A DNA stretch of 64,000 bases, from the NCBI GenBank assembly GCA_951406725.2, contig OX597831.1:77996001-78060000 (forward strand). The letters run 5' to 3'. The notes below the pieces were generated by a model. The model was not told the origin of the DNA, ran no database searches, and saw only the letters and a list, made by a program, of their open reading frames with translations. A program made the position numbers and the translations under genes. The DNA comes from Octopus vulgaris (taxonomy: Eukaryota). Of this stretch, positions 1 through 64,000 are shown piece by piece. Numbering within the stretch: the stretch's first letter is position 1; each line of letters begins with the position of its first letter.

Positions 1-556
1 TATATATATATATATATATGCGTATATATATATTTGCGTATATATGTGTGTGTATATGTATACATATGGGTATATATATATATATATATGCTTGCGTTCA
101 GTGCTTCTTTTAATATTTCTGTTAAAATACGACAACATCGGTGTGTATGTGTTTTGTATCTTTATAGCAAGATTCCTCCATCAATAAAAGACTTACACCC
201 ACCCCACTCACCCCCAGGCACACACCATGTTTTTCGTATTAAGTATGAACGCAATGTTGTGAATATTTAGTACAAATATTTGGTGTGTATGTATTTGATT
301 ATGTATGCGTATATGTGTTTGTATGTATTTGTCGGTATATGTGTATGACCGCTAGTTGGCTTAAAACAGAATATATGAGCCATTAGAATTCCTCAGGTAT
401 TGCTGGAACAAATAAATTATTTAGCAACGCCAATTATGTTAGCAGCGGTGGGAGGAGTAATTTAATGTATTTAGCGTGGTTGGGTTTGTGTCCTTGTATT
501 TGCGTGTTTGCATGTATGTGTGTGTGCGTGTGTGTATGTGTGTGTGTGCGCATGTG

Positions 557-586
<30 letters not shown>

Positions 587-590
<4 letters not shown>

Positions 591-712
591 CATAAGGGAC
601 TAAAGCCATCTGAATATGGCTAGGGACAGGGCAGGGTGGTGGCAACAGTAACACCCCCACCACCCTGCCCTGTCCCTAGCCATATTCAGATGGCTTTAGT
701 CCCTTATGTTAT
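587..712. repeat. Perfect fold-back inverted repeat (56-bp arms, 14-nt loop); probable Penelope-like terminus
   Basis: 587-642 is the exact reverse complement of 657-712 and abuts (TA)n. Arm motif gccatctgaatatggcta resembles gccatctcaatatggcta at ~28313 in the hammerhead-bearing element. Confidence 0.9.
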
Positions 713-754
713 CGAGCAGTTACTGTCTACATCTCTTTTAGAGAATTATTATTG

Positions 755-803
<49 letters not shown>

Positions 804-874
804 ATAGGAAATTCCTAATAGCGATAATTATTAATGTTCGAGCACAAGTCCCATATGAAGTCAAGATTGCCTTA

Positions 875-956
<82 letters not shown>

Positions 957-1458
957 TATATATGTGTGTGTGTTTGTGTGTATATATGTGTATATATATA
1001 TATGTATGTGTATATATATGTATATATATATATGTATGTGTATATATGTATGTATATATATATATATGTCTATATCTATATGCATATATATATGTGTGTG
1101 TGTGAGACTGTATTTGTGTGTGTGTTAAATAAAATAAGACGAGAAATTTCTAGGAGATTTCTAAGGAGAAAGATTGTCATACAGCTGTTTCAGGGATATA
1201 AAGGATATCCCATCGTGTGAGATGATATGAGAAAATTATATAGAAGTTATTTCGGAAAGTGTGAGATGTTTTGGAAAGTGAGGGAAATATAAGAATAATA
1301 TGAATAAAAACAAAAATATGTTTGATTTTACAGTTGCAATTCTCGCAGGAGATTCTTCACTGATACTAATTTCGAACCGAAAGTCTAACTACGGTCCTTC
1401 CTTAACACTTACGTAACCCTACGTGTCATTTTGGCGCTTCTGGATACCAAAACCTATC

Positions 1459-1489
<31 letters not shown>

Positions 1490-1492
1490 TTA

Positions 1493-1689
1493 TTTATTAT
1501 TTAAAGCAGCAGAAATTCAACAAAACCTGTTACTCGGATTTTCACGTTTCCGTTTGTCACACAGGAACGTGAGACTCCGAGTAACAGGCTTTGTTGAATT
1601 TCTGCTGCTTTTAAATAAAGCATATTACTCTACCCCTGGTATTTGAGTACTCTTTTTTCCACCTTGTTTCGCATTTATGTGTTTACTCC

Positions 1690-1692
<3 letters not shown>
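1493..1692. mobile_element. Penelope-like remnant with inverted arms and degenerate hammerhead-like motif
   Basis: aaagcagcagaaattcaacaaaacctgttactcgga is inverted to tccgagtaacaggctttgttgaatttctgctgcttt. Minus strand reads cctgt-gTGACaA-acggaaacgt-GAAA-atccga-GTA-acagg. Flanked by (TA)n on both sides. Confidence 0.6.
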
Positions 1693-1753
<61 letters not shown>

Positions 1754-1788
1754 AATAGATATGTATATATACATATACAAACACACGC

Positions 1789-1820
<32 letters not shown>

Positions 1821-2613
1821 CATATACATATATATGTATATGTGAGTATTTATATATTTGTATATATGTATATATATATGTATATATATGTGTGTCTATA
1901 TATGTGTATATATACATGTATATATGTATATATACATACACACGCACAAGCATATATATATTTATATTTGTGTGTGTATAAGCAAAATTTATGCTTACAC
2001 ACACACATACAGACATACACACACACATATATACATCATTCCATTGATAATTACCTCCCCTTATGCATTATTCCCTTTACCCTCAGCCAGTCTCTCATGC
2101 ATACATGTATGTATGTATGTATGTATGCATGTATGTATGTATGTATGTATGTATGTATATATGCATGTATGTATGTATGCATGTATGTATGCATGCATGT
2201 ATGTATGTATGTATGTATGTATGTATGCGTATGTATCAATTCATGCATACCTGCATGACATGTATGTATGTATATGTATGTGTGTTTGTATGCATGTATG
2301 TGCGTATGCAATAAATGGTGGTTCCATATTTTTGGGTTCCTTGGAGGAATATTTATTTTGTCACTTCGGGCAACATTCTATGCTCAAATTAGCCGAATAA
2401 TGTTTCCTTATTTGTGTGGCAAGGGATCTGTCTCCACCATCGATGATCCGTCTTCAATTTTGGCTAACAATTTTCTTCGCTAACATGTGTGTGTGTATTT
2501 ATTCGCTTGGATTTCGTCTACAAAGCGTAACCACTTGAAGATGATAAGAATTTGGCTTACTTCGTTAACCTAACACTCCTATATTTGTCGTGCCAATATA
2601 ACTAACCGTTATA

Positions 2614-3179
2614 TTGGGTTGTCCGGAAAGTTCATGCCGATTTATAGTAGCTTACCGTTCGAATTATTTTAGAACATGGTTGAGTGCATAAAATAGGATT
2701 TGACAACATCTCCATTTAGAGCACAGTTTAAGCTATCTTTTCCTGGAAGAAGGTTCATGTTCCTATAACCTGTGTTAATTCTGTAACCCTTTAAAATGGA
2801 AGATAAGAAAGTTCATTTTCGGCACTTGATGCTTTGGGAACCAGACAAACATTGCTGCAGCTCGGCCGGGATGTGTTACCCAACCGTCCATACTCACCAG
2901 ATAATGCTCCTTCGGATTTCCACTTATTCAGGTCTCTGCAGAATAGTCTTAATGGTAAAAATTTCAATTCCTTGGATGGCGTAAAATGATACCTTGATGA
3001 GTTCTTTGCCATGAAACCACCTAAATTCTGGGAAGAGGGTATTTTCCTGTTAAAGGAAAGATGGAGACGCATTGTGCAACAAAATGGTTCATATTTGGTT
3101 GATTAAAAATGTAATGGCAAGTATTTATTGACCTTTTTCTTTCCTTTAAAAATTGGCACGAACTTTCCGGACAACCCAA
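2614..3179 (+). mobile_element. Internally deleted mariner (Tc1/mariner) DNA transposon
   Basis: TIRs ttgggttgtccggaaagttc / gaactttccggacaacccaa with TA on both flanks. N-terminal MEDKKVHFRHLMLWE is fused directly to the C-terminal PYSPDxAPSDFHLFRSLQN segment of a mariner transposase. Confidence 0.93.
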
Positions 3180-3389
3180 TATATTACTTTTTTCAGTTTT
3201 TCAATTGTGGCCATACGGAGGGCACAGCTTTGAAGTCTGTAATCGTCTTCAGTACTAATGTTTACGTGTGATAATTGATTTACCGTTCCCTTTTGCCGAA
3301 CTGTAAATTTACGATGGTAACGCAAATAAACTAACACTGCTTATCAAGCCGTATGTAAGAATAAAGACGTATTAAAACATACATACATA

Positions 3390-3480
3390 CATTTAAATAT
3401 ATATGAGCATGTCTAGATATGCAAATATATGCATGAGAATACATAAAGAAAACAAAACATACAAATTTGCACACATACAT
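3390..3480 (+). mobile_element. Short 3'-UTR fragment of the R4/Dong-like LINE seen at 43.3-45.1 kb
   Basis: catttaaatatatatgagcatgtctagatatgcaaatatatgcatgagaatacata matches 43760-43815; embedded in CATA repeats. Confidence 0.65.
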
Positions 3481-3560
3481 ACATACACCCATACATATAT
3501 ACATACACACATACACACACACACATACGTATATACATACATATATACACACATACATAC

Positions 3561-3830
3561 AGGTATGACTGTGCGATCAATGTGGTCAGAATCTTGCTAC
3601 CCCCAAAATATAACTTTGGGTTCATTCCCACTATGTGGGAACATGGGCTTCTTTTCTTTGGCCATTGGCCATCCAAAACTATATGAGTAGATCTGGTTGG
3701 TGGAAACTGAAAGAAGCCTGTCGATATATATATATATTTAAATTTATATTTATAGTGTGAAATGTGATTTAATCCTAAATCTAATTTTCCCTGTAAGTTT
3801 GGATTTACTCCCTAATATTATTATTATTAT

Positions 3831-3904
<74 letters not shown>

Positions 3905-4155
3905 AGTATGTATGTGTGTGTATGTATGAGAGCTTGTGTGTACGTGTCTTTGTGTTTGTCCCACTACTGGGCAATCCGTTTCGGTTTGTTCACGTCCCCA
4001 TAACTTAGCTTTTCGGCTCTAATAGACCGATAGAAAGATTACGGGGCTTAAAAATGGAAACTTTTGTGTTGATGCTTCGACTAAACCCTTTCAGTCGGTG
4101 ACCTAACATGGCCACAATTCCAATGACTGAAACAACGAAAAATAAAAAGATAAAT
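3561..4155 (+). mobile_element. SINE family A, diverged copy
   Basis: tRNA-like head, ggaaactgaaagaagcc, internal (TA)n, gtttgttcacgtcccc, tail aatgactgaaac. Confidence 0.75.
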
Positions 4156-4173
4156 GATATATACATACATACA

Positions 4174-4221
<48 letters not shown>

Positions 4222-4222
4222 C

Positions 4223-4295
<73 letters not shown>

Positions 4296-4750
4296 AGCTG
4301 GCAACTCTGAGGGGGATCCCGCGAGAATTGGGATGCGGGACGAGCGTGTCTGCATACGCGGACGACGTCACCGTCATAGTGTCTAGCCACGAGAACATCG
4401 GGCAGGTCGGCGAGACACTGAAAGACTACGAAGCGGTGACAGGAGCAAAAATCAACCGGGAAAAATCAGTGGGCTTGCGTCTCGGCACCTGAAGAAGCAA
4501 GCCCATGCCGTCCACCAGCGCCTCTGTCGTGGGACGCTGGACCGACGGTCCATCGAGTTGCTCGGGGTCTGGTTTGGTCCGAACCTCCAAATGGAGAAGA
4601 ACTGGAACGAGATAACGAGTAGGGTGGTCACTCTCGCCCGGCAATGGGCCGAGAGGAAACTGTCCCTAAAAGGTCGGGCGGAGGTGGCGATCTCGTACGT
4701 CGCGTCCGTCATCTCCGTCGTGCCTTGTCCCGACCCTACCATCACCAAAC
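4296..4750 (+). mobile_element. Tx1/L1-clade LINE fragment (RT YADD region), pseudogenised
   Basis: Translates VSAYADDVTVIVS...YEAVTGAKINREKSVGL and LGVWFG...WAERKLSLKGRAEV; in-frame stop at ~4490. Near-identical to 60976-61135. Starts immediately after (TATC)n. Confidence 0.85.
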
Positions 4751-4822
4751 ATAGGAGAAGGAAAGATCCAGAGAAGGGAAGACAGAGGGAAAAAAATCGC
4801 CAATTGTACACACGCGGTCAGA
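4747..4822 (-). mobile_element. Fragment of the Penelope-like family also at 25434-25640
   Basis: aggagaaggaaagatccagagaagggaagacagagg...cacacgcggtca is the diverged reverse complement of 25437-25510. Confidence 0.7.
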
Positions 4823-4825
4823 GGC

Positions 4826-4858
<33 letters not shown>

Positions 4859-5794
4859 GATATATATATAGATATATATACACATATGCATATATATACA
4901 TACTACTAATATAGGATGACATTTTTTTCTCTACAGAAAAAAATTCCATCAAGAAATGTGGCAGCATATTAAAATACATTTACGGTTAAATTTTAACCGT
5001 AAATATATATATACATATATATATACATACATATATATAAATAAATAAATAAATATATATATATATATATATGTCTGCCTGTCTGTATGTAAGTATATGT
5101 ATATGGAGGGCTGAAGTGCATTTTAAAAGTGCATGCGATAATCCACTCTTTAACAGATCATGGTTGCATATTTACCCAAGTTCAAGGCTCCATATACTGT
5201 CATCATTATCGTCAGGTCACGTGATTCTAATCGTTGTTAGGGACCGCAGAGAAGAACTGATTTTATGATGTGTTAATCCCATTCGTGATTACGTTACAGC
5301 TGCAGCAGTATTTGGGGTGGTGGTGGTGGTGGTGGTGGTGGTTTGGGCATGGCAGCGGGGTGCATTGACGGTTAGTTGTAGTTGTTTGTATGAACACCGC
5401 AAGTAATGTTCTGGACATAATTTATTTTGTTAGACTATGATTACATAAACCAAGAAATGCAACCGAACATATAACAACAACGATAATGATGATAAGGATG
5501 ATGATGATGATGATAATGATAATAACAACAACAAAAACAACGATAATAAACAAACTCATTATCTAAACCGAAAATAACTTTCGTAGCTACCTTCCCACAC
5601 TTTGGCAAGTATTTTTACTAACATTTGGCAGTCACACCAGCGTTTGGCAAGCACCATATTAGATGGAATAATTACTGAATACCCGCACGCATACACACAC
5701 ATGTATACACATACGCATACACACACACAAACACACACAATTGCCTCTGTATTTTTCTTTCTTTTCCTGTCTGACTGTCTGTCTCACTTTCTCT

Positions 5795-5825
<31 letters not shown>

Positions 5826-7058
5826 CCCCTCTCACTCTCTTTTGTATAGCGTCACACTTACACAGAGGCACATGCGGAGGGAACATGTACACGTTGGTTA
5901 GCGCTCATTCCACTTCTTAGAAAAAAAGCAATTAATAATTTACGTAATTATATTGTTTTCATCTTTTCCAAACATCCTTTCAGAGATGCCAAATCTCTCC
6001 TTCATCCTCTGGTTTCTATGAGCAACTTTGAACAATAAAATGAAAGTTTTAAAAGATGAGGTAAACTGGAGCCAATTGGAGAAAATTGAGGATTCGTCAA
6101 ATATAATATTTTCGTAACATATTTTCACAGGATTAAAGGGGAATCAGTTATAACTGAGTTGTGCGACGAACAAAATGTGCACTACGTAGCTCTCCTTTCT
6201 GATGTCACAACCAATAATAATAATAATAATAGTAGTAGTAATAATCATTTCTATTATAGTCACATGATCTAAATTTTGGTGGGAAATGGGGGTAGGTTAG
6301 TCGATTTCAATGACACTCCCTCCCATGCTCCGAAAGGATAAAAGATGAAACCGACCTTGGTTGAATTCGAACTCAAAACATAAAGCCGAACAAAATACTA
6401 CGAAGTATTTTGTCCGGTGTGCTAACGATTTTGCCAGATCATCGCTTTGATAATGGTAACTGTAATTATCACCTCTAGAAACAATAGTGTTTCGTTCATC
6501 TTTCTTAAACAACCATTATTCAAGGATCTTTTGAGCGAGATGGGTTACAGGACCTGCAGGAAATTTCACTGGCCCTTATCTGCGAAGTCATGCGCTGTTT
6601 ATCTTGATATGAGGTCACTGTATCATGCATATATTGTTGTGTTGCTTGTACTTAGTGTGCCCTTATCAGACGGGTAGTCGTGATGGGTATATTGGGTTTT
6701 GTGTATTTGGACCCCATTGTCACTTTGATGGTTTCCACTGCTCTCTCACACAGTAATAATAATAATCCTTTCTACTAAAGGCACAAAGCCTGAAATTTTG
6801 GGGGTGGGGACTTTCACTGGTACTTAATTTATCGACCTCGAAAGGTACCAATACAGGTTGTAAAGCGGTGATTGTTGTCACACACACACACACACATTTA
6901 AGTCGTAACATATGGATTTAACTAATCCGGTGGTACTCAAAAAAACTTCTTAATGTACAAAACAGAATATATCGTAATATATATAAAAGGGAAAAAGACA
7001 AGGAGTGTATAAAGTCATAAATGATCAAGAAATATTTTGATAAGCTTTTATATAACAA

Positions 7059-7450
7059 CGAGCAAAACGCCCACCGTCCATTGGACGGTGCTGGGTTGTC
7101 AAACATTTAAGCCAAATTTTCTCAAAACAACTTGTCCGACCGTCCCATAGGCCTCCCCTTTGAGAAACACTGATTTAACCTAAATTTGAGACACGAAACA
7201 GGCACGTGCATTTTTCTCGCGTACGCGTAGTATCGATCGCAACAGCTGATGTATTTGCGCGTACAAATGCACGTTCCCACGGTTTTATCGATCGCATTCT
7301 CACCTGGAATTGATTTTTGTAATTTTTTCAAGACTTATACACGCCCTGATACCGTCGGTATGTACATATCAAATTTGAGCGCAATCGGAGGATGCTCGAG
7401 ATCCTAGAAGACAGACACACAGACAGACAGAACGGATTTTATATAATAGA
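7059..7450 (-). mobile_element. Non-autonomous Helitron-like element
   Basis: Minus strand starts A|TCtattatatataaaa followed by (ctgt)n. Subterminal hairpin caccgtcca/tggacggtg at 7072-7090. Ends CTCG|T (CTAG-like); no TSD. Confidence 0.6.
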
Positions 7451-7872
7451 TATGAAAAATCTTAATATCACAACAATTGTTTCGTAACTCAAAAACATGT
7501 TGTCGAAAAGCAAACATGTTACCATACAGCCAAGCTTGGCCCCTAATAATGATGGTCCCTTATAAATAATTTTTCTTTCATTTCATACTGATTCTTATTC
7601 ATTTTTTAAACTGTACTCTATCATATTCTGTCTCGTTTCGCTTAATCTAGGGACCCAGTTGTAGCGCAGTTATTATCTATAATTAGTTGGTCAGATAACT
7701 GACAAGATTCTATATCCTTTGCTGTTTCTATTTACATGTTTTTCCTTACACATTAGCATGTGTCAGTCAAATCAAAATTAAAACATAGCTTATCTTTCTG
7801 TGTTAATTTGCTTCTGTTTCCCATTAAATATGCCTATGTGTATCTGTGTGTGTGTGTGTGTGTGTGTGTGTA

Positions 7873-7924
<52 letters not shown>

Positions 7925-8337
7925 CACATATACGAATGCGTGCATGTGATTAATATGTGTATGGTGGAGTGGAATCACAGCTGACTTCCTCGAGTGAATT
8001 CGTCGCTAAACCAATCAAAGATCAGACCTGCTCCAATCCTTTTGGTCTCCAATGGTATTTATTAATCGAAAATGGTGAGCTGGCAGAATGGGTAACATCT
8101 CGGCCAAACTGATGAGATATATTTCTTTCGGCTCTTAGCGTTCTAATTTCAAACTCTGCTGAGATGAATTTCGCCTTCGACCCTTACGGGGTGCATATGA
8201 TAAATTGCAAATTAAGTGTGCTGGTATATTAACAGTTAGTGAATCGTTGTACGCAACTTCATATTTCTCCTTTCTCTCTTTGATATTTCTCTCCCTCTCT
8301 CTTTTACTCTTAATTTCTCTTTATGTATATATGTATA

Positions 8338-8370
<33 letters not shown>

Positions 8371-8528
8371 GTATATATATAAATATGAATATATATATAT
8401 GTATATATATAAATATGAATATATATATATGTATATATATAAATATGAATATATATATAAATATGAATATATATATATATATATGTATATAAATATATAT
8501 TGATCTTTCTGAATCTTGTGTATTGCAG

Positions 8529-8629
8529 CAAGTTTAACGATACAGTATGGCCCACTTGGAATGGTACGGATACGAGGATCAGAAAATAAATACATGTGTT
8601 TTAATCAAAAAGGACGACTCATATTGCGA
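8529..8629 (+). CDS. FGF8/17/18: Internal coding exon of an FGF8/17/18-like fibroblast growth factor gene
   Basis: Acceptor tgtgtattgcag|CA and donor TTGCGA|gtaagt; 101 nt, phase 1 to phase 0. Translates [34 protein letters not shown], matching the FGF8-family middle exon pattern VR(I/V)RG..YxCxNxKG(K/R)LI. Absent from the ORF track (too short, no start codon). Confidence 0.88.
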
Positions 8630-8848
8630 GTAAGTATTTCAGCATGTTTCTGATAAAAAAATTACGATATATTTATTTATACACACACACACATACGTGC
8701 GCACGCGCGCACACACACACATGCACACACACACACACACACACACATATATAAGTTCAGCAAAATTTAGATTCAGATGAATATGGTACTTAAGTTAAAG
8801 GCACCAGAATTTTGTATGGTATTATCCATATAAATCAAATGGGGTGAT

Positions 8849-9098
8849 TATAATCAAAATAAGCAACAAGTATATCCAAAGTAGAGTAGTACAATTGTTT
8901 CATGCTACTGCATTATATTAAACCCTGTAAGTATTACATCAGTTTTAAAATGTCGAGCGATCTTCTATTCTATATGTGGCTGAAGATTGCGCGACATTTT
9001 AAAACTGATGTAATACTTACAGTGTGTAATAAATTGAAGTAGCATGAAACAATTGTACTATTCTACCTTGGATATCCTTATTGCTTATTTTGATTATA
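8849..9098. repeat. Imperfect fold-back inverted repeat (~117-bp arms) in the FGF intron
   Basis: tataatcaaaataagcaa...gtacaattgtttcatgctact...ctgtaagtattacatcagttttaaaatgtcg (8849-8965) is inverted at 8982-9098 and followed by (TA)n. Confidence 0.85.
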
Positions 9099-9279
9099 TA
9101 CATATATATATATGTATATATATATATATAGGTGTGTATATATGTATGTATGTATGTACGTATGTAACATTCGACAGCAAACACACCTTGAACACCTTTA
9201 CCTTGTGCTGCACATACTTTGATTCGAGTTCATTGTCGCTAGTGTCATCACAATGATGATTGTCATCATCAAAGCAGGC

Positions 9280-9448
9280 TCAGGTGTGGCTGTGTGGTAA
9301 GAACTAGCTTCCCGACCACATAGTTCAGAGTTCAGTCCCGCTGCTTGGCACACTGGACAAGTGTCTTTTACAATGGCCTCTGACCTTGTGCATAGATCTC
9401 ATAGACAGCAGCTGAAAGAAGCCCGTCGTGTGTATATACATATAACTT

Positions 9449-9492
<44 letters not shown>

Positions 9493-9640
9493 TATGCGTG
9501 TACGCGCTCGTGTGTGTGTCCGTTCTGGTGTCAGTATTTCTCACCCACCATCACTTCACAATCGGCGTGGGTTTGTTTACGTCCCCGTAAGTTAACGGTT
9601 CGGTACGAAAAGGCCGGTAAAATAAGCACCAGACTTTAAA
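9280..9640 (+). mobile_element. SINE family A copy (3' truncated) in the FGF intron
   Basis: caggtgtggctgtgtggtaagaactagcttccc...gttcagtcccgctgc...ctgaaagaagcccgtcg...gtttacgtccccgtaa. Confidence 0.8.
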
Positions 9641-9699
9641 AAACCTATTGGTTCCCTTGTTCCGCGCAAACTATTTTCTCCCTGTCGTTAGAACAAGAT

Positions 9700-10310
9700 G
9701 CTGTCCTGTACTTCTTCCGGTTCTTTACGTACAGAGTTCAAATAACGCCGAGGCAAAATTTATTTTCATCCTTCCGAAGTCGGCATAAAAAAAGTACCAG
9801 TCACGTAATACGGTCGTTGTAATGATGTACTCGACTTGCAGCCATTACTCAAGTCGGAAACCATCTAAGGTGGCAAGATGGCAGGACCTTTTGCCCACTG
9901 GAAAGGAAAGGAGCTAAATCACATGACGTTTTCAGTTCAAATTGCACTGAGGTTGACTTCGGCTTTCATCGTTTCAAGGTCGATAAGATAAAGTACCAGT
10001 GAAATACTGGGACCTATGTAATCGACTTGTGCCCTCCTCTCAAATTTACCGAAATTTTTCCAACATTAGAAAGAATTAATATCATATGAATTATTACTTA
10101 TATTACAAAGTTTGATAGAGATTAGTAAAAAATACTGTATTCGTTTTGTTTCTTGACTTTCTGAACTGAAAGTCGATGTCGACTTTGCCTTTCATCTTTT
10201 CCGGTTCGATAAAATAAATACCAGCTGAACACTGGGATTCAATGTACTCGACTATCCCCACTCCCCCAGAATTTCAGGCCCTGTGCCTACAGTAGGAAGG
10301 AATATTATTA
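9700..10310 (+). mobile_element. Three tandem diverged SINE family B copies
   Basis: Repeated gagttcaaat...gactttgcctttcatc...gtcgataaaataagtaccag cores at ~9735, ~9935 and ~10175. Confidence 0.7.
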
Positions 10311-10353
10311 TCATTATTATAATTGTTGTTGTTGTTGTTATTATTATTATTAT

Positions 10354-10606
10354 TCAGTAGTTTTATTTTTATAGCGTGCTTTCACTTCACTACCGAGCGC
10401 AGCTCTGTGTGCCTTGGGTATGTGCTGTGATTTGTTGCGATGCTCTGATGGTTATTGTATGGAAAGTGTTCTGCGTAGGATGTGTGCAGTGCCTAGTAGT
10501 GCAATTTTCTGTATGTTATATGTGTTTGTAAGTCCTGGTGTTTTTGTTATGTATTTGTCTGAATATTTTTTTATCATGCCTAATGCACCTACTATGATAG
10601 GAATTG

Positions 10607-10608
<2 letters not shown>
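10354..10608 (-). mobile_element. 3' fragment of an R4/Dong-like (restriction-like endonuclease) LINE within (TAA)n
   Basis: Minus strand translates TIPIIVGALGMIKKYSDKYITKTPGLTNTYNIQKIALLGTAHILRRTLSIQ*, a typical R4/Dong C-terminus. (TTA)n tracts on both flanks. Confidence 0.8.
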
Positions 10609-10660
<52 letters not shown>

Positions 10661-10662
10661 TG

Positions 10663-10709
<47 letters not shown>

Positions 10710-10738
10710 TGTTTTTACATATTTCTGTCTTCTTGCAG

Positions 10739-10990
10739 AGAAATCCCAAAATATACAGATGTATATTCGTCGCAAGAATGATGAACGGAACATATATATT
10801 CCAGTTAGCATCATTTCAAAGGTGGGCCGTTGGTTTCCGCAAAAATGGCCGTCCTTTACGAGGGCACAAATACAGCACACAGAGGCGAAAATGTTTCGAG
10901 TTCTATCTTCGAGTCAGAGACAGCCCTAAAGGAAATTTTTCCCCAATCAAAGACCCCATTTTCCTATCGGCATTGAAAACAAATCGATAA
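10739..10990 (+). CDS. FGF8/17/18: Terminal coding exon of the same FGF8/17/18-like gene
   Basis: Acceptor ttctgtcttcttgcag|AGA, phase 0, in frame with exon 8529-8629. Translates RNPKIYRCIFVARMMNGTYIFQLASFQRWAVGFRKNGRPLRGHKYSTQRRKCFEFYLR...KTNR*, carrying the FGF CxF motif, WxxGFxKxGRP and an FGF8-like KCFxF. AATAAA hexamers at 11042 and 11052. Confidence 0.88.
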   Translation, partial: RNPKIYRCIFVARMMNGTYIFQLASFQRWAVGFRKNGRPLRGHKYSTQRRKCFEFYLRVRDSPKGNFSPIKDPIFLSALKTNR

Positions 10991-12183
10991 AGTGACAGAC
11001 AATGAATTAAAAAATACATAATGACTTGTGGCCGATAGGAAAATAAAAATTAATAAACAAAATTATATAAAAATTATATACATATACGTATAATGTAAAT
11101 TATATGAATATATGTATATATAAATATATATATATGTATGTATGTATAGTATAATATAATATTAAAAAAACTAACTAAATGAAAGAAGGAAACAGACGGG
11201 GAATAATACAAATGAAGAATGAACAGAGGAGAAACGAACTTACCAGGAAAAACAAAACAGCTACGATACTCTCAAGTAATTATATTTTAATAATTATCAA
11301 ATTACAAAGTGATCATAGTTAATAACATACGATAATGATGACGGTGATGATGGTATACTCTTCATTATGATGATGTTAATGATAATAATGGTGATGACCA
11401 CGGCGTTGTTGATAAGCAGGACGACGGCGACCATATTGATGATGAAGGTGGCGGCGGCGGTGTTGTTGGTGTTGGTGGTGATAATGGTGATCGTAATGGT
11501 CAACATGATGATGGTGATGGTGATGGTGATGGTGATGATGATGATGTTGGGGAAGATAATGATATTGTTTATATGTAGAATAACTAAATTTATTCAAAGG
11601 CAACCGTGCAGATGTGTTGAAACTAAACCTAATTTTCCGACGAAGATTAGGACAGGAATCGCAATTATACAACGTCTTACGACACACCACTGTGATGACG
11701 TCATTCCGATGACGAATAAAAAATGGAGATGGTACATCCATCGGACATTGCTTCCAAGAAATCATGATACCAACATCATAAATCGAACATTCTACAGGAA
11801 ACATGCAGACAAATTCACTTACAATTTGGCTTTGAATATATTTTTTTGCAACAGATATTACCAAATAAAATGTCAAAACTAAAACTATTTCATTAATAAA
11901 TATATTCATGTATATATATGGATATATATGGATATATGAGTCTTTATTAGTGTAACATGTATGTGTGTAGATATTATAAATACATATATTTACACATATG
12001 AATATGCAACCATATCAATATATATGTATACATTCACACATAAAATACATTCAGTTACATATATATATATACATATATATATATGTATATATATATATAC
12101 ATGCATACATACACACACACATATATAGGATGTCATCTATTATACATTTTATTTTTAAAGTTGTACAATTTCTGAAACGTATG

Positions 12184-12301
<118 letters not shown>

Positions 12302-12387
12302 ATATATATACGTTTAAATATGTATATGTATAATATACATACCTATATGTATATATATGTGTATATATATATGTATATATATATATG

Positions 12388-12451
<64 letters not shown>

Positions 12452-12595
12452 TATTGGCATAGATCTATACATTTATGAAGATATAAATGTATATATTATA
12501 TATTAGTGATATTTATATATTTATACATATTTATATACATGCACACATGTATCTTTCGCTATATATATGTATATATATATACATAACGTATATAC

Positions 12596-12648
<53 letters not shown>

Positions 12649-12703
12649 ATGTATATATATTCGTGTATAGGGACTCACGTACACACACACACCCACTACC
12701 TGC

Positions 12704-12751
<48 letters not shown>

Positions 12752-13026
12752 GTATATGTATGTATATATATTTTTGCTTGTGTGCGTATGTGCGTTTCTG
12801 TAATATTTCTGTGCATATATATATCCTCTCTATGAGCAACATCACTGAAACTTTATATAATTCAATAAACAAATTTCTAAATTTAAAATTTACGCAGAAT
12901 TCAAAATACATTTTGGGAGGGAATCACGAAAAGAATTCTGCAGCACATACTTGTTCATTGGCACAACTACACAAAGTTGTACACACACACACACACACAT
13001 GCACACATACTGCCCCCACCCCATAT

Positions 13027-13062
<36 letters not shown>

Positions 13063-13135
13063 CTATATATATATAAATCAAACGAAACAAAAACACAAAT
13101 AACTGCTGCAGCTACAGAAATTACACATTTACGTA

Positions 13136-13221
<86 letters not shown>

Positions 13222-13514
13222 ATGTGTGTGCGTGTATATATATATATATATATATATATACATAAACATGTAAATATGCACACAGAATCATACACACAGT
13301 GAAGAGACGTGTGCGAATGTATACTCTATTGAGGCAAATTTAAGATACAAGGAGGGGCCTTTCCTACCATGCCATCCACAAAAAGGGAAACAATGATAGT
13401 AATACAAATAATATTAATATCCATCGTGTAAAAATGAAAAAAACAATTTGGAAGCAAAGAGACAAACTGAAATATAACAATATATATATATAAATAAAAG
13501 ACCCATTTTCTTTA

Positions 13515-13547
<33 letters not shown>

Positions 13548-13782
13548 TTGAATATTTTGAATATTATTATTATTATTATTTTGATTATCATTATTTTTAT
13601 GATTATGATTATTATTATTATTATTATTATTAATCTCTTTTCAATGTAAAATTCGTTGCTGCATTTTCCTAGCTGAAAGAGAACGAGTGAAAATCAAAAT
13701 AACAATGGAAAAGAAAAAATATATGTAGAAAGTGTAAAGCAAGCAAAATATTGTCCATTTCTTAGCCTTCATCTCCGAGGAA

Positions 13783-14175
13783 CCGGACGCGAGATTTTTT
13801 TGCTACGAGAGTTCCGGACCCCAGTTATGAACACTTTTGCGTACAGCCAATCAGATCTAAACTATCAAACTAATTTATGAACTCATAACAAGTGATGGGC
13901 GATAAGATAAAGTCACATGGATAAGAAATGTCCATGCTTCTTTCCCCTTTTAATGATGCTTTTTGTTCTTGTTCTGAGAGCTGAACAGTACCTTTCCTTT
14001 CACGGTTTTCAAACAATCCCTCAACGGTCTGCCAGCACCAATGCGACTTCTGCCACCAGCAACAAGCTTTGTTAACTTGACAGCATGGTGAAAGTGAGTT
14101 CTGATTGGCTGTATGCAAATGAGTTCATTACTGGGCTCCGGGGTCTCTCGTGAGAAAAAGAATTTCGCGAACCGG
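13783..14175. mobile_element. MITE-like element with ~80-bp imperfect terminal inverted repeats
   Basis: ccggacgcgagattttt...cgagagttccggaccccagttatgaacacttttgcgtacagccaatcaga is inverted at 14094-14175. Confidence 0.6.
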
Positions 14176-15049
14176 ATGACACATTATGGAAAACAGCAAG
14201 AAAGTGTTTTAAGAAATCGAATCTTTTTGGAAAGAGGTTGACGGTTCCTTAATAGCAACCGCAGCAATCGCAGTTCTATAAACAACAGTTCAACGAAAAT
14301 GGTAACATTAAAAGTAAAATAATAAGATATAATCCGTACTTGGAAATTCAAATTATCATAGCTGTAGTTGTTAAAGTGGCGAGCTGGTGGAATCGTTACC
14401 GCATCTGAAAAAATGCTTGCCGACATTTGCTCCGTCGTTACGTTCTGAGTTCGAACGCCACTGGTGTTGACTTTGCCTTTCCTTCTTTCGTGATCGATTA
14501 AAATAAGTACCAGTTGAGTGTCGACCTAAAGGATTAGTCCCTTCTCACAAAACTTCAGTCCATGTACATATCGTAGAAGCGCTTATTATTATCAGTTATA
14601 TTTTGTGTAATTTCATTGGTCAAACGTTTGTTGCTTTTTACACCTTTCGTACGTGCATCAATTGCTTTTGTTTTTACATATTTTTCTGTTTTACCTGGTC
14701 GTTTTTTTATGTAATATATATTCAGTGCTTTCTAGTGCTGTATTCCGTATGTAGTGTGTATATGTGTAAATATTTATGATCTGGAGGTATGTAGTTTTCC
14801 TGTCTCTTCAGATGAGTTGCAATAATCTGGTTTTCTGTGCAAAACGTTGTTGTAAATTATGTATGTAGCATGTAAGCGTGTGTTTGTAGTAAAAAGCATG
14901 TATGTAACATGTAAACGCACGTCAATGTATGTGTTCAGTATATAAACCTAGTACGTAGTATGTAAATGCATTTTTCTAATCGCCGAATGTGTTTTTTAAA
15001 ATTTATTTACGGGACTGGAAGAGTGAATTGCAAGCCATTTATTTATTTC

Positions 15050-15255
15050 AAATTTTTGCCGCAAGGGCAGCTTGGGAGAAGGGATTAAGTCGATTATATC
15101 GACCTCAGTTCGTAGCAGGTACATATTTAATCGACCCCGAAAGGATGAAAGGCAAAGTCGACCTCGGCGGAATTTGAACTCAGAACGTAACGGCAGACGA
15201 AATACCGCTAGGCATTTCAGCCGGCGTGCTAACGTTTCTACCAGCTCGCCGCCTT
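15050..15255 (-). mobile_element. SINE family B copy
   Basis: ccccgaaaggatgaaaggcaaagtcgacctcggcggaatttgaactcagaacg...ccagctcgccgcc. Confidence 0.85.
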
Positions 15256-15456
15256 CAGCCATTTATTCAATGCCACTACTTTTATCGGGTACCTACTTAC
15301 GCTTAAGTCGATGCCATTGTCAAACACCCTCACACAAAATTTCAGCCCTTGTTCTTTTACTAGAGAGGGTTATTGATTCTAAAGTACCCCCACGTCACAC
15401 CCCACCGCTGATATGACACCATGGAAAATCTAAAGACATGTAATATACCTAAAATA

Positions 15457-15853
15457 TCTCTCTATATAAAACTGAAGTTGCCTGTGTGTGTGTATGGCAG
15501 GTTTGGTAGCCTTCAACTAACATTATCTCCTCCGGGACCCTGTGGCACAAGTTGACCAAAATTGAAAGTATGATAGAAGAAGGCTTGCACTTCCTTCCGT
15601 AGGAGAAAAAATTCAAATCGGACCATGTTAACAGCCAATAATTATTTGCATCAAAAAGGTGCTTTTTTCCATGAAAATCCCTATTTATTACGATTTTTTG
15701 ACTGCTGTGTAGCCATTTTTCGGTGCATTTCAACCAGAAAAATGTTCACTTAAAGAGAATAATAAGCTACATAATGCAAAATTTTTACTTATCAAAAAAT
15801 TCCAATTCTAAAAGGTCGAAACAAATCCGAGCAACCCCGGTCGATACTGCTAG
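15457..15853 (+). mobile_element. Non-autonomous Helitron
   Basis: A|TCtctctatataaaactg start, GC-rich subterminal ccgagcaaccccgg, CTAG|T end; inserted between A and T without TSD. Confidence 0.7.
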
Positions 15854-15937
15854 TAATTATTAATTTAACTTTTCTCAAATTTCTTGGTACTTGAAAAATA
15901 AAAATGATGAAATAATGAACGGTAATTTACTAGAAAA

Positions 15938-16235
15938 TGGAGGCATATGGCCTAGTGGTTAGAGCAGTGGACTCTCGGTCGATCGGCAGGTTCGAATCTC
16001 AGACCGGGTTACGTGTGTGTTTATGAGTGAAACACCTAAGTTCCATGCGGCTCTGGCAGAAGGTAATATCGAACTTCTGCTGACTCTTTCGCCACAACAT
16101 TCTCTCAGTCTTTCCTCCTGCAGCTATGAGCTCATCCGTGACGGACCGGCGTCTCGTTCAGGTGAGGAACCTATACGTCTATGAAACTGGGAAACCGGCC
16201 CTTATGAGCCAGGCATGGCCCGAGAAGGAACATAA
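15938..16235 (+). mobile_element. SINE family C (tRNA head), tail type 1
   Basis: ggaggcatatggcctagtggttagagcagtggac...ggttcgaatc (A/B boxes), aaacacctaagttccatgcggctctggcag, distinct 3' tail. Confidence 0.75.
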
Positions 16236-16299
16236 AGCAATTTTCTAGGAAAGCATTTCTTACCTTGTAAATGAAAACTGAAACAAAACTTATTTTTCT

Positions 16300-17058
16300 T
16301 CTTTATTCTTTTATTTGTTTCAGTCATTTGACTGCGGCCATGCTGCAGCACCGCCTTTAGTCGAATAAATCGACCCCAGGACTTATTCTTTGTAAGCCTT
16401 GTACTCATTCTATCGCCCTCCCCGTCATACCGCTAAGTTACGGGGACGTAAACACACCAACATCGGTTGTCAAGCAATGGTGTGGAGACATAAACACACA
16501 CAAATTCACACACACATGTATACATATATTCAACAGGCTTCTTTCAGTTTCTGTGTGTCAAATCCACCCCCAAGGATTTGGTCGACCCGAGACCATAGTA
16601 GAAGATACTTGTTCAAGGTGCCACGTAGTGGGATTGAACCCTGAAACATGTGATTGGGAAGTAAGCTTCTTACTACACAGCTACTTGCAATAAATATATC
16701 TTTTATCTTTTACTTGTTTCAGTCATTAGTCTGCGACCATGCTGGGGCACCGCCTCGAAGAATTTTTAGTCAAGTGATCCGAGCCTAATACTTAAGTTTT
16801 TTAAGCCTCGTACTTATTGTATCGGTCTCTTTGACTTGTGAAATGGTGGTGGGGGACAAATACTGACGCAAAAGTACACGTGTAGATAGATAAATGTACG
16901 GTGGGCTTCTTTCAGTTTCCGTCGATCAAATCCATTCACAAGATTCTGGTTGGTCCGAGGTAAAGGTGGAAGATACTTGCTCAAGGTGTCATGCTTTGGG
17001 ACTTAACCGGTAAACATGTAGTTCGGGAGTAAATTTCTTACCTCATAACCATGCCTGT
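16300..17058 (-). mobile_element. Two tandem SINE family A copies
   Basis: gtttcagtcatttgactgcggccatgctg tail motifs at ~16318 and ~16716; heads near 16680 and 17055. Confidence 0.8.
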
Positions 17059-17063
17059 TATTA

Positions 17064-17836
17064 TTGGGTTTCTGGAAAGTTCGTCTCAATTTTAAAGGAA
17101 AGAAAAAGGTCAATAAATACTTGCCGTTACATTTTTAATCAACCAAATACGAACCATTTTGTTGCACAATGCGTTTCCATCTTTCCTTTAACTTGAAAAT
17201 ACCCTCTTCCCAGAATTGAGGTGGTTTCTTTGCAAAGAATTTATCAAGGTATCTTTTTACGTCATCCAAGGAATTGAAATTTTTACCATTAAGACTATTC
17301 TGCAGAGACCTGAATAAGTGGAAATCCGAAAGAGCAATATCTGGTAAATATGCAGGATGGAGTAACACATCCCAGCCGAGCTGCAGCAATTTTTGTCTGG
17401 TTCCCAAAGCATCAAATACCGAAAATGAACTTTCTTATCTTCCATTTTAAAGGGTTACAGCAGTGCTTTTCAAACTTTTTGCTGGAGCGGAACACCAAGG
17501 AAATATTCCACTGGCTCGAGGAACCCCTGTGCAATAATTTAATAATTTTATGCACACAAATCTGCACAGGAGAATTAAAAATTACCGCCGATTTTAGCAG
17601 TTTTGTAACTTCTTGCGGAACCCCTGGACTGTACTGGCGGAACCCTGGTTGAAAACCACTGGGTTACAGAATTAACACAGGTTATAGGAACATAAACCTT
17701 CTTCCATGAAAAGATAACTTAAACTGTGCTCTAAATGGAGGTGTAGTAAAATCCTATTTTATGGACTCAACCATGTTCTAAAATAAGTCGAACGGTAAGC
17801 TACTACAAATCGGCACGAACTTTCCGGACAACCCAA
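17064..17836 (-). mobile_element. Second copy of the deleted mariner, interrupted by a hAT MITE
   Basis: Same TIRs and the same deletion junction (MLWE|PDK) as 2614-3179. ORF 17135-17407 encodes QKLLQLGWDVLLHPAYLPDIALSDFHLFRSLQNSL... Confidence 0.93.
17461..17661. mobile_element. hAT-superfamily MITE nested in mariner
   Basis: TIRs cagtgcttttcaaac / ggttgaaaaccactg; perfect 8-bp TSD ggttacag (17453-17460 and 17662-17669). The site is single and empty in the first mariner copy. Confidence 0.92.
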
Positions 17837-18400
17837 AATTTATCCAAATTTTATCAGCGTAATCGCAATTTTTTTGTAAACGGATAGAGACTGTCTTCTT
17901 TAAAATAGGAAAAAAAATTGTACTAGTGATAGAAATTAATATTATTTAGAAATTAAAGGCAGCAAGCTCGCAAAATGATCAGCACACAGGGGGAAATGCT
18001 TCGTGGCATTTCGTCCGGCATTTCGTCCGAGTTCAAATTCCGGCGAAGTCGACTTTGCCTTTCATCATTTGTGTTTTTACGTCTGTATTTGTCACCCACC
18101 ACCATTTTACAACTGGTGTTGGTGTGTTTACGTCCATGTAACTTTGCGCTTCAGACAAAGGGAGCGATAGATAAAATAAAGTACCAGTCAGCTTCTAGGG
18201 TCGATGTAATCGATTTGACTCCCCCCCCCCAACCTCAAACTGCCTTTGCTCTCTACAACGGACCATTATCCTATTCGATCTTACAACCGCTTCAGTCTTC
18301 TCTTCATATTTTATGCTGTGCAGCCCACTTAGGCTTTATGATTATGCGCATAGTACAACAAGAGGTGTATTAGTTTAACGCTCGGGGGAAATGGAAATGT

Positions 18401-18436
18401 CTTTTACGTTTCGAGCCTAAGGTCTTCGACAGAAAG
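18401..18436 (-). ncRNA. Minimal hammerhead-like motif (variant core CUGUCGA) in Penelope-like remnant
   Basis: Minus strand cttt-CTGTCGA-agaccttaggctc-GAAA-cg-TA-aaag. Confidence 0.45.
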
Positions 18437-18550
18437 GAATAGGAGGGAAAAGTGGAAAGCGAATGAACAAAACAAAAAAGAGGGAGAGAAATTTAGTAGA
18501 GTTCAGCGGTCCAACATGCGAGATGATTGAAAGAATATTATATATGTATG

Positions 18551-18588
<38 letters not shown>

Positions 18589-18590
<2 letters not shown>

Positions 18591-19010
18591 CGCAGGAGTG
18601 GCTGTGTGGTAAGTAGCTTGCTAACCAACCACATGGATCCGGGTTCAGTCCCACTGCGTGGCATCTTGGGCAAGTGTCTTCTGCTATAGCCCCGGGCCGA
18701 CCAATGCCTTGTGAGTGGATTTGGTAGGCGGAAACCGAAAGAAGCCTGTCGTATATATGTATATATATATATATGTATGTGTCTGTTTGTGTGTCTGTGT
18801 TTGTCCTCCTAGCATTGCTTGACAACCGATACTGGAGTGTTTACGTCCCCGTCACTTAGCGGTTCGGCAAAAAGAGACCGATAGAATAAGTACTAGGCTT
18901 ACAAAGAATAAGTCCCGGGGTCGATTTGTTCGACTAAAGGCGGTGCTCCAGCATGGCTGCAGTCAAATGACTGAAACAAGTAAAAGAGAGTAAAAGAGAG
19001 TAAAAAGAGA
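18589..19010 (+). mobile_element. SINE family A, full-length young copy
   Basis: ggcgcaggagtggctgtgtggtaag (A box)...gggttcagtccc (B box)...cttgggcaagtg...internal (TA)n...ggcggtgctccagcatggctgcagtcaaatgactgaaac followed by gtaaaagaga repeats; inserted in (TA)n. Confidence 0.9.
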
Positions 19011-19011
19011 G

Positions 19012-19071
<60 letters not shown>

Positions 19072-19677
19072 GTGCACACACGATAGAAACACTCAAGTTA
19101 TCTGGTGGAGGATTACATATATTTTAAGACAGTTTGACTCAATACGACGTTGCTTAAATATCTGTGGGCTCTTAGGACGCTTATAGATCACATTTGTCGG
19201 TCCAATGTCTTTGGCCGAAAGCTTACGCTTTTGAAGGATGTCGCTTGAATATATCAAAAGCTACCGGTAATTATTGACCTAACCGTAAACTGAAAATCAC
19301 AGTACAGATGCTACTATTATATTTATGGGGGAACGATACAATTAACGACTTTGTTTTATATAATTCTATTGTAAACATTGAACATTTAAACCGGTTGTAT
19401 CGGCTTGTATCGGTTTTATATTTAAACTGGCGAGATTCAACCTCTCATGCTTAGCCTATATTATCATTGTAAATTGGTATTCACTTTATGAATGTGTATA
19501 AGCACCGGAACATTTCATAAAATTTGAATTATAATTGAGTAGTATAATTGAGAAGGGAGTCACACCACTGCTATTTAGCCCTAGGAAGTATCAACGCTTC
19601 CTGTCGGCCTTGACAGGTTTCCAGTGTCCCTATGTTTACAAGGGTGAGACAAGCACCCCCTCCCAGCTAAGCCTGCA

Positions 19678-19720
19678 TCCAGATACTAGTTTCTGAGTCA
19701 TTGCCCATCATCAGTCTGAA
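19678..19720 (-). ncRNA. Type I minimal hammerhead ribozyme motif (intact core, GUA triplet)
   Basis: Minus strand ttcaga-CTGATGA-tgggcaatgactca-GAAA-ctag-TA-tctgga: stem I ttcaga/tctgga, stem II tggg/ctca, palindromic stem III ACTAGT. Confidence 0.7.
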
Positions 19721-20140
19721 GTAGCTGAAGATACCTGTCTAGCCTTTGTAAACATATAAGAATTCTAATGAAATAAATCCACTGATTACAAAAATAGAAA
19801 TATTACATTTCTATTCATGAATTATAATTATTGGATGTATTCTATATTTCCTCATATCACCCATGGTAGTAACGGTGTACTTTCAAAATTCTCCGTAAAA
19901 GGACAGGTAATTCTCTAGTTAGATATATTGTTGCCGTATCTCTTATGCTTTAGGAAAGCGAGATCCACTTTTTCATACAAACCCCTCTCTGTCACAAATT
20001 TCGCCAGTTAACTGGTCATTTGTTTGAAAAGCTCTGATACAGATCGAATCACGTGGTCATGTATCATGAATCCCATTAATTTTAATGTAATACGCAGAAA
20101 TGTTATTTTCGATATTCAACTCCATCTGGAACCCTTTAAC

Positions 20141-20373
20141 CTATTTCTTTATTGCCCACAAGGGGCTAAACATAGAGGGGACAAACAAGGACAGACATAG
20201 GTATTATGTCGATTACATCGACCCCAGTGCGTAACTGGTACTTAATTTATCGACCCCGAAAGGATGAAAGGCAAAGTCGACCTCGGCGGAATTTGAACTC
20301 ACCACGTAACAGCAGACGAAGTACCGCAAAGCATTTCGCCCGGTGTGCTAACGCTTCTGCTAGCTCGCCGCCT
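20141..20373 (-). mobile_element. SINE family B, full-length young copy
   Basis: tatttctttattgcccacaaggggctaaac tail through gctagctcgccgcc head; central gcctttcatcctttcggggtcgataa core (Meta/MESC-like, tentative). Confidence 0.88.
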
Positions 20374-21019
20374 TTGTAACCCTTGAATGCTTTCTTGTTT
20401 ATAAGGATCCTCGAGCACGCATGCGTGTGTGTGTTTTGAACAATAACGCTTCTTTGTTCATTAATGTTTCAATATTTTCTCGGTTTCATTATTTGCATCC
20501 AATGTGGAAGTGATCTGATGCTGAGGCGTTGTGCAGGAAACAACGAAGGATAATGGAAATAATTCTATAACGAGGAACGTCATCGTTTTCGACCTTAAGC
20601 AGTTTAGCTATTAATATCTGCTAATTTTCATAGTGTTTTTCTTTTCTTCCATAACACTAGGATGATGTTACAGCCTGGACATGGTGGATCAATTTGTACA
20701 TATTTTTGCGAGAAAACTTGATGCATTATCGTTAGGGGAGACCACCTCAACAGAGAGAGGCCAACTTTAAGAGACACTATATGTCACATTTTTTGTGAAC
20801 TTTGGGGAAAGTCCTCAAAAATCAATGACTGCTCTGTGTCTATAAACAATGATGTTATGCCTCTTGTGATAAAAACCAGATGCACCTCTGTAACACCGTT
20901 CGAACATACATTCACATATTGAGAAGAACCTGTAGATTCTCAGGGCCATACATGTCATGTTATAGGAAGTAGCAAGAGAACTTAATGTATTACAAAATAT
21001 TATTATTTAATAATATAAA

Positions 21020-21413
21020 TATTCTTTTCTACTCTAGGCATAAGGCCCGAACTTTTGGGGGAGGGGGCTAGTCGATTAGATCGACCGCTCTACGCAACTA
21101 GTACTTAATTTATCGACCCAGAAAGGCAACGTCGACCTCGGTGAAATTTGAACTCAATACGTAAAGACAGACGAAATACCTATTTCTTTACTACTCACAA
21201 GAGGCTAAACACAGAGCGGACAAACAAGGACAGACAAACGGATTAAGTCGAATATATCGACCCCAGTGCGTAACTGGTACTTATTTTATCGACCCCGAAA
21301 GGATAAAAGGCAAAGTCGACCTCGGCGGAATTTGAACTCAGAACGTAACGGCAGACGAAATACCGCTAAGCATTTCGTCCGGCGTGCTAACGTTTCTGCC
21401 AGCTCGCCGCCTT
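21020..21413 (-). mobile_element. SINE family B composite (young copy joined to an older copy at gacgaaatacc|tatttc)
   Basis: Junction at 21180/21181; the two units carry different tails. Confidence 0.85.
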
Positions 21414-22189
21414 ATAATGCATAAATATCATTATATAAATATTATAATGCATCACAAAATGGGGTTCTTGTTCTAAGTTTTTATCAGTCACTGAATGCAG
21501 ACCCTCACCAGTGTATACTGGCTGAACAATTCGACAATATTTTATTTACTTCTTCGATGGGAAACATGCAAATAAATTACGTCAAAGTTCTCTAATAGAA
21601 CATTTATACATAAGAAAATGCTAAGGATAGATTATCAGTAAACTGGAGGAAAAATATATGAAGTACAATCAATTAAATGCTATTGCAGCAACAGTTCTTG
21701 GTCTGCTCCCAAACAATTCTCTTTCTTGTAAGGAATATAACAGGTTCAGATACTTTCGACAGTTTTCATTAAAATTGCGTCTTCTCAAAAGAGTCAACGG
21801 CGGTGGGGGCATATGCCCTATCCTTATGAGAAGAGACGAAATAGATGGGAAAAAATTACAGGATTTAAGGCGGCAAGCTGGCAGAATCGTTAGCACGTCG
21901 GTGAAGATGCTTAGCAGCATTTCATCCGTCTTTACGGTCTGGTTTCAAATTCCACCAGAGTCGACTTTGCCTTTCATCCTTTCGGGGTTGATAAAATAAG
22001 TACCAGCTGTGCACTGGGAGCCAATGTAATCCACTTATCTCCTCCACAGAAATTACTTGTGCCAAAATTGAGACCCAATAACTACAGGCTTATTTCCCTG
22101 AATTCATATTTCAGTAAAATCATGGCACAAACTATCAAAATGTCGTTTAAGGGAACTAACTTGCTCGCTGATAACTCGGATGGCGTAAG

Positions 22190-22610
22190 CATCTTCTCAT
22201 CAAATAGGACGCTAACAAACTTGAGGTGCTCCAAATGCGGTATCTTCGTCAGACCCTTGGTGTCTATTTACGGGTCCGAATCCCAAACAAATTCTGAGAA
22301 CAGTCCCAATTGCAACCGACTAATGAAGACCAAGTCTGGCAGTGCAGGCTGCAGTTGTTTGGACGCAGCTGTAGAATGAGCACCGGAAAACTACCACATC
22401 GAGCTTGTGAGGTGGCTGCGACCTACACACAGGAGAATACAGCACAATGCATCAAGGAAGACATAGCCGAAACAAACTGAGGTCGATCTAAAGTCACAGC
22501 ACCTCGACTTCAAGCCTGCTAAAGCCGGCGGCACGCTTCGGAAAGCGTGGAATAACACCTTCACCGAAATCCGTCATCCAGCGACACCCACAACAGCGTA
22601 TGGGTTAAGA
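22190..22610 (+). mobile_element. Degenerate RTE-clade LINE 3' fragment
   Basis: Translates LEVLQMRYLRQTLGVYLRVRIPN...QCRLQLFG...RM...LPHR, resembling the RTE C-terminus; frameshifted. Confidence 0.55.
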
Positions 22611-23155
22611 GGACAGCCTTCCCCTCCGGTCACCAGTTTGGGATTTTACGGCTACTTTACTTCCCATCTAATTCGAAGATGCTTACACTAACGTTTCTTT
22701 CCTTCTACCAGTCTACCCTGCTGCGACAGGATAATGTAAAAGATCGTCAATCAGTCAGTCAAAGCGAGATGTAGGATTTCTCGACTTTGAAAATCCTTTA
22801 TTAAAGTTAATAATGAGATGGAATGTCACAAACTGGGTTCTCCAAGAAGTGATGGAAAACTAAATTACGGGATTCACTGCGTTGTTTGAAAAATGTGCGC
22901 TAAACAAAATAGGAATTTTGAATGAGGTTTTTATAAAACTAATTTTTAAACATGGAATGGCTATGGGGTCGACTAGAATAAAATGGTAATCAAAGAGGTT
23001 CATTGATTAAAAAATGGTTGAGAATCTCTGCTCCAGATCGAGAGGACAGGATATTTGATACAATGCAGCAGCGTCCAATACGGTGATTGGAATAAACTTT
23101 CAATCCCAAAGTTAGGAGCTACGCCTTCCAAGGTCTTCTATGTATGTAAGCATGA

Positions 23156-23187
<32 letters not shown>

Positions 23188-23243
23188 GAATATATATATA
23201 AATATATATATGGATATATATGTATATATATAAATATATATAC

Positions 23244-23314
<71 letters not shown>

Positions 23315-23315
<1 letters not shown>

Positions 23316-23471
23316 GAAGCATGGCTGTGTGGTAAAAAGCTTGCTTTCCAAAGTCATAGTTCTGGGTACAGTCCCACTGTGTAGCGCCTTCGGCAAGTAT
23401 CTTCTACTATAGCCTCGAGTCGATCAAAGCCTTGTGAGTGGATTAGTAGGCGGAAACTGAAAGAAACCCGT

Positions 23472-23551
<80 letters not shown>

Positions 23552-24060
23552 GGTGTCTTAGTGTCTTGTCAACTGGTGAGGGGGTTTACGTCCCCGTCAA
23601 CTAGTGGATCGGCAACAAGCACCGATAAAATAAGTACTAGGCTTTACAAATTGACCTGAGGTTGATTTGTTCGACTACAACCCTACGAGATGGTGCTCCA
23701 GCATGGCCGCAGTCAATTAACTGAAACAAGCAAAATAATAATATATTTATTCTTTTACTTGTTTCATGCTCCAGCATGGCCACAGTCAAATGACTGAGAC
23801 AAATATAACAAAATAATTTGATAAAAAATGTGAATTTTTAATTATTTTCTGAGATTTTACAAAAACAACAAAAATATTTTTTAATTTTTGTTATATTTGT
23901 TTCAGTCATTTGACTGTGGCCATGCTGGAGCACCGCCTTTGAGTCGAACAAATCGACTCCAGGACTTATTCTTTGTAAGCCTAGTACTTATTCTATCGGT
24001 TGCGGCTCCGCACCGTTAAGTTACGGTGGACGTACATACACCAGCATCAATTGTTTCACA
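23315..24060. mobile_element. SINE family A copies tail-to-tail with an extra duplicated tail
   Basis: + copy ~23315-23735; duplicated tail 23767-23813; - copy from ~23886. Confidence 0.75.
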
Positions 24061-24061
24061 C

Positions 24062-24141
<80 letters not shown>

Positions 24142-24703
24142 CCAAGAAAGTTAGAAGTTGTGAATCCAACCCACTAAGGGATTATATATATCCGATATAT
24201 ATATATATATATATACATATATACACATACATATATATATATGTGTGTGTGTAGGGAGAGAGGGTGAGAGAGAGTGGGGAGAGAAGACAGAGAGAGAGAG
24301 AGAGAGACCCTAAGCGACGGTTTTTGGCTTTGAACAAATTCAGATTTCTGATTATAAAATATCAAATAGTTAATCACGCCATTGACGAAAGCCTCGTATG
24401 CAAATTAGTCTATTCAGTACATCTAATTCCTGGCTTGCCTTTGATTTGAATATCAACGAATTCGCTACAAGTCGAGCAGAGGGATGAGAGGGGGTGCCTG
24501 TCCTCTGACTAATCAACGAACCATGAAAAAAATGTCAGGATACTTTCTACATTTTCCTGTGTGAGCATTCATGTTTGTTTAGACGTTTGAAGTTTTCACA
24601 GATAAGGTTCAAACAGGATGCAGTTTAACAACTTTGAATTTATCTTCGATTTCTCCTAATATTCATAGATACATACGTATTTATATACGTACATATACAT
24701 ATA

Positions 24704-24743
<40 letters not shown>

Positions 24744-24846
24744 CATTTCTTTAATACGTACAAGGACCACACATTTGTATTTACATATGTATATAGGTAC
24801 ACAAAAACACAAGTCTATGCATATATATATATATATATATACATAC

Positions 24847-24894
<48 letters not shown>

Positions 24895-25433
24895 GTATGT
24901 AAATATATGTAATGCATGTATACATATGTATGTCTATGTGTGTGTGTGCGTGTGTGTATGTGTGTGTGTTAGTGTGTATGTGTGTGTGTGTGTGCGTGTG
25001 GATGTATGTATGTATGTATTGTAGGTCACCAGTCTGGAAAAGAAAGAAAAAGAATTCACTGCTGATTGCTCAGTTAGAAAATATCTGACCTCAAATATGT
25101 TCGACAATATACACACACACACACATACACACACACACACATACACACATATGTATACATACATACACATAAAGATACTTATATATACATATATGCATAT
25201 ATATATATATACAAGTATATTATGTACATATGCACACACACGCATACACACACACACACATATATATATATGTATGTATGTATGTATATTAGTTACAATT
25301 ACAAAATATATTCAATGTGTTAGAACACCTGCAAAACAGAGACATATACAGATATACTTATGTATGTATATACATACATACGTACACTGACTCACACACA
25401 CATATATATATATACATATACATATATGTAAAA

Positions 25434-25633
25434 ATGTGACCGTGTGTGTACCGTTGGCAATTTATTTTCCTCTGACTTCCCTTCTCAGGATCTTTCCTTC
25501 TCCTCTGTTTCCGACGAAGAGCTCCGCTCGAAACGTTGAACCCTGCTTCTATCCTGCTTTCCTGAGCGTCCAATAATACTATATTTGTTCCTCGCGTTGT
25601 TGTGTTTTCTTTGTGCTTTCATGTTTGGATTAA

Positions 25634-25640
<7 letters not shown>
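25434..25640 (+). mobile_element. Penelope-like pLTR remnant with hammerhead-like motif at 25507-25541
   Basis: gttt-CCGACGA-agagctccgctc-GAAA-cg-TT-gaac; ends in (TA)n. Downstream ctgagcgtccaataatac resembles the copies at 33230 and 57947. Confidence 0.55.
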
Positions 25641-25721
<81 letters not shown>

Positions 25722-25766
25722 TAGATTGATAGATAGATAGATAGATAGATAGATTGATATAGATAT

Positions 25767-25797
<31 letters not shown>

Positions 25798-26118
25798 TAT
25801 AGATAGATAGATATATAGATAGATAGATAGATAGATAGATGCATACGTATATATCTGCTTTTGTGTGTGTACGTGTGTGCGTGTGTGTGTGATAGAAAGT
25901 TTGTGTAACTAGTTACACGTACAAATTGATATATGTGTGTGGGTTTGGGTGTGGGGGAAGGACGAGTGTGTGTTTGAGCATTTAAATCTCAATGACTGAA
26001 TACATGTCTGTCTGTCTGTCTGTTGTGTGTGTGTATGTGTAAAAGAATATTTGTATATCTAACCTAAAGAACACCAGGAGCATTATGAGAGCAACATTGA
26101 AATCTACACAGTGCACGT

Positions 26119-26123
26119 GTATG

Positions 26124-26157
<34 letters not shown>

Positions 26158-26243
26158 TGTATGTATGTATGTATGTATGTATGTATGTATGTATGTATAT
26201 ATGTATTTATGTATGTATGTATGTATGTATGTATGTATGTATG

Positions 26244-26279
<36 letters not shown>

Positions 26280-26615
26280 TGTATGTATATATGTATGTAT
26301 GTATGTATGTATGTGTGTATGTATGTATGTATGTGTGTATGGACGTGTGTATGTATGTATGTATGTATGTATATATGTATATATGTATGTATGTGTGTAT
26401 GTATGTATGTATGTATGTATATATGTATATATGTATGTATGTATGTATGTATGTGTGTATGTATGTATGTATGTATGTATGTGTGTATGTATGTATGTAT
26501 GTATATATGTATATATGTATGTATGTATGTATGTGTGTATGTATGTATGTATGTATGTGTGCAAGGACGTGTGTATGTATGTGTGTGTATGTATGTAAGT
26601 ATGTATGTATGTATG

Positions 26616-26646
<31 letters not shown>

Positions 26647-26729
26647 GTAAGTATGTGTGTATGTATATATGTATGTGTGTATGTATGTATGTATGTATGT
26701 ATGTGTGTATGTATGCATGTATGTATGTG
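26119..26729. repeat. (TATG)n compound microsatellite, ~600 bp
   Basis: Direct reading. Confidence 0.95.
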
Positions 26730-26968
26730 ATTGAGAAAGAGAAATCGTGAGAGAGAGAGAAATATAAAGGTAGGGATTAACAGAGGGTGGAGGAGATCAG
26801 GGTGTAAGGGACGATAAAGGGGAGGGAGATAGGGGAATGAGATGGGCTGGGGTGAGGGAGAAGGTCAAATGAGACATGAAGATTACGAGCGATTAAGAAT
26901 CAAGAGCTATAGGGAATTATTAGTATTTGTGATTGTGGAATGGATGTTAATGGTAAAAGTATTATCGA

Positions 26969-27023
<55 letters not shown>

Positions 27024-27090
27024 TATAAATAAATACATACATACATACATATATACATATATATATATGTATGTGTATATATATTATATA

Positions 27091-27490
27091 GGCGTAGAAG
27101 TGGATATGTGGTAAGTAGCTTGCTTACCAGCCACAAGGTTCCGGGTTCAATCCGACTGCGTGGCACCTTGGACAAGTGTCTTCTACTACAGCCTCGGGCC
27201 GACCAAAGGCTTCTGAATGGATTTGTTAGACGGAAACTGAAAAAAACTTGTCATATATATCTATATATATATATATGTGTGTGTGTGGGGGGTGTCTGTG
27301 TTTGTCCCCCCCAACATCGCTTGACAACCGATGCAGGTGTGTTTACGTCACCGTAAATGACCGATAGAATAAGTACTAGGCATACAAAGAATAAATCCTG
27401 GGGTTGATTTGCTCGACTAAAGGCGGTGCTCCACCATGGCCACAGTCAAATGACTGAAACAAGTGAAAGAGTAAAAGCGTAAAAGAGTAT
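27091..27490 (+). mobile_element. SINE family A copy
   Basis: Head ggcgtagaagtggatatgtggtaagtagcttgc to tail cagtcaaatgactgaaac. Confidence 0.88.
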
Positions 27491-27565
27491 ATATATGTAT
27501 GCATGTATGTATGTACATATATGTGCATATAAATGTATGCATATACTTACATACGTTTAAATATA

Positions 27566-27612
<47 letters not shown>

Positions 27613-27775
27613 TTAGGAGAAGCAATAAAGTGACTCGAGGTCCGAGAGTTTCGTGCGTTGAGTCACAACGCACCGAGCTGTCGAGCCTTGTGTCACCCGT
27701 TTGCTTTCTGTTAAATATTAATAAAAATATACTCTTATTTGTGAGTTCTATTTTTCCTGTTTGCACCAGCATACC

Positions 27776-27827
<52 letters not shown>

Positions 27828-28186
27828 ATGAGAGAAATATATTACTCCTTCAGGTGAAACGACGTTCAGTTTCAATAGTATAAGCGTCACACATTTTTGA
27901 GAAAGTCTATTATCTCGGAAACTTTACGATAAATATATTTATCTATGTCAATTACACCTCACCGTCGTTAACAATCGCCTTCATTTTCTCCTCTGTCAAA
28001 CCTTACCAAATCTAATCTTCTTTCCTCTATTTATTTCATTCAGTTTTGTTACTCTGCTTTCCTTTTTGCGATATGTTTCACAATAAGCTTTTACTTCTCT
28101 TAACACTCTCCCTCTTACTATCTTTCCTTCCTCCCTCTCTATCCTATATATATATGTGTATTACAGTGAATTATATATATGCACTA

Positions 28187-28262
<76 letters not shown>

Positions 28263-28301
28263 CACACATGTATATATATATGTATATATGTATATATATA
28301 T

Positions 28302-28551
28302 GAGGTATATTTGCCATCTCAATATGGCTAACCACTAAGGGTGGGGGTGACTGTAGCTTGTAGCCCCTGGAGAACAGCTCCTACAGCGGGCTATAGGCAC
28401 CCTTTCTGTGGCCTATCGGTATTTGCAAAGGGAGGTCATCCTTCCCTCTTCAACCTAAGTGATACGCACGGACTGCAGTTTCTGGGTATTGACCCGTCAT
28501 CAGCGCACGACAATCACCGGTGTTCAATGATACCCCGTTCAGGGATTTATT

Positions 28552-28556
<5 letters not shown>
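28302..28556 (-). mobile_element. Penelope-like pLTR remnant between (TA)n tracts
   Basis: Contains a hammerhead (28465-28509). Motifs shared with 19565-19720 (tagccc..gga), 587-712 and 30094-30360. Confidence 0.65.
28465..28509 (-). ncRNA. Type I minimal hammerhead ribozyme motif (intact core, GUC triplet)
   Basis: Minus strand cgtgcg-CTGATGA-c-gggt-caat-accc-a-GAAA-c-tgca-g-TC-cgtgcg; stem III is the palindrome ACTGCAGT. Predicted cleavage between 28471 and 28470. Confidence 0.75.
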
Positions 28557-28626
<70 letters not shown>

Positions 28627-30093
28627 TTGTATATATTTATATATGTATATTATTGGAACCGTATGTCATTTTGTGACTCACGTTTCATGCAAATACGATC
28701 TTCAAGCGAGAAGTGTTGCGGCTGATGGTATATTAATATTTGCTTGTGTCGATGTTGTCATTTCCTTGCGGCTGTCGACTGTCTTATAGTTTGCGCTTAC
28801 TGATTGACTGTTATCTTTCTGCCTCATCGCTGAATGTATTTGACCGTGTGGTGTATATATTTTGTTGTATTTATTGATGAATGGGATCCTGCTTCCGTTA
28901 TAATGTTGGTGTTATTTGTTTATCTGATTAAGATTAAGTTTATGTTGCTTTTCTTATCCTATTTGTTCAAGTTTGTGTCGCTTGTATTTATAAATACTGT
29001 GGAAGATGCAAAACTAAATTCATCTTTAAAATATACTCCAAAACCTCAACAGGATTAATGAAAATCAAACACCATTCTTACACAAATTATAAGAATAAAA
29101 TCGAACCACAAACAGCCGACTCAGAATTTACGTTCGATACATAGTATTGATGCCTATCCTAAGAGAAATACGAAAACAATATTCGCCAAAATACACCCAC
29201 TTGAAGAAACATTTTGAGCGGAGCAAAAAAACAGAAAAGGATCCTTATGCTTCGTCGTTGTCAATGGCATCACTGACTTCCCATCCGTGACCTCTCAGAT
29301 GGCTATTCAGTACAGTTACATCTCTGCATGTTTTGAAGCACAGGTGACAGATGAAAGTTGTAACACACCGAAAACTTCCAACTGCTTAGATCAGCCTGTT
29401 GTTACACTTCCACCGCCATCGGGCTTTCTGTAGATGGAGTAACGATAGATGGAGAAACCATAGAGAGATATTTGTACGCCATTGGATTATAGGGATAACC
29501 GCTTATTCACCATGAGTCCCACTGATAGTAGGTCGAAGTTCGATGACCAGTAATCACACGAAATTGCATGTTTTATATCAGTGTCCTTCTCTGAGATGAA
29601 TACTGTAACACCAGTTAAGGGTTCGTCACTTCCGGTGGTTTTACTGCGCTCCCTGACACTAATCACGAGTATTCCTGCACTCCGGCCTCAAATGGATTGT
29701 TATTGCATTTGCTAGTTAACCCATAGCTAGGACTCTGTCCAGTGCTACTACTCAAGCTTCAGGCAGACCTAGAAATAATTGTGGCTAAGACGTGGTTCCA
29801 CATTCTATAAAACTCTGGAACATACACATAAAAACCCCATACTAGGCAGGTTTATAGAGAGAAGCAGAGAGAGGATCAGAGAGAGAGAGAGAGAGTGTGT
29901 GCGTTGTCATTTAACCCCAGATAAACCAGGAAGGGTTCACATTAACCATGCTGAAAAGCAATCCATCCGCGGTCACCATACCGTTTTGATGGGATATAAA
30001 TCTTATTCATCGTTCACATATTTAAGAAAAGAAAAGGAATTAGAAAATTACTATTTTTAAATCTCACAACGAGAGATATTCAGCAACAGTACA

Positions 30094-30360
30094 TTGGTGT
30101 AAAGATTGTTTGCCAACATAACATGGCAGTCCTTATTTAGGACGAATGTTGCTGTAATTTAGCCCCAGGAGACATCGTCTCCAGCTGGCTTTACAACACA
30201 ATCTATATCCTTATATTTTCGATTCCCTTGTTCGAAAATATAAGGACACAGATAGTGTCGTATAGCCAGCTGGAGACGATGTCTCCTGGGGTTAAATTAT
30301 AGCAACATTCATCCTAAACCAGGAATGCCATGTTATGTTGGCAAATAATCTTTGCTCCAA
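30094..30360. repeat. Fold-back inverted repeat (~129-bp arms, 9-nt loop); PLE- or MITE-like
   Basis: 30094-30222 vs 30232-30360, e.g. ccccaggagacatcgtctccagctggct / agccagctggagacgatgtctcctgggg. Confidence 0.88.
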
Positions 30361-30918
30361 GATAAGGAATGTTTAGCTGCTATTTCTGGCATGGATTGTG
30401 ACTATATGGAGGGCAGAGACCGTAGCTCTAGGAAGCGAGACAAGCAAGAGAGTGGTAGGTAGAGGTAAATAATGGCTGCAAGAAAATAACTGAGGGAAGG
30501 TTTTAAGATTAAAAGTGAGAATGTTTAAAGGTGATTGAGAGTAAGTGAGAGTGAGGGCGAAAGTGTGTGAATGAGGGTGAGTGAGTTTGAATGAGGGTAG
30601 GTGAATGTGAGTTTGGTGGGGTGGGGGACGGGTGGCGAAAGGAACAATGAAAGTTGGACATTTTGTATGTTTTTGTTACTTTGTAGAGAACAGCACAGAC
30701 GAAAATAGGAAGGTAATTGTGAGAATTGAAATTTACAGCTACAGAGAGAGGGGGGGAGAGGAGAAAAGAGAGAGAGAGAGAGTGAAAGAGGGAGGAAGAG
30801 AGAGAAGGGGAGGGAGAGGGAAGAGGAGAAGCGAAGATAATTGATGAAAGACGTAGAATTACATTCTGAATGAAAAAGAAAACTATGTAAGGATGTATGC
30901 ATATACATACATACATAC

Positions 30919-30953
<35 letters not shown>

Positions 30954-30971
30954 CGTGTATGCATATGTATA

Positions 30972-31024
<53 letters not shown>

Positions 31025-31061
31025 TATGTACATATAAATATATATGTATACACACAAACAC

Positions 31062-31101
<40 letters not shown>

Positions 31102-31477
31102 GTATATGCATATACATACATATATATATAAATATATACATATATATATGTGCATCCACATACACACACACACGCACACAAATATGTGTATATATATATA
31201 TATGTGTGTGTGTGTGTGAGTGTGTGTGTGTGTATGAGTGTGTATGTGTATTCATTTTATGTATATACATACGCGTATGCATACACATATTGGTAAGTTT
31301 GTAATCGTAGCTGTTACAAAGCAGAAAGAGCAGGAAGAAAAGAAAGGAGAAAATAGTGAATGAAATGACAAAGAAGTGAAAGAAGGAATGACCAGTGAAA
31401 GAGAATGGAAAGAGTAAGAAAGAGAAAATCGATTGCGGAAGAAATTTGTTTTAAGAATATGTGAAAGAAATGAATGT

Positions 31478-32335
31478 AGGAATGGCTGTGTGGTAAGTAG
31501 CTTGCTTACCAACCACATGGTTCAGGGTTCACTTCCACTGTGTGGCCCCTTGGGCAAGTGTCTTCTGCTATAGCCTCGGGCCGACCAAAGCCTTGTGAGT
31601 GGATTTGGTAGACGGAAACTGTAAGAAGCCCGTCGTATATATGTATATGTATATGTGTGTGTATATGTTTGTGTGTCTGTGTTTGTCCCCCCAACATCGC
31701 TTGACAACCGATGCTGGTGTGTTTACGTAACCGTAACTTAGCGGTTCGGCAAAAGAGACTGATAGAATAAGTACTAGGCTTACAAAGAATAAGTCCTGTG
31801 GTCGATTTGCTCGACTAAAGGCGCTGCTCCAGCATGGCCACAGTCAAATGACTGAAACAATTAAAAGAGAGTAAAAAGTAATCAGGTGAAGTAAAAAGAA
31901 AGAAGGAAAGAAGTCAGGAAAGAATGAAACCAGAATGGAATGAAAGAGAGGAAAGAATGAAATGAAGGTAACAAGAACAGGCGTGGTTGTGTGGTTAAGA
32001 AGCTCGGTTTGGTTCCACGCAATTTCGGGTTCGATCCCACTACGCAGCACCTTGGGTTAGTGGCTTTTTCTATAGTTCCAGGCTGACCTTCATTGAATTT
32101 CTTGGACAGAAATGTGTCGTATATATATATATATATATATGTACTGTTTACTCTTTTACTGGTTTCAGTCATTTGACTGCGGCCATGCTGGAGCACCGCC
32201 TTTAGTCGAACAAATTCACCCCAGTAGTTATTCTATCGGTTTCTTTTGCCGAACCGCTAAGTTACATGGACGTAAACACACCAACATCGGTTGTCAAGCA
32301 AAGATGCGGGGACAAACACAAACATACAAACAAAT

Positions 32336-32417
<82 letters not shown>

Positions 32418-32580
32418 GGCAGGCTTCTTTCAGTTTCTGTCTACCATTTAAAAGGCTTTCGGTATACCCATTCAAAAGGTTTTGCAGAAGACACTCGCCC
32501 AAGGGGCCACGCAGTGGGACTGAACCCAGGACCATGTGGTTGGTAAGCAGGCAACTTACCACACAGCAACTCCTGTGCCT
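31478..32580. mobile_element. Cluster of SINE family A copies (+ 31478-31880, + head ~31978-32120, - 32145-32580)
   Basis: Family A head and tail motifs on both strands. Confidence 0.85.
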
Positions 32581-32789
32581 ATATACAAAAGTAGAAAATA
32601 GAAGGTAATTAATTTCCTATACAGAACAATGAATTAGCCCTCAGTCAATAGAGCTAAAAGAATATAGAACAATATAGGTTTCAATGAAAAGGCAACTTTC
32701 GAGATATTGACAGTCAGAAAACATGATTTTACTCAATATATTTTTCAAAAGACGCAATACATCATATAAAATATATAATATATAAGTAC

Positions 32790-32820
<31 letters not shown>

Positions 32821-33139
32821 ATAAATATTTCATATATATCCGTACGAGACTGCATGAAATTGTAAATCTGTTATGAAATCTAAAACTGTTGGAGGTTAAA
32901 TATTAAAGGTTCACTGCATTGCAAAATAGAAAATGTGAAAAAGATGCGTGGCTAGCTGTGAAAGCGAATACTTAAATCCAGCCATCAAATTTATATATAA
33001 AGCCTACGACCGATTCGGCAAAGGTATTTCAGAATGGGTGAACTATTTGTGCCCATCTCGAATATATACATTTCTTTCATCATACATACATACATACGTA
33101 CATAGCGTACGTTTGTATGTATGTATGTATGTATGTATT

Positions 33140-33310
33140 TGTGTGCGTTTCTCTCCTTGTTTCTTTTCTGTGTATCTTTCTGTCGAAGAGCGCAGGCTCG
33201 AAACGTAAAAGACTTGTTCTATTTCTATTCTTGAGCGCCATACTAATACATTTGTTTGTTTGTACTCCACCTGCCTTCGTCTTTTGTTTATTTTCGTAAA
33301 CCTTCCCTTT
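33140..33310 (+). mobile_element. Penelope-like remnant with hammerhead-like motif at 33176-33211
   Basis: cttt-CTGTCGA-a-gagc-gcag-gctc-GAAA-cg-TA-aaag, followed by (TA)n. Confidence 0.55.
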
Positions 33311-33313
33311 ATA

Positions 33314-33389
<76 letters not shown>

Positions 33390-33390
<1 letters not shown>

Positions 33391-33800
33391 CTCTTTTACT
33401 CTTTTACTTGTTTCAGTCATTTGACTGCGGTCATGCTGGAGCACCGCCTTTAGTCGAGCAAATCAACCTCGGTACTTATTCTTTATAAGCCCAGTACTTA
33501 TTCTATCGGTCTCTTTTACCAAACCGCTAGGTGACGGGGGACGTAAACACACCAGCATCGGTTGTCAAGCAATGCTAGGGGGACAAACACAGACACACAA
33601 ACATACACACACACACATATATATATATATACATATATACGACAGGCTTCTTTCAGTTTCCGTCTACCAAATCCACTCACAAGGCATTGGTCGGCCCGGG
33701 GCTATAGCAGAAGACACTTGCCGAAGGTGCCATGCAGTGGGACTGAACCCGGAACCATGTGGTTAGTAAGCAAGCTACTTTCCACACAGCCACTCCTGCG

Positions 33801-33802
<2 letters not shown>
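33390..33802 (-). mobile_element. SINE family A, full-length young copy
   Basis: Near reverse complement of 18589-19010; flanked by (TA)n. Confidence 0.9.
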
Positions 33803-33839
<37 letters not shown>

Positions 33840-34007
33840 TTTAATAATGAAGTGAAACCAAAAAGTCATACTTTAAATCATTTAATACGTACGTTTCTGG
33901 TCTGCGCAATAATATAAGTAGTAAACGCATCCATTACGTAAGACCTTCCTCGTTTAAATCGTTTCAAATATTCTGGCACTGTGCGCCGCTTTTTAACGTA
34001 ACGCGAA

Positions 34008-34041
<34 letters not shown>

Positions 34042-34539
34042 ATTTGTGCTTGTGTCTTTACTCTACGAGCACTTGATAACTGGTGTTGGTTTGTTTACGT
34101 CCCAGCAACTTAGCAGTTCCGCAAAAGTCATTGATGAAAGAAATACCCGACATAAAAAAGGACAAATGTATTGGGATTGATTTGTTCGACCTAAACCCCT
34201 GAACAGGACGCTGTTCCACTGCGGGGTTCAAGGCCAGCAATTCTGAGGGTAGGGGTTCAAGTCGATTACATCGACCCCAGTAATTCGTTCTTACCTTTTC
34301 TATCAACTCTGAAGAGATGAAAGCCAAAGTCGGTCTTGGCGGGATTTCAACTCAGAACTTAAAGCGCCGGAAGAATACCTCTAAGCATTTTATTCAACAT
34401 GACAAAGATTCTCTTAGATCGCTGCATCAAATACATTTAAATCAAAGACTATCAGACAATTTGTAGAATGTTATACAAGCATGAATATTTCGTTATCTCC
34501 ACGAACGGTAACTCATCATAAACTGTAAATCATGAGAAA

Positions 34540-34925
34540 GCAGCCTTTACGCGATCGCTCAACCTGCAAGAAACAACGACAAAATATCCTTCAGATCATA
34601 CTCTACTGTCTTTACTAAGTAAACACTCATATCAAACAATGTGAACATATGTAGTTCTAATTAGACAGGATGGTCACGGTTGGAGTGCTTTTGGTTATAG
34701 GTTTGTTTCATGAGAGCTAAGCAACAACAGCTGAAACATGATCCGATATGGCCACTTGACATGCTAGATATAACAGCCGAAACTACCTCAGCACCCTAAT
34801 GTTCATAGAATGGGAAAGAAATTAATGGATAATATAGTCCCGAGTAGACTGAACACTAGGAAAAGACAGGATGGGCACGGTTGGAATGTTTTAACCCTAG
34901 GCTGACACAACAGCAGAAACAACAA
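34540..34925 (+). repeat. Diverged ~200-bp tandem duplication of an unclassified repeat
   Basis: agacaggatggtcacggttggagtgctttt (~34663) and agacaggatgggcacggttggaatgtttt (~34864). Confidence 0.5.
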
Positions 34926-34954
34926 TTAAAATACAACATCTACCGCCATTATCA

Positions 34955-35265
34955 TCATTACTACCACCACTATCACCACCACCACTACCAACAACAACAA
35001 CAACACTGACACTACGACAACCGCTACCACCACATCACCATCGCCACCACCATCAACACTACCATCACTTCCACTACCCTCACCACCACCACCAACACCA
35101 CCACCAACACCACCACCACCACCACCGCCGCCGCCGCTAACAACGCCACCACCGCCATCTTCCGCCACCTTCAACACCATCGCCAACAACACCAATACCA
35201 TCGCCACCTCTACCACCGCTACGACCACAACCACCACCAGCACACCACTACCACTACCACCCCCA
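34955..35265. repeat. (CAC/CAA/CAT)n degenerate trinucleotide tract
   Basis: Direct reading. Confidence 0.9.
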
Positions 35266-36144
35266 GTAACAGCTACACATTCATCATATTATTTAAAATT
35301 TCTCGATTGAGAAAGGCAATAACATACATATACAAATGCGTCTATACAAACTTTCATTCGCTGATATTTAATCAAGATGAAACCAGTTTCTTAGTCAAGT
35401 TGACAGGTAAATAGCAAACAAGAACGACTGAATTAAAACCTTAATCTTTTTAAAATTTTCGTCAAGGTTTCTTCTCTTTTCCTCTCCACCAACCCCGCTT
35501 CCCAATATGTTGTTAGTATTTAAAAACGAATGCGATTATAACGCTAAGTAAACTTGACTTCTTGTTCATCAACTTAACATTTTGATAGATTAAAATGTTC
35601 GGGCTTTTTCCTTTTCATTTTTTTTTTATTTTTATGCTTTTTATGGGGTTTTTTTTTTCTAATTTCAGACTGTTTTGCCAAAAGCGAGCATTGACACACA
35701 TGCATTTAAATAGATTTTAAATTAAGCAAAACATTTTCAGTCAATGAGGTTTTTCGACTAATTTCTCTCTTTCTTAAACCTAAATACAATATGCTCTGGG
35801 TAGGAGATTGAACTGAATCCGGTGGCAACGATACAGTTCGGGAGTCCTTGAGATTTTAGAGAATAACAAGATACATTTTATTCATCAATAGCCCCAGGTC
35901 CGCTTTGTTCCGGAGCTATAGCGCCTGTCATGGTGCCCCAGTTATTACATATATGTTATTTCACTCCTTTACTTGTTTGTTCGACTAAAACCTTTTCGGG
36001 GCAGCGCTCCAGCATGGCCGCTGTCAAATGACTGAAACAAATAGAAGAATATATATATATATAGGCATGTATTGATTAGCACCCATCTGGATCACTTGCG
36101 ATTCTTCCAACTTGTCGTGAAAACAGTAACTATTCCTAACATAG

Positions 36145-36600
36145 ACGCAGTGTGGCTGTGTGGTAAGAAGCTTGCTTCCCGACCATATGGTTCCGGGTTC
36201 AGTTACACTGCGTGGCACCTTGGGCAAATGTTTTTGGTTATACCCTCTGGACCAAACCCTTGTGAGTGGAACTGGTTGACGGAAACTGAAAAGAAGCCTG
36301 CCGGATATCTATATCTATAAATCTCTATCTATCCATCTATCTATCTATCTATCTATATATATATATATACATATATATATTTATGTGTGTCTTTGTGTCT
36401 GTGTTTGTCTCCCCATCGCTTGACAACCGATGTTGGTGTGTTTACGTCCCCGTAACTTAACTGTTCGGCAGAAGAGCCTCATAGAATAAATACCAAGCTT
36501 ACAAAGAATAAACCCTGGAATAGATTTTTTCGACTCAGAGGCGGTGTTCCAGCATGGCCGCAGTCAGATGACTGAAAAAAGTAAATGAATAAATGAATAA
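36145..36600 (+). mobile_element. SINE family A copy
   Basis: gacgcagtgtggctgtgtggtaagaagcttgc...cagtcagatgactgaaa. Confidence 0.85.
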
Positions 36601-36704
36601 AAGCGCAAGGCGGGAGGAGGTTAGTCGATGGAAGGCAAGGTCGAACGCAGAACGTAAAACAGAGGGAAATGTTGCTAAGCACTAATAGAAATATTAATTT
36701 GTTT

Positions 36705-36921
36705 CAGATTTTGGCACAAGGACAGCAAGTTCAGGGAAGCTGTTGATTTGATTACATCGATCCCCAGTGCACAACTGGTATTTATTCTATCAACTCCCGA
36801 AAGGATGAAAGCAAAGTCGACCTCAGTGAAATTTGAACTCAGAACGTGGAGACGGCCGAAATGCTGTTAAGCGGTATATCCGGTGCACACTAATGATTTT
36901 GCCAGCACCCCAACTCCGTGA

Positions 36922-36955
<34 letters not shown>

Positions 36956-37950
36956 TGCAACAACAATGATGATGATTTCGAATTTTGGCAGAAAGCCAGC
37001 AGTTTCGCGGGTCGGATTAAGTTGATATCGTCGACCCCCAGAACTCGGTAGATGCTTTATTTTATCGATCCCGAAAGGATGAAAGACAAAGTCGACCTCG
37101 GCGGAATTTGAACTCAGAACGTTGCGACGGCCGAAATACCTGTTTCTTTACTACTCACAAGGGGCTAAACACAGAGAGGACAAACAAAGACAGACAAACG
37201 GATTAAGTCGATTATATCGACCCCAGTGCGTAACTGGTACTTAATTTATCGACCCCGAAAGGATGAAAGCAAAGTTGACCTCGGCGGAATTTGAACTCAG
37301 AATGTAACGGCAGACGAAATACGGCTACGCATTTCGCCCGTGTGCTAACGTTATTGCCACCACGCCGCTCTAACAACAATAATATTCATCATTAAAAATT
37401 TTTGCCACAAGGTCAGCCTGGGGTTGGGTGGGGATGAGTCGATTGCGTCAACCCCAGTGTACAACTGGTACTTATTTTATCGACTTCCGCAAGGATGAAA
37501 GGAAAAGTCGGCCTCGGCGGAATTTAAACTCAGAACGTAAAGGCAGACGAAATACTGCTTAGCATTTCGCCCGGCGTTGCTAACGTTTGTACCAGCTCAC
37601 TGCCCTAACAACTATAATAATAATGATTCCAAATTTTGGCACAACGCCAAGTTCGGTTGAGGGGATAACCCGATTACATCGACCCCAGTATTCAACTGGT
37701 ACCTATTTTATCGACCATGAAAGATTAAAAGCCAAGTCGACATCGGCGGCATTCGATTCTGCCAGCGATCTGCCTTCACAACAACAACGATAATGATAAA
37801 TCTTTCTAATACAGATACGAGGCCTACACTTCGGGAAGGGAGTCGATTAATCGATAGCATCGACTCCAGTAGTTGACTGGTACAATTTTTTTTTCTTTTA
37901 TCAACCCCGATGAAAGACCAAGTTTACATCGGTGGGATTTGAACTCGGAA
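36705..37950 (-). mobile_element. Cluster of about six co-oriented SINE family B copies
   Basis: Repeated cgaaaggatgaaag(g)caaagtcgacctcggcggaatttgaactcagaac units; junction ccgaaatacc|tgtttc at 37140. Confidence 0.85.
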
Positions 37951-37956
37951 TTTAAA

Positions 37957-38211
37957 AGAGGAGGAGAAGAAGGAGGAGGAGAAGAAGAAGAAGAAGAAGA
38001 AGAAGAAGAAGAAGAAGAAGAAGAAGAAGAAGAAGAAGAAGGGTTGGGTAAAGGAGAAGAAGGAGGAGAAGGAGAAGAAGAAGAAGAAGAAGAAGAAGAA
38101 GAAGAAGAAGAAGAAGAAGAAGAAGAAGAAGAAGAAAAAGAAGAAGAAGAAGAAGAAGAAGAAGAAGAAGAAGAAGAAGAAGAAGAAGAAGAGGAAGAGG
38201 AAGAGGAAGAA
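37957..38211. repeat. (GAA)n polypurine tract
   Basis: Direct reading; explains the poly-E/S/F/L ORFs. Confidence 0.95.
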
Positions 38212-38562
38212 AATTGTATGGGAAAGAAAAAAAGAAGACAAGTAGAGTGGGGAAGGGTAAAAACAAGTAAGCGGAAAAGGTGCATAGCGTCGCAGTTGAA
38301 TTGATTTGAGTAATTTTTGGACAATGACAACTTCTTAATCAACCTCAAAATGCGGAAATAGCTGAGTGGCAAATTGTTCTGTTTGAATGCATTGAAGAGT
38401 TTTGTCTTGTGAGAATAAGATTCCTAGAAATCATTTTCCTGATTAATATAACATTCCGCCATTGTCATTTTATTTTTTACCTCATCGTCGTCGTCATCGT
38501 CATCGTCATCGTAATTGTTTCTCTCTCTCTCTCTCCCTCTCTCTCTCTTTCTCTGCCTTTCT

Positions 38563-38947
38563 TATTTCTTTATTGCCCACAAGGGGCTAAACATAGAGGG
38601 GTCAATCAAGGACAGACAAACGGATTAAGTCGATTACATCGACCCCAGTGCGAGCTGGCAGAAACGTTAGCAGGCCGGGCGAAATGCTTAGCGGCATTTC
38701 GTCTGCCGCTACGTTCTGAGTTCAAATTCCGCCGAGGTCGACTTTGCCTTTCATCCTTTCGAGGTCGATTAAATAAGTACCAGTTACGCATTGGGGTCGA
38801 TATAATCGACTTAAGCCGATTGTCTGTCCTTGTTTGTCCTCTCTGTGTTTAGCCCCGTCGTGGGTAGTAAAGAAATAGGTACTTAATTTATCAAATGCCG
38901 CTAAGCATTTCGCCCAGCGTGCTAACGTTTCTTCCAGCTCGCCGCCT
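38563..38947. mobile_element. SINE family B (+, ~38650-38877) nested in an opposite-strand family B copy
   Basis: The outer copy is interrupted at ccccagtgcg...ggtacttaatttatc; the inner copy runs head to tail on +. Confidence 0.8.
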
Positions 38948-39805
38948 TTCTCTCCCTTGTGTTCCTGCGTTTGTAAGTGCGTTTGTCAGTGGGTATAACA
39001 TACACATGACTTTTATCTGTTTCTTTCCACTTGTTTCAGCTGGGTTTTTTTTTTCTTTTTAAACCATGTACTTATTCTATCGGTCTCTTTTACCGAACCG
39101 CTTGCTTACGGAGACGTAAAAGCACCAATACTTGTTGTGGGGGGATAAAAACTGTTGTTGAGCAAAGCACTTCATTTCCCGTTGCTGCAGGCCACTCAAG
39201 TGACAAAAAGGATCTGCGCTGCAGCGGACCGACGACCTGTGCAGTGGGTAAATATATACGCCACAGAACCCAGGAAATCGGCGTTAAGAGCCTGTGCCAC
39301 GAGAAGGGCTTTGATCCGTGTGTATATATATATACAAATATGAATGGATGGATGGATGGATGGATGGGTGGATATATGCCTGTGGGTGTTCACGTGTACG
39401 CACACGTGTATATATACAGAGTCCTTAAATTACCATTACAATTTGAAAAATACATACAAACACACATACACACACAAAATAAGGTTACCTCAGCAGAACT
39501 TATTGGAAAACGTAGGCAAACAAATAGTTTTAGCAGAGAACGCGTTCCACGTACGCTCCATTGTTCGCACGCAACTTGCTGAGTTATCATCGCTTTTCAT
39601 TTTGTCCCCGAATTTTTCAAATTGTAAAGTTAATTTATGGACACCCTGAATATATGAATATATCTCTGTGTGCGTTCGTTTTTGAATTTATCAACAATAT
39701 TGCTATCACTAAAAGCGGACACGATATTGACTTATATATACATTGAATGTTCTTGGTGGTATACTATGTTACCAAACGAAATACAGGGTCCCTATCAGCA
39801 ATTAA

Positions 39806-39851
<46 letters not shown>

Positions 39852-39864
39852 TTTCGAGAATCTT

Positions 39865-40830
39865 TTCTGCTCGAGGCACGAGACCCGAAAATTTTGGGAA
39901 GGTGAGGGTCAGTCGATTAGATCGACCCCAGTACACAACTGGTATTTAATTTATCGATCCCGAAAGGATGAAAGGCAAAGTCGACCTCGGCGGAATTTGA
40001 ACTCAGATCGTAAAGACAAATGAAATACCGCAATGGATTTCGCCCGGCATGCTAACGTTTCTTATTTCTTTACTACTCACAAGGGGCTAAACATAGAGAG
40101 GTAAAACAAGGACAGACAAAGGGATTAAGTCGATTATATCGACCCCAGTGCTTAACTGGTACTTATTTAATCGATCCTGAAAGGATGAAAGGCAAAGTCG
40201 ACGTAGCGGCTGACGAAATACCTATTTTTTTACTACCCAGAAGGGGCTAAACACAGAGAGGACAAACGGATTAAGTCGATTATATCGACCCCAGCGCGTA
40301 ACTGGTACTTATTTAACCGACCCCGAAAGGATTTTGAACTCAGAACGTAGCGGCACAAGAAATACCTATTTCTTTATTACCCACAAGGGGCCAAACACAG
40401 AGAGGACAAACAATGACAGACAAACGGATTAAGTCGATTATATCGACCCAAGTACATAACTAGTACTTAATTTATCGACCCCGAAAGGATGAAACGCAAA
40501 GTCGACCTCGGCGGAATTTGAACTCAGAACGTAACGGCAGACAAAATACCTATTTCTTTATTACCCACAAGGGGCTAAACACAGAGGGGACAAACAAGGA
40601 CAGACATAGGTATTAAGTCGATTACATCGACCCCAGTGCGTAACTGGTACTTAATTTATCGACCCCGAAAGGATGAAAGGCAAAGTCGACCTCGGCGGAA
40701 TTTGAACTCGGAACGTAAAGACGGGCGAAATACCGCAAAGCATTTCACCCGACGTGCTAACGTTTCTGCCAGCTCGCGGCAGACAAAATACCGCTAAGCA
40801 TTTCGCCCGTCGTGCCAGATCACCGCCTTT
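39865..40830 (-). mobile_element. Nested/tandem array of five SINE family B units
   Basis: Junctions gaaatacc|tattt at ~40222 and ~40366, and aaaatacc|tattt at 40550. 16-bp TSD cggcagacaaaatacc at 40535-40550 and 40777-40792. Confidence 0.9.
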
Positions 40831-41586
40831 TTACCATTGTTAATCATTCCATCAATAACGATAGCGAAAATGGAAAACTTCGCAATCGTTGCTCCGAGTT
40901 TTTGGAAATATTTAAGTTATAAATCTTTATAAATCTTTCTATTTTTTTACCGTTTGTCTTTTACTTGTTTCAGTCATTAAAGTGCACCCGTTATGTTGGG
41001 AGGATGGGGTTGTCTTGAAGAAATGCCGCTTAGCATTCTCCCGGCGTCCTAACCATTCTGCCAGGTCACCACCATATATAGCTGCATAACATTGGTTGGA
41101 CGGTGACCGGGCAGAATCATTAGCACGCCGAACAAAATGCTAAGTAATATTTTGTTTGTCCTTACGTTCTGGGTTCAAATTCCGCCGAAGTCTATTTAGT
41201 CTTTCATTCTTCGAGGTCGATAAAATAAATGTCAATTGATTACTGGGATCGATGTAATCGACTTACCCCCGATATTGCTGGACTTGTGCCAAAATTCGAA
41301 ATCAGTATTCGTTGAAATATATGGAGAAAGGTAGCGTGTATTAGAGAGAAGTGTGAAAGGTTAGAGTAAGATTGAATGAATGCAGAGAGGAGAAAGAGAG
41401 GAGAGAGAGAAGAGCAGACATGGACCAAGTTAAGTTTGTAACGAGATGAACACAAGGACAAACAATGTCTAAAAGGTGTTAAGAACTGGAAATAAATGGT
41501 ATATTTATTAAAGAGGAATATAAATTGTATAATAAATCGTAAAGTTTATGATGAATGAACTGATTGTGTTGAGAAAGTGTGTGCGT

Positions 41587-41633
<47 letters not shown>

Positions 41634-41879
41634 CTCTGGATAATGGGGAAGGAAAATAACAAGAAACTGCGAGCAGGGAGAGATATATTAACATTATAGG
41701 AAAAGTAATTGTTTATAGTTTAAAATAGAAAACTATTAGATACAATATAAATATAATAAAAATACAATGAACATAAAGATAAGATGTGCAAAGGTTTTCT
41801 GGACAAATTTAAGTTCCTTTTCTAGTTATGGGAAAAGTGAGGTGTCAGTTTTTTTTTAATAGTTCTGTCTTCTGCAGAA

Positions 41880-42022
41880 TACGCTGAATCTACCTGAGAA
41901 CTACGTTAAGGGTCTACGTGTCTGTGGAGTGCTCAGCCACTTGCACGTTAATTTCACGAGCAGGCTGTTCCGTTGATTCGGATCAACTAGAACCCTTGTC
42001 GTCGTAATCGACGGAGTGCCAC
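41880..42022 (+). mobile_element. SINE family C tail type 3 fragment (another diverged copy at ~42780-43085)
   Basis: acgctgaat...gaactacgttaagggt...gtctgtggagtgctcagccacttgcacgttaatttcacgagcaggctgttccg matches the reverse complement of 58890-59027. Confidence 0.75.
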
Positions 42023-43359
42023 ACATGTTTACAGTTCGGAGCTAGGAGGACGGGGAATAAAGCAATGAAGAATGTAAAAACTAGAAGGAAATATTATGAA
42101 TAAAAGGAAAATATGAATAATGAAGAGGCGAGAAATATTTATATATTCAGTAGGGTGGAAGATAGGTGATCGTTGTTTAAGTATTTAAATTCATTAAAGA
42201 ATAGCTCAGTTGATATGTGCAGACGATACGTCTCACAAATTTTTGTTCTCTAACCAGTGTTAACCATTTGAACTTGCGAGGACGCATTACCGAGCGGGTT
42301 TTACATTACTTCTGGAAGTTGCGGGAGCGACGGCAACATGCATTTTTGTTTACGATTCGCTAATTGTCAGTAACTACGTGAAATGCGATGATGCAAATTC
42401 ACAAGCTTTACTAATAAATAAAAGCTACCGTACCTGTGATTCGACACTCCAACCGATAGATATTTGTTCAGACACCACGAATGACCCAATCTGCATGAAT
42501 TTGTGGCGTAACATGGTTTTCTCGAACATTTTAGACATTGCCTTCTGGTCCTCTCTAAAAACCGTTTGGCGCGCAGCATAAAGCGCAGATAGCCAAAGAC
42601 AGACAACCAAAAATCTCTGTAGCTTCGGAGATTTGCGCAGTTAAATTCGCGTATTTTGGGCCGACCGCATCTTGCCACACAAATTATTAAAGTTTCTAAT
42701 TGTAAATGGCCAACAACAAATGTACTTGTGTCCGGAAGAAATATTTTAGTTGAAATAAAGGTGTATACCTCAGTAGTTAACAGGTATTCAGCTCACCCTA
42801 ACTTAGGTCGTGAGTTCGATCCCTGGCGGCGCATTGCTTCTTTGAGAAAGACACTTTATTTCACGAGGCTCCAGCTCACTCGGTTTGAGAAAAGGAGTTC
42901 TATATGTCTTTCAAATGGTCGGACATGTCGCATTCTGTGTCACACCTAATCTCTTTGCAAACTACGTTAAGGGTATATATTTATCTGTGGAGAGTTCAGT
43001 CTTTTGTACGATAACTTCAAGAGCTGGCGGTTCTGTATATCAGATTAACAGGAACACAGGTCGTCGTAACCGACGGAATGTCAGTTTTTCTTTTTAATTT
43101 CAGTTAAACGTTCGCGGGTTTTGCTTCAGTTATTTTTCACACAACCAACGAAATATGATCGCATTTACCAGCAACAAATTGCACCAACCGAGTAGCTATT
43201 GTGACACAATTATATGCGTTGAGTACAATAGCTTGTAAATACAAACATATGTGTTTGTATATATATATATATATTCATAAATTAGCTGGTAGCCTGATCA
43301 GGCAAAGAATAGATGAGGTCCCAATTCAGGCGGTGAAGCCAAGAGACACAATATGGCAG

Positions 43360-44044
43360 AAGCCATAGCCACTCAGAATAAAAATGAATACTGGTGGAAT
43401 GTACCAGTGAAGACCTCAATAAAATGTAAGCACAACAGACCTGACATTATGATTTGGGATAGAGAAAAGAAACTGTGCACAGTAGCGGCCCAGCGGATGT
43501 TAACATAAAGCTGAAGATCAGTGAAAAAGAGAACAACTATGCTGAACTATTGAGAAATCAGCAGCTACTCTATCCAGATTACAAGTTCAGGTTTATACCT
43601 GTAATTATTGGGACACTGGGATATGTAACACGCTGCCTAGATACCAATCTTGAGAAATTAGGTTTCTCAAAACCAGAAAGGAGAAAGCTAATTCGAAGAT
43701 TATAGATCCAATCCATCACTGGAACTGTAAAAATCTGTAAAACTTTCCAGAAGTTTATCATTTAAATATATATGAGCGTGTCTAGATATGTAATTATATG
43801 CATGAGAATACATACATAAAACATACAAATCTGCACATACATACATACATACATACATACATACATACATCATACATACATACATACATACATACATACA
43901 TACATTTTATACATCATACATACATACATACATACATACATACATACATACTGTTTATACATACATACATACATACATACATACATACATACATACATAC
44001 ATACATACATACATACATACATACATACATACATACATACATAC

Positions 44045-44075
<31 letters not shown>

Positions 44076-44101
44076 CATACAATACATACATACATACATA
44101 C

Positions 44102-44132
<31 letters not shown>

Positions 44133-44325
44133 CATACATACATACATACATACATACATACATACATACATACATACATACATACATACATACATACATA
44201 CATACATACATACATACATACATACATACATACATACATACATACATACATACATACATACATACATACACACATACATACATACATACATACATACATA
44301 CATACATACATACATACATACATAC

Positions 44326-44356
<31 letters not shown>

Positions 44357-44680
44357 CATACAATACATACATACATACATACATACATACATACATACAT
44401 ACATACATACATACATACATACATACATACATACATACATACATACATACATACATACATACATACATACATACATACATACATACATACATACATACAT
44501 ACATACATACATACATACATACATACATACATACATACATACATACATACATACATACATACATACATACATACATACATACATACATACACACATACAT
44601 ACATACATACATACATACATACAATACATACATACATACATACATACATACATACAATACATACATACATACATACTTAC

Positions 44681-44711
<31 letters not shown>

Positions 44712-45075
44712 CATACATACATACATACATACATACATGCATACATACATACATACAATACATACATACATACATACATACATACATACATACATACATA
44801 CATACATACATACATACATACATACATACATACATACATACACACATACATACATACATACACACATACATACATACATACATACATACATACATACATA
44901 CATACATACATACATACATACATACATACATACATGCATACATACATGCATACATACATACATAAATAAATAACCTGCTTTTGGTGTTGAAATTCCAATG
45001 AGGGAGCCTTGAATCCAGGTTAGAAACCGGTTCTTTCTCTATTGGCAAGGAATCTTAAAATAAACTGAATAATGA
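43360..45075 (+). mobile_element. 3' end of an R4/Dong-like LINE (restriction-like endonuclease domain) with a (CATA)n-expanded 3' region
   Basis: Translates EYWWNVPVKTSIKCKHNRPDIMIWDREKKLCTV..PADVNIKLKISEKENNYAEL..FIPVIIGTLGYV (RPD..D motif); stop at ~43765. Non-repetitive sequence resumes at 44964-45075 after the tract; its assignment to the element is inferred. Confidence 0.78.
43834..44963. repeat. (CATA)n microsatellite, ~1.1 kb
   Basis: Direct reading; source of the 391-aa and 349-aa pseudo-ORFs. Confidence 0.97.
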
Positions 45076-45687
45076 CATACATACATGCATACATACATGC
45101 ATACATACATACACACATACATACATACATACATACATACATACATACATACATACATACATACATACATTCATACACACATACATACTTTCTGTGTCGC
45201 TTCACAAGACATTTCAACTTATATGGACGACAGATAGGCCAGATACTCTAACCATTGAGTCATACGCCTTCACCTATATGTACGTATATATTGATATCTG
45301 TATATACAAACCTATAAAACATTAATTTAGGAAGTCAGAGAGATGAATATATATATTTAGTTAATTATATAGCTTCCATAGGATTGCAGTCATTTCGCAA
45401 CATTTCTCGTGTATTATTATCGTAATCTTATTATGTAAGAAATGATGTGTATATTTGCATTTGTACCTATGCTCAGCAATACAGAATACAATTTGCTGTT
45501 CTGAAATCAATATTCTCATCTGCATACATTATGCGAATATATTTGAATGTATATATACATACATATATATATAAATACATACGCAAATATATACACATAA
45601 TATATGAATATATATACACATATATATGAAACATTTATCTATCGAAGTAATTATATGTATGTATATATGAATATATAGGTATATACG

Positions 45688-45728
<41 letters not shown>

Positions 45729-45729
45729 G

Positions 45730-45766
<37 letters not shown>

Positions 45767-46254
45767 GTATATATATATGCACATATGTACATATATATAT
45801 ATATATATATGCTTGTAGACATTAATATATACGTGTATATGTACAATTGTATGTTTGTATATGTGTGTATACGCATGGGCATATATAAGATTTTGTATTT
45901 TTGTTTGTGTGGGGGTGGGGTAGGGTGTGTGTGTGGGGGGGGGAGAGCAGATATATTCTAATGTAAATATTTAATATTTTCAGTGTGCCACGCCTTTATT
46001 TATTTTATTCTTAACGTGTGAAATACATTTCTCTCTTCTGATTTTTAATAGAAATCGAATTGGAACCGGAAGTTGTAAACCTCCTCTCGCCCCTCTTTTT
46101 TCCTCCTCCTCCCTTCTAATCTTTCAAAGACACACATAATACAGACACATAATGTCTTTTCGGTCACTCTTTCTTGCCCTTTTCTCTCCTCGCATCTTCT
46201 CCCTCCTCTTTAACTTGTTCTTTCTCTCTCTCTCTTTTCTGTCTCTGTTTGTTC

Positions 46255-46257
<3 letters not shown>

Positions 46258-46310
<53 letters not shown>

Positions 46311-46341
46311 CTATCTGTCTATCTATTTATCTACCTACCTA

Positions 46342-46394
<53 letters not shown>

Positions 46395-46423
46395 GTCTCT
46401 CTGTCTATCTATCTATCTATCTA

Positions 46424-46506
<83 letters not shown>

Positions 46507-46539
46507 GTCTCTCTGTCTATCTATCTATCTATCTATCTA

Positions 46540-46628
<89 letters not shown>

Positions 46629-46688
46629 GTCTATCTATCTATCTCTCTCTCTCTCTCTCTATCTGTCTATCTATCTATCTATCTATCT
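46258..46688. repeat. (TC)n/(TATC)n compound microsatellite
   Basis: Direct reading. Confidence 0.95.
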
Positions 46689-47611
46689 AACTCCTTAGTA
46701 TGTGTTTTTTATTCTCAACTTTGTTACATATTTGTTTGATTTTGTTTTTCTTTCTGCTTTCTTCTTTGTATTCCGTCGACTGAGTATACATAACAGGCAT
46801 AACAGACATTGGAAGAGGGAGAGCGAGAGCGAGAGAAAGAGGAGAGAGAGAGAGAAGGTGAAAGAGAGGAGGATGTGACAAAGAAAAAGGGTGAGAGGAA
46901 GAGAGAGAGCTAGAGGCAGAGGAAGATAATGGGGGCAAAGACAGTGGGGGGGGGGGCGAGAGATAGAGTGAAAGATAGATTGAGTGATATAGAGCGAAAA
47001 AGAAGCAACGAAGAGAACATAGATATATGCACAGAAAATGCATAAAGAATAAAGAGTGAGAGGAGAGGAAAAAGAAAAGGAATTGAATTGGAGAGCGATA
47101 GACCGACATAGTAAGAGATAGACTGGGAGAGAAAGGAAGAGAGAGAAGGGGAGACATTGAGAAAGGCGAACGAGATCATTGGGTACAAGTTAACCATTCG
47201 GTAAATAGAGAGGTGTCGACACACCCGTCCCACCAGGTACGCAAATTTGAACTGTGTGGTCGCAGGTACACATACACACAAACAAACAAACATATACAGC
47301 CTCACGCTCATTCACACGCACTCACACACACATACATACGTATATATATATATATATGTGTGTGAGTGTGTGTGTGTGTGTCTGTGGGAGTGTGTGTATA
47401 TTCAATTTCACAAGAGTCTAAATATGAATCTATGTGTTGAAGCAGATATTGGTGGGTTGCATTTTGGGAGGTCAGCTGCCAACACATTAGAAACACACGG
47501 CACGCATTTTTTACTGTATTTAACAGTTTGTCAAAAGTCGTTTACAAGTCTGTAACATTTGCAATGGGTTTCCAAGAGCCCCATTTTTGTTTTCGTAAAT
47601 CTACATCCCTG

Positions 47612-47669
<58 letters not shown>

Positions 47670-47682
47670 CACATACATATAT

Positions 47683-49544
47683 ATTTATTTTATTTTATTT
47701 TACTTAGTTTCAGCTCACAAGCTGTGGTCATGCTAGGGCACCGCCATTTGGTGTTGCTACATGATTTTACTTCACGAATGCTTTTTAGCAATTGCCATTT
47801 GGTGCATGAGAGAGTTCGATGCAGCTACCCTCATCTGCCGTGAAGTTGGTTCATCTGGGACACCTGACAAGAAGAGATCCAGTTTCATTTTAAAGACATC
47901 TGCATCCACCCCATGCAGGTCTCTCAGGTTCTTCGGGAGGATATTGAAGAGTTGTGGGCCTCGGAAGCCCAGGCTATCACAGTATCTTCTCCTACATCTT
48001 GATGGCAAATTTGGAGTCCTTGGCACTATGCAGTGGTGCCTAGTTCTGGCATTTGTGTAACCCTCGATGCCAAAGTTTGGGACAAGTCTTTCTAGGATCT
48101 TCCAGATGTATATTATGGCATATCTTTCTCGCCTGCACTCTAAGGAATAGAGTCTCAATCTCTTGAGTCTTTCCCAATAGCTTATATGCTGCACAGAGGC
48201 TATCTTCTTCGTGTAGCTTCGTTGGATCGCCTCAAGTTCTGTGATTAACTTGACACTGGATGGTGACCATAGCTGAGAGCAATAGACAAAGTGGCTTAGG
48301 ACAAGTGTCCTCCAGAGGACCATCATGGTTTCCTGGTCTCTTGTTCTAAAGGTTCTAAGAATCCATCCGGTCAGCCGCCTACATTTCATTGCCATTTAGC
48401 AACATGAACATGAAAGGTTGCATCATCACTCATGTAAATACCCATGTCTCGCACTGATTGTGCCTCTGGGATTGCAATCCCTCCAGGTCCAGTGTATTTA
48501 TTGGGTATTGCATTTAGTTTTGCATGCTGATAGTATAAAGCTTGAAACTTTTCAGCATTGAACTGCATGCTATTCTTTTCAGCCCACTTGTATATTTTGT
48601 CCAGCTCACATTGCAGGTGCATAGTGTCTTCATCATCTGCATAACTTGTTATCGTGGCTCTCTGCGTGGCTGAAGGCATGTCTGAGAGGGCCATTATGAA
48701 CAGTAGTGGTCCCAGAACAGTGCCTTGCAGAACACCGCTCACTATTGGCTACTACCACCTGACTTCTATCCTTCTATCCTACATTTGAGTGGTTGAGCAG
48801 TTGTTTCAGCACCCAGTCATAGTGTTGTAGGAGCTGAGTTAAGCAGCTTCTTCCTGGTCGGAAACCATGTTGGGTGTCAGGCAGCAAGTCATTTTCTTCA
48901 AGGAAGGTGATTAGTTTCCTTCTGATTATTCGTTCCATGACCTTGCTGATGTGTGAGGTCAGAGAGATAGGTCTGTAGTTCTTGGCCTCCGCTCTGCTAC
49001 CTCCTTCATGAATGGGGCATATTTTACCTTCCTTCAGTTTTCTTGGAAGTTTGCCAGTTGCAAGGAAGCTCTGAAAGAGGAACTGCAGTGGTCTTGCTAG
49101 GACTCTCTTACATACTTGTAGAAGGATTGCTGGGAATCCATCTGGGCCAGTAGCTGAGTTTGTTTTTATTTCATCAACAGCCTTTATTACATCGTCTTCC
49201 TTTATATTGATGTAATCAATCATCGCTGCCTCTGATTTTATATCTGCAGTGGTAAAGAAGTCAGTTGCATTGCTGACTTGAAAATGCCCTAGGGGTGGAG
49301 TGAAAATACTCTTGAATTGCTCATTTAGTATTTCACTTACCCTCATTGGATTTCCTGTGAGTGTGCCATCCTTTTCAAGGAGTGGCCCTATCCTACAGTA
49401 CACCGTAGCTGTTTCTTTGGCATACCTGTAGAAAGCTCTGGGGTTATATTTTATGTTGTCTATAGCCCAGGCTTCTTTGTCTGCTCTTTCTTTTTCATGG
49501 GAGAGTGGCAGACATTTTTCAATTTCCAACAGTTTTATTTTCAA
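47683..49544 (-). mobile_element. 5'-truncated, pseudogenised CR1/L2-group LINE (reverse transcriptase)
   Basis: Three broken ORFs with GPDG, NYRPISLTS..KVMERII, QHGFRPGRSCLTQLL, GVLQGTVLGPLLF, SYADD and LEAIQR motifs. The DFxKAFD segment is deleted near 48775; frameshifts present. 3' tail ends in (aaaat)n. Confidence 0.9.
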
Positions 49545-49552
49545 TATATATA

Positions 49553-49588
<36 letters not shown>

Positions 49589-49676
49589 TGTATGTATGTA
49601 TGTATGTATGTATGTATGTATGTATTTGTATAAATGAATAAATATATACACATATATATCATGTGTATACACACAC

Positions 49677-49740
<64 letters not shown>

Positions 49741-49741
<1 letters not shown>

Positions 49742-50040
49742 GAGGCGCAATGGCCCAGTGGTTAGGGCAGCGGACTCGCGGTCGTAGGATCGCGGTTTCG
49801 ATTCCCAGACCGGGTGTTGTGTGTGTTTATTGAGCGAAAACACCTAAAAAGCTCCACGAGGCTCCGGCAGGGGGTGGTGATCCCTGCTGTACTCTTTCAC
49901 CACTTTTTCTCTCTCACTCTTTCGTCTGTTAGCCTGCTCGCTTAGCCAGCGGGGTGACGTCAATCGAAGGCTAAAACAATGAGAACGCATTGTGACCAGC
50001 GATGTGTAGCAACATCTGATGGTCTGGTCGGTCACGTGAT
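49741..50040 (+). mobile_element. SINE family C, tail type 2
   Basis: ggaggcgcaatggcccagtggttagggcagcggactcgcggtcg...ggtttcgattccc tRNA-like head. Confidence 0.82.
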
Positions 50041-50213
50041 ATGATATATATATATATATATATATAATATATATATCTGTAAATATAATTATTCGGTTGC
50101 CAAGATAATAATATTGAGGTCTCTTTCTTTTGTTATCTTACTGTTTTTATTAATATATATATATATATATGAGATAAATGATTGAATGTTAGAAACGAAG
50201 AGCTAAATAGCGA

Positions 50214-50601
50214 CTACATATGTTTCAAAGCTAAAATTTATGTCTTACATATCTTGTAACATTTGTCGGAACTATTTAACAAATCACATCGTTGCAAGAA
50301 GGGTGAACCTTTAAACCTGGTAAATGGATATCCTTGAACGATAAATTAACCATAATTTCTCCATTCCGAAATCTTCTATAGCGTTAACCTACACAAGTGC
50401 AAGAGTTAAATAGTTATACGGTAGTGCGATGCAAATAGATAATGGTACAGGAAGTTAGTTAGCATCAAGCGTATACAACTTGTAGAGATGAAAAAGTGCG
50501 GCGGCGAAATAAACAAGTAATTGAACCTGAGGATTATTCAACTGTTTTGTATATATTGCCAGATATGTAAGACATAAAGTTTAGCTTCGAAACATATGTA
50601 G
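50214..50601. mobile_element. Element with ~45-bp terminal inverted repeats (MITE or inverted PLE ends)
   Basis: ctacatatgtttcaaagctaaaatttatgtcttacatatct vs agatatgtaagacataaagtttagcttcgaaacatatgtag. Confidence 0.65.
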
Positions 50602-51566
50602 ACCTTATTAACCCTTTCCATTCTTTATATACGTTGATATTTATTTGCATGTGTGACACTTTTCGTTGTCAACCAATGCTGGTGTGTTTATGTCCCCATA
50701 ACTTAGCGGTTCGGCAAATGAAACTGTTAGATTAAGTACTAGGCTTACAAAGAATAAGTCCTGGGGTCCATTTCTTCGGCTAAAATCCTTTAAGACGGTG
50801 CTCCAGCATGGTTGCAGTCAAATGACTGAAGCAAGAAAAAGAATGAGTGTGTGTGTTCATATTTCTTTACGGTGAGTTAACCCGCTGTAAAAGACTAGTG
50901 CACAAACTGAAGTTATAAATATTGCATCAAAACTACGCCGGGGAAGGGCAGAATCTTGGAAAATGTATGAGAACCGTCGCTCTAGATTGTTCATTTCAGA
51001 GGAAAACAATGCAGGATTTTGGGGGGAAATTCGAACAAAATTTTGCCGTGTACAAAGAGCTCAAGTGAAATGTTAGTAAGATTCTAGATGTGAACTTGTC
51101 AGAGTATGTTAGCACACATCGCAATTTAACATGTAACGAATGTGTGTGTGTCTGTCTAAATAAGACAGGCCTTACAATTCTTCAAAGAAAACTCACCCAC
51201 ATAAACACACACGTATATACACACACATAATCTCACACAAACAGTATTTGTTAATAATGCAATTTACAGAAGGGTTTGTTGGAATAGAATATTCGTCAGG
51301 AAGCAGATTAAAACGTATACGAATGTGTCAAAACAAAAAATAAATATTGCATCACCTACTACTAGAGGCGCCCATCATTACCACCTCTGTACAAAAGAGT
51401 CGATGTTCCTTAGCAGGACTGAAAAGCTTCATTCGTATTGTTCTTGTTTAAGAGAAAAATTAAACCATGCCATAGCTCGAAATCAAGATGCAGCCTTTAT
51501 GTATGTGTATACAACAGTCCGTCTAATCAATGTGTGTGTGTCTGTGTGTGCGTGCATGTGTGTGTT

Positions 51567-51611
<45 letters not shown>

Positions 51612-51723
51612 TTGTGTGTGTTATCTATCATACATATATTAATATTTGTTTTTATATTCAGTTATTACGAAAACAACTTTACAGTAATCTGATGGGTGAG
51701 TCTATACTTTGGTAGAGTACAAA

Positions 51724-52111
51724 TTTATTATTCTTAAACAAGAATACTATTGACAGTGACTTCGAAGTGTCGGCCAGTTAAGCCATGGTCAGATTGTGAT
51801 GCACTGCAGTTAATCTTGGCTCTATATAGCCTCTTTTTAGTCAAAATCTTCCTTCGGTGTGTGTGGATTCTAAACGATAATATAAATGCAAACTTAATAA
51901 AAATTTCTCCAAAACACCCCTCCATAACAATCCACTCTGAAACCTAATTAACAGCCCCTCCCCCACAAACCCACGTAACAATGGAAGATTTTAACCCAAC
52001 AGAGACTATATAAAGCCATGAGTAATTTCAATGCATCACAGTCCGACGATGATGTCACTGGCCGATACTTCGAAGTCACTATGAATAACATTCTGCTTTA
52101 AGAATAATAAA
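51724..52111. mobile_element. Fold-back/MITE-like element with ~130-bp diverged arms
   Basis: tttattattcttaaa...agtgacttcgaagtgtcggccagt...aaaatcttcc (51724-51852) is inverted at 51983-52111. Confidence 0.75.
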
Positions 52112-52112
52112 T

Positions 52113-52570
52113 AAGACTGGCTCTCGTGCTGGTGGCATGCAATAAGCCCAATTTATACGTAGGTCATGGCCAGTGCCGTCAGACTGGCTCCCCGTGCCGG
52201 TGGCACGTAAAAAGCACCATCTGAGCGTGGTCGATGCCAGCCCCCTCCCCTCGCCCCGACTGGCTCCTGGGCCAGTAGTACATAAGAAAGCACCATCCGA
52301 ACGTCACCGATGCCAGTGCCGTCTGACTGACTCCCCGTGCCGGTGGCGCTTAAAAAGCACTATCCAAATGTGATCGATGCCAGGCCCGCCAAATCGGCTC
52401 CCGTGCCGGTGGCACGTAGAAGGCACCCACTACACTCTCGGAGCGGCTGGCATTAGGAAGGGCAGCCAGCTGTAGGAACACTACCAGATCAGACAGGAGC
52501 CAGGAACGGCAAAGCAGTCCCAGTCAACCCGTCCAACCCATGCCAATATGGAAAACGGATGTTAAACGAC
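52113..52570 (+). mobile_element. Non-autonomous retroelement with five internal ~70-bp tandem units and an RTE-type end
   Basis: gactggctc..gtgccggtggcacgtaaaaagcacc repeated at ~52115, 52182, 52258, 52326 and 52394, then aggaagggcagccagctgtag and ccaacccatgccaatatggaaaacggatgttaaac followed by (gat)n. Confidence 0.6.
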
Positions 52571-52848
52571 AACGACGACGACGACGATGATGATGGTGGT
52601 GGTGGTGGTGGTGGTGGTGGTGGTGATGATGGTGGTGGTGGTGGTGGTGGTGATGATGATGGTGGTGGTGGTGGTGGTGGTGGTGATGATGATGGTGGTG
52701 GTGATGATGATGATGATGGTTGTGCAGGTGGTGGTGGTGGTGGTGGTCGTGGTGATGATGATGGTGGTGGTGGTGGTGGTGATGATGATGATGATGATGA
52801 TGATGATGGTTGTGCTGGTGGTGGTGGTGGTGATGATGATGATGATGA
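52571..52848. repeat. (GAT/GGT)n trinucleotide tract
   Basis: Direct reading. Confidence 0.92.
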
Positions 52849-53695
52849 TATACACCTAATGATGATAGTGATGGCATTTCTGGTCGATTCCAACTCTCGA
52901 TGCTCTCTCATGTTCGTATAAGCGTTCCGTTGTTCAAGCAACGAAAGTGACAAATAATTCTTTGTCACTTCTCGAATAATTCGAATCATTGTTGAAAGTA
53001 GCAGACAATCACACAGACCTATGGACCCAAAAGGTAATTCTCAAACAGATTCGGTCTGACAGAGCGCAACAAGTCATCCGACCAGTTTCTATACACATTT
53101 CATTCAAGTGAAATTCACTCAGAATTCGCCTGTGCCACGAAACGACCTCGAACTCGAGATCCTTTGGTTCTGAAGCCAACGTCTGGTATTATTGATGGTA
53201 GTATTGGTACTGTTTGCATTGTTGTTATTGGTAGTGATGTTGGCGTTAGTGGGTTGAAGTGGGGTGGGGCTGTGGGCTAGAGAGTGTGGGGTGGACGCTG
53301 TGGGCGTGGGAGGGCCGTGTGGGTGGGGACTTTGGGGCCTGTGTGAGTAATGGCGAAAATTTTTGCACTGATAGTCCTTGTCAGTTCCTGGCTGTGACAC
53401 AGAATACAGACCTGCAAAGCGCGCTCGTCGGGTTTTATGGCGGTCCGAGGCTATAATAGAAAACGTTTTCCCAAGGTGCCAATGAGCTTGGAATCATTTG
53501 GTTAAGGGGCAGGCTTTTTATCACACAGATACATCAGGGAACTATTTTGTTACCAATTATAGAAAATTAAAAAAAATAAAGATCCCAAAACAAAAATACA
53601 TTTTCTAGTCATTTTAAAATATTACTAGCATTATGATCGTCGTTGCCGGGTCATAGTGATAGTGCATGTACATATGTGTACATATTACATGTACA

Positions 53696-53728
<33 letters not shown>

Positions 53729-53801
53729 ACACATAAAATACAAAATACAAAGTTATATCTTGATATCGCTAGTGATGACAATACTCAAAATATATGACAG
53801 A

Positions 53802-54665
53802 CTGGAATTGTAGGCCCGTCTCTTGTAATTTCGATCAATTGTATTTTGTCCTCCCTCTTGTATAGAAGTGTGGCTACAATCCATCCTACCTCTACTTTTT
53901 TTTTTTTTTTGGCGGGGGTGCATTTTAAATTTTTTTCCGGGACGTCCTACGTCCCAGATATAAAAGTAAAAGTAAAATATTTCCACTTTGCAAGTTCGAG
54001 TCGAGTACTCCCTTGCATGCTCCGTTGACTCGAATCTTGCTTCTCTTGTGGCGAATTTACCGCCTCTGATTAGATACCTTTCAAAGTCGCACCAAGACAC
54101 TTTTCGAAGGTGCTTTCCTCCATGTGTTCAAATCTTCTTTATTCTCTACATTGTATATTTTAATTTAATTTTTTATTATCCATCTGGACTATTCCATTTC
54201 TGCACGCTAATTTTATTTTTTATTTATTCCCATTCATGTGAAACCACTTATTCAAGTTCAACTCCTTGATGTAATTTTATACCAATTGCTATTTTTACTT
54301 TTGTTATGTTACGATTTAATTATTATATAATACTTTAGTTTGATTTTAATTATTACTTACTACATATAATTCAATTGTTATTATTATCTCTAATTTTAAT
54401 TGTTAAAGTGAAAGTATCTGACATAAAATAGAGAAATGTTTTTGTTTCACTTTTAACACGTAATACTGAAATAGTGGAGAAGATATGATATTGCTATGGG
54501 CTCGCCCTAGGAAAGAAGTTGAACATTTTTTTCCCCATGAAACTACATGGACCCTAAGTAAGGCATGTGTAAAATTTGAATGAAATTGGTTGTGTAGTTC
54601 TCAAGTTTTAGGGAAACACACTGACAGACAGACAGACACACATTCTCAGTTTTATATATGTATAT
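53802..54665 (-). mobile_element. Non-autonomous Helitron-like element
   Basis: Minus strand starts tatataaaactgagaatgtgtg(tctg)n, as at 15457; ends gacgggcctacaattCCAG|T. Confidence 0.5.
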
Positions 54666-54684
54666 ATATTATTAACACCTAAAG

Positions 54685-55325
54685 AAAGGCGACATGAAAA
54701 CAGAATCGTGAGCGTGCCGGTCGAAATGGTTTGCGGCATTTCATCCGCCTTTACGTTCAGGGAGACTTTGTCTTTCATCCTTTCGGGATCGATAAATTAA
54801 GTACCAATGAAACACTGGGCTCGATGTAATCGACTACACCCCTCCCCACAAAACATTTCAGACCTTGTGCCTTTAATAGAAAGGATTATTATAGCGATAT
54901 CAAAGGTAGTGACCTGGCAGAATCGTTTGCATGCCGGACGAAATACTTAGCGGCGTTTCATCCGTCTTTACGTTCTAAGACTAAATTCCGCTGAGGGTGA
55001 CTTTGCCTTTCATCCTTTCGGAGTCGATAAATTAAGTACCAGTGAAACACTGGGGTCGATGTAATCGACTACACCCCTCCCACCTACCCACCAATTTTCA
55101 GGCTTTGTGCCTTTAGTAGAAAGGTTTATTATAACAATATCAAAGGCAGTGACCTGGCAGAGTCATTAGCATACCGGACGAAATGTTCTAAGTTCAAATT
55201 CCACCGGGGTCGACTCTGGATTTCCTCATTTCGGGGTCGATAAAATACGTACCAGTCATGGGGCCAGTCGAAGTAATCGATCCTCCACAATGTCAGGTCT
55301 TGTGCCTATTGTACAAAGCATTATT
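54685..55325 (+). mobile_element. Three tandem older-subfamily SINE family B copies
   Basis: Units of ~215-240 bp ending ttgtgcctttaatagaaaggattatt. Confidence 0.8.
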
Positions 55326-55832
55326 AATATCTAAATAAATTAGAGGTAATATATCTGACGAACGGCTCTGCGAGAAACCAAAGACTTAGCTTCGAAGCAA
55401 ACCGGTTTTTCAAACCAATTTTTAAAATGTTTCACTGTACTTAGGTATAATTTCTGTATCTTTTTACGATTTAGTTAACGAACGAAGGGCCATGCCTATA
55501 ACCACTTCCATGTGACCCTAAATAGGTGATACAATATTTAGAGTGGTTTTATTATTAGAATACGTTTCTGGATCACAGTCGGTAGCGAATTAGCTGAGTC
55601 AGAAGAAATGCTTTACCGGATTTTACGTTCTGTGCTTAAATCACGTCCAAACCAGCTTTGCCATTCATTTTTCTGGGGTTTCGATAAAATACTGTTTACG
55701 CCGATGGGTTGGCGTGCGCTTTTGGAGCGGCGGACGAGGTCCGTTGTGTTATTCCTTCCGGGTCGTTTCGCTCTCCGTTCAAATATCACTGTGACCTACA
55801 TGAACGGTAGATTTACTCCGTCAACTCGTTTA

Positions 55833-56176
55833 TCACCACCACCACCACCACCACCACCACCACCACCACCACCACCGCCACCACTCTACCACCACGACCA
55901 CCACCACCACCACCACCACCACCACCACCACCACCACCACCGCCACCACTCTACCACCACCATCACCACCACTCTACCACCACCGCCACCACCACCACCA
56001 CCGCCACCACTCTACCACCACCATCATAACTACAACTAACACCACTACCGGTTGTGCTTTCAGGGAAGGAGTTCATTTTGCTGCAAGCATTCGGGTCAGT
56101 CCCCTGGTTTGGTGTAATTGTGATGATGATGATGATGATGATGATGATGCTAATGATGATGATGGTGGTGGTGGTA

Positions 56177-56224
<48 letters not shown>

Positions 56225-56555
56225 ATGATGATGATGATGATGATGATGGTGGTGGTCGTCGTCGTCGTCGTGGCGGTGGTGGTGGCGGCGAAGGTGGTGA
56301 TGATTGTGGTGTAGGTGGTGGTTGTCATAGTGTCGGTGGTGGTGGTAGTGGTAGTGGTAGTGGTGGCGGTGGTGGCGGCAGCGGCGGCGGTGGTCGTGGT
56401 GAAGGTGGTGACGATGGTGGTGGTGGTAGTGGTGGTGGTGGTGGCGGCGGCGGTGGTCGTGGTGAAGGTGGTGACGATGGTGGTGGTGGTAGTGGTGGTG
56501 GTCGTGGTGGTAGTGGTGGTGGTGGTGGTGGTGATGGTAGTGGTGGTGGTGGTGG
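55833..56555. repeat. (CCA)n tract facing a (GGT/GAT)n tract
   Basis: 55833-56050 is C-rich and 56120-56555 is G-rich, with a ~70-bp spacer. Confidence 0.9.
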
Positions 56556-57815
56556 GAGTTAAACTGGGTGGTAGAGTATGTCTGCTACCCAAGAAAGTGC
56601 GCAGTTTGACGATCTTCCTTCTCTATGGTTTCCGTCTATCACCCGATTTCCCACACAAAGCTTTCGGTCTTAGAGTACACTCGGGGCTTTATAGTGCTGT
56701 CGTGTTCTTAGTACACTTGGGAGTATATTCAAGTGTACTCGACATAAAAAAATATGTTTTTTTATGTATTTAAGCACAAAACAAAGTTTAAACAAATAAG
56801 AAAAAAAAAACAAATACCAACAAAAATATAACGTTGAATTGTTCGAAATGAAAAATCAACTGAGCCGTGATATGCTACAGGTAAAAATATTATGGGTCCT
56901 CGTTCGGTCTCGACGATGACCCATATGTATGTATATAGTAATATATATTTATATGTTTGTGCGTGTATCTGTGTGTGTACGTCCGTGGTTCTGTGAGTAT
57001 TTGTTTGTTCCCCCTACTGCTTGACAACTGGTGCTGGTTTGTTTACGTTCCCGCAACTTATCGGTTTGTCAAAGATAACCGATGGAATAAGTACCAGGCT
57101 TCATTTTAAGAAAAAAACAATAAGTACTTGCTGGGGTCCTTTTGTTGGACTAAACATTAGACCACCATGGCCGTGGTCTAATGACTAAAACAAGTATGAG
57201 ATAAAAGAGGGCATTTTAAGGGTTGACAGATTTGTTAAAGTGTTTAAAGTAATAGGGACTTCTCAGATACACACAAAGTTCTACAGTGTCTGTATGACCC
57301 GCTTCCACCGATAATCTTTCCACAAGATGCTGAAATGACCAGCATCAATGTGCTTCTAAACTCCACACTCAACTGGATATTTTTGATTTTTTAAATATCT
57401 GTATTTTTGATCAAGTTTCTCTCAACGGTACCTGCAGATCTTTTTACGCAATACATTCAGGTCTTATGGCGGTGAACTGTCAGAATCTGTTTGAACGCCG
57501 GGTAACTTGCATAGCGGCATTTCGCTTGTTTTCACATTCTGAGTTCAAATCCCGCCGAGGTGCACTTTGCCTCTCATCTCTTCGAGATCAAAAAAAAATG
57601 TACCAGTTGAATACTGAGTCGATGTAATCGAATTATTCCTTACAGCTATAAGTCAGTTTAAGATTGTTCCTTTTAAGCAGTCTTCAGAAACGCTGATTGA
57701 TTGGGGAACGCTTGAATTTATAGGAAATGTTTCAAAATACAAAAAACTTTAAAGTAAAATGCATCAAAAAGACAATGTTCACATTAGCATAAATACTTAC
57801 AAACTTACGTTGGAC

Positions 57816-58027
57816 ATTTGAACTCTACATTTTCTTTCTCTCTCCATTTTTTTTTTTTGTTTTACATTCCCTCACCATCATTTTTCTTATTATTCCTTCC
57901 TGTTGAAGAACGTAGGCTCGAAACGTAAAAGACTTTTCCATTTTTCCTGAGCGTTAAAATAATACACTTGCTTGTTGTTCAGACTCCTGTCTTCGTCTTT
58001 CGTTTTCTGTAAATTTGAACTCTACAT
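57816..58027 (+). mobile_element. Penelope-like remnant with hammerhead-like motif (57896-57931), bounded by a 15-bp direct repeat
   Basis: CTGTTGA-agaacgtaggctc-GAAA-cg-TA-aaag; atttgaactctacat at 57816-57830 and 58013-58027. Confidence 0.55.
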
Positions 58028-58559
58028 ATATATCCTACATACCGTGTATGTTTTGTTAGAACGCTGTATTACTGCGGTATTCGCCTTGAGAGGACAACTC
58101 ATATAGATGTGCAGTACGAAAAGGCGAAGACAAGAATCGACTAACATGGGTAGTAGAAGCACTAGATCACAGGATTTTATCGTGCAAGTGCTTCATCAGT
58201 TGCAGGTTTCGACATATATAAATTTAAACATGGTTCCATTCTTTTATTGTTTCATGAGTCTCAGTGCAACGGCTGTGACTATGCATCGATACACGCCACC
58301 ACAGACGCACTCACACATACAAATATAATTTATATTTATATGCGTACACACACACACATACACACACACACTTATATATATATATATATATATCGTTGTT
58401 CTTATGGTTATAAATTCAAAAAGTTGCCTACATATATATATGTATACGTTTGAATGTGCGCATGTGTTTGTGCATATGTGTGTGTGTGTGTGTGTATTAG
58501 AGTGCATTTGTGCGTGTATGAATATAGCTATAGATGAATTTTTTATATATATATACTTA

Positions 58560-58595
<36 letters not shown>

Positions 58596-58819
58596 TACAT
58601 ATGTCCAAATTTGGCAAAGGCATTTTTTAAATATCTATTTTTGCTTGCAATAGCCGGTTCTTTTGGCCAAACTATCGTATCTCCAGCTGCTTCAGATGCC
58701 AAGATATCAAGAATTGTCAAAGTGTAGTACAATACTTTTGCTATGGAATCGTGAAACTATGCTTTCGTTTTCTGAAAAAGCAAAGTTGTTGGACTTACGA
58801 CACTTCTGCATATTAGCAA

Positions 58820-58852
<33 letters not shown>

Positions 58853-58884
58853 TGTATGTATGTATGTATGTATGTGGATTGATG

Positions 58885-59350
<466 letters not shown>

Positions 59351-59590
59351 CTACAAACATGAATTGAGAGACAGATATAAATCTCGGTTATTTCGCGCAA
59401 GACGAAGTCACGACTGCGATCCACCTTGCTTCCTCGTCGACAGCAATGGCGTTCCTTCTTAATCTGAATCATCTACGCGGAGAATAGTTTTTTTGTTATA
59501 GCCTTTGATTTTCGAATTTTAACACACAAAAAAAGCATGTTAACAAGTCAATGAAATACAAAACAAAATCACACATCGACACACAGAGGT

Positions 59591-59631
<41 letters not shown>

Positions 59632-60208
59632 ATTATTTTATATGTAAACACGCTTAAACGCATATACTTATACGCCTATATACCGACGCGATCATTCATA
59701 TGTTTATATATTCAAAAAGTTACCAACATATGTATATGTGTGTATGTTTGTATGTGTGCGTGTGAGTGCGTGTGTGTGCAAGTGTGGCGTGTCTATGTGT
59801 GTATCGGAGTGCATTTGTGCGTGTATGAATGTACCTATAGATAAACAAATACAAACTATATATATTTATAACTATATATATATATATGCATACATATATA
59901 TACCTATATATGTATACACACACATATATATATATATAAATGTATACATAAATATATATGTATATATACATGTATTCATACATATACACATATATATATA
60001 CATATGTATGTGTATCTCTTTATGCGTGTAGGCATATATATATATATACACAGGTATATACATACACAAACACACACATATATATACATATATAGACAAA
60101 TATATATATATATATATATCAACTCACACATATATACCATCACATACAAACATACGCGCACATATGCCATATACGAACACGCATACATGCACATAAATGC
60201 ACACGCAA

Positions 60209-60250
<42 letters not shown>

Positions 60251-60407
60251 ACACATACACACATACACTCAGAGTCAATGTCACTTTTGAATTTATCGAA
60301 CTTACTCTCCCCGTCGAATCAGGTCAAGTGAGTTCAAAACCTCAGTCTTTAAGCAAGCAATATATAAGTAAGCTAGCGAGCTCTCTTCAGCATACTTAAA
60401 ACATGCG

Positions 60408-60487
<80 letters not shown>

Positions 60488-60749
60488 ATACACAAACTCC
60501 TATGTGGTAGTGAATTCATTTCAATTGAAAAGGACATTGTTAATATCAGCATACACGTATAGACGGGCACATGTCTATACGCAAACACATACACATGCAT
60601 ACGTATACATTAGACATGGATCTCTCTAACCCGTCTATCTCCCAGTCTCACTCAACCATCTCTCTCCCCTATCCCCCTCTCCCTCCTCCCTCTCTCTATC
60701 TGTCTGTATATATTACGTGTATGCCTATCTTTATCTATCTATCTCCCTG

Positions 60750-60825
<76 letters not shown>

Positions 60826-60862
60826 CCTATCTATCTACCTATCTATCTATCTATCTATCTAC

Positions 60863-60936
<74 letters not shown>

Positions 60937-60972
60937 GTCTATCTATCTATCTGTCTGTTTGTCTGTCTGTCC

Positions 60973-62470
60973 AAATGGAACGAGATAACGAGTAGGGTGG
61001 TCACTATCGCCCGGCAATGGGCCGAGAGGAAACTGTCCCTAAAAAGTCGAGCGGAGGTGGCGAACGCGTACATCGCATCCGTCATCTGCTACCGCCTGAC
61101 CGTCGTGCCTTGTCTCGACCCTACCATCACCAAACTAGAACGCATTCTCTTTCATTTCTTGTGGAAAGGATTCGTCCCGATGGTCAGGACTGTGCATGCC
61201 GTGGTTGATGATGCGCAGACACGAGCTGAGACTACGACACCTCAGGCTCTACGTAGACGACGGTGAACAGGTGTGGTCACCGTTTGTGAGGTACGTCTTC
61301 CCGCAGCTCATCTCCATGACCAAACTGCAGTCGTGGATCAAAAGAGGCCGAAGAAGGGCGAATGGCATCGCGAGTGTCGCGTTGCTCTCAAGCAACTCTG
61401 CCGTCCCGGGTCGACCTTGAGTGACTCCAACACAACCCAAGCATTCAATAGGGGATTAGTGGAGGGGAGGTACGACGACGAGCTCGGAACGAACCTGGAC
61501 GTCGACGAGGAATACCTGACCCGCCTGTTCGGGACGACTTTCGGGCCAGGGCCCATGGACAATTTCCAGAGATCCCTGGCCTGACAGTGCTACCGAGAAG
61601 CGCTACCCGTTCGGGATAAGCTCTACAGACACGGCTCGAGAAACACGGGTCGACCTGCCCGAGATGCGGTCAGAGCGACGAAACCGTTCTGCACGCACTC
61701 GTGCAGTGTCCAACAATCTCCGACCTGTGGGCTTATGTCGAACAACTGCTGTCTCGTGTGGGACGAGTCGGTTTATCAGCTGAGTCTATCGTCAATATTG
61801 TCACGCCTCCTTCCTTCAAACGGGAAGGAAGAGCTATTTTCATCATCCTTGTGGCTATGGCGAAAGAAGGTATCTGGCGGACGCGTCTGAAAGGATTGGA
61901 GACAAACACTTTCCTCTCTGGTCAATCTCTCATCAACTTCTTCAAGTATCACTTGAAACGGAAAGTGAGAGTAGAGAGGCAAGTTTTGTCCAGCGAATGT
62001 TTTAAAAAAAGATGGGAGAATGTAGCAAGGATGGCATGTATGAATAACGAAGCCACCTTGAGCATAATCCTATGAACCCAGAAATTGAAAACAGAGGGTT
62101 ACCCACTTGCAAACAAATATGGTAACATATAACAATATTGACCGAGGTTACCATGGTCTTTTTCCTAGGCTTTTCTTCCCACGGATAAACCTTATCTGCT
62201 CCCCCTTTACACCGTACATCATGACACTGTGATACACGATCCCTATTGATCGTTTTTTCCCTCTTCCCCTTTTTTCCTCTTTTTTCTTCATTTTTCTTTT
62301 TTTCTTTTGTATCTTTTCCTTTTTTATCTTTTTTTCTTTTTTCCCTTTTACGATTCCTTTTGATCGAAAACCTATGCCACTTTCATTTTTTCTTCATTCC
62401 CCAAAAGAAAAGCTCTACCTTGTAATTTGTCCCATCTGTGTGCAGCCCTGTGTGGCCAGTAAAGAAACTG
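60973..62470 (+). mobile_element. 5'-truncated Tx1/L1-clade LINE inserted in (TATC)n
   Basis: WAERKLSLKSRAEVANAYIASVICY..FHFLWKG; zinc knuckle CPRCGQSDETVLHALVQCP (~61657-61713); stop at 62075; T-rich 3' UTR ending cagtaaagaaactg. (TATC)n on both sides; frameshifted. Confidence 0.88.
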
Positions 62471-62545
<75 letters not shown>

Positions 62546-62578
62546 AATCTATCTATCTATCCATCTATCTAGCTATCC

Positions 62579-62609
<31 letters not shown>

Positions 62610-63024
62610 AAACTCTCTATCTATCAATCTATATATCTATCAAATAAAATAGGGACAAATATACAGCAAATGTAAATAATGTAAATAACGTACGTAATTC
62701 CTCATCACTTAAATACAGAATTGTAAATAGGTCATTCTATGTTTTCTCAAATTGCGACAATACTGCATTAGAGTATTTAAACAGATATTACTTTAAATAA
62801 GGAACTGTATTATCGAATCGGTGCGGAGCCGACATTAGACTTTAATGGAGACATATAGAGAAACTCCATGGCCATAACTATACAACACACGTATACACAT
62901 ATACATCCGCATATACACATACAAAAAACTACATAGACATAACATTAACTCAAACACATTCACACATACATTCGTGCAATCATTTTTGCATTCATACATA
63001 TACACACACATAGTATTTTTTAAA

Positions 63025-63355
63025 AATCTTTTACTTGTTTCAGTCATTTGACTGCGGCCATGCTGCAGCACCACCTTATTGTCGAGTAAATCAACCTCAG
63101 GACATATTCTTTGTAAGCCATGTATTTATTCCATCGGTTTCTTGCGCCGAACCGCTATGTTACGGGGACGTAAATACTCTGACATCGTTTGCCAAGCGAC
63201 GGGCTTCTTTCAGTTTCCGTCCACCAAATCCATTTACAAGGCTTGGTTGGAAAAGTCTGTGGTAGAAGACACTCGCCCAAGGTGCCACGCAGCGGGAGTG
63301 AACCCCGAACCGAGTGGTTAGGAAGCAAGCTACATACCACACAGCCACTCCTGTA
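63025..63355 (-). mobile_element. SINE family A copy with internal deletion
   Basis: cttgtttcagtcatttgactgcggccatgctg ... accacacagccactcctg. Confidence 0.85.
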
Positions 63356-63868
63356 TAAATATATGTATACTACAATTCATACACACACTCACACACACAC
63401 ACACACACATAAATATATGTATACTAAAATTCCTACACACACACACAGACACACAGACACACACATATATATATGCTCTCACACATAGCTACACAAATAC
63501 ACGTGTACGTAGATAAATACGTACACACGTGTATCCATGCATGCTTACATTCCTCTACTGCATATACACACAAATTCACACACATACACATATACATACA
63601 TGCACACGTACGCATATATGCAAACTTACCTATATCCACACAAACAGATATATACGCACATCCATACATACACACATATATATGCATACAAACACACACA
63701 TATATACACACACACATACATTCATACACACATGCATACATACATACACACATACATACATACCACTGTATGCCTCGTTAAGTAAAAGAAATGCCTTTGG
63801 AAATTTTATAACTTAATTACAGGTGAGCTTCTTATAAAAAGAACCGGGATTTCTGTGTAACTGCATAT

Positions 63869-63901
<33 letters not shown>

Positions 63902-64000
63902 CATACATACATATATAAGTGTGTGTGCGTGTGTGTGTATGTATATGTATATATGTATGTATGTATGTGTATATATATATATATATGTATGTATATATAT

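What the first reader, a model, noticed from the sequence alone, without database searches (positions are those of the whole stretch)
8529..10990. Hidden two-exon FGF8/17/18-like growth factor gene in a sea of repeats
Seen: two exons with canonical splice sites join in frame across a 2109-nt intron to give ...[66 protein letters not shown]...KCFEF. Established: FGF genes have a ~100-nt phase-1/phase-0 middle exon at this position. Inference: this is a divergent invertebrate FGF8-family ligand (CIFVA replaces the usual CxFxE). Its first exon probably lies upstream of the window, and I recognised no other host exon in the 53 kb downstream.
Basis: partly seen in the sequence, partly recalled or inferred. 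Interest (0 to 1): 0.7.

Follow-up and report, generated by a model that had tools for sequence, protein, structure and literature searches.

The report
Octopus FGF8/17/18 growth factor gene
This is a real, spliced and already annotated octopus gene of the FGF8/17/18 growth-factor family, whose product is likely secreted and likely signals through the octopus FGF receptor; it is ordinary apart from an optional exon and the loss of a residue that is thought to help related proteins bind the receptor.

Summary
Observation confirmed. Exons 8529-8629 and 10739-10990 are joined across a 2109-nt GT..AG intron in contigs of 4 of 4 public runs. They are the last two of six coding exons of a 188-kb gene; the other four lie 1.7-177 kb before the window. 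The gene is not hidden: the model is 219/229 identical to Octopus bimaculoides XP_014774625 (FGF18-like), and an O. vulgaris model exists with a different C-terminus that the runs do not support. PDB, fold and tree place it in FGF8/17/18, in a protostome branch with an extra cysteine pair; AU tests do not exclude other placements. Side results: a 57-nt cassette exon is included in 4 and skipped in 2 of 4 runs, at the position of mammalian exon 1C; the CxFxE Glu is Ala only in Octopus and Argonauta, and the Octopus receptor has His for a usually conserved Gln. The scan's notes held no earlier finding on this gene among 8 shown. Verdict: known gene, low interest.

The parts
1..8528 (+). 3' part of the 10,266-nt intron behind exon 1D. 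The four upstream coding exons lie outside the window, on G000:C18 (+): '1A' 77819181-77819233 (53 coding nt, ends in phase 2; start codon uncertain); '1B' 77962069-77962129 (61 nt, phase 2 to 0, likely signal peptide); '1C' 77982755-77982811 (57-nt cassette, phase 0 to 0); '1D' 77994097-77994262 (166 nt, phase 0 to 1; NYS sequon, first strands, first cysteine of the extra pair). The window starts at 77996001.
   Evidence: 1D joined to window 8529 in 4 of 4 runs, 1C to 1D in 4 of 4, 1B directly to 1D in 2 of 4; the 1A-1B join rests on annotated proteins of three species and in-phase GT/AG, not tested on runs
8529..8629 (+). Middle core exon (101 nt, phase 1 to 0), 3 nt shorter than the 104-nt exons of the two other FGF genes found in this genome
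8630..10738 (+). 2109-nt GT..AG intron with microsatellites and dispersed repeats
10739..10990 (+). Last coding exon (83 codons and TAA): CIFVA in place of CxFxE, basic stretch (8 Lys/Arg in 26 residues, likely the heparan-binding face), second cysteine of the extra pair
10991..11066 (+). Start of the 3' UTR; contigs run on to 11036-11066, where a microsatellite begins; AATAAA at 11042 and 11052; true end not determined
20661..20721 (+). Alternative last exon used only by the O. vulgaris model CAI9736390.1 through a donor at 10822; it would cut off the end of the trefoil; likely a prediction error
   Evidence: contigs of the 4 runs cross 10822 without a break and no loose end there is listed, but 37 loose-end rows were not shown

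Best explanation
The two exons are the end of a six-exon, spliced Octopus gene of the FGF8/17/18 family, whose protein is predicted to fold as an FGF beta-trefoil, is likely secreted through an N-terminal signal peptide, and likely acts as a short-range ligand that binds heparan sulfate and the octopus FGF receptor. Shown: gene structure, intact frame, splicing, two N-terminal isoforms, family placement, and an FGFR gene in the same genome. Predicted: the fold and an N-terminal helix. Inferred from the family: cleavage after about residue 33, glycosylation at NYS, a disulfide between the two core cysteines and a second one between the extra pair, receptor dimerisation and MAPK signalling in development. 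It is the only FGF8/17/18 gene among the three FGF genes that the genome searches found.
For: Spliced joints 1D>8529 and 8629>10739 in 4 of 4 runs. Model 219/229 identical to O. bimaculoides FGF18-like X1, 155/155 to the O. vulgaris model over the shared part; Argonauta orthologue 77% identical to the O. bimaculoides one. Pfam FGF 1e-17. PDB: FGF8b 59.8 and FGF18 59.2 bits, then an engineered consensus 43, FGF1/2/7 forms 37 or less. AlphaFold model of the O. bimaculoides short isoform, pLDDT 86.2, best Foldseek hits FGF8b-FGFR2c and FGF18 (rmsd 1.6 A). Tree of 51 rows: FGF8/17/18 side 100/98, branch with all 9 named protostome rows 95/84, and 94/97 with the two cysteine columns removed; anchors named. 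Asn60-Tyr61-Ser62 aligns with Asn-Phe32-Thr of FGF8b (Phe32: PMC6013765, passages). Exon sizes modulo 3 match mouse Fgf8 1C (87 nt) and 1D (181 nt) (PMC11358489 section 13). FGFR gene at G000:C22.
Against: AU tests do not reject trees that hold the cephalopod rows with the non-FGF8 rows (p 0.16 and 0.23) or with the two other FGF genes of this genome (p 0.06); the cephalopod stem is long (1.09). Tree rows were picked as hits of this protein, and the outgroup has no named FGF9/16/20. The fold model was built on an FGF8-rich alignment, so its best hit is partly circular. The CxFxE Glu, kept in 133 of 150 other rows, is Ala; a 1995 paper title calls Glu-96 of FGF2 essential for receptor binding (seen only as a reference in PMC12305320; that Glu-96 is this Glu is recalled). 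The unnamed sister proteins have Ala at the Phe32 position, so that residue is not kept across the clade. RNA status of the runs is a guess by the tool; tissue and stage are unknown.
Confidence: 0.88

Rival explanations
1. An FGF8/17/18 orthologue that has become a weak or non-signalling ligand (a decoy or antagonist) in octopods through loss of the CxFxE Glu.
For: Ala in Octopus and Argonauta only; Glu in 133 of 150 other rows, including the unnamed sister protein, and in both other FGF genes of this genome. Two one-residue gaps in the middle exon and one in the last exon against FGF8.
Against: 14 further rows also lack the Glu. It is the only FGF8/17/18 gene found in the genome. Signal peptide, sequon, helix and basic face are kept. 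The Octopus receptor differs at the loop recalled to face this residue.
Confidence: 0.07
2. A fast-evolving FGF of another subfamily, drawn to FGF8/17/18 by long-branch attraction.
For: AU tests do not reject outside placements; identity to non-cephalopod FGFs is mostly 25-40%.
Against: It shares the extra cysteine pair with 27 of 27 rows of the protostome branch and none of the other 24 rows, among them damselfly thisbe, Lingula FGF8 and mollusc FGF18-like; PDB margin of 22 bits over FGF1/2/7 forms; the two other FGF genes match FGF9/FGF7/FGF1 better.
Confidence: 0.04
3. A pseudogene or chance frame in repeat-rich DNA; the joined contigs come from a processed copy.
For: Each exon alone is under the Pfam cut-off and the family search of the genome missed this locus; runs are only guessed to be RNA.
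Against: Open frame over six exons, 96% identity to O. bimaculoides, two splice forms, and no intronless copy among the 6 matches of the genome search.
Confidence: 0.01

Closest known systems
Octopus bimaculoides fibroblast growth factor 18-like, XP_014774625-7 (isoforms X1-X3)
   Same: Orthologue: 219/229 residues identical; same cassette isoforms; same CIFVA.
   Different: Ten substitutions, three of them at the start of the cassette exon. Automatic annotation; no study of it turned up in searches.
Octopus vulgaris model CAI9736390.1 ('FGF 8b-like isoform X3')
   Same: 155/155 residues identical over the shared part; skips the cassette.
   Different: Leaves the last exon at 10822 for an exon at 20661 and loses the end of the trefoil; contigs of 4 runs read through.
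Vertebrate FGF8b, FGF17, FGF18 (PDB 2fdb, 4cjm)
   Same: Best sequence and fold matches; core cysteine pair; sequon and aromatic at the Phe32 position; a frame-keeping optional exon between the signal-peptide exon and exon 1D.
   Different: 26-29% identity; extra cysteine pair; Ala for the CxFxE Glu; middle exon 101 nt (107 recalled for vertebrates); no a/b-type second acceptor seen in exon 1D in the 4 runs; 188-kb gene; cassette probably gained independently, as the gastropod, chiton, brachiopod, amphioxus and hemichordate proteins aligned have none.
Protostome FGF8/17/18 (Lingula FGF8, Pomacea and Liolophura FGF18-like, Patella, insect thisbe, springtail and nematode FGF8/17-like)
   Same: Same branch (95/84) and the extra cysteine pair; several vary in the N-terminus just before the hydrophobic stretch. 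Lophophorates have one FGF8/17/18 linked to mesoderm development (PMC8180254, passages).
   Different: Long cephalopod branch; the named ones keep Glu in CxFxE; no cassette in the sequences seen.

Membership tests
FGF family (PF00167) | Profile match over the curated cut-off | tested here: met
   64.8 bits against 24 for the 96%-identical orthologue; single window exons 18.7 and 20.0
FGF family (PF00167) | Beta-trefoil core | tested here: met
   Predicted model pLDDT 86.2; rmsd 1.6 A to FGF18, TM 0.91 on the target; a prediction, made on the O. bimaculoides orthologue
FGF family (PF00167) | Two conserved core introns around a phase-1/0 exon of about 100 nt | tested here: met
   101 nt, phases 1 and 0; 104 nt in the two paralogues; core introns described in PMC11733497 (passages)
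FGF family (PF00167) | Typical CxFxE motif (common, not strictly defining) | tested here: inconclusive
   Cys and Phe kept, Glu replaced by Ala; Glu in 130 of 145 other rows with the Cys, so 14 further rows besides Argonauta also lack it
FGF8/17/18 subfamily | Groups with FGF8, 17, 18 and invertebrate FGF8/17/18 in a tree | tested here: met
   100/98 in two trees; AU tests do not reject alternatives, so strong branch support but low power
FGF8/17/18 subfamily | FGF8/FGF18 are the best solved relatives | tested here: met
FGF8/17/18 subfamily | Cleavable N-terminal signal peptide | tested here: inconclusive
   Hydrophobic stretch 18-33 and predicted helix; no predictor or experiment; start codon uncertain
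FGF8/17/18 subfamily | N-terminal helix with an aromatic at the Phe32 position and a sequon | tested here: met
   Tyr61 in NYS aligns with Phe32; helix 42-48 of the short-isoform model; Ala in the unnamed sister proteins
FGF8/17/18 subfamily | N-terminal region split over exons 1A-1D | tested here: met
   Four exons, phases 2, 0, 0, 1; mouse 1C 87 nt and 1D 181 nt fit 0, 0, 1; the mouse 1A/1B phase of 2 is recalled
FGF8/17/18 subfamily | Binds heparan sulfate and activates FGFR | not testable with these tools
   Receptor gene present; activity needs an assay
FGF8/17/18 subfamily | Conserved neighbours (NPM, FBXW4) | tested here: inconclusive
   Nucleoplasmin search rang nowhere, controls included; fgf8-fbxw linkage is listed as deuterostome-specific (PMC4729200, passage); FBXW4 not searched

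The most novel reading that the evidence does not exclude
Octopods rewired the FGF8-FGFR interface and its tuning: the ligand gave up the CxFxE Glu while the receptor swapped the facing Gln of the D3 loop for His, on a ligand stiffened by a protostome-only disulfide, and coleoids gained on their own an optional exon in the same intron as mammalian Fgf8 exon 1C, giving two isoforms of different signalling strength.
Probability: 0.15. Interest if true: 0.45.

Novelty: already known. Interest (0 to 1): 0.2.

Why it matters
As a gene it is expected: the spiralians studied have one FGF8/17/18, and this one is annotated. Its use is practical. It gives the contig-supported structure of the octopus FGF8/17/18 gene and corrects the C-terminus of the O. 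vulgaris model, for anyone who studies FGF signalling in cephalopod arm, eye or brain development or regeneration, where a 2017 review says the role of FGFs in regeneration is yet to be assessed (PMC5430041, passage). If the paired ligand and receptor changes or the convergent cassette exon proved functional, they would be a small, clean case of ligand-receptor co-evolution and of parallel splice control.

Tried and rejected
Complex prediction of the O. bimaculoides ligand with its receptor D2-D3: no verdict (runs 0.33, 0.00, 0.01; mark 0.34; alignments not used); not used either way. No RNA holder was listed on record; runs were laid as guessed RNA. Nucleoplasmin synteny search uninformative. 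The Pfam search of the genome missed this locus and its fifth hit, C26, has a stop and repeat context and was dropped. The upstream exon was sought in the window first: 0 matches. AU tests had too little power. Six rows covering under 85% of the core were left out of the first tree; the later trees used 51 and 26 rows picked by hand from the remaining 145 plus the two paralogues. RNA editing as a way back to Glu was rejected: the codon is GCA and no run differs there. Three weak Pfam hits under cut-off (DUF4663, TMEM218_N, DUF4298) were taken as chance. Papers not held: the octopus genome paper and its supplement, the Fgf8 isoform review (31, 38), the FGF8b-FGFR2c structure paper (49) and six other structural papers (81, 85-89); these may bear on the ligand count, on the history of exon 1C, on the extra cysteines and on the Glu-Gln contact. 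Searches gave no text on that contact. PMC7661307 and PMC6581508 mention FGF only in references; PMC9982125 and PMC13576445 were not relevant.

Full report
Observation. Each hits Pfam FGF under the cut-off, at adjacent profile positions. Contigs of 4 of 4 runs from 4 studies skip exactly 8630-10738. The tool only guesses that these runs are RNA, but the same runs also join exons 10-32 kb apart, and the genome search found no intronless copy among its 6 matches. About 18% of the window is tandem repeat.

The whole gene. The window is G000:C18:77996001-78060000. The last exon found a named orthologue, Octopus bimaculoides XP_014774625 FGF18-like, an Argonauta protein, two unnamed clusters and an O. 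vulgaris model. With that orthologue, four further coding exons were mapped upstream on C18: 77819181-77819233, 77962069-77962129, 77982755-77982811 and 77994097-77994262 (53, 61, 57 and 166 nt), all GT/AG, phases 2, 0, 0, 1, introns of 142.8, 20.6, 11.3 and 10.3 kb, 188 kb in all. The 229-aa model is 219/229 identical to the O. bimaculoides protein, and the short form 155/155 to the O. vulgaris model over their shared part, so the genome is an Octopus, O. vulgaris or very close. The O. vulgaris model leaves the last exon at 10822 for an exon at 20661; the four runs read through, though 37 loose-end rows were not shown. The join of the first two exons was not tested on runs, and the start codon is uncertain.

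Splicing. Exon 1D is preceded by the 57-nt exon in 4 of 4 runs and directly by the signal-peptide exon in 2 of 4. O. bimaculoides has both forms annotated, and unnamed sister proteins have a 17-aa optional insert of different sequence at the same place. Mouse Fgf8 has a skippable 87-nt exon 1C before a 181-nt exon 1D (PMC11358489, passages and section 13). The gastropod, chiton, brachiopod, amphioxus and hemichordate proteins aligned have no such insert, so independent gain is the likelier reading (inference). Contig depth cannot give isoform ratios.

Family. The orthologue scores 64.8 bits on Pfam FGF. Best solved relatives are FGF8b and FGF18 by sequence and by fold (model pLDDT 86.2, rmsd 1.6 A to FGF18). 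Of 151 hits among 1.84 billion representatives, 150 were listed; 18 of them and two sister proteins were looked up for names. A 51-row tree puts the cephalopod rows inside FGF8/17/18 (100/98) and in a branch with all 9 named protostome rows (95/84); without the two diagnostic cysteine columns that branch holds at 94/97. Against this, AU tests do not reject outside placements (p 0.16, 0.23, 0.06), rows were chosen by similarity to the query, and no named FGF9/16/20 was in the outgroup. Two other FGF genes, on C16 and C20, fall outside FGF8/17/18. One FGF8/17/18 per species is what three lophophorates have (PMC8180254, passages); Lottia has two FGFs of uncertain placement (PMC3420111, passages). 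Three FGF ligands in octopus is recalled from the genome paper, which was not held.

How it likely works. Shown: a hydrophobic stretch at 18-33, an NYS sequon whose Tyr aligns with Phe32 of FGF8b, four cysteines, and a basic stretch near the end of the core. Predicted: trefoil and N-terminal helix. Inferred: secretion, heparan-sulfate binding and activation of the FGFR encoded on C22. Phe32 raises FGF8b affinity about tenfold (PMC6013765, passages); the cassette ends two residues before the sequon, so it may tune affinity or spread (speculation). The sister proteins have Ala at that position, which weakens the case for a conserved role.

The odd residue. A 1995 title names Glu-96 of FGF2 as essential for receptor binding (reference list of PMC12305320 only); that this is the CxFxE Glu, and that it contacts the Gln of the receptor's D3 loop, is recalled and could not be checked. 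Both Octopus receptors have His at that Gln; 14 of 22 aligned receptors have Gln, but His, Arg, Leu and Glu occur elsewhere too, and the two other octopus ligands keep Glu. This is one coincidence on one branch, a lead and not evidence of co-evolution.

Novelty and verdict. The gene is annotated in two Octopus species. Searches of the held library listed no study of it; subscription papers and supplements were not seen. The scan's own notes showed nothing on it (8 of 15 shown). The finding is real and correctly read, but ordinary: already known, interest 0.2. The residual novelty lies in the corrected model, the cassette exon, the protostome cysteine pair and the ligand-receptor pair of changes (probability 0.15 that these amount to a functional rewiring).

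Noticed in passing
L001/L004, G000:C16:8437765-8447100: Second FGF gene, 104-nt middle exon, long Thr-rich and basic C-terminal tail; best natural PDB matches FGF9 and FGF7; outside FGF8/17/18.
   Followed up: partly
L002/L003, G000:C20:18243089-18244452: Third FGF gene, 104-nt middle exon; best PDB matches an FGF7/FGF1 chimera and FGF1; outside FGF8/17/18.
   Followed up: partly
L012-L019, G000:C22 about 25.07-25.14 Mb: FGFR gene; D3 loop reads SDLHP where 14 of 22 aligned receptors have Gln for His; His also in a scorpion and one unnamed receptor; three unnamed receptors 76-77% identical keep Gln.
   Followed up: partly
proteins P0009-P0156: An extra cysteine pair marks protostome FGF8/17/18: 63 rows have both, 70 neither, 3 one, of 136 covering both sites (rows are related, so not independent). 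Likely a second disulfide; not searched for in print on its own.
   Followed up: partly
proteins P0003, P0004, P0157-P0162: Unnamed sister proteins (probably squid or cuttlefish, inferred from the tree) have a 17-aa optional insert at the same place, unlike the octopus one in sequence, and several different N-termini.
   Followed up: partly
window 2610-3183: Decayed mariner-like element with 37-bp inverted ends (3 mismatches); a 92%-identical piece lies at 17062-17460. The mariner label is from recalled motifs.
   Followed up: partly
window 48389-49658 (-), 61620-62072 (+), 4296-4800: Non-LTR retrotransposon remnants: RVT_1 and zf-RVT hits; the piece at 4.3 kb had no Pfam hit and is labelled by eye.
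   Followed up: no
window 16.3, 18.5, 23.3, 27.1, 31.5, 32.1, 33.3, 36.1 kb: A dispersed repeat of 400-530 bp in at least eight copies, 67-92% alike, both orientations.
   Followed up: no
window 10897: C>T difference in one run, third codon position, silent.
   Followed up: no
protein P0035: A sheep database model appears to fuse an upstream nucleoplasmin-like gene to FGF8, probably an annotation artefact (label by eye).
   Followed up: no

Follow-up and report, generated by a model that had tools for sequence, protein, structure and literature searches.

The window, 64,000 nucleotides of Octopus vulgaris contig OX597831.1 (assembly GCA_951406725.2, forward-strand positions 77,996,001 to 78,060,000), belongs to a microsatellite-rich 2.8-Gb genome assembled in 227 contigs. 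It contains an array of SINEs on the minus strand, between 39865 and 40827, built mainly from a short, non-coding and highly repeated family, here called B. The 230-nt consensus of this family, derived from 81 copies, consists of a head with what we take to be A- and B-box-like motifs, picked out by eye against the general box consensus, a middle that also occurs in the older sister families A1 and A2, whose tails are different, and a tail ending AAAGAAAT. ARAGORN and Rfam scans for a tRNA-derived origin gave no tRNA or other relevant match, and, for the conserved central domain of named SINE superfamilies (CORE, Deu/Nin, Meta; octopus OR1/OR2), a 10-mer had no match in the one supplement searched.

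The array and related composites in the window

Read in SINE sense, the array starts with the retained head of a host copy (40793..40827, consensus about 1-47, with a small deletion) and the 5' copy of a 16-bp target-site duplication (40777..40792, consensus 48-63). An inserted, near-full-length B SINE follows (unit 1, 40551..40776, consensus 6-230 plus a terminal A), with a Pol III A/B-box-like head and a Tx1-type tail. The 3' copy of the duplication (40535..40550) comes next and forms the first 16 nt of unit 2 (40367..40550), which comprises B body and tail from consensus 48 and shows 18 differences from unit 1 over 183 positions. Units 3 (40223..40366, with 40 positions deleted) and 4 (40063..40222, also with a deletion) likewise begin at consensus 48, and the tail of unit 4 joins consensus position 15 of the remainder of an older A1 SINE (39865..40062, consensus 15-166 plus A1 tail), which forms the base of the stack. 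This junction at 40063/40062, the fifth of the array, had been missed in an earlier, sequence-only reading of the window. The five junctions aaatacc|t(a/g)ttt reported there, ending at 21180, 37140, 40222, 40366 and 40550, are all present. As the units differ from each other by ~10-17% and carry different deletions, the array is not a recent tandem duplication.

The 16-bp duplication is exact, with an identity that does not extend on either side. Both copies carry a non-consensus base, which had been put forward as a mark of true insertion; taken alone it is weaker evidence than this implies, because it results from CpG decay and lies at a position (consensus 55) that is polymorphic. The quasi-palindrome described at the junction exists in the consensus, but the variant base at 40550 breaks its outer pair and a causal role is unsupported: a C at +8 occurs in only 3 of 32 unique-site targets, and the predicted fold leaves the palindrome unpaired.

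Two further composites on the minus strand were said to lack a second head, and in both a single head was verified. In one, a B unit with the only head (21181..21411) precedes an A1 remainder from consensus 48 (21023..21180); in the other, the B unit (37141..37368) precedes an A2 remainder, again from consensus 48 (36975..37140, left end approximate). A B copy on the plus strand (38650..38878) lies antisense inside another B copy, at a second in-element GGTA site (consensus 137), where an intact duplication is absent, and a solo B copy is found in unique DNA (20139..20371, minus strand). The window also holds clusters of same-orientation A-type SINEs (36700-37800 and 54650-55330) with short (TTA)n or (TTG)n tracts between them.

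Tail junctions, target motif and two-headed insertions

Junctions are not uniformly distributed. Among 146 tails, drawn from the window and from loci at the start of C1 that had an exact tail at their centre, 71 continue at position 48 of a related copy, 6 at position 15, one at 51 and one antisense at 137, while 67 are unassigned (~4 of them junctions with deletions). In an enlarged sample, which adds 200 kb of unselected regions and requires a longer flank, and in which junctions played no part in the choice of loci, position 48 follows 78 of 158 tails; the unselected 200 kb alone gave 6 junctions in 13 tails. The exact tail pattern has at least 76,108 matches in the genome, the filter passing only part, so that extrapolation of the sampled fraction (about half) to these tails would put the copies involved at tens of thousands. 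The second unit at the 78 junctions is B in 46 cases, A-type in 22 and broken in 10; hosts therefore include the older A1 and A2 families (22/78) and not only the SINE's own.

The same site preference appears outside the repeats. Target-site duplications of 7-23 bp flank 32 of 48 full-head young solo copies. The youngest B subfamily has 2,884 exact matches genome-wide and was sampled with 71 copies at 70 loci, covering 72 of 100 places among the matches listed. In unique DNA, the upstream copy of its 32 duplications reads G28 G30 T30 A25 T16 T13 T17, and then falls to background (C3 G3). This profile of four strong and several weaker positions has the shape of L1 priming, where four critical terminal matches are aided by weaker ones, as described in the available text of the L1 snap-velcro paper (PMC3649969) and, for the correlation of 3' repeat and target-site duplication in RTE elements, of PMC6007223. 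In L1 and RTE the pairing sequence is poly(A) or a terminal microsatellite, whereas the octopus SINE would pair through a fragment picked up from the target it entered before. An A precedes the duplication in 27 of 28 downstream copies versus 6 of 28 targets; this A derives from the element. The preference is for the motif GGTA(TTT), which is used in unique DNA too and has its best, and very common, match in the SINE head.

Target motif and entry site depend on tail subtype. Position 48 is the entry site of 71 of 130 T-type tails and of 4 of 37 CA-type tails (p=1e-6), while position 15 is entered by 7 of 37 CA-type versus 3 of 130 T-type tails (p=0.001); in unique DNA, CA-type tails are often found at sites starting with AGA or ATAT. 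The young subfamily entered position 48 in 15 of 68 cases, compared with 2-4% predicted from its unique-site motif, and twice entered the element's antisense GGTA site, so that the length of the match seems to matter. Direct traces of bases templated by the RNA are scarce, with 6 toward and 1 away, and 5 versus 2 in a second tally. A third target motif specific to one lineage is seen at A1 tails, most of which have AATA or ATTA after them (32 of the ends tallied).

An exact pattern of host head, site and second head has 78 matches genome-wide, some of which are tandem repeats of one locus. We took the first 30 loci and removed one duplicate. In 24 of the remaining 29, a junction lies downstream of the inner tail, against a baseline of 49% (p=0.0003); at least 10 bases are repeated exactly in 17 of 29, and upstream variants recur downstream in 9 of 15. 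These two-headed insertions bear duplications of 10-17 bp. Judged by their sequence, genuine nested insertions exist (24/29 two-head loci). A control pattern at consensus 96-113 has 22 matches versus 78 at the site. By eye, these 22 are copies joined end to end past CATCCTTT and enclosed by outer duplications, with no short-duplication nested insertion at 96-113, so that 22 versus 78 is not a clean enrichment ratio. The joins suggest template jumps of the reverse transcriptase (RT). At loci L131-L152, head-to-head joins were seen in which a full copy comes after one broken off mostly just past CATCCTTT, often with extra A's and with one outer duplication; here the RT has likely jumped to RNAs that had a three-T run at their end.

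Three other patterns were considered. Copies deleted from 63 to about 90 do not behave as hidden truncated insertions, as about half of them are then followed by a junction, which is near baseline (by eye). A junction with duplicated AGAAAT is borne by several subtypes and does not mark one lineage. Loci L320-L349 come from a set of 388 matches, most of them junctions in which 5 nt of the tail end are repeated ahead of GGTATTT, again in several subtypes; repeated slips in priming are the likely cause.

Origin of the single-head composites

The possibility that all composites descend from one pre-formed dimeric master was tested, and no such master was found. The 46 B+B pairs comprise 44 subtype combinations, which excludes a single, Alu-like dimeric master with fixed shared diagnostic variants, and 22 of 78 second units come from other families. 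A SINE-derived satellite with homogeneous units does not fit either, as 31 of 46 neighbour pairs have no rare variant in common.

Two or more rare variants are shared by 9 of the 46 pairs, compared with 0.04 in shuffles. On this pattern the nine same-family pairs appear to be local duplications, and crossover or slippage thus does contribute. We consider it very improbable that the arrays arose mainly by unequal crossover or slippage between the GGTATTT of the head and similar sequence after the tail. Such a process would account for the nine pairs and for near-identical runs at L345-L349, and it has been proposed for SINE-derived tandem arrays, of which similar ones are described in a bivalve (PMC11481361) and in squamates (PMC10702118). 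It does not account for the 31 pairs without a common rare variant, the ~10-17% pairwise difference of the units in the window, the second units from other families, or the 10-17 bp duplications of the two-headed insertions. As the sole cause it is refuted; it remains as a secondary process. The arrays of Scapharca broughtonii and the squamate SINE satellites resemble the octopus arrays in having one full head followed by head-truncated units. They are ascribed to recombination among near-identical units, while the octopus neighbours are mostly unrelated and differ in age or family.

Divergence was then compared between the parts of the composites; the set used for ages and outer duplications includes loci picked on junction patterns. 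In B+A composites the A part (0.082) is about as diverged as solo A1 copies (0.081), and the B part is young (0.027). The outer duplications carry on average 1.56 mismatches in B+A1, 1.61 in solo A1, 0.5 in B+B and 1.02 in solo B; those of B+A1 are more decayed than those of B+B (p=0.002), while the difference to solo B is not significant (p=0.10). In composites with the young subfamily first, the second unit is older than the first (34/1092 vs 15/1090, p=0.009), and the head has diverged further than that of solo copies (12/407 vs 18/1609, p=0.011). Over all composites, head age and second-unit age show no correlation. The heads of B+A1 composites are mostly of the young B type, with T at position 19 in 5 of 25 versus 18 of 29 solo A1 copies, which needs either head replacement or an origin by read-through or template switching. 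A test for shared variants at positions 55-60 gave a modest excess (13 vs 5.0 expected).

Because the second units of young-first composites are older and their heads more diverged, we favour, from these comparisons, nesting in older genomic copies with loss of one head for what would be a substantial part of the composites. The suggestion that the 5' end is resolved by homology with the target thus gains from the age data, short of proof. The remaining composites are possibly read-through dimers or template switches. That such events produced most single-head composites, from many source loci or through the RT changing from one SINE RNA to another at their common GGTATTT, with nesting as a minority, seems to us distinctly unlikely. 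Outer duplications do surround many dimers, those of B+B are fresh, and B+B units are overall equally diverged (0.030 vs 0.032); together with the retention of a second head in only 3 of 78 sampled junctions, the last two points count against guided nesting. The young B+A1 heads, the template-jumping RT suggested by the end-to-end joins and the absence of a T4 terminator from the consensus also agree with dimeric RNAs. Against these stand the older second units and older heads of young-first composites, and the outer duplications of B+A1, which look as old as those of solo A1. Moreover, to arrive at 44 combinations in 46 pairs, a very large number of sources would be required, every one of them made by an insertion at the site, and the GGTA targets in unique DNA would be left unexplained. 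Reads placed on loci in search of filled and empty alleles were swamped by paralogues, and locus contigs ended inside the repeat.

Tx1-like LINEs and a proposed read-through guide

The last ~42-45 nt of the SINE match the 3' ends of zf-RVT LINEs. These LINEs, with APE endonuclease and RT, end in the SINE's terminal sequence without poly(A); the corresponding domains (PF03372, PF00078 and PF13966, the last being zf-RVT) were found in 3 of 3 ORF2s, which are Tx1-like by domains, and a hairpin end of the GCCCCTTGTGGGT type is common to 17 of 30 zf-RVT loci. Tx1-like LINEs with the SINE's tail, candidates for the partner that had been anticipated, are present, but none was seen inserted at the position-48 site in the loci and regions searched.

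Several side observations concern these elements. A 5'-truncated Tx1-like LINE with a related hairpin tail lies inside a (TATC)n microsatellite in the window (60976-62467, plus strand), and a similar copy elsewhere (L086:1-1170) is also followed by (TATC)n, which suggests a microsatellite-targeting family. The window further contains an isolated fragment of a Tx1-like reverse transcriptase (4169-4761, plus strand). Of two LINEs (L170:4635-4945, L128:1126-1445), one terminates in the tail of A1 SINEs and the second in an A2-like tail with (ATT)n after it, so a different Tx1-like LINE may have supplied the tail of each of the three sister families. At L260-L262 (C2:73.04-73.07 Mb), five LINEs with ORF1 and a 1140-aa ORF2 are arranged head-to-tail, about 5.4-5.7 kb apart, with no intervening SINE seen.

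The strongest alternative to the reading preferred below is that the site preference is encoded by protein: a sequence-specific Tx1 endonuclease would nick Y|GGTA(TTT), the SINE would inherit the preference of its partner, and T- and C-type tails would use different LINE families. We regard this as unlikely. In its favour, Tx1 families that insert at fixed targets and carry SINEs as passengers have been described (PMC4494074), the genome contains several Tx1-like families whose tails are related, one of them found twice in (TATC)n, and the bases at the first four positions of the target are very strongly fixed. However, no LINE end was found at the SINE's site in 30 zf-RVT loci, 20 further LINE regions, five pattern searches and a 1.99 Mb scan (150 of 25,803 candidates scored). 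GGTA followed none of 23 LINE ends bearing this terminal sequence, and the 17 LINE copies that best match the T-type tail over the last 20 bases show no GGTA preference.

In our preferred reading, to which we assign a probability of roughly 55%, the guide would lie in the RNA: transcripts that read through past the tail into GGUAUUU would pair with the nicked target and prime reverse transcription there, biasing tails to position 48. A Tx1-like ORF2 would bind the tail hairpin and begin copying at a fixed internal point. Where a run of four T residues is missing, Pol III is expected to read through into the flank; none occurs anywhere in the family B consensus, so Pol III likely runs on into the 3' flank, which would be the target sequence of the parent copy itself. 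SINE transcripts would then continue beyond AAAGAAAU into target-like bases, and T-type RNAs would bear a 3' extension starting AGGUAUUU. By base pairing this extension would choose among nicks, so that under the proposal each lineage inherits the target motif of its parent, with the flank serving as its short guide. A founder with a T-type tail that landed at position 48 could have started a positive loop, because a long match would be available in every related head. The 5' part of the cDNA would mostly pair with the host head and leave one head, unequal crossover or slippage would later multiply some units, and some dimers would probably be mobilised as read-through units. Tail subtype could instead choose different LINE partners.

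Two of the steps have parallels in studies on rDNA elements: in R2Ol, read-through target sequence raises insertion (PMC6530143), and in R1 homologous 5' sequence gives precise junctions (PMC2718515). As proposed here, target sequence on the RNA 3' end aids priming and homologous 5' sequence leads to seamless junctions. Unlike the octopus SINE, which is non-autonomous and uses a short, relaxed motif that differs among subfamilies, R2Ol and R1 are autonomous, with strict protein specificity. The crocodilian SINEU/Tx1-Mar system is also similar, as far as PMC4494074 was available, in that a SINE prefers defined regions of another repeat, apparently via Tx1 machinery. SINEU targets a Mariner DNA transposon and has a known matching LINE, while the octopus SINE enters the head of its own or a sister family with single-base precision, and no matching LINE was found among the candidates scored.

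The available text of a repeat annotation of octopus (PMC13282606) reports many unclassified SINE families and recent L1-Tx1 activity, and the word 'nested' does not occur in it. No account of a self-targeting SINE system was found in the literature surveyed, mostly open-access papers, including the available portions of PMC4824008, PMC4758252, PMC5804259, PMC3747384 and PMC6007223; supplements and repeat databases may already name the family.

The earlier proposal of site-preferring, self-targeting, target-primed insertion holds in so far as independent insertion is supported; the motif is not exclusive to the head, A1 and A2 copies are hosts as well, and local duplications contribute. A self- and sister-targeting SINE is real at genome scale; it combines known mechanisms in a way not found in the literature surveyed. 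More tentatively, and with the odds in our view somewhat against it, family B may be a Pol III retroelement with heritable target memory. Its 3' flank would be a guide inherited without protein change, and in one lineage this guide would have matched the element's own head. The result would be an element that homes to a single base in its relatives and replaces their heads through pairing of the cDNA, with old SINEs becoming promoters and hosts for the young subfamily.

The junctions form a large natural data set on the shares of RNA-DNA pairing and endonuclease in the target choice of LINEs and SINEs, a question that bears on tools for RNA-templated gene insertion. Dating by nested insertions and repeat annotation both assume random targets and will misread the family B SINE. 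For the SINE itself, insertion into relatives could be a way to spread at low cost.
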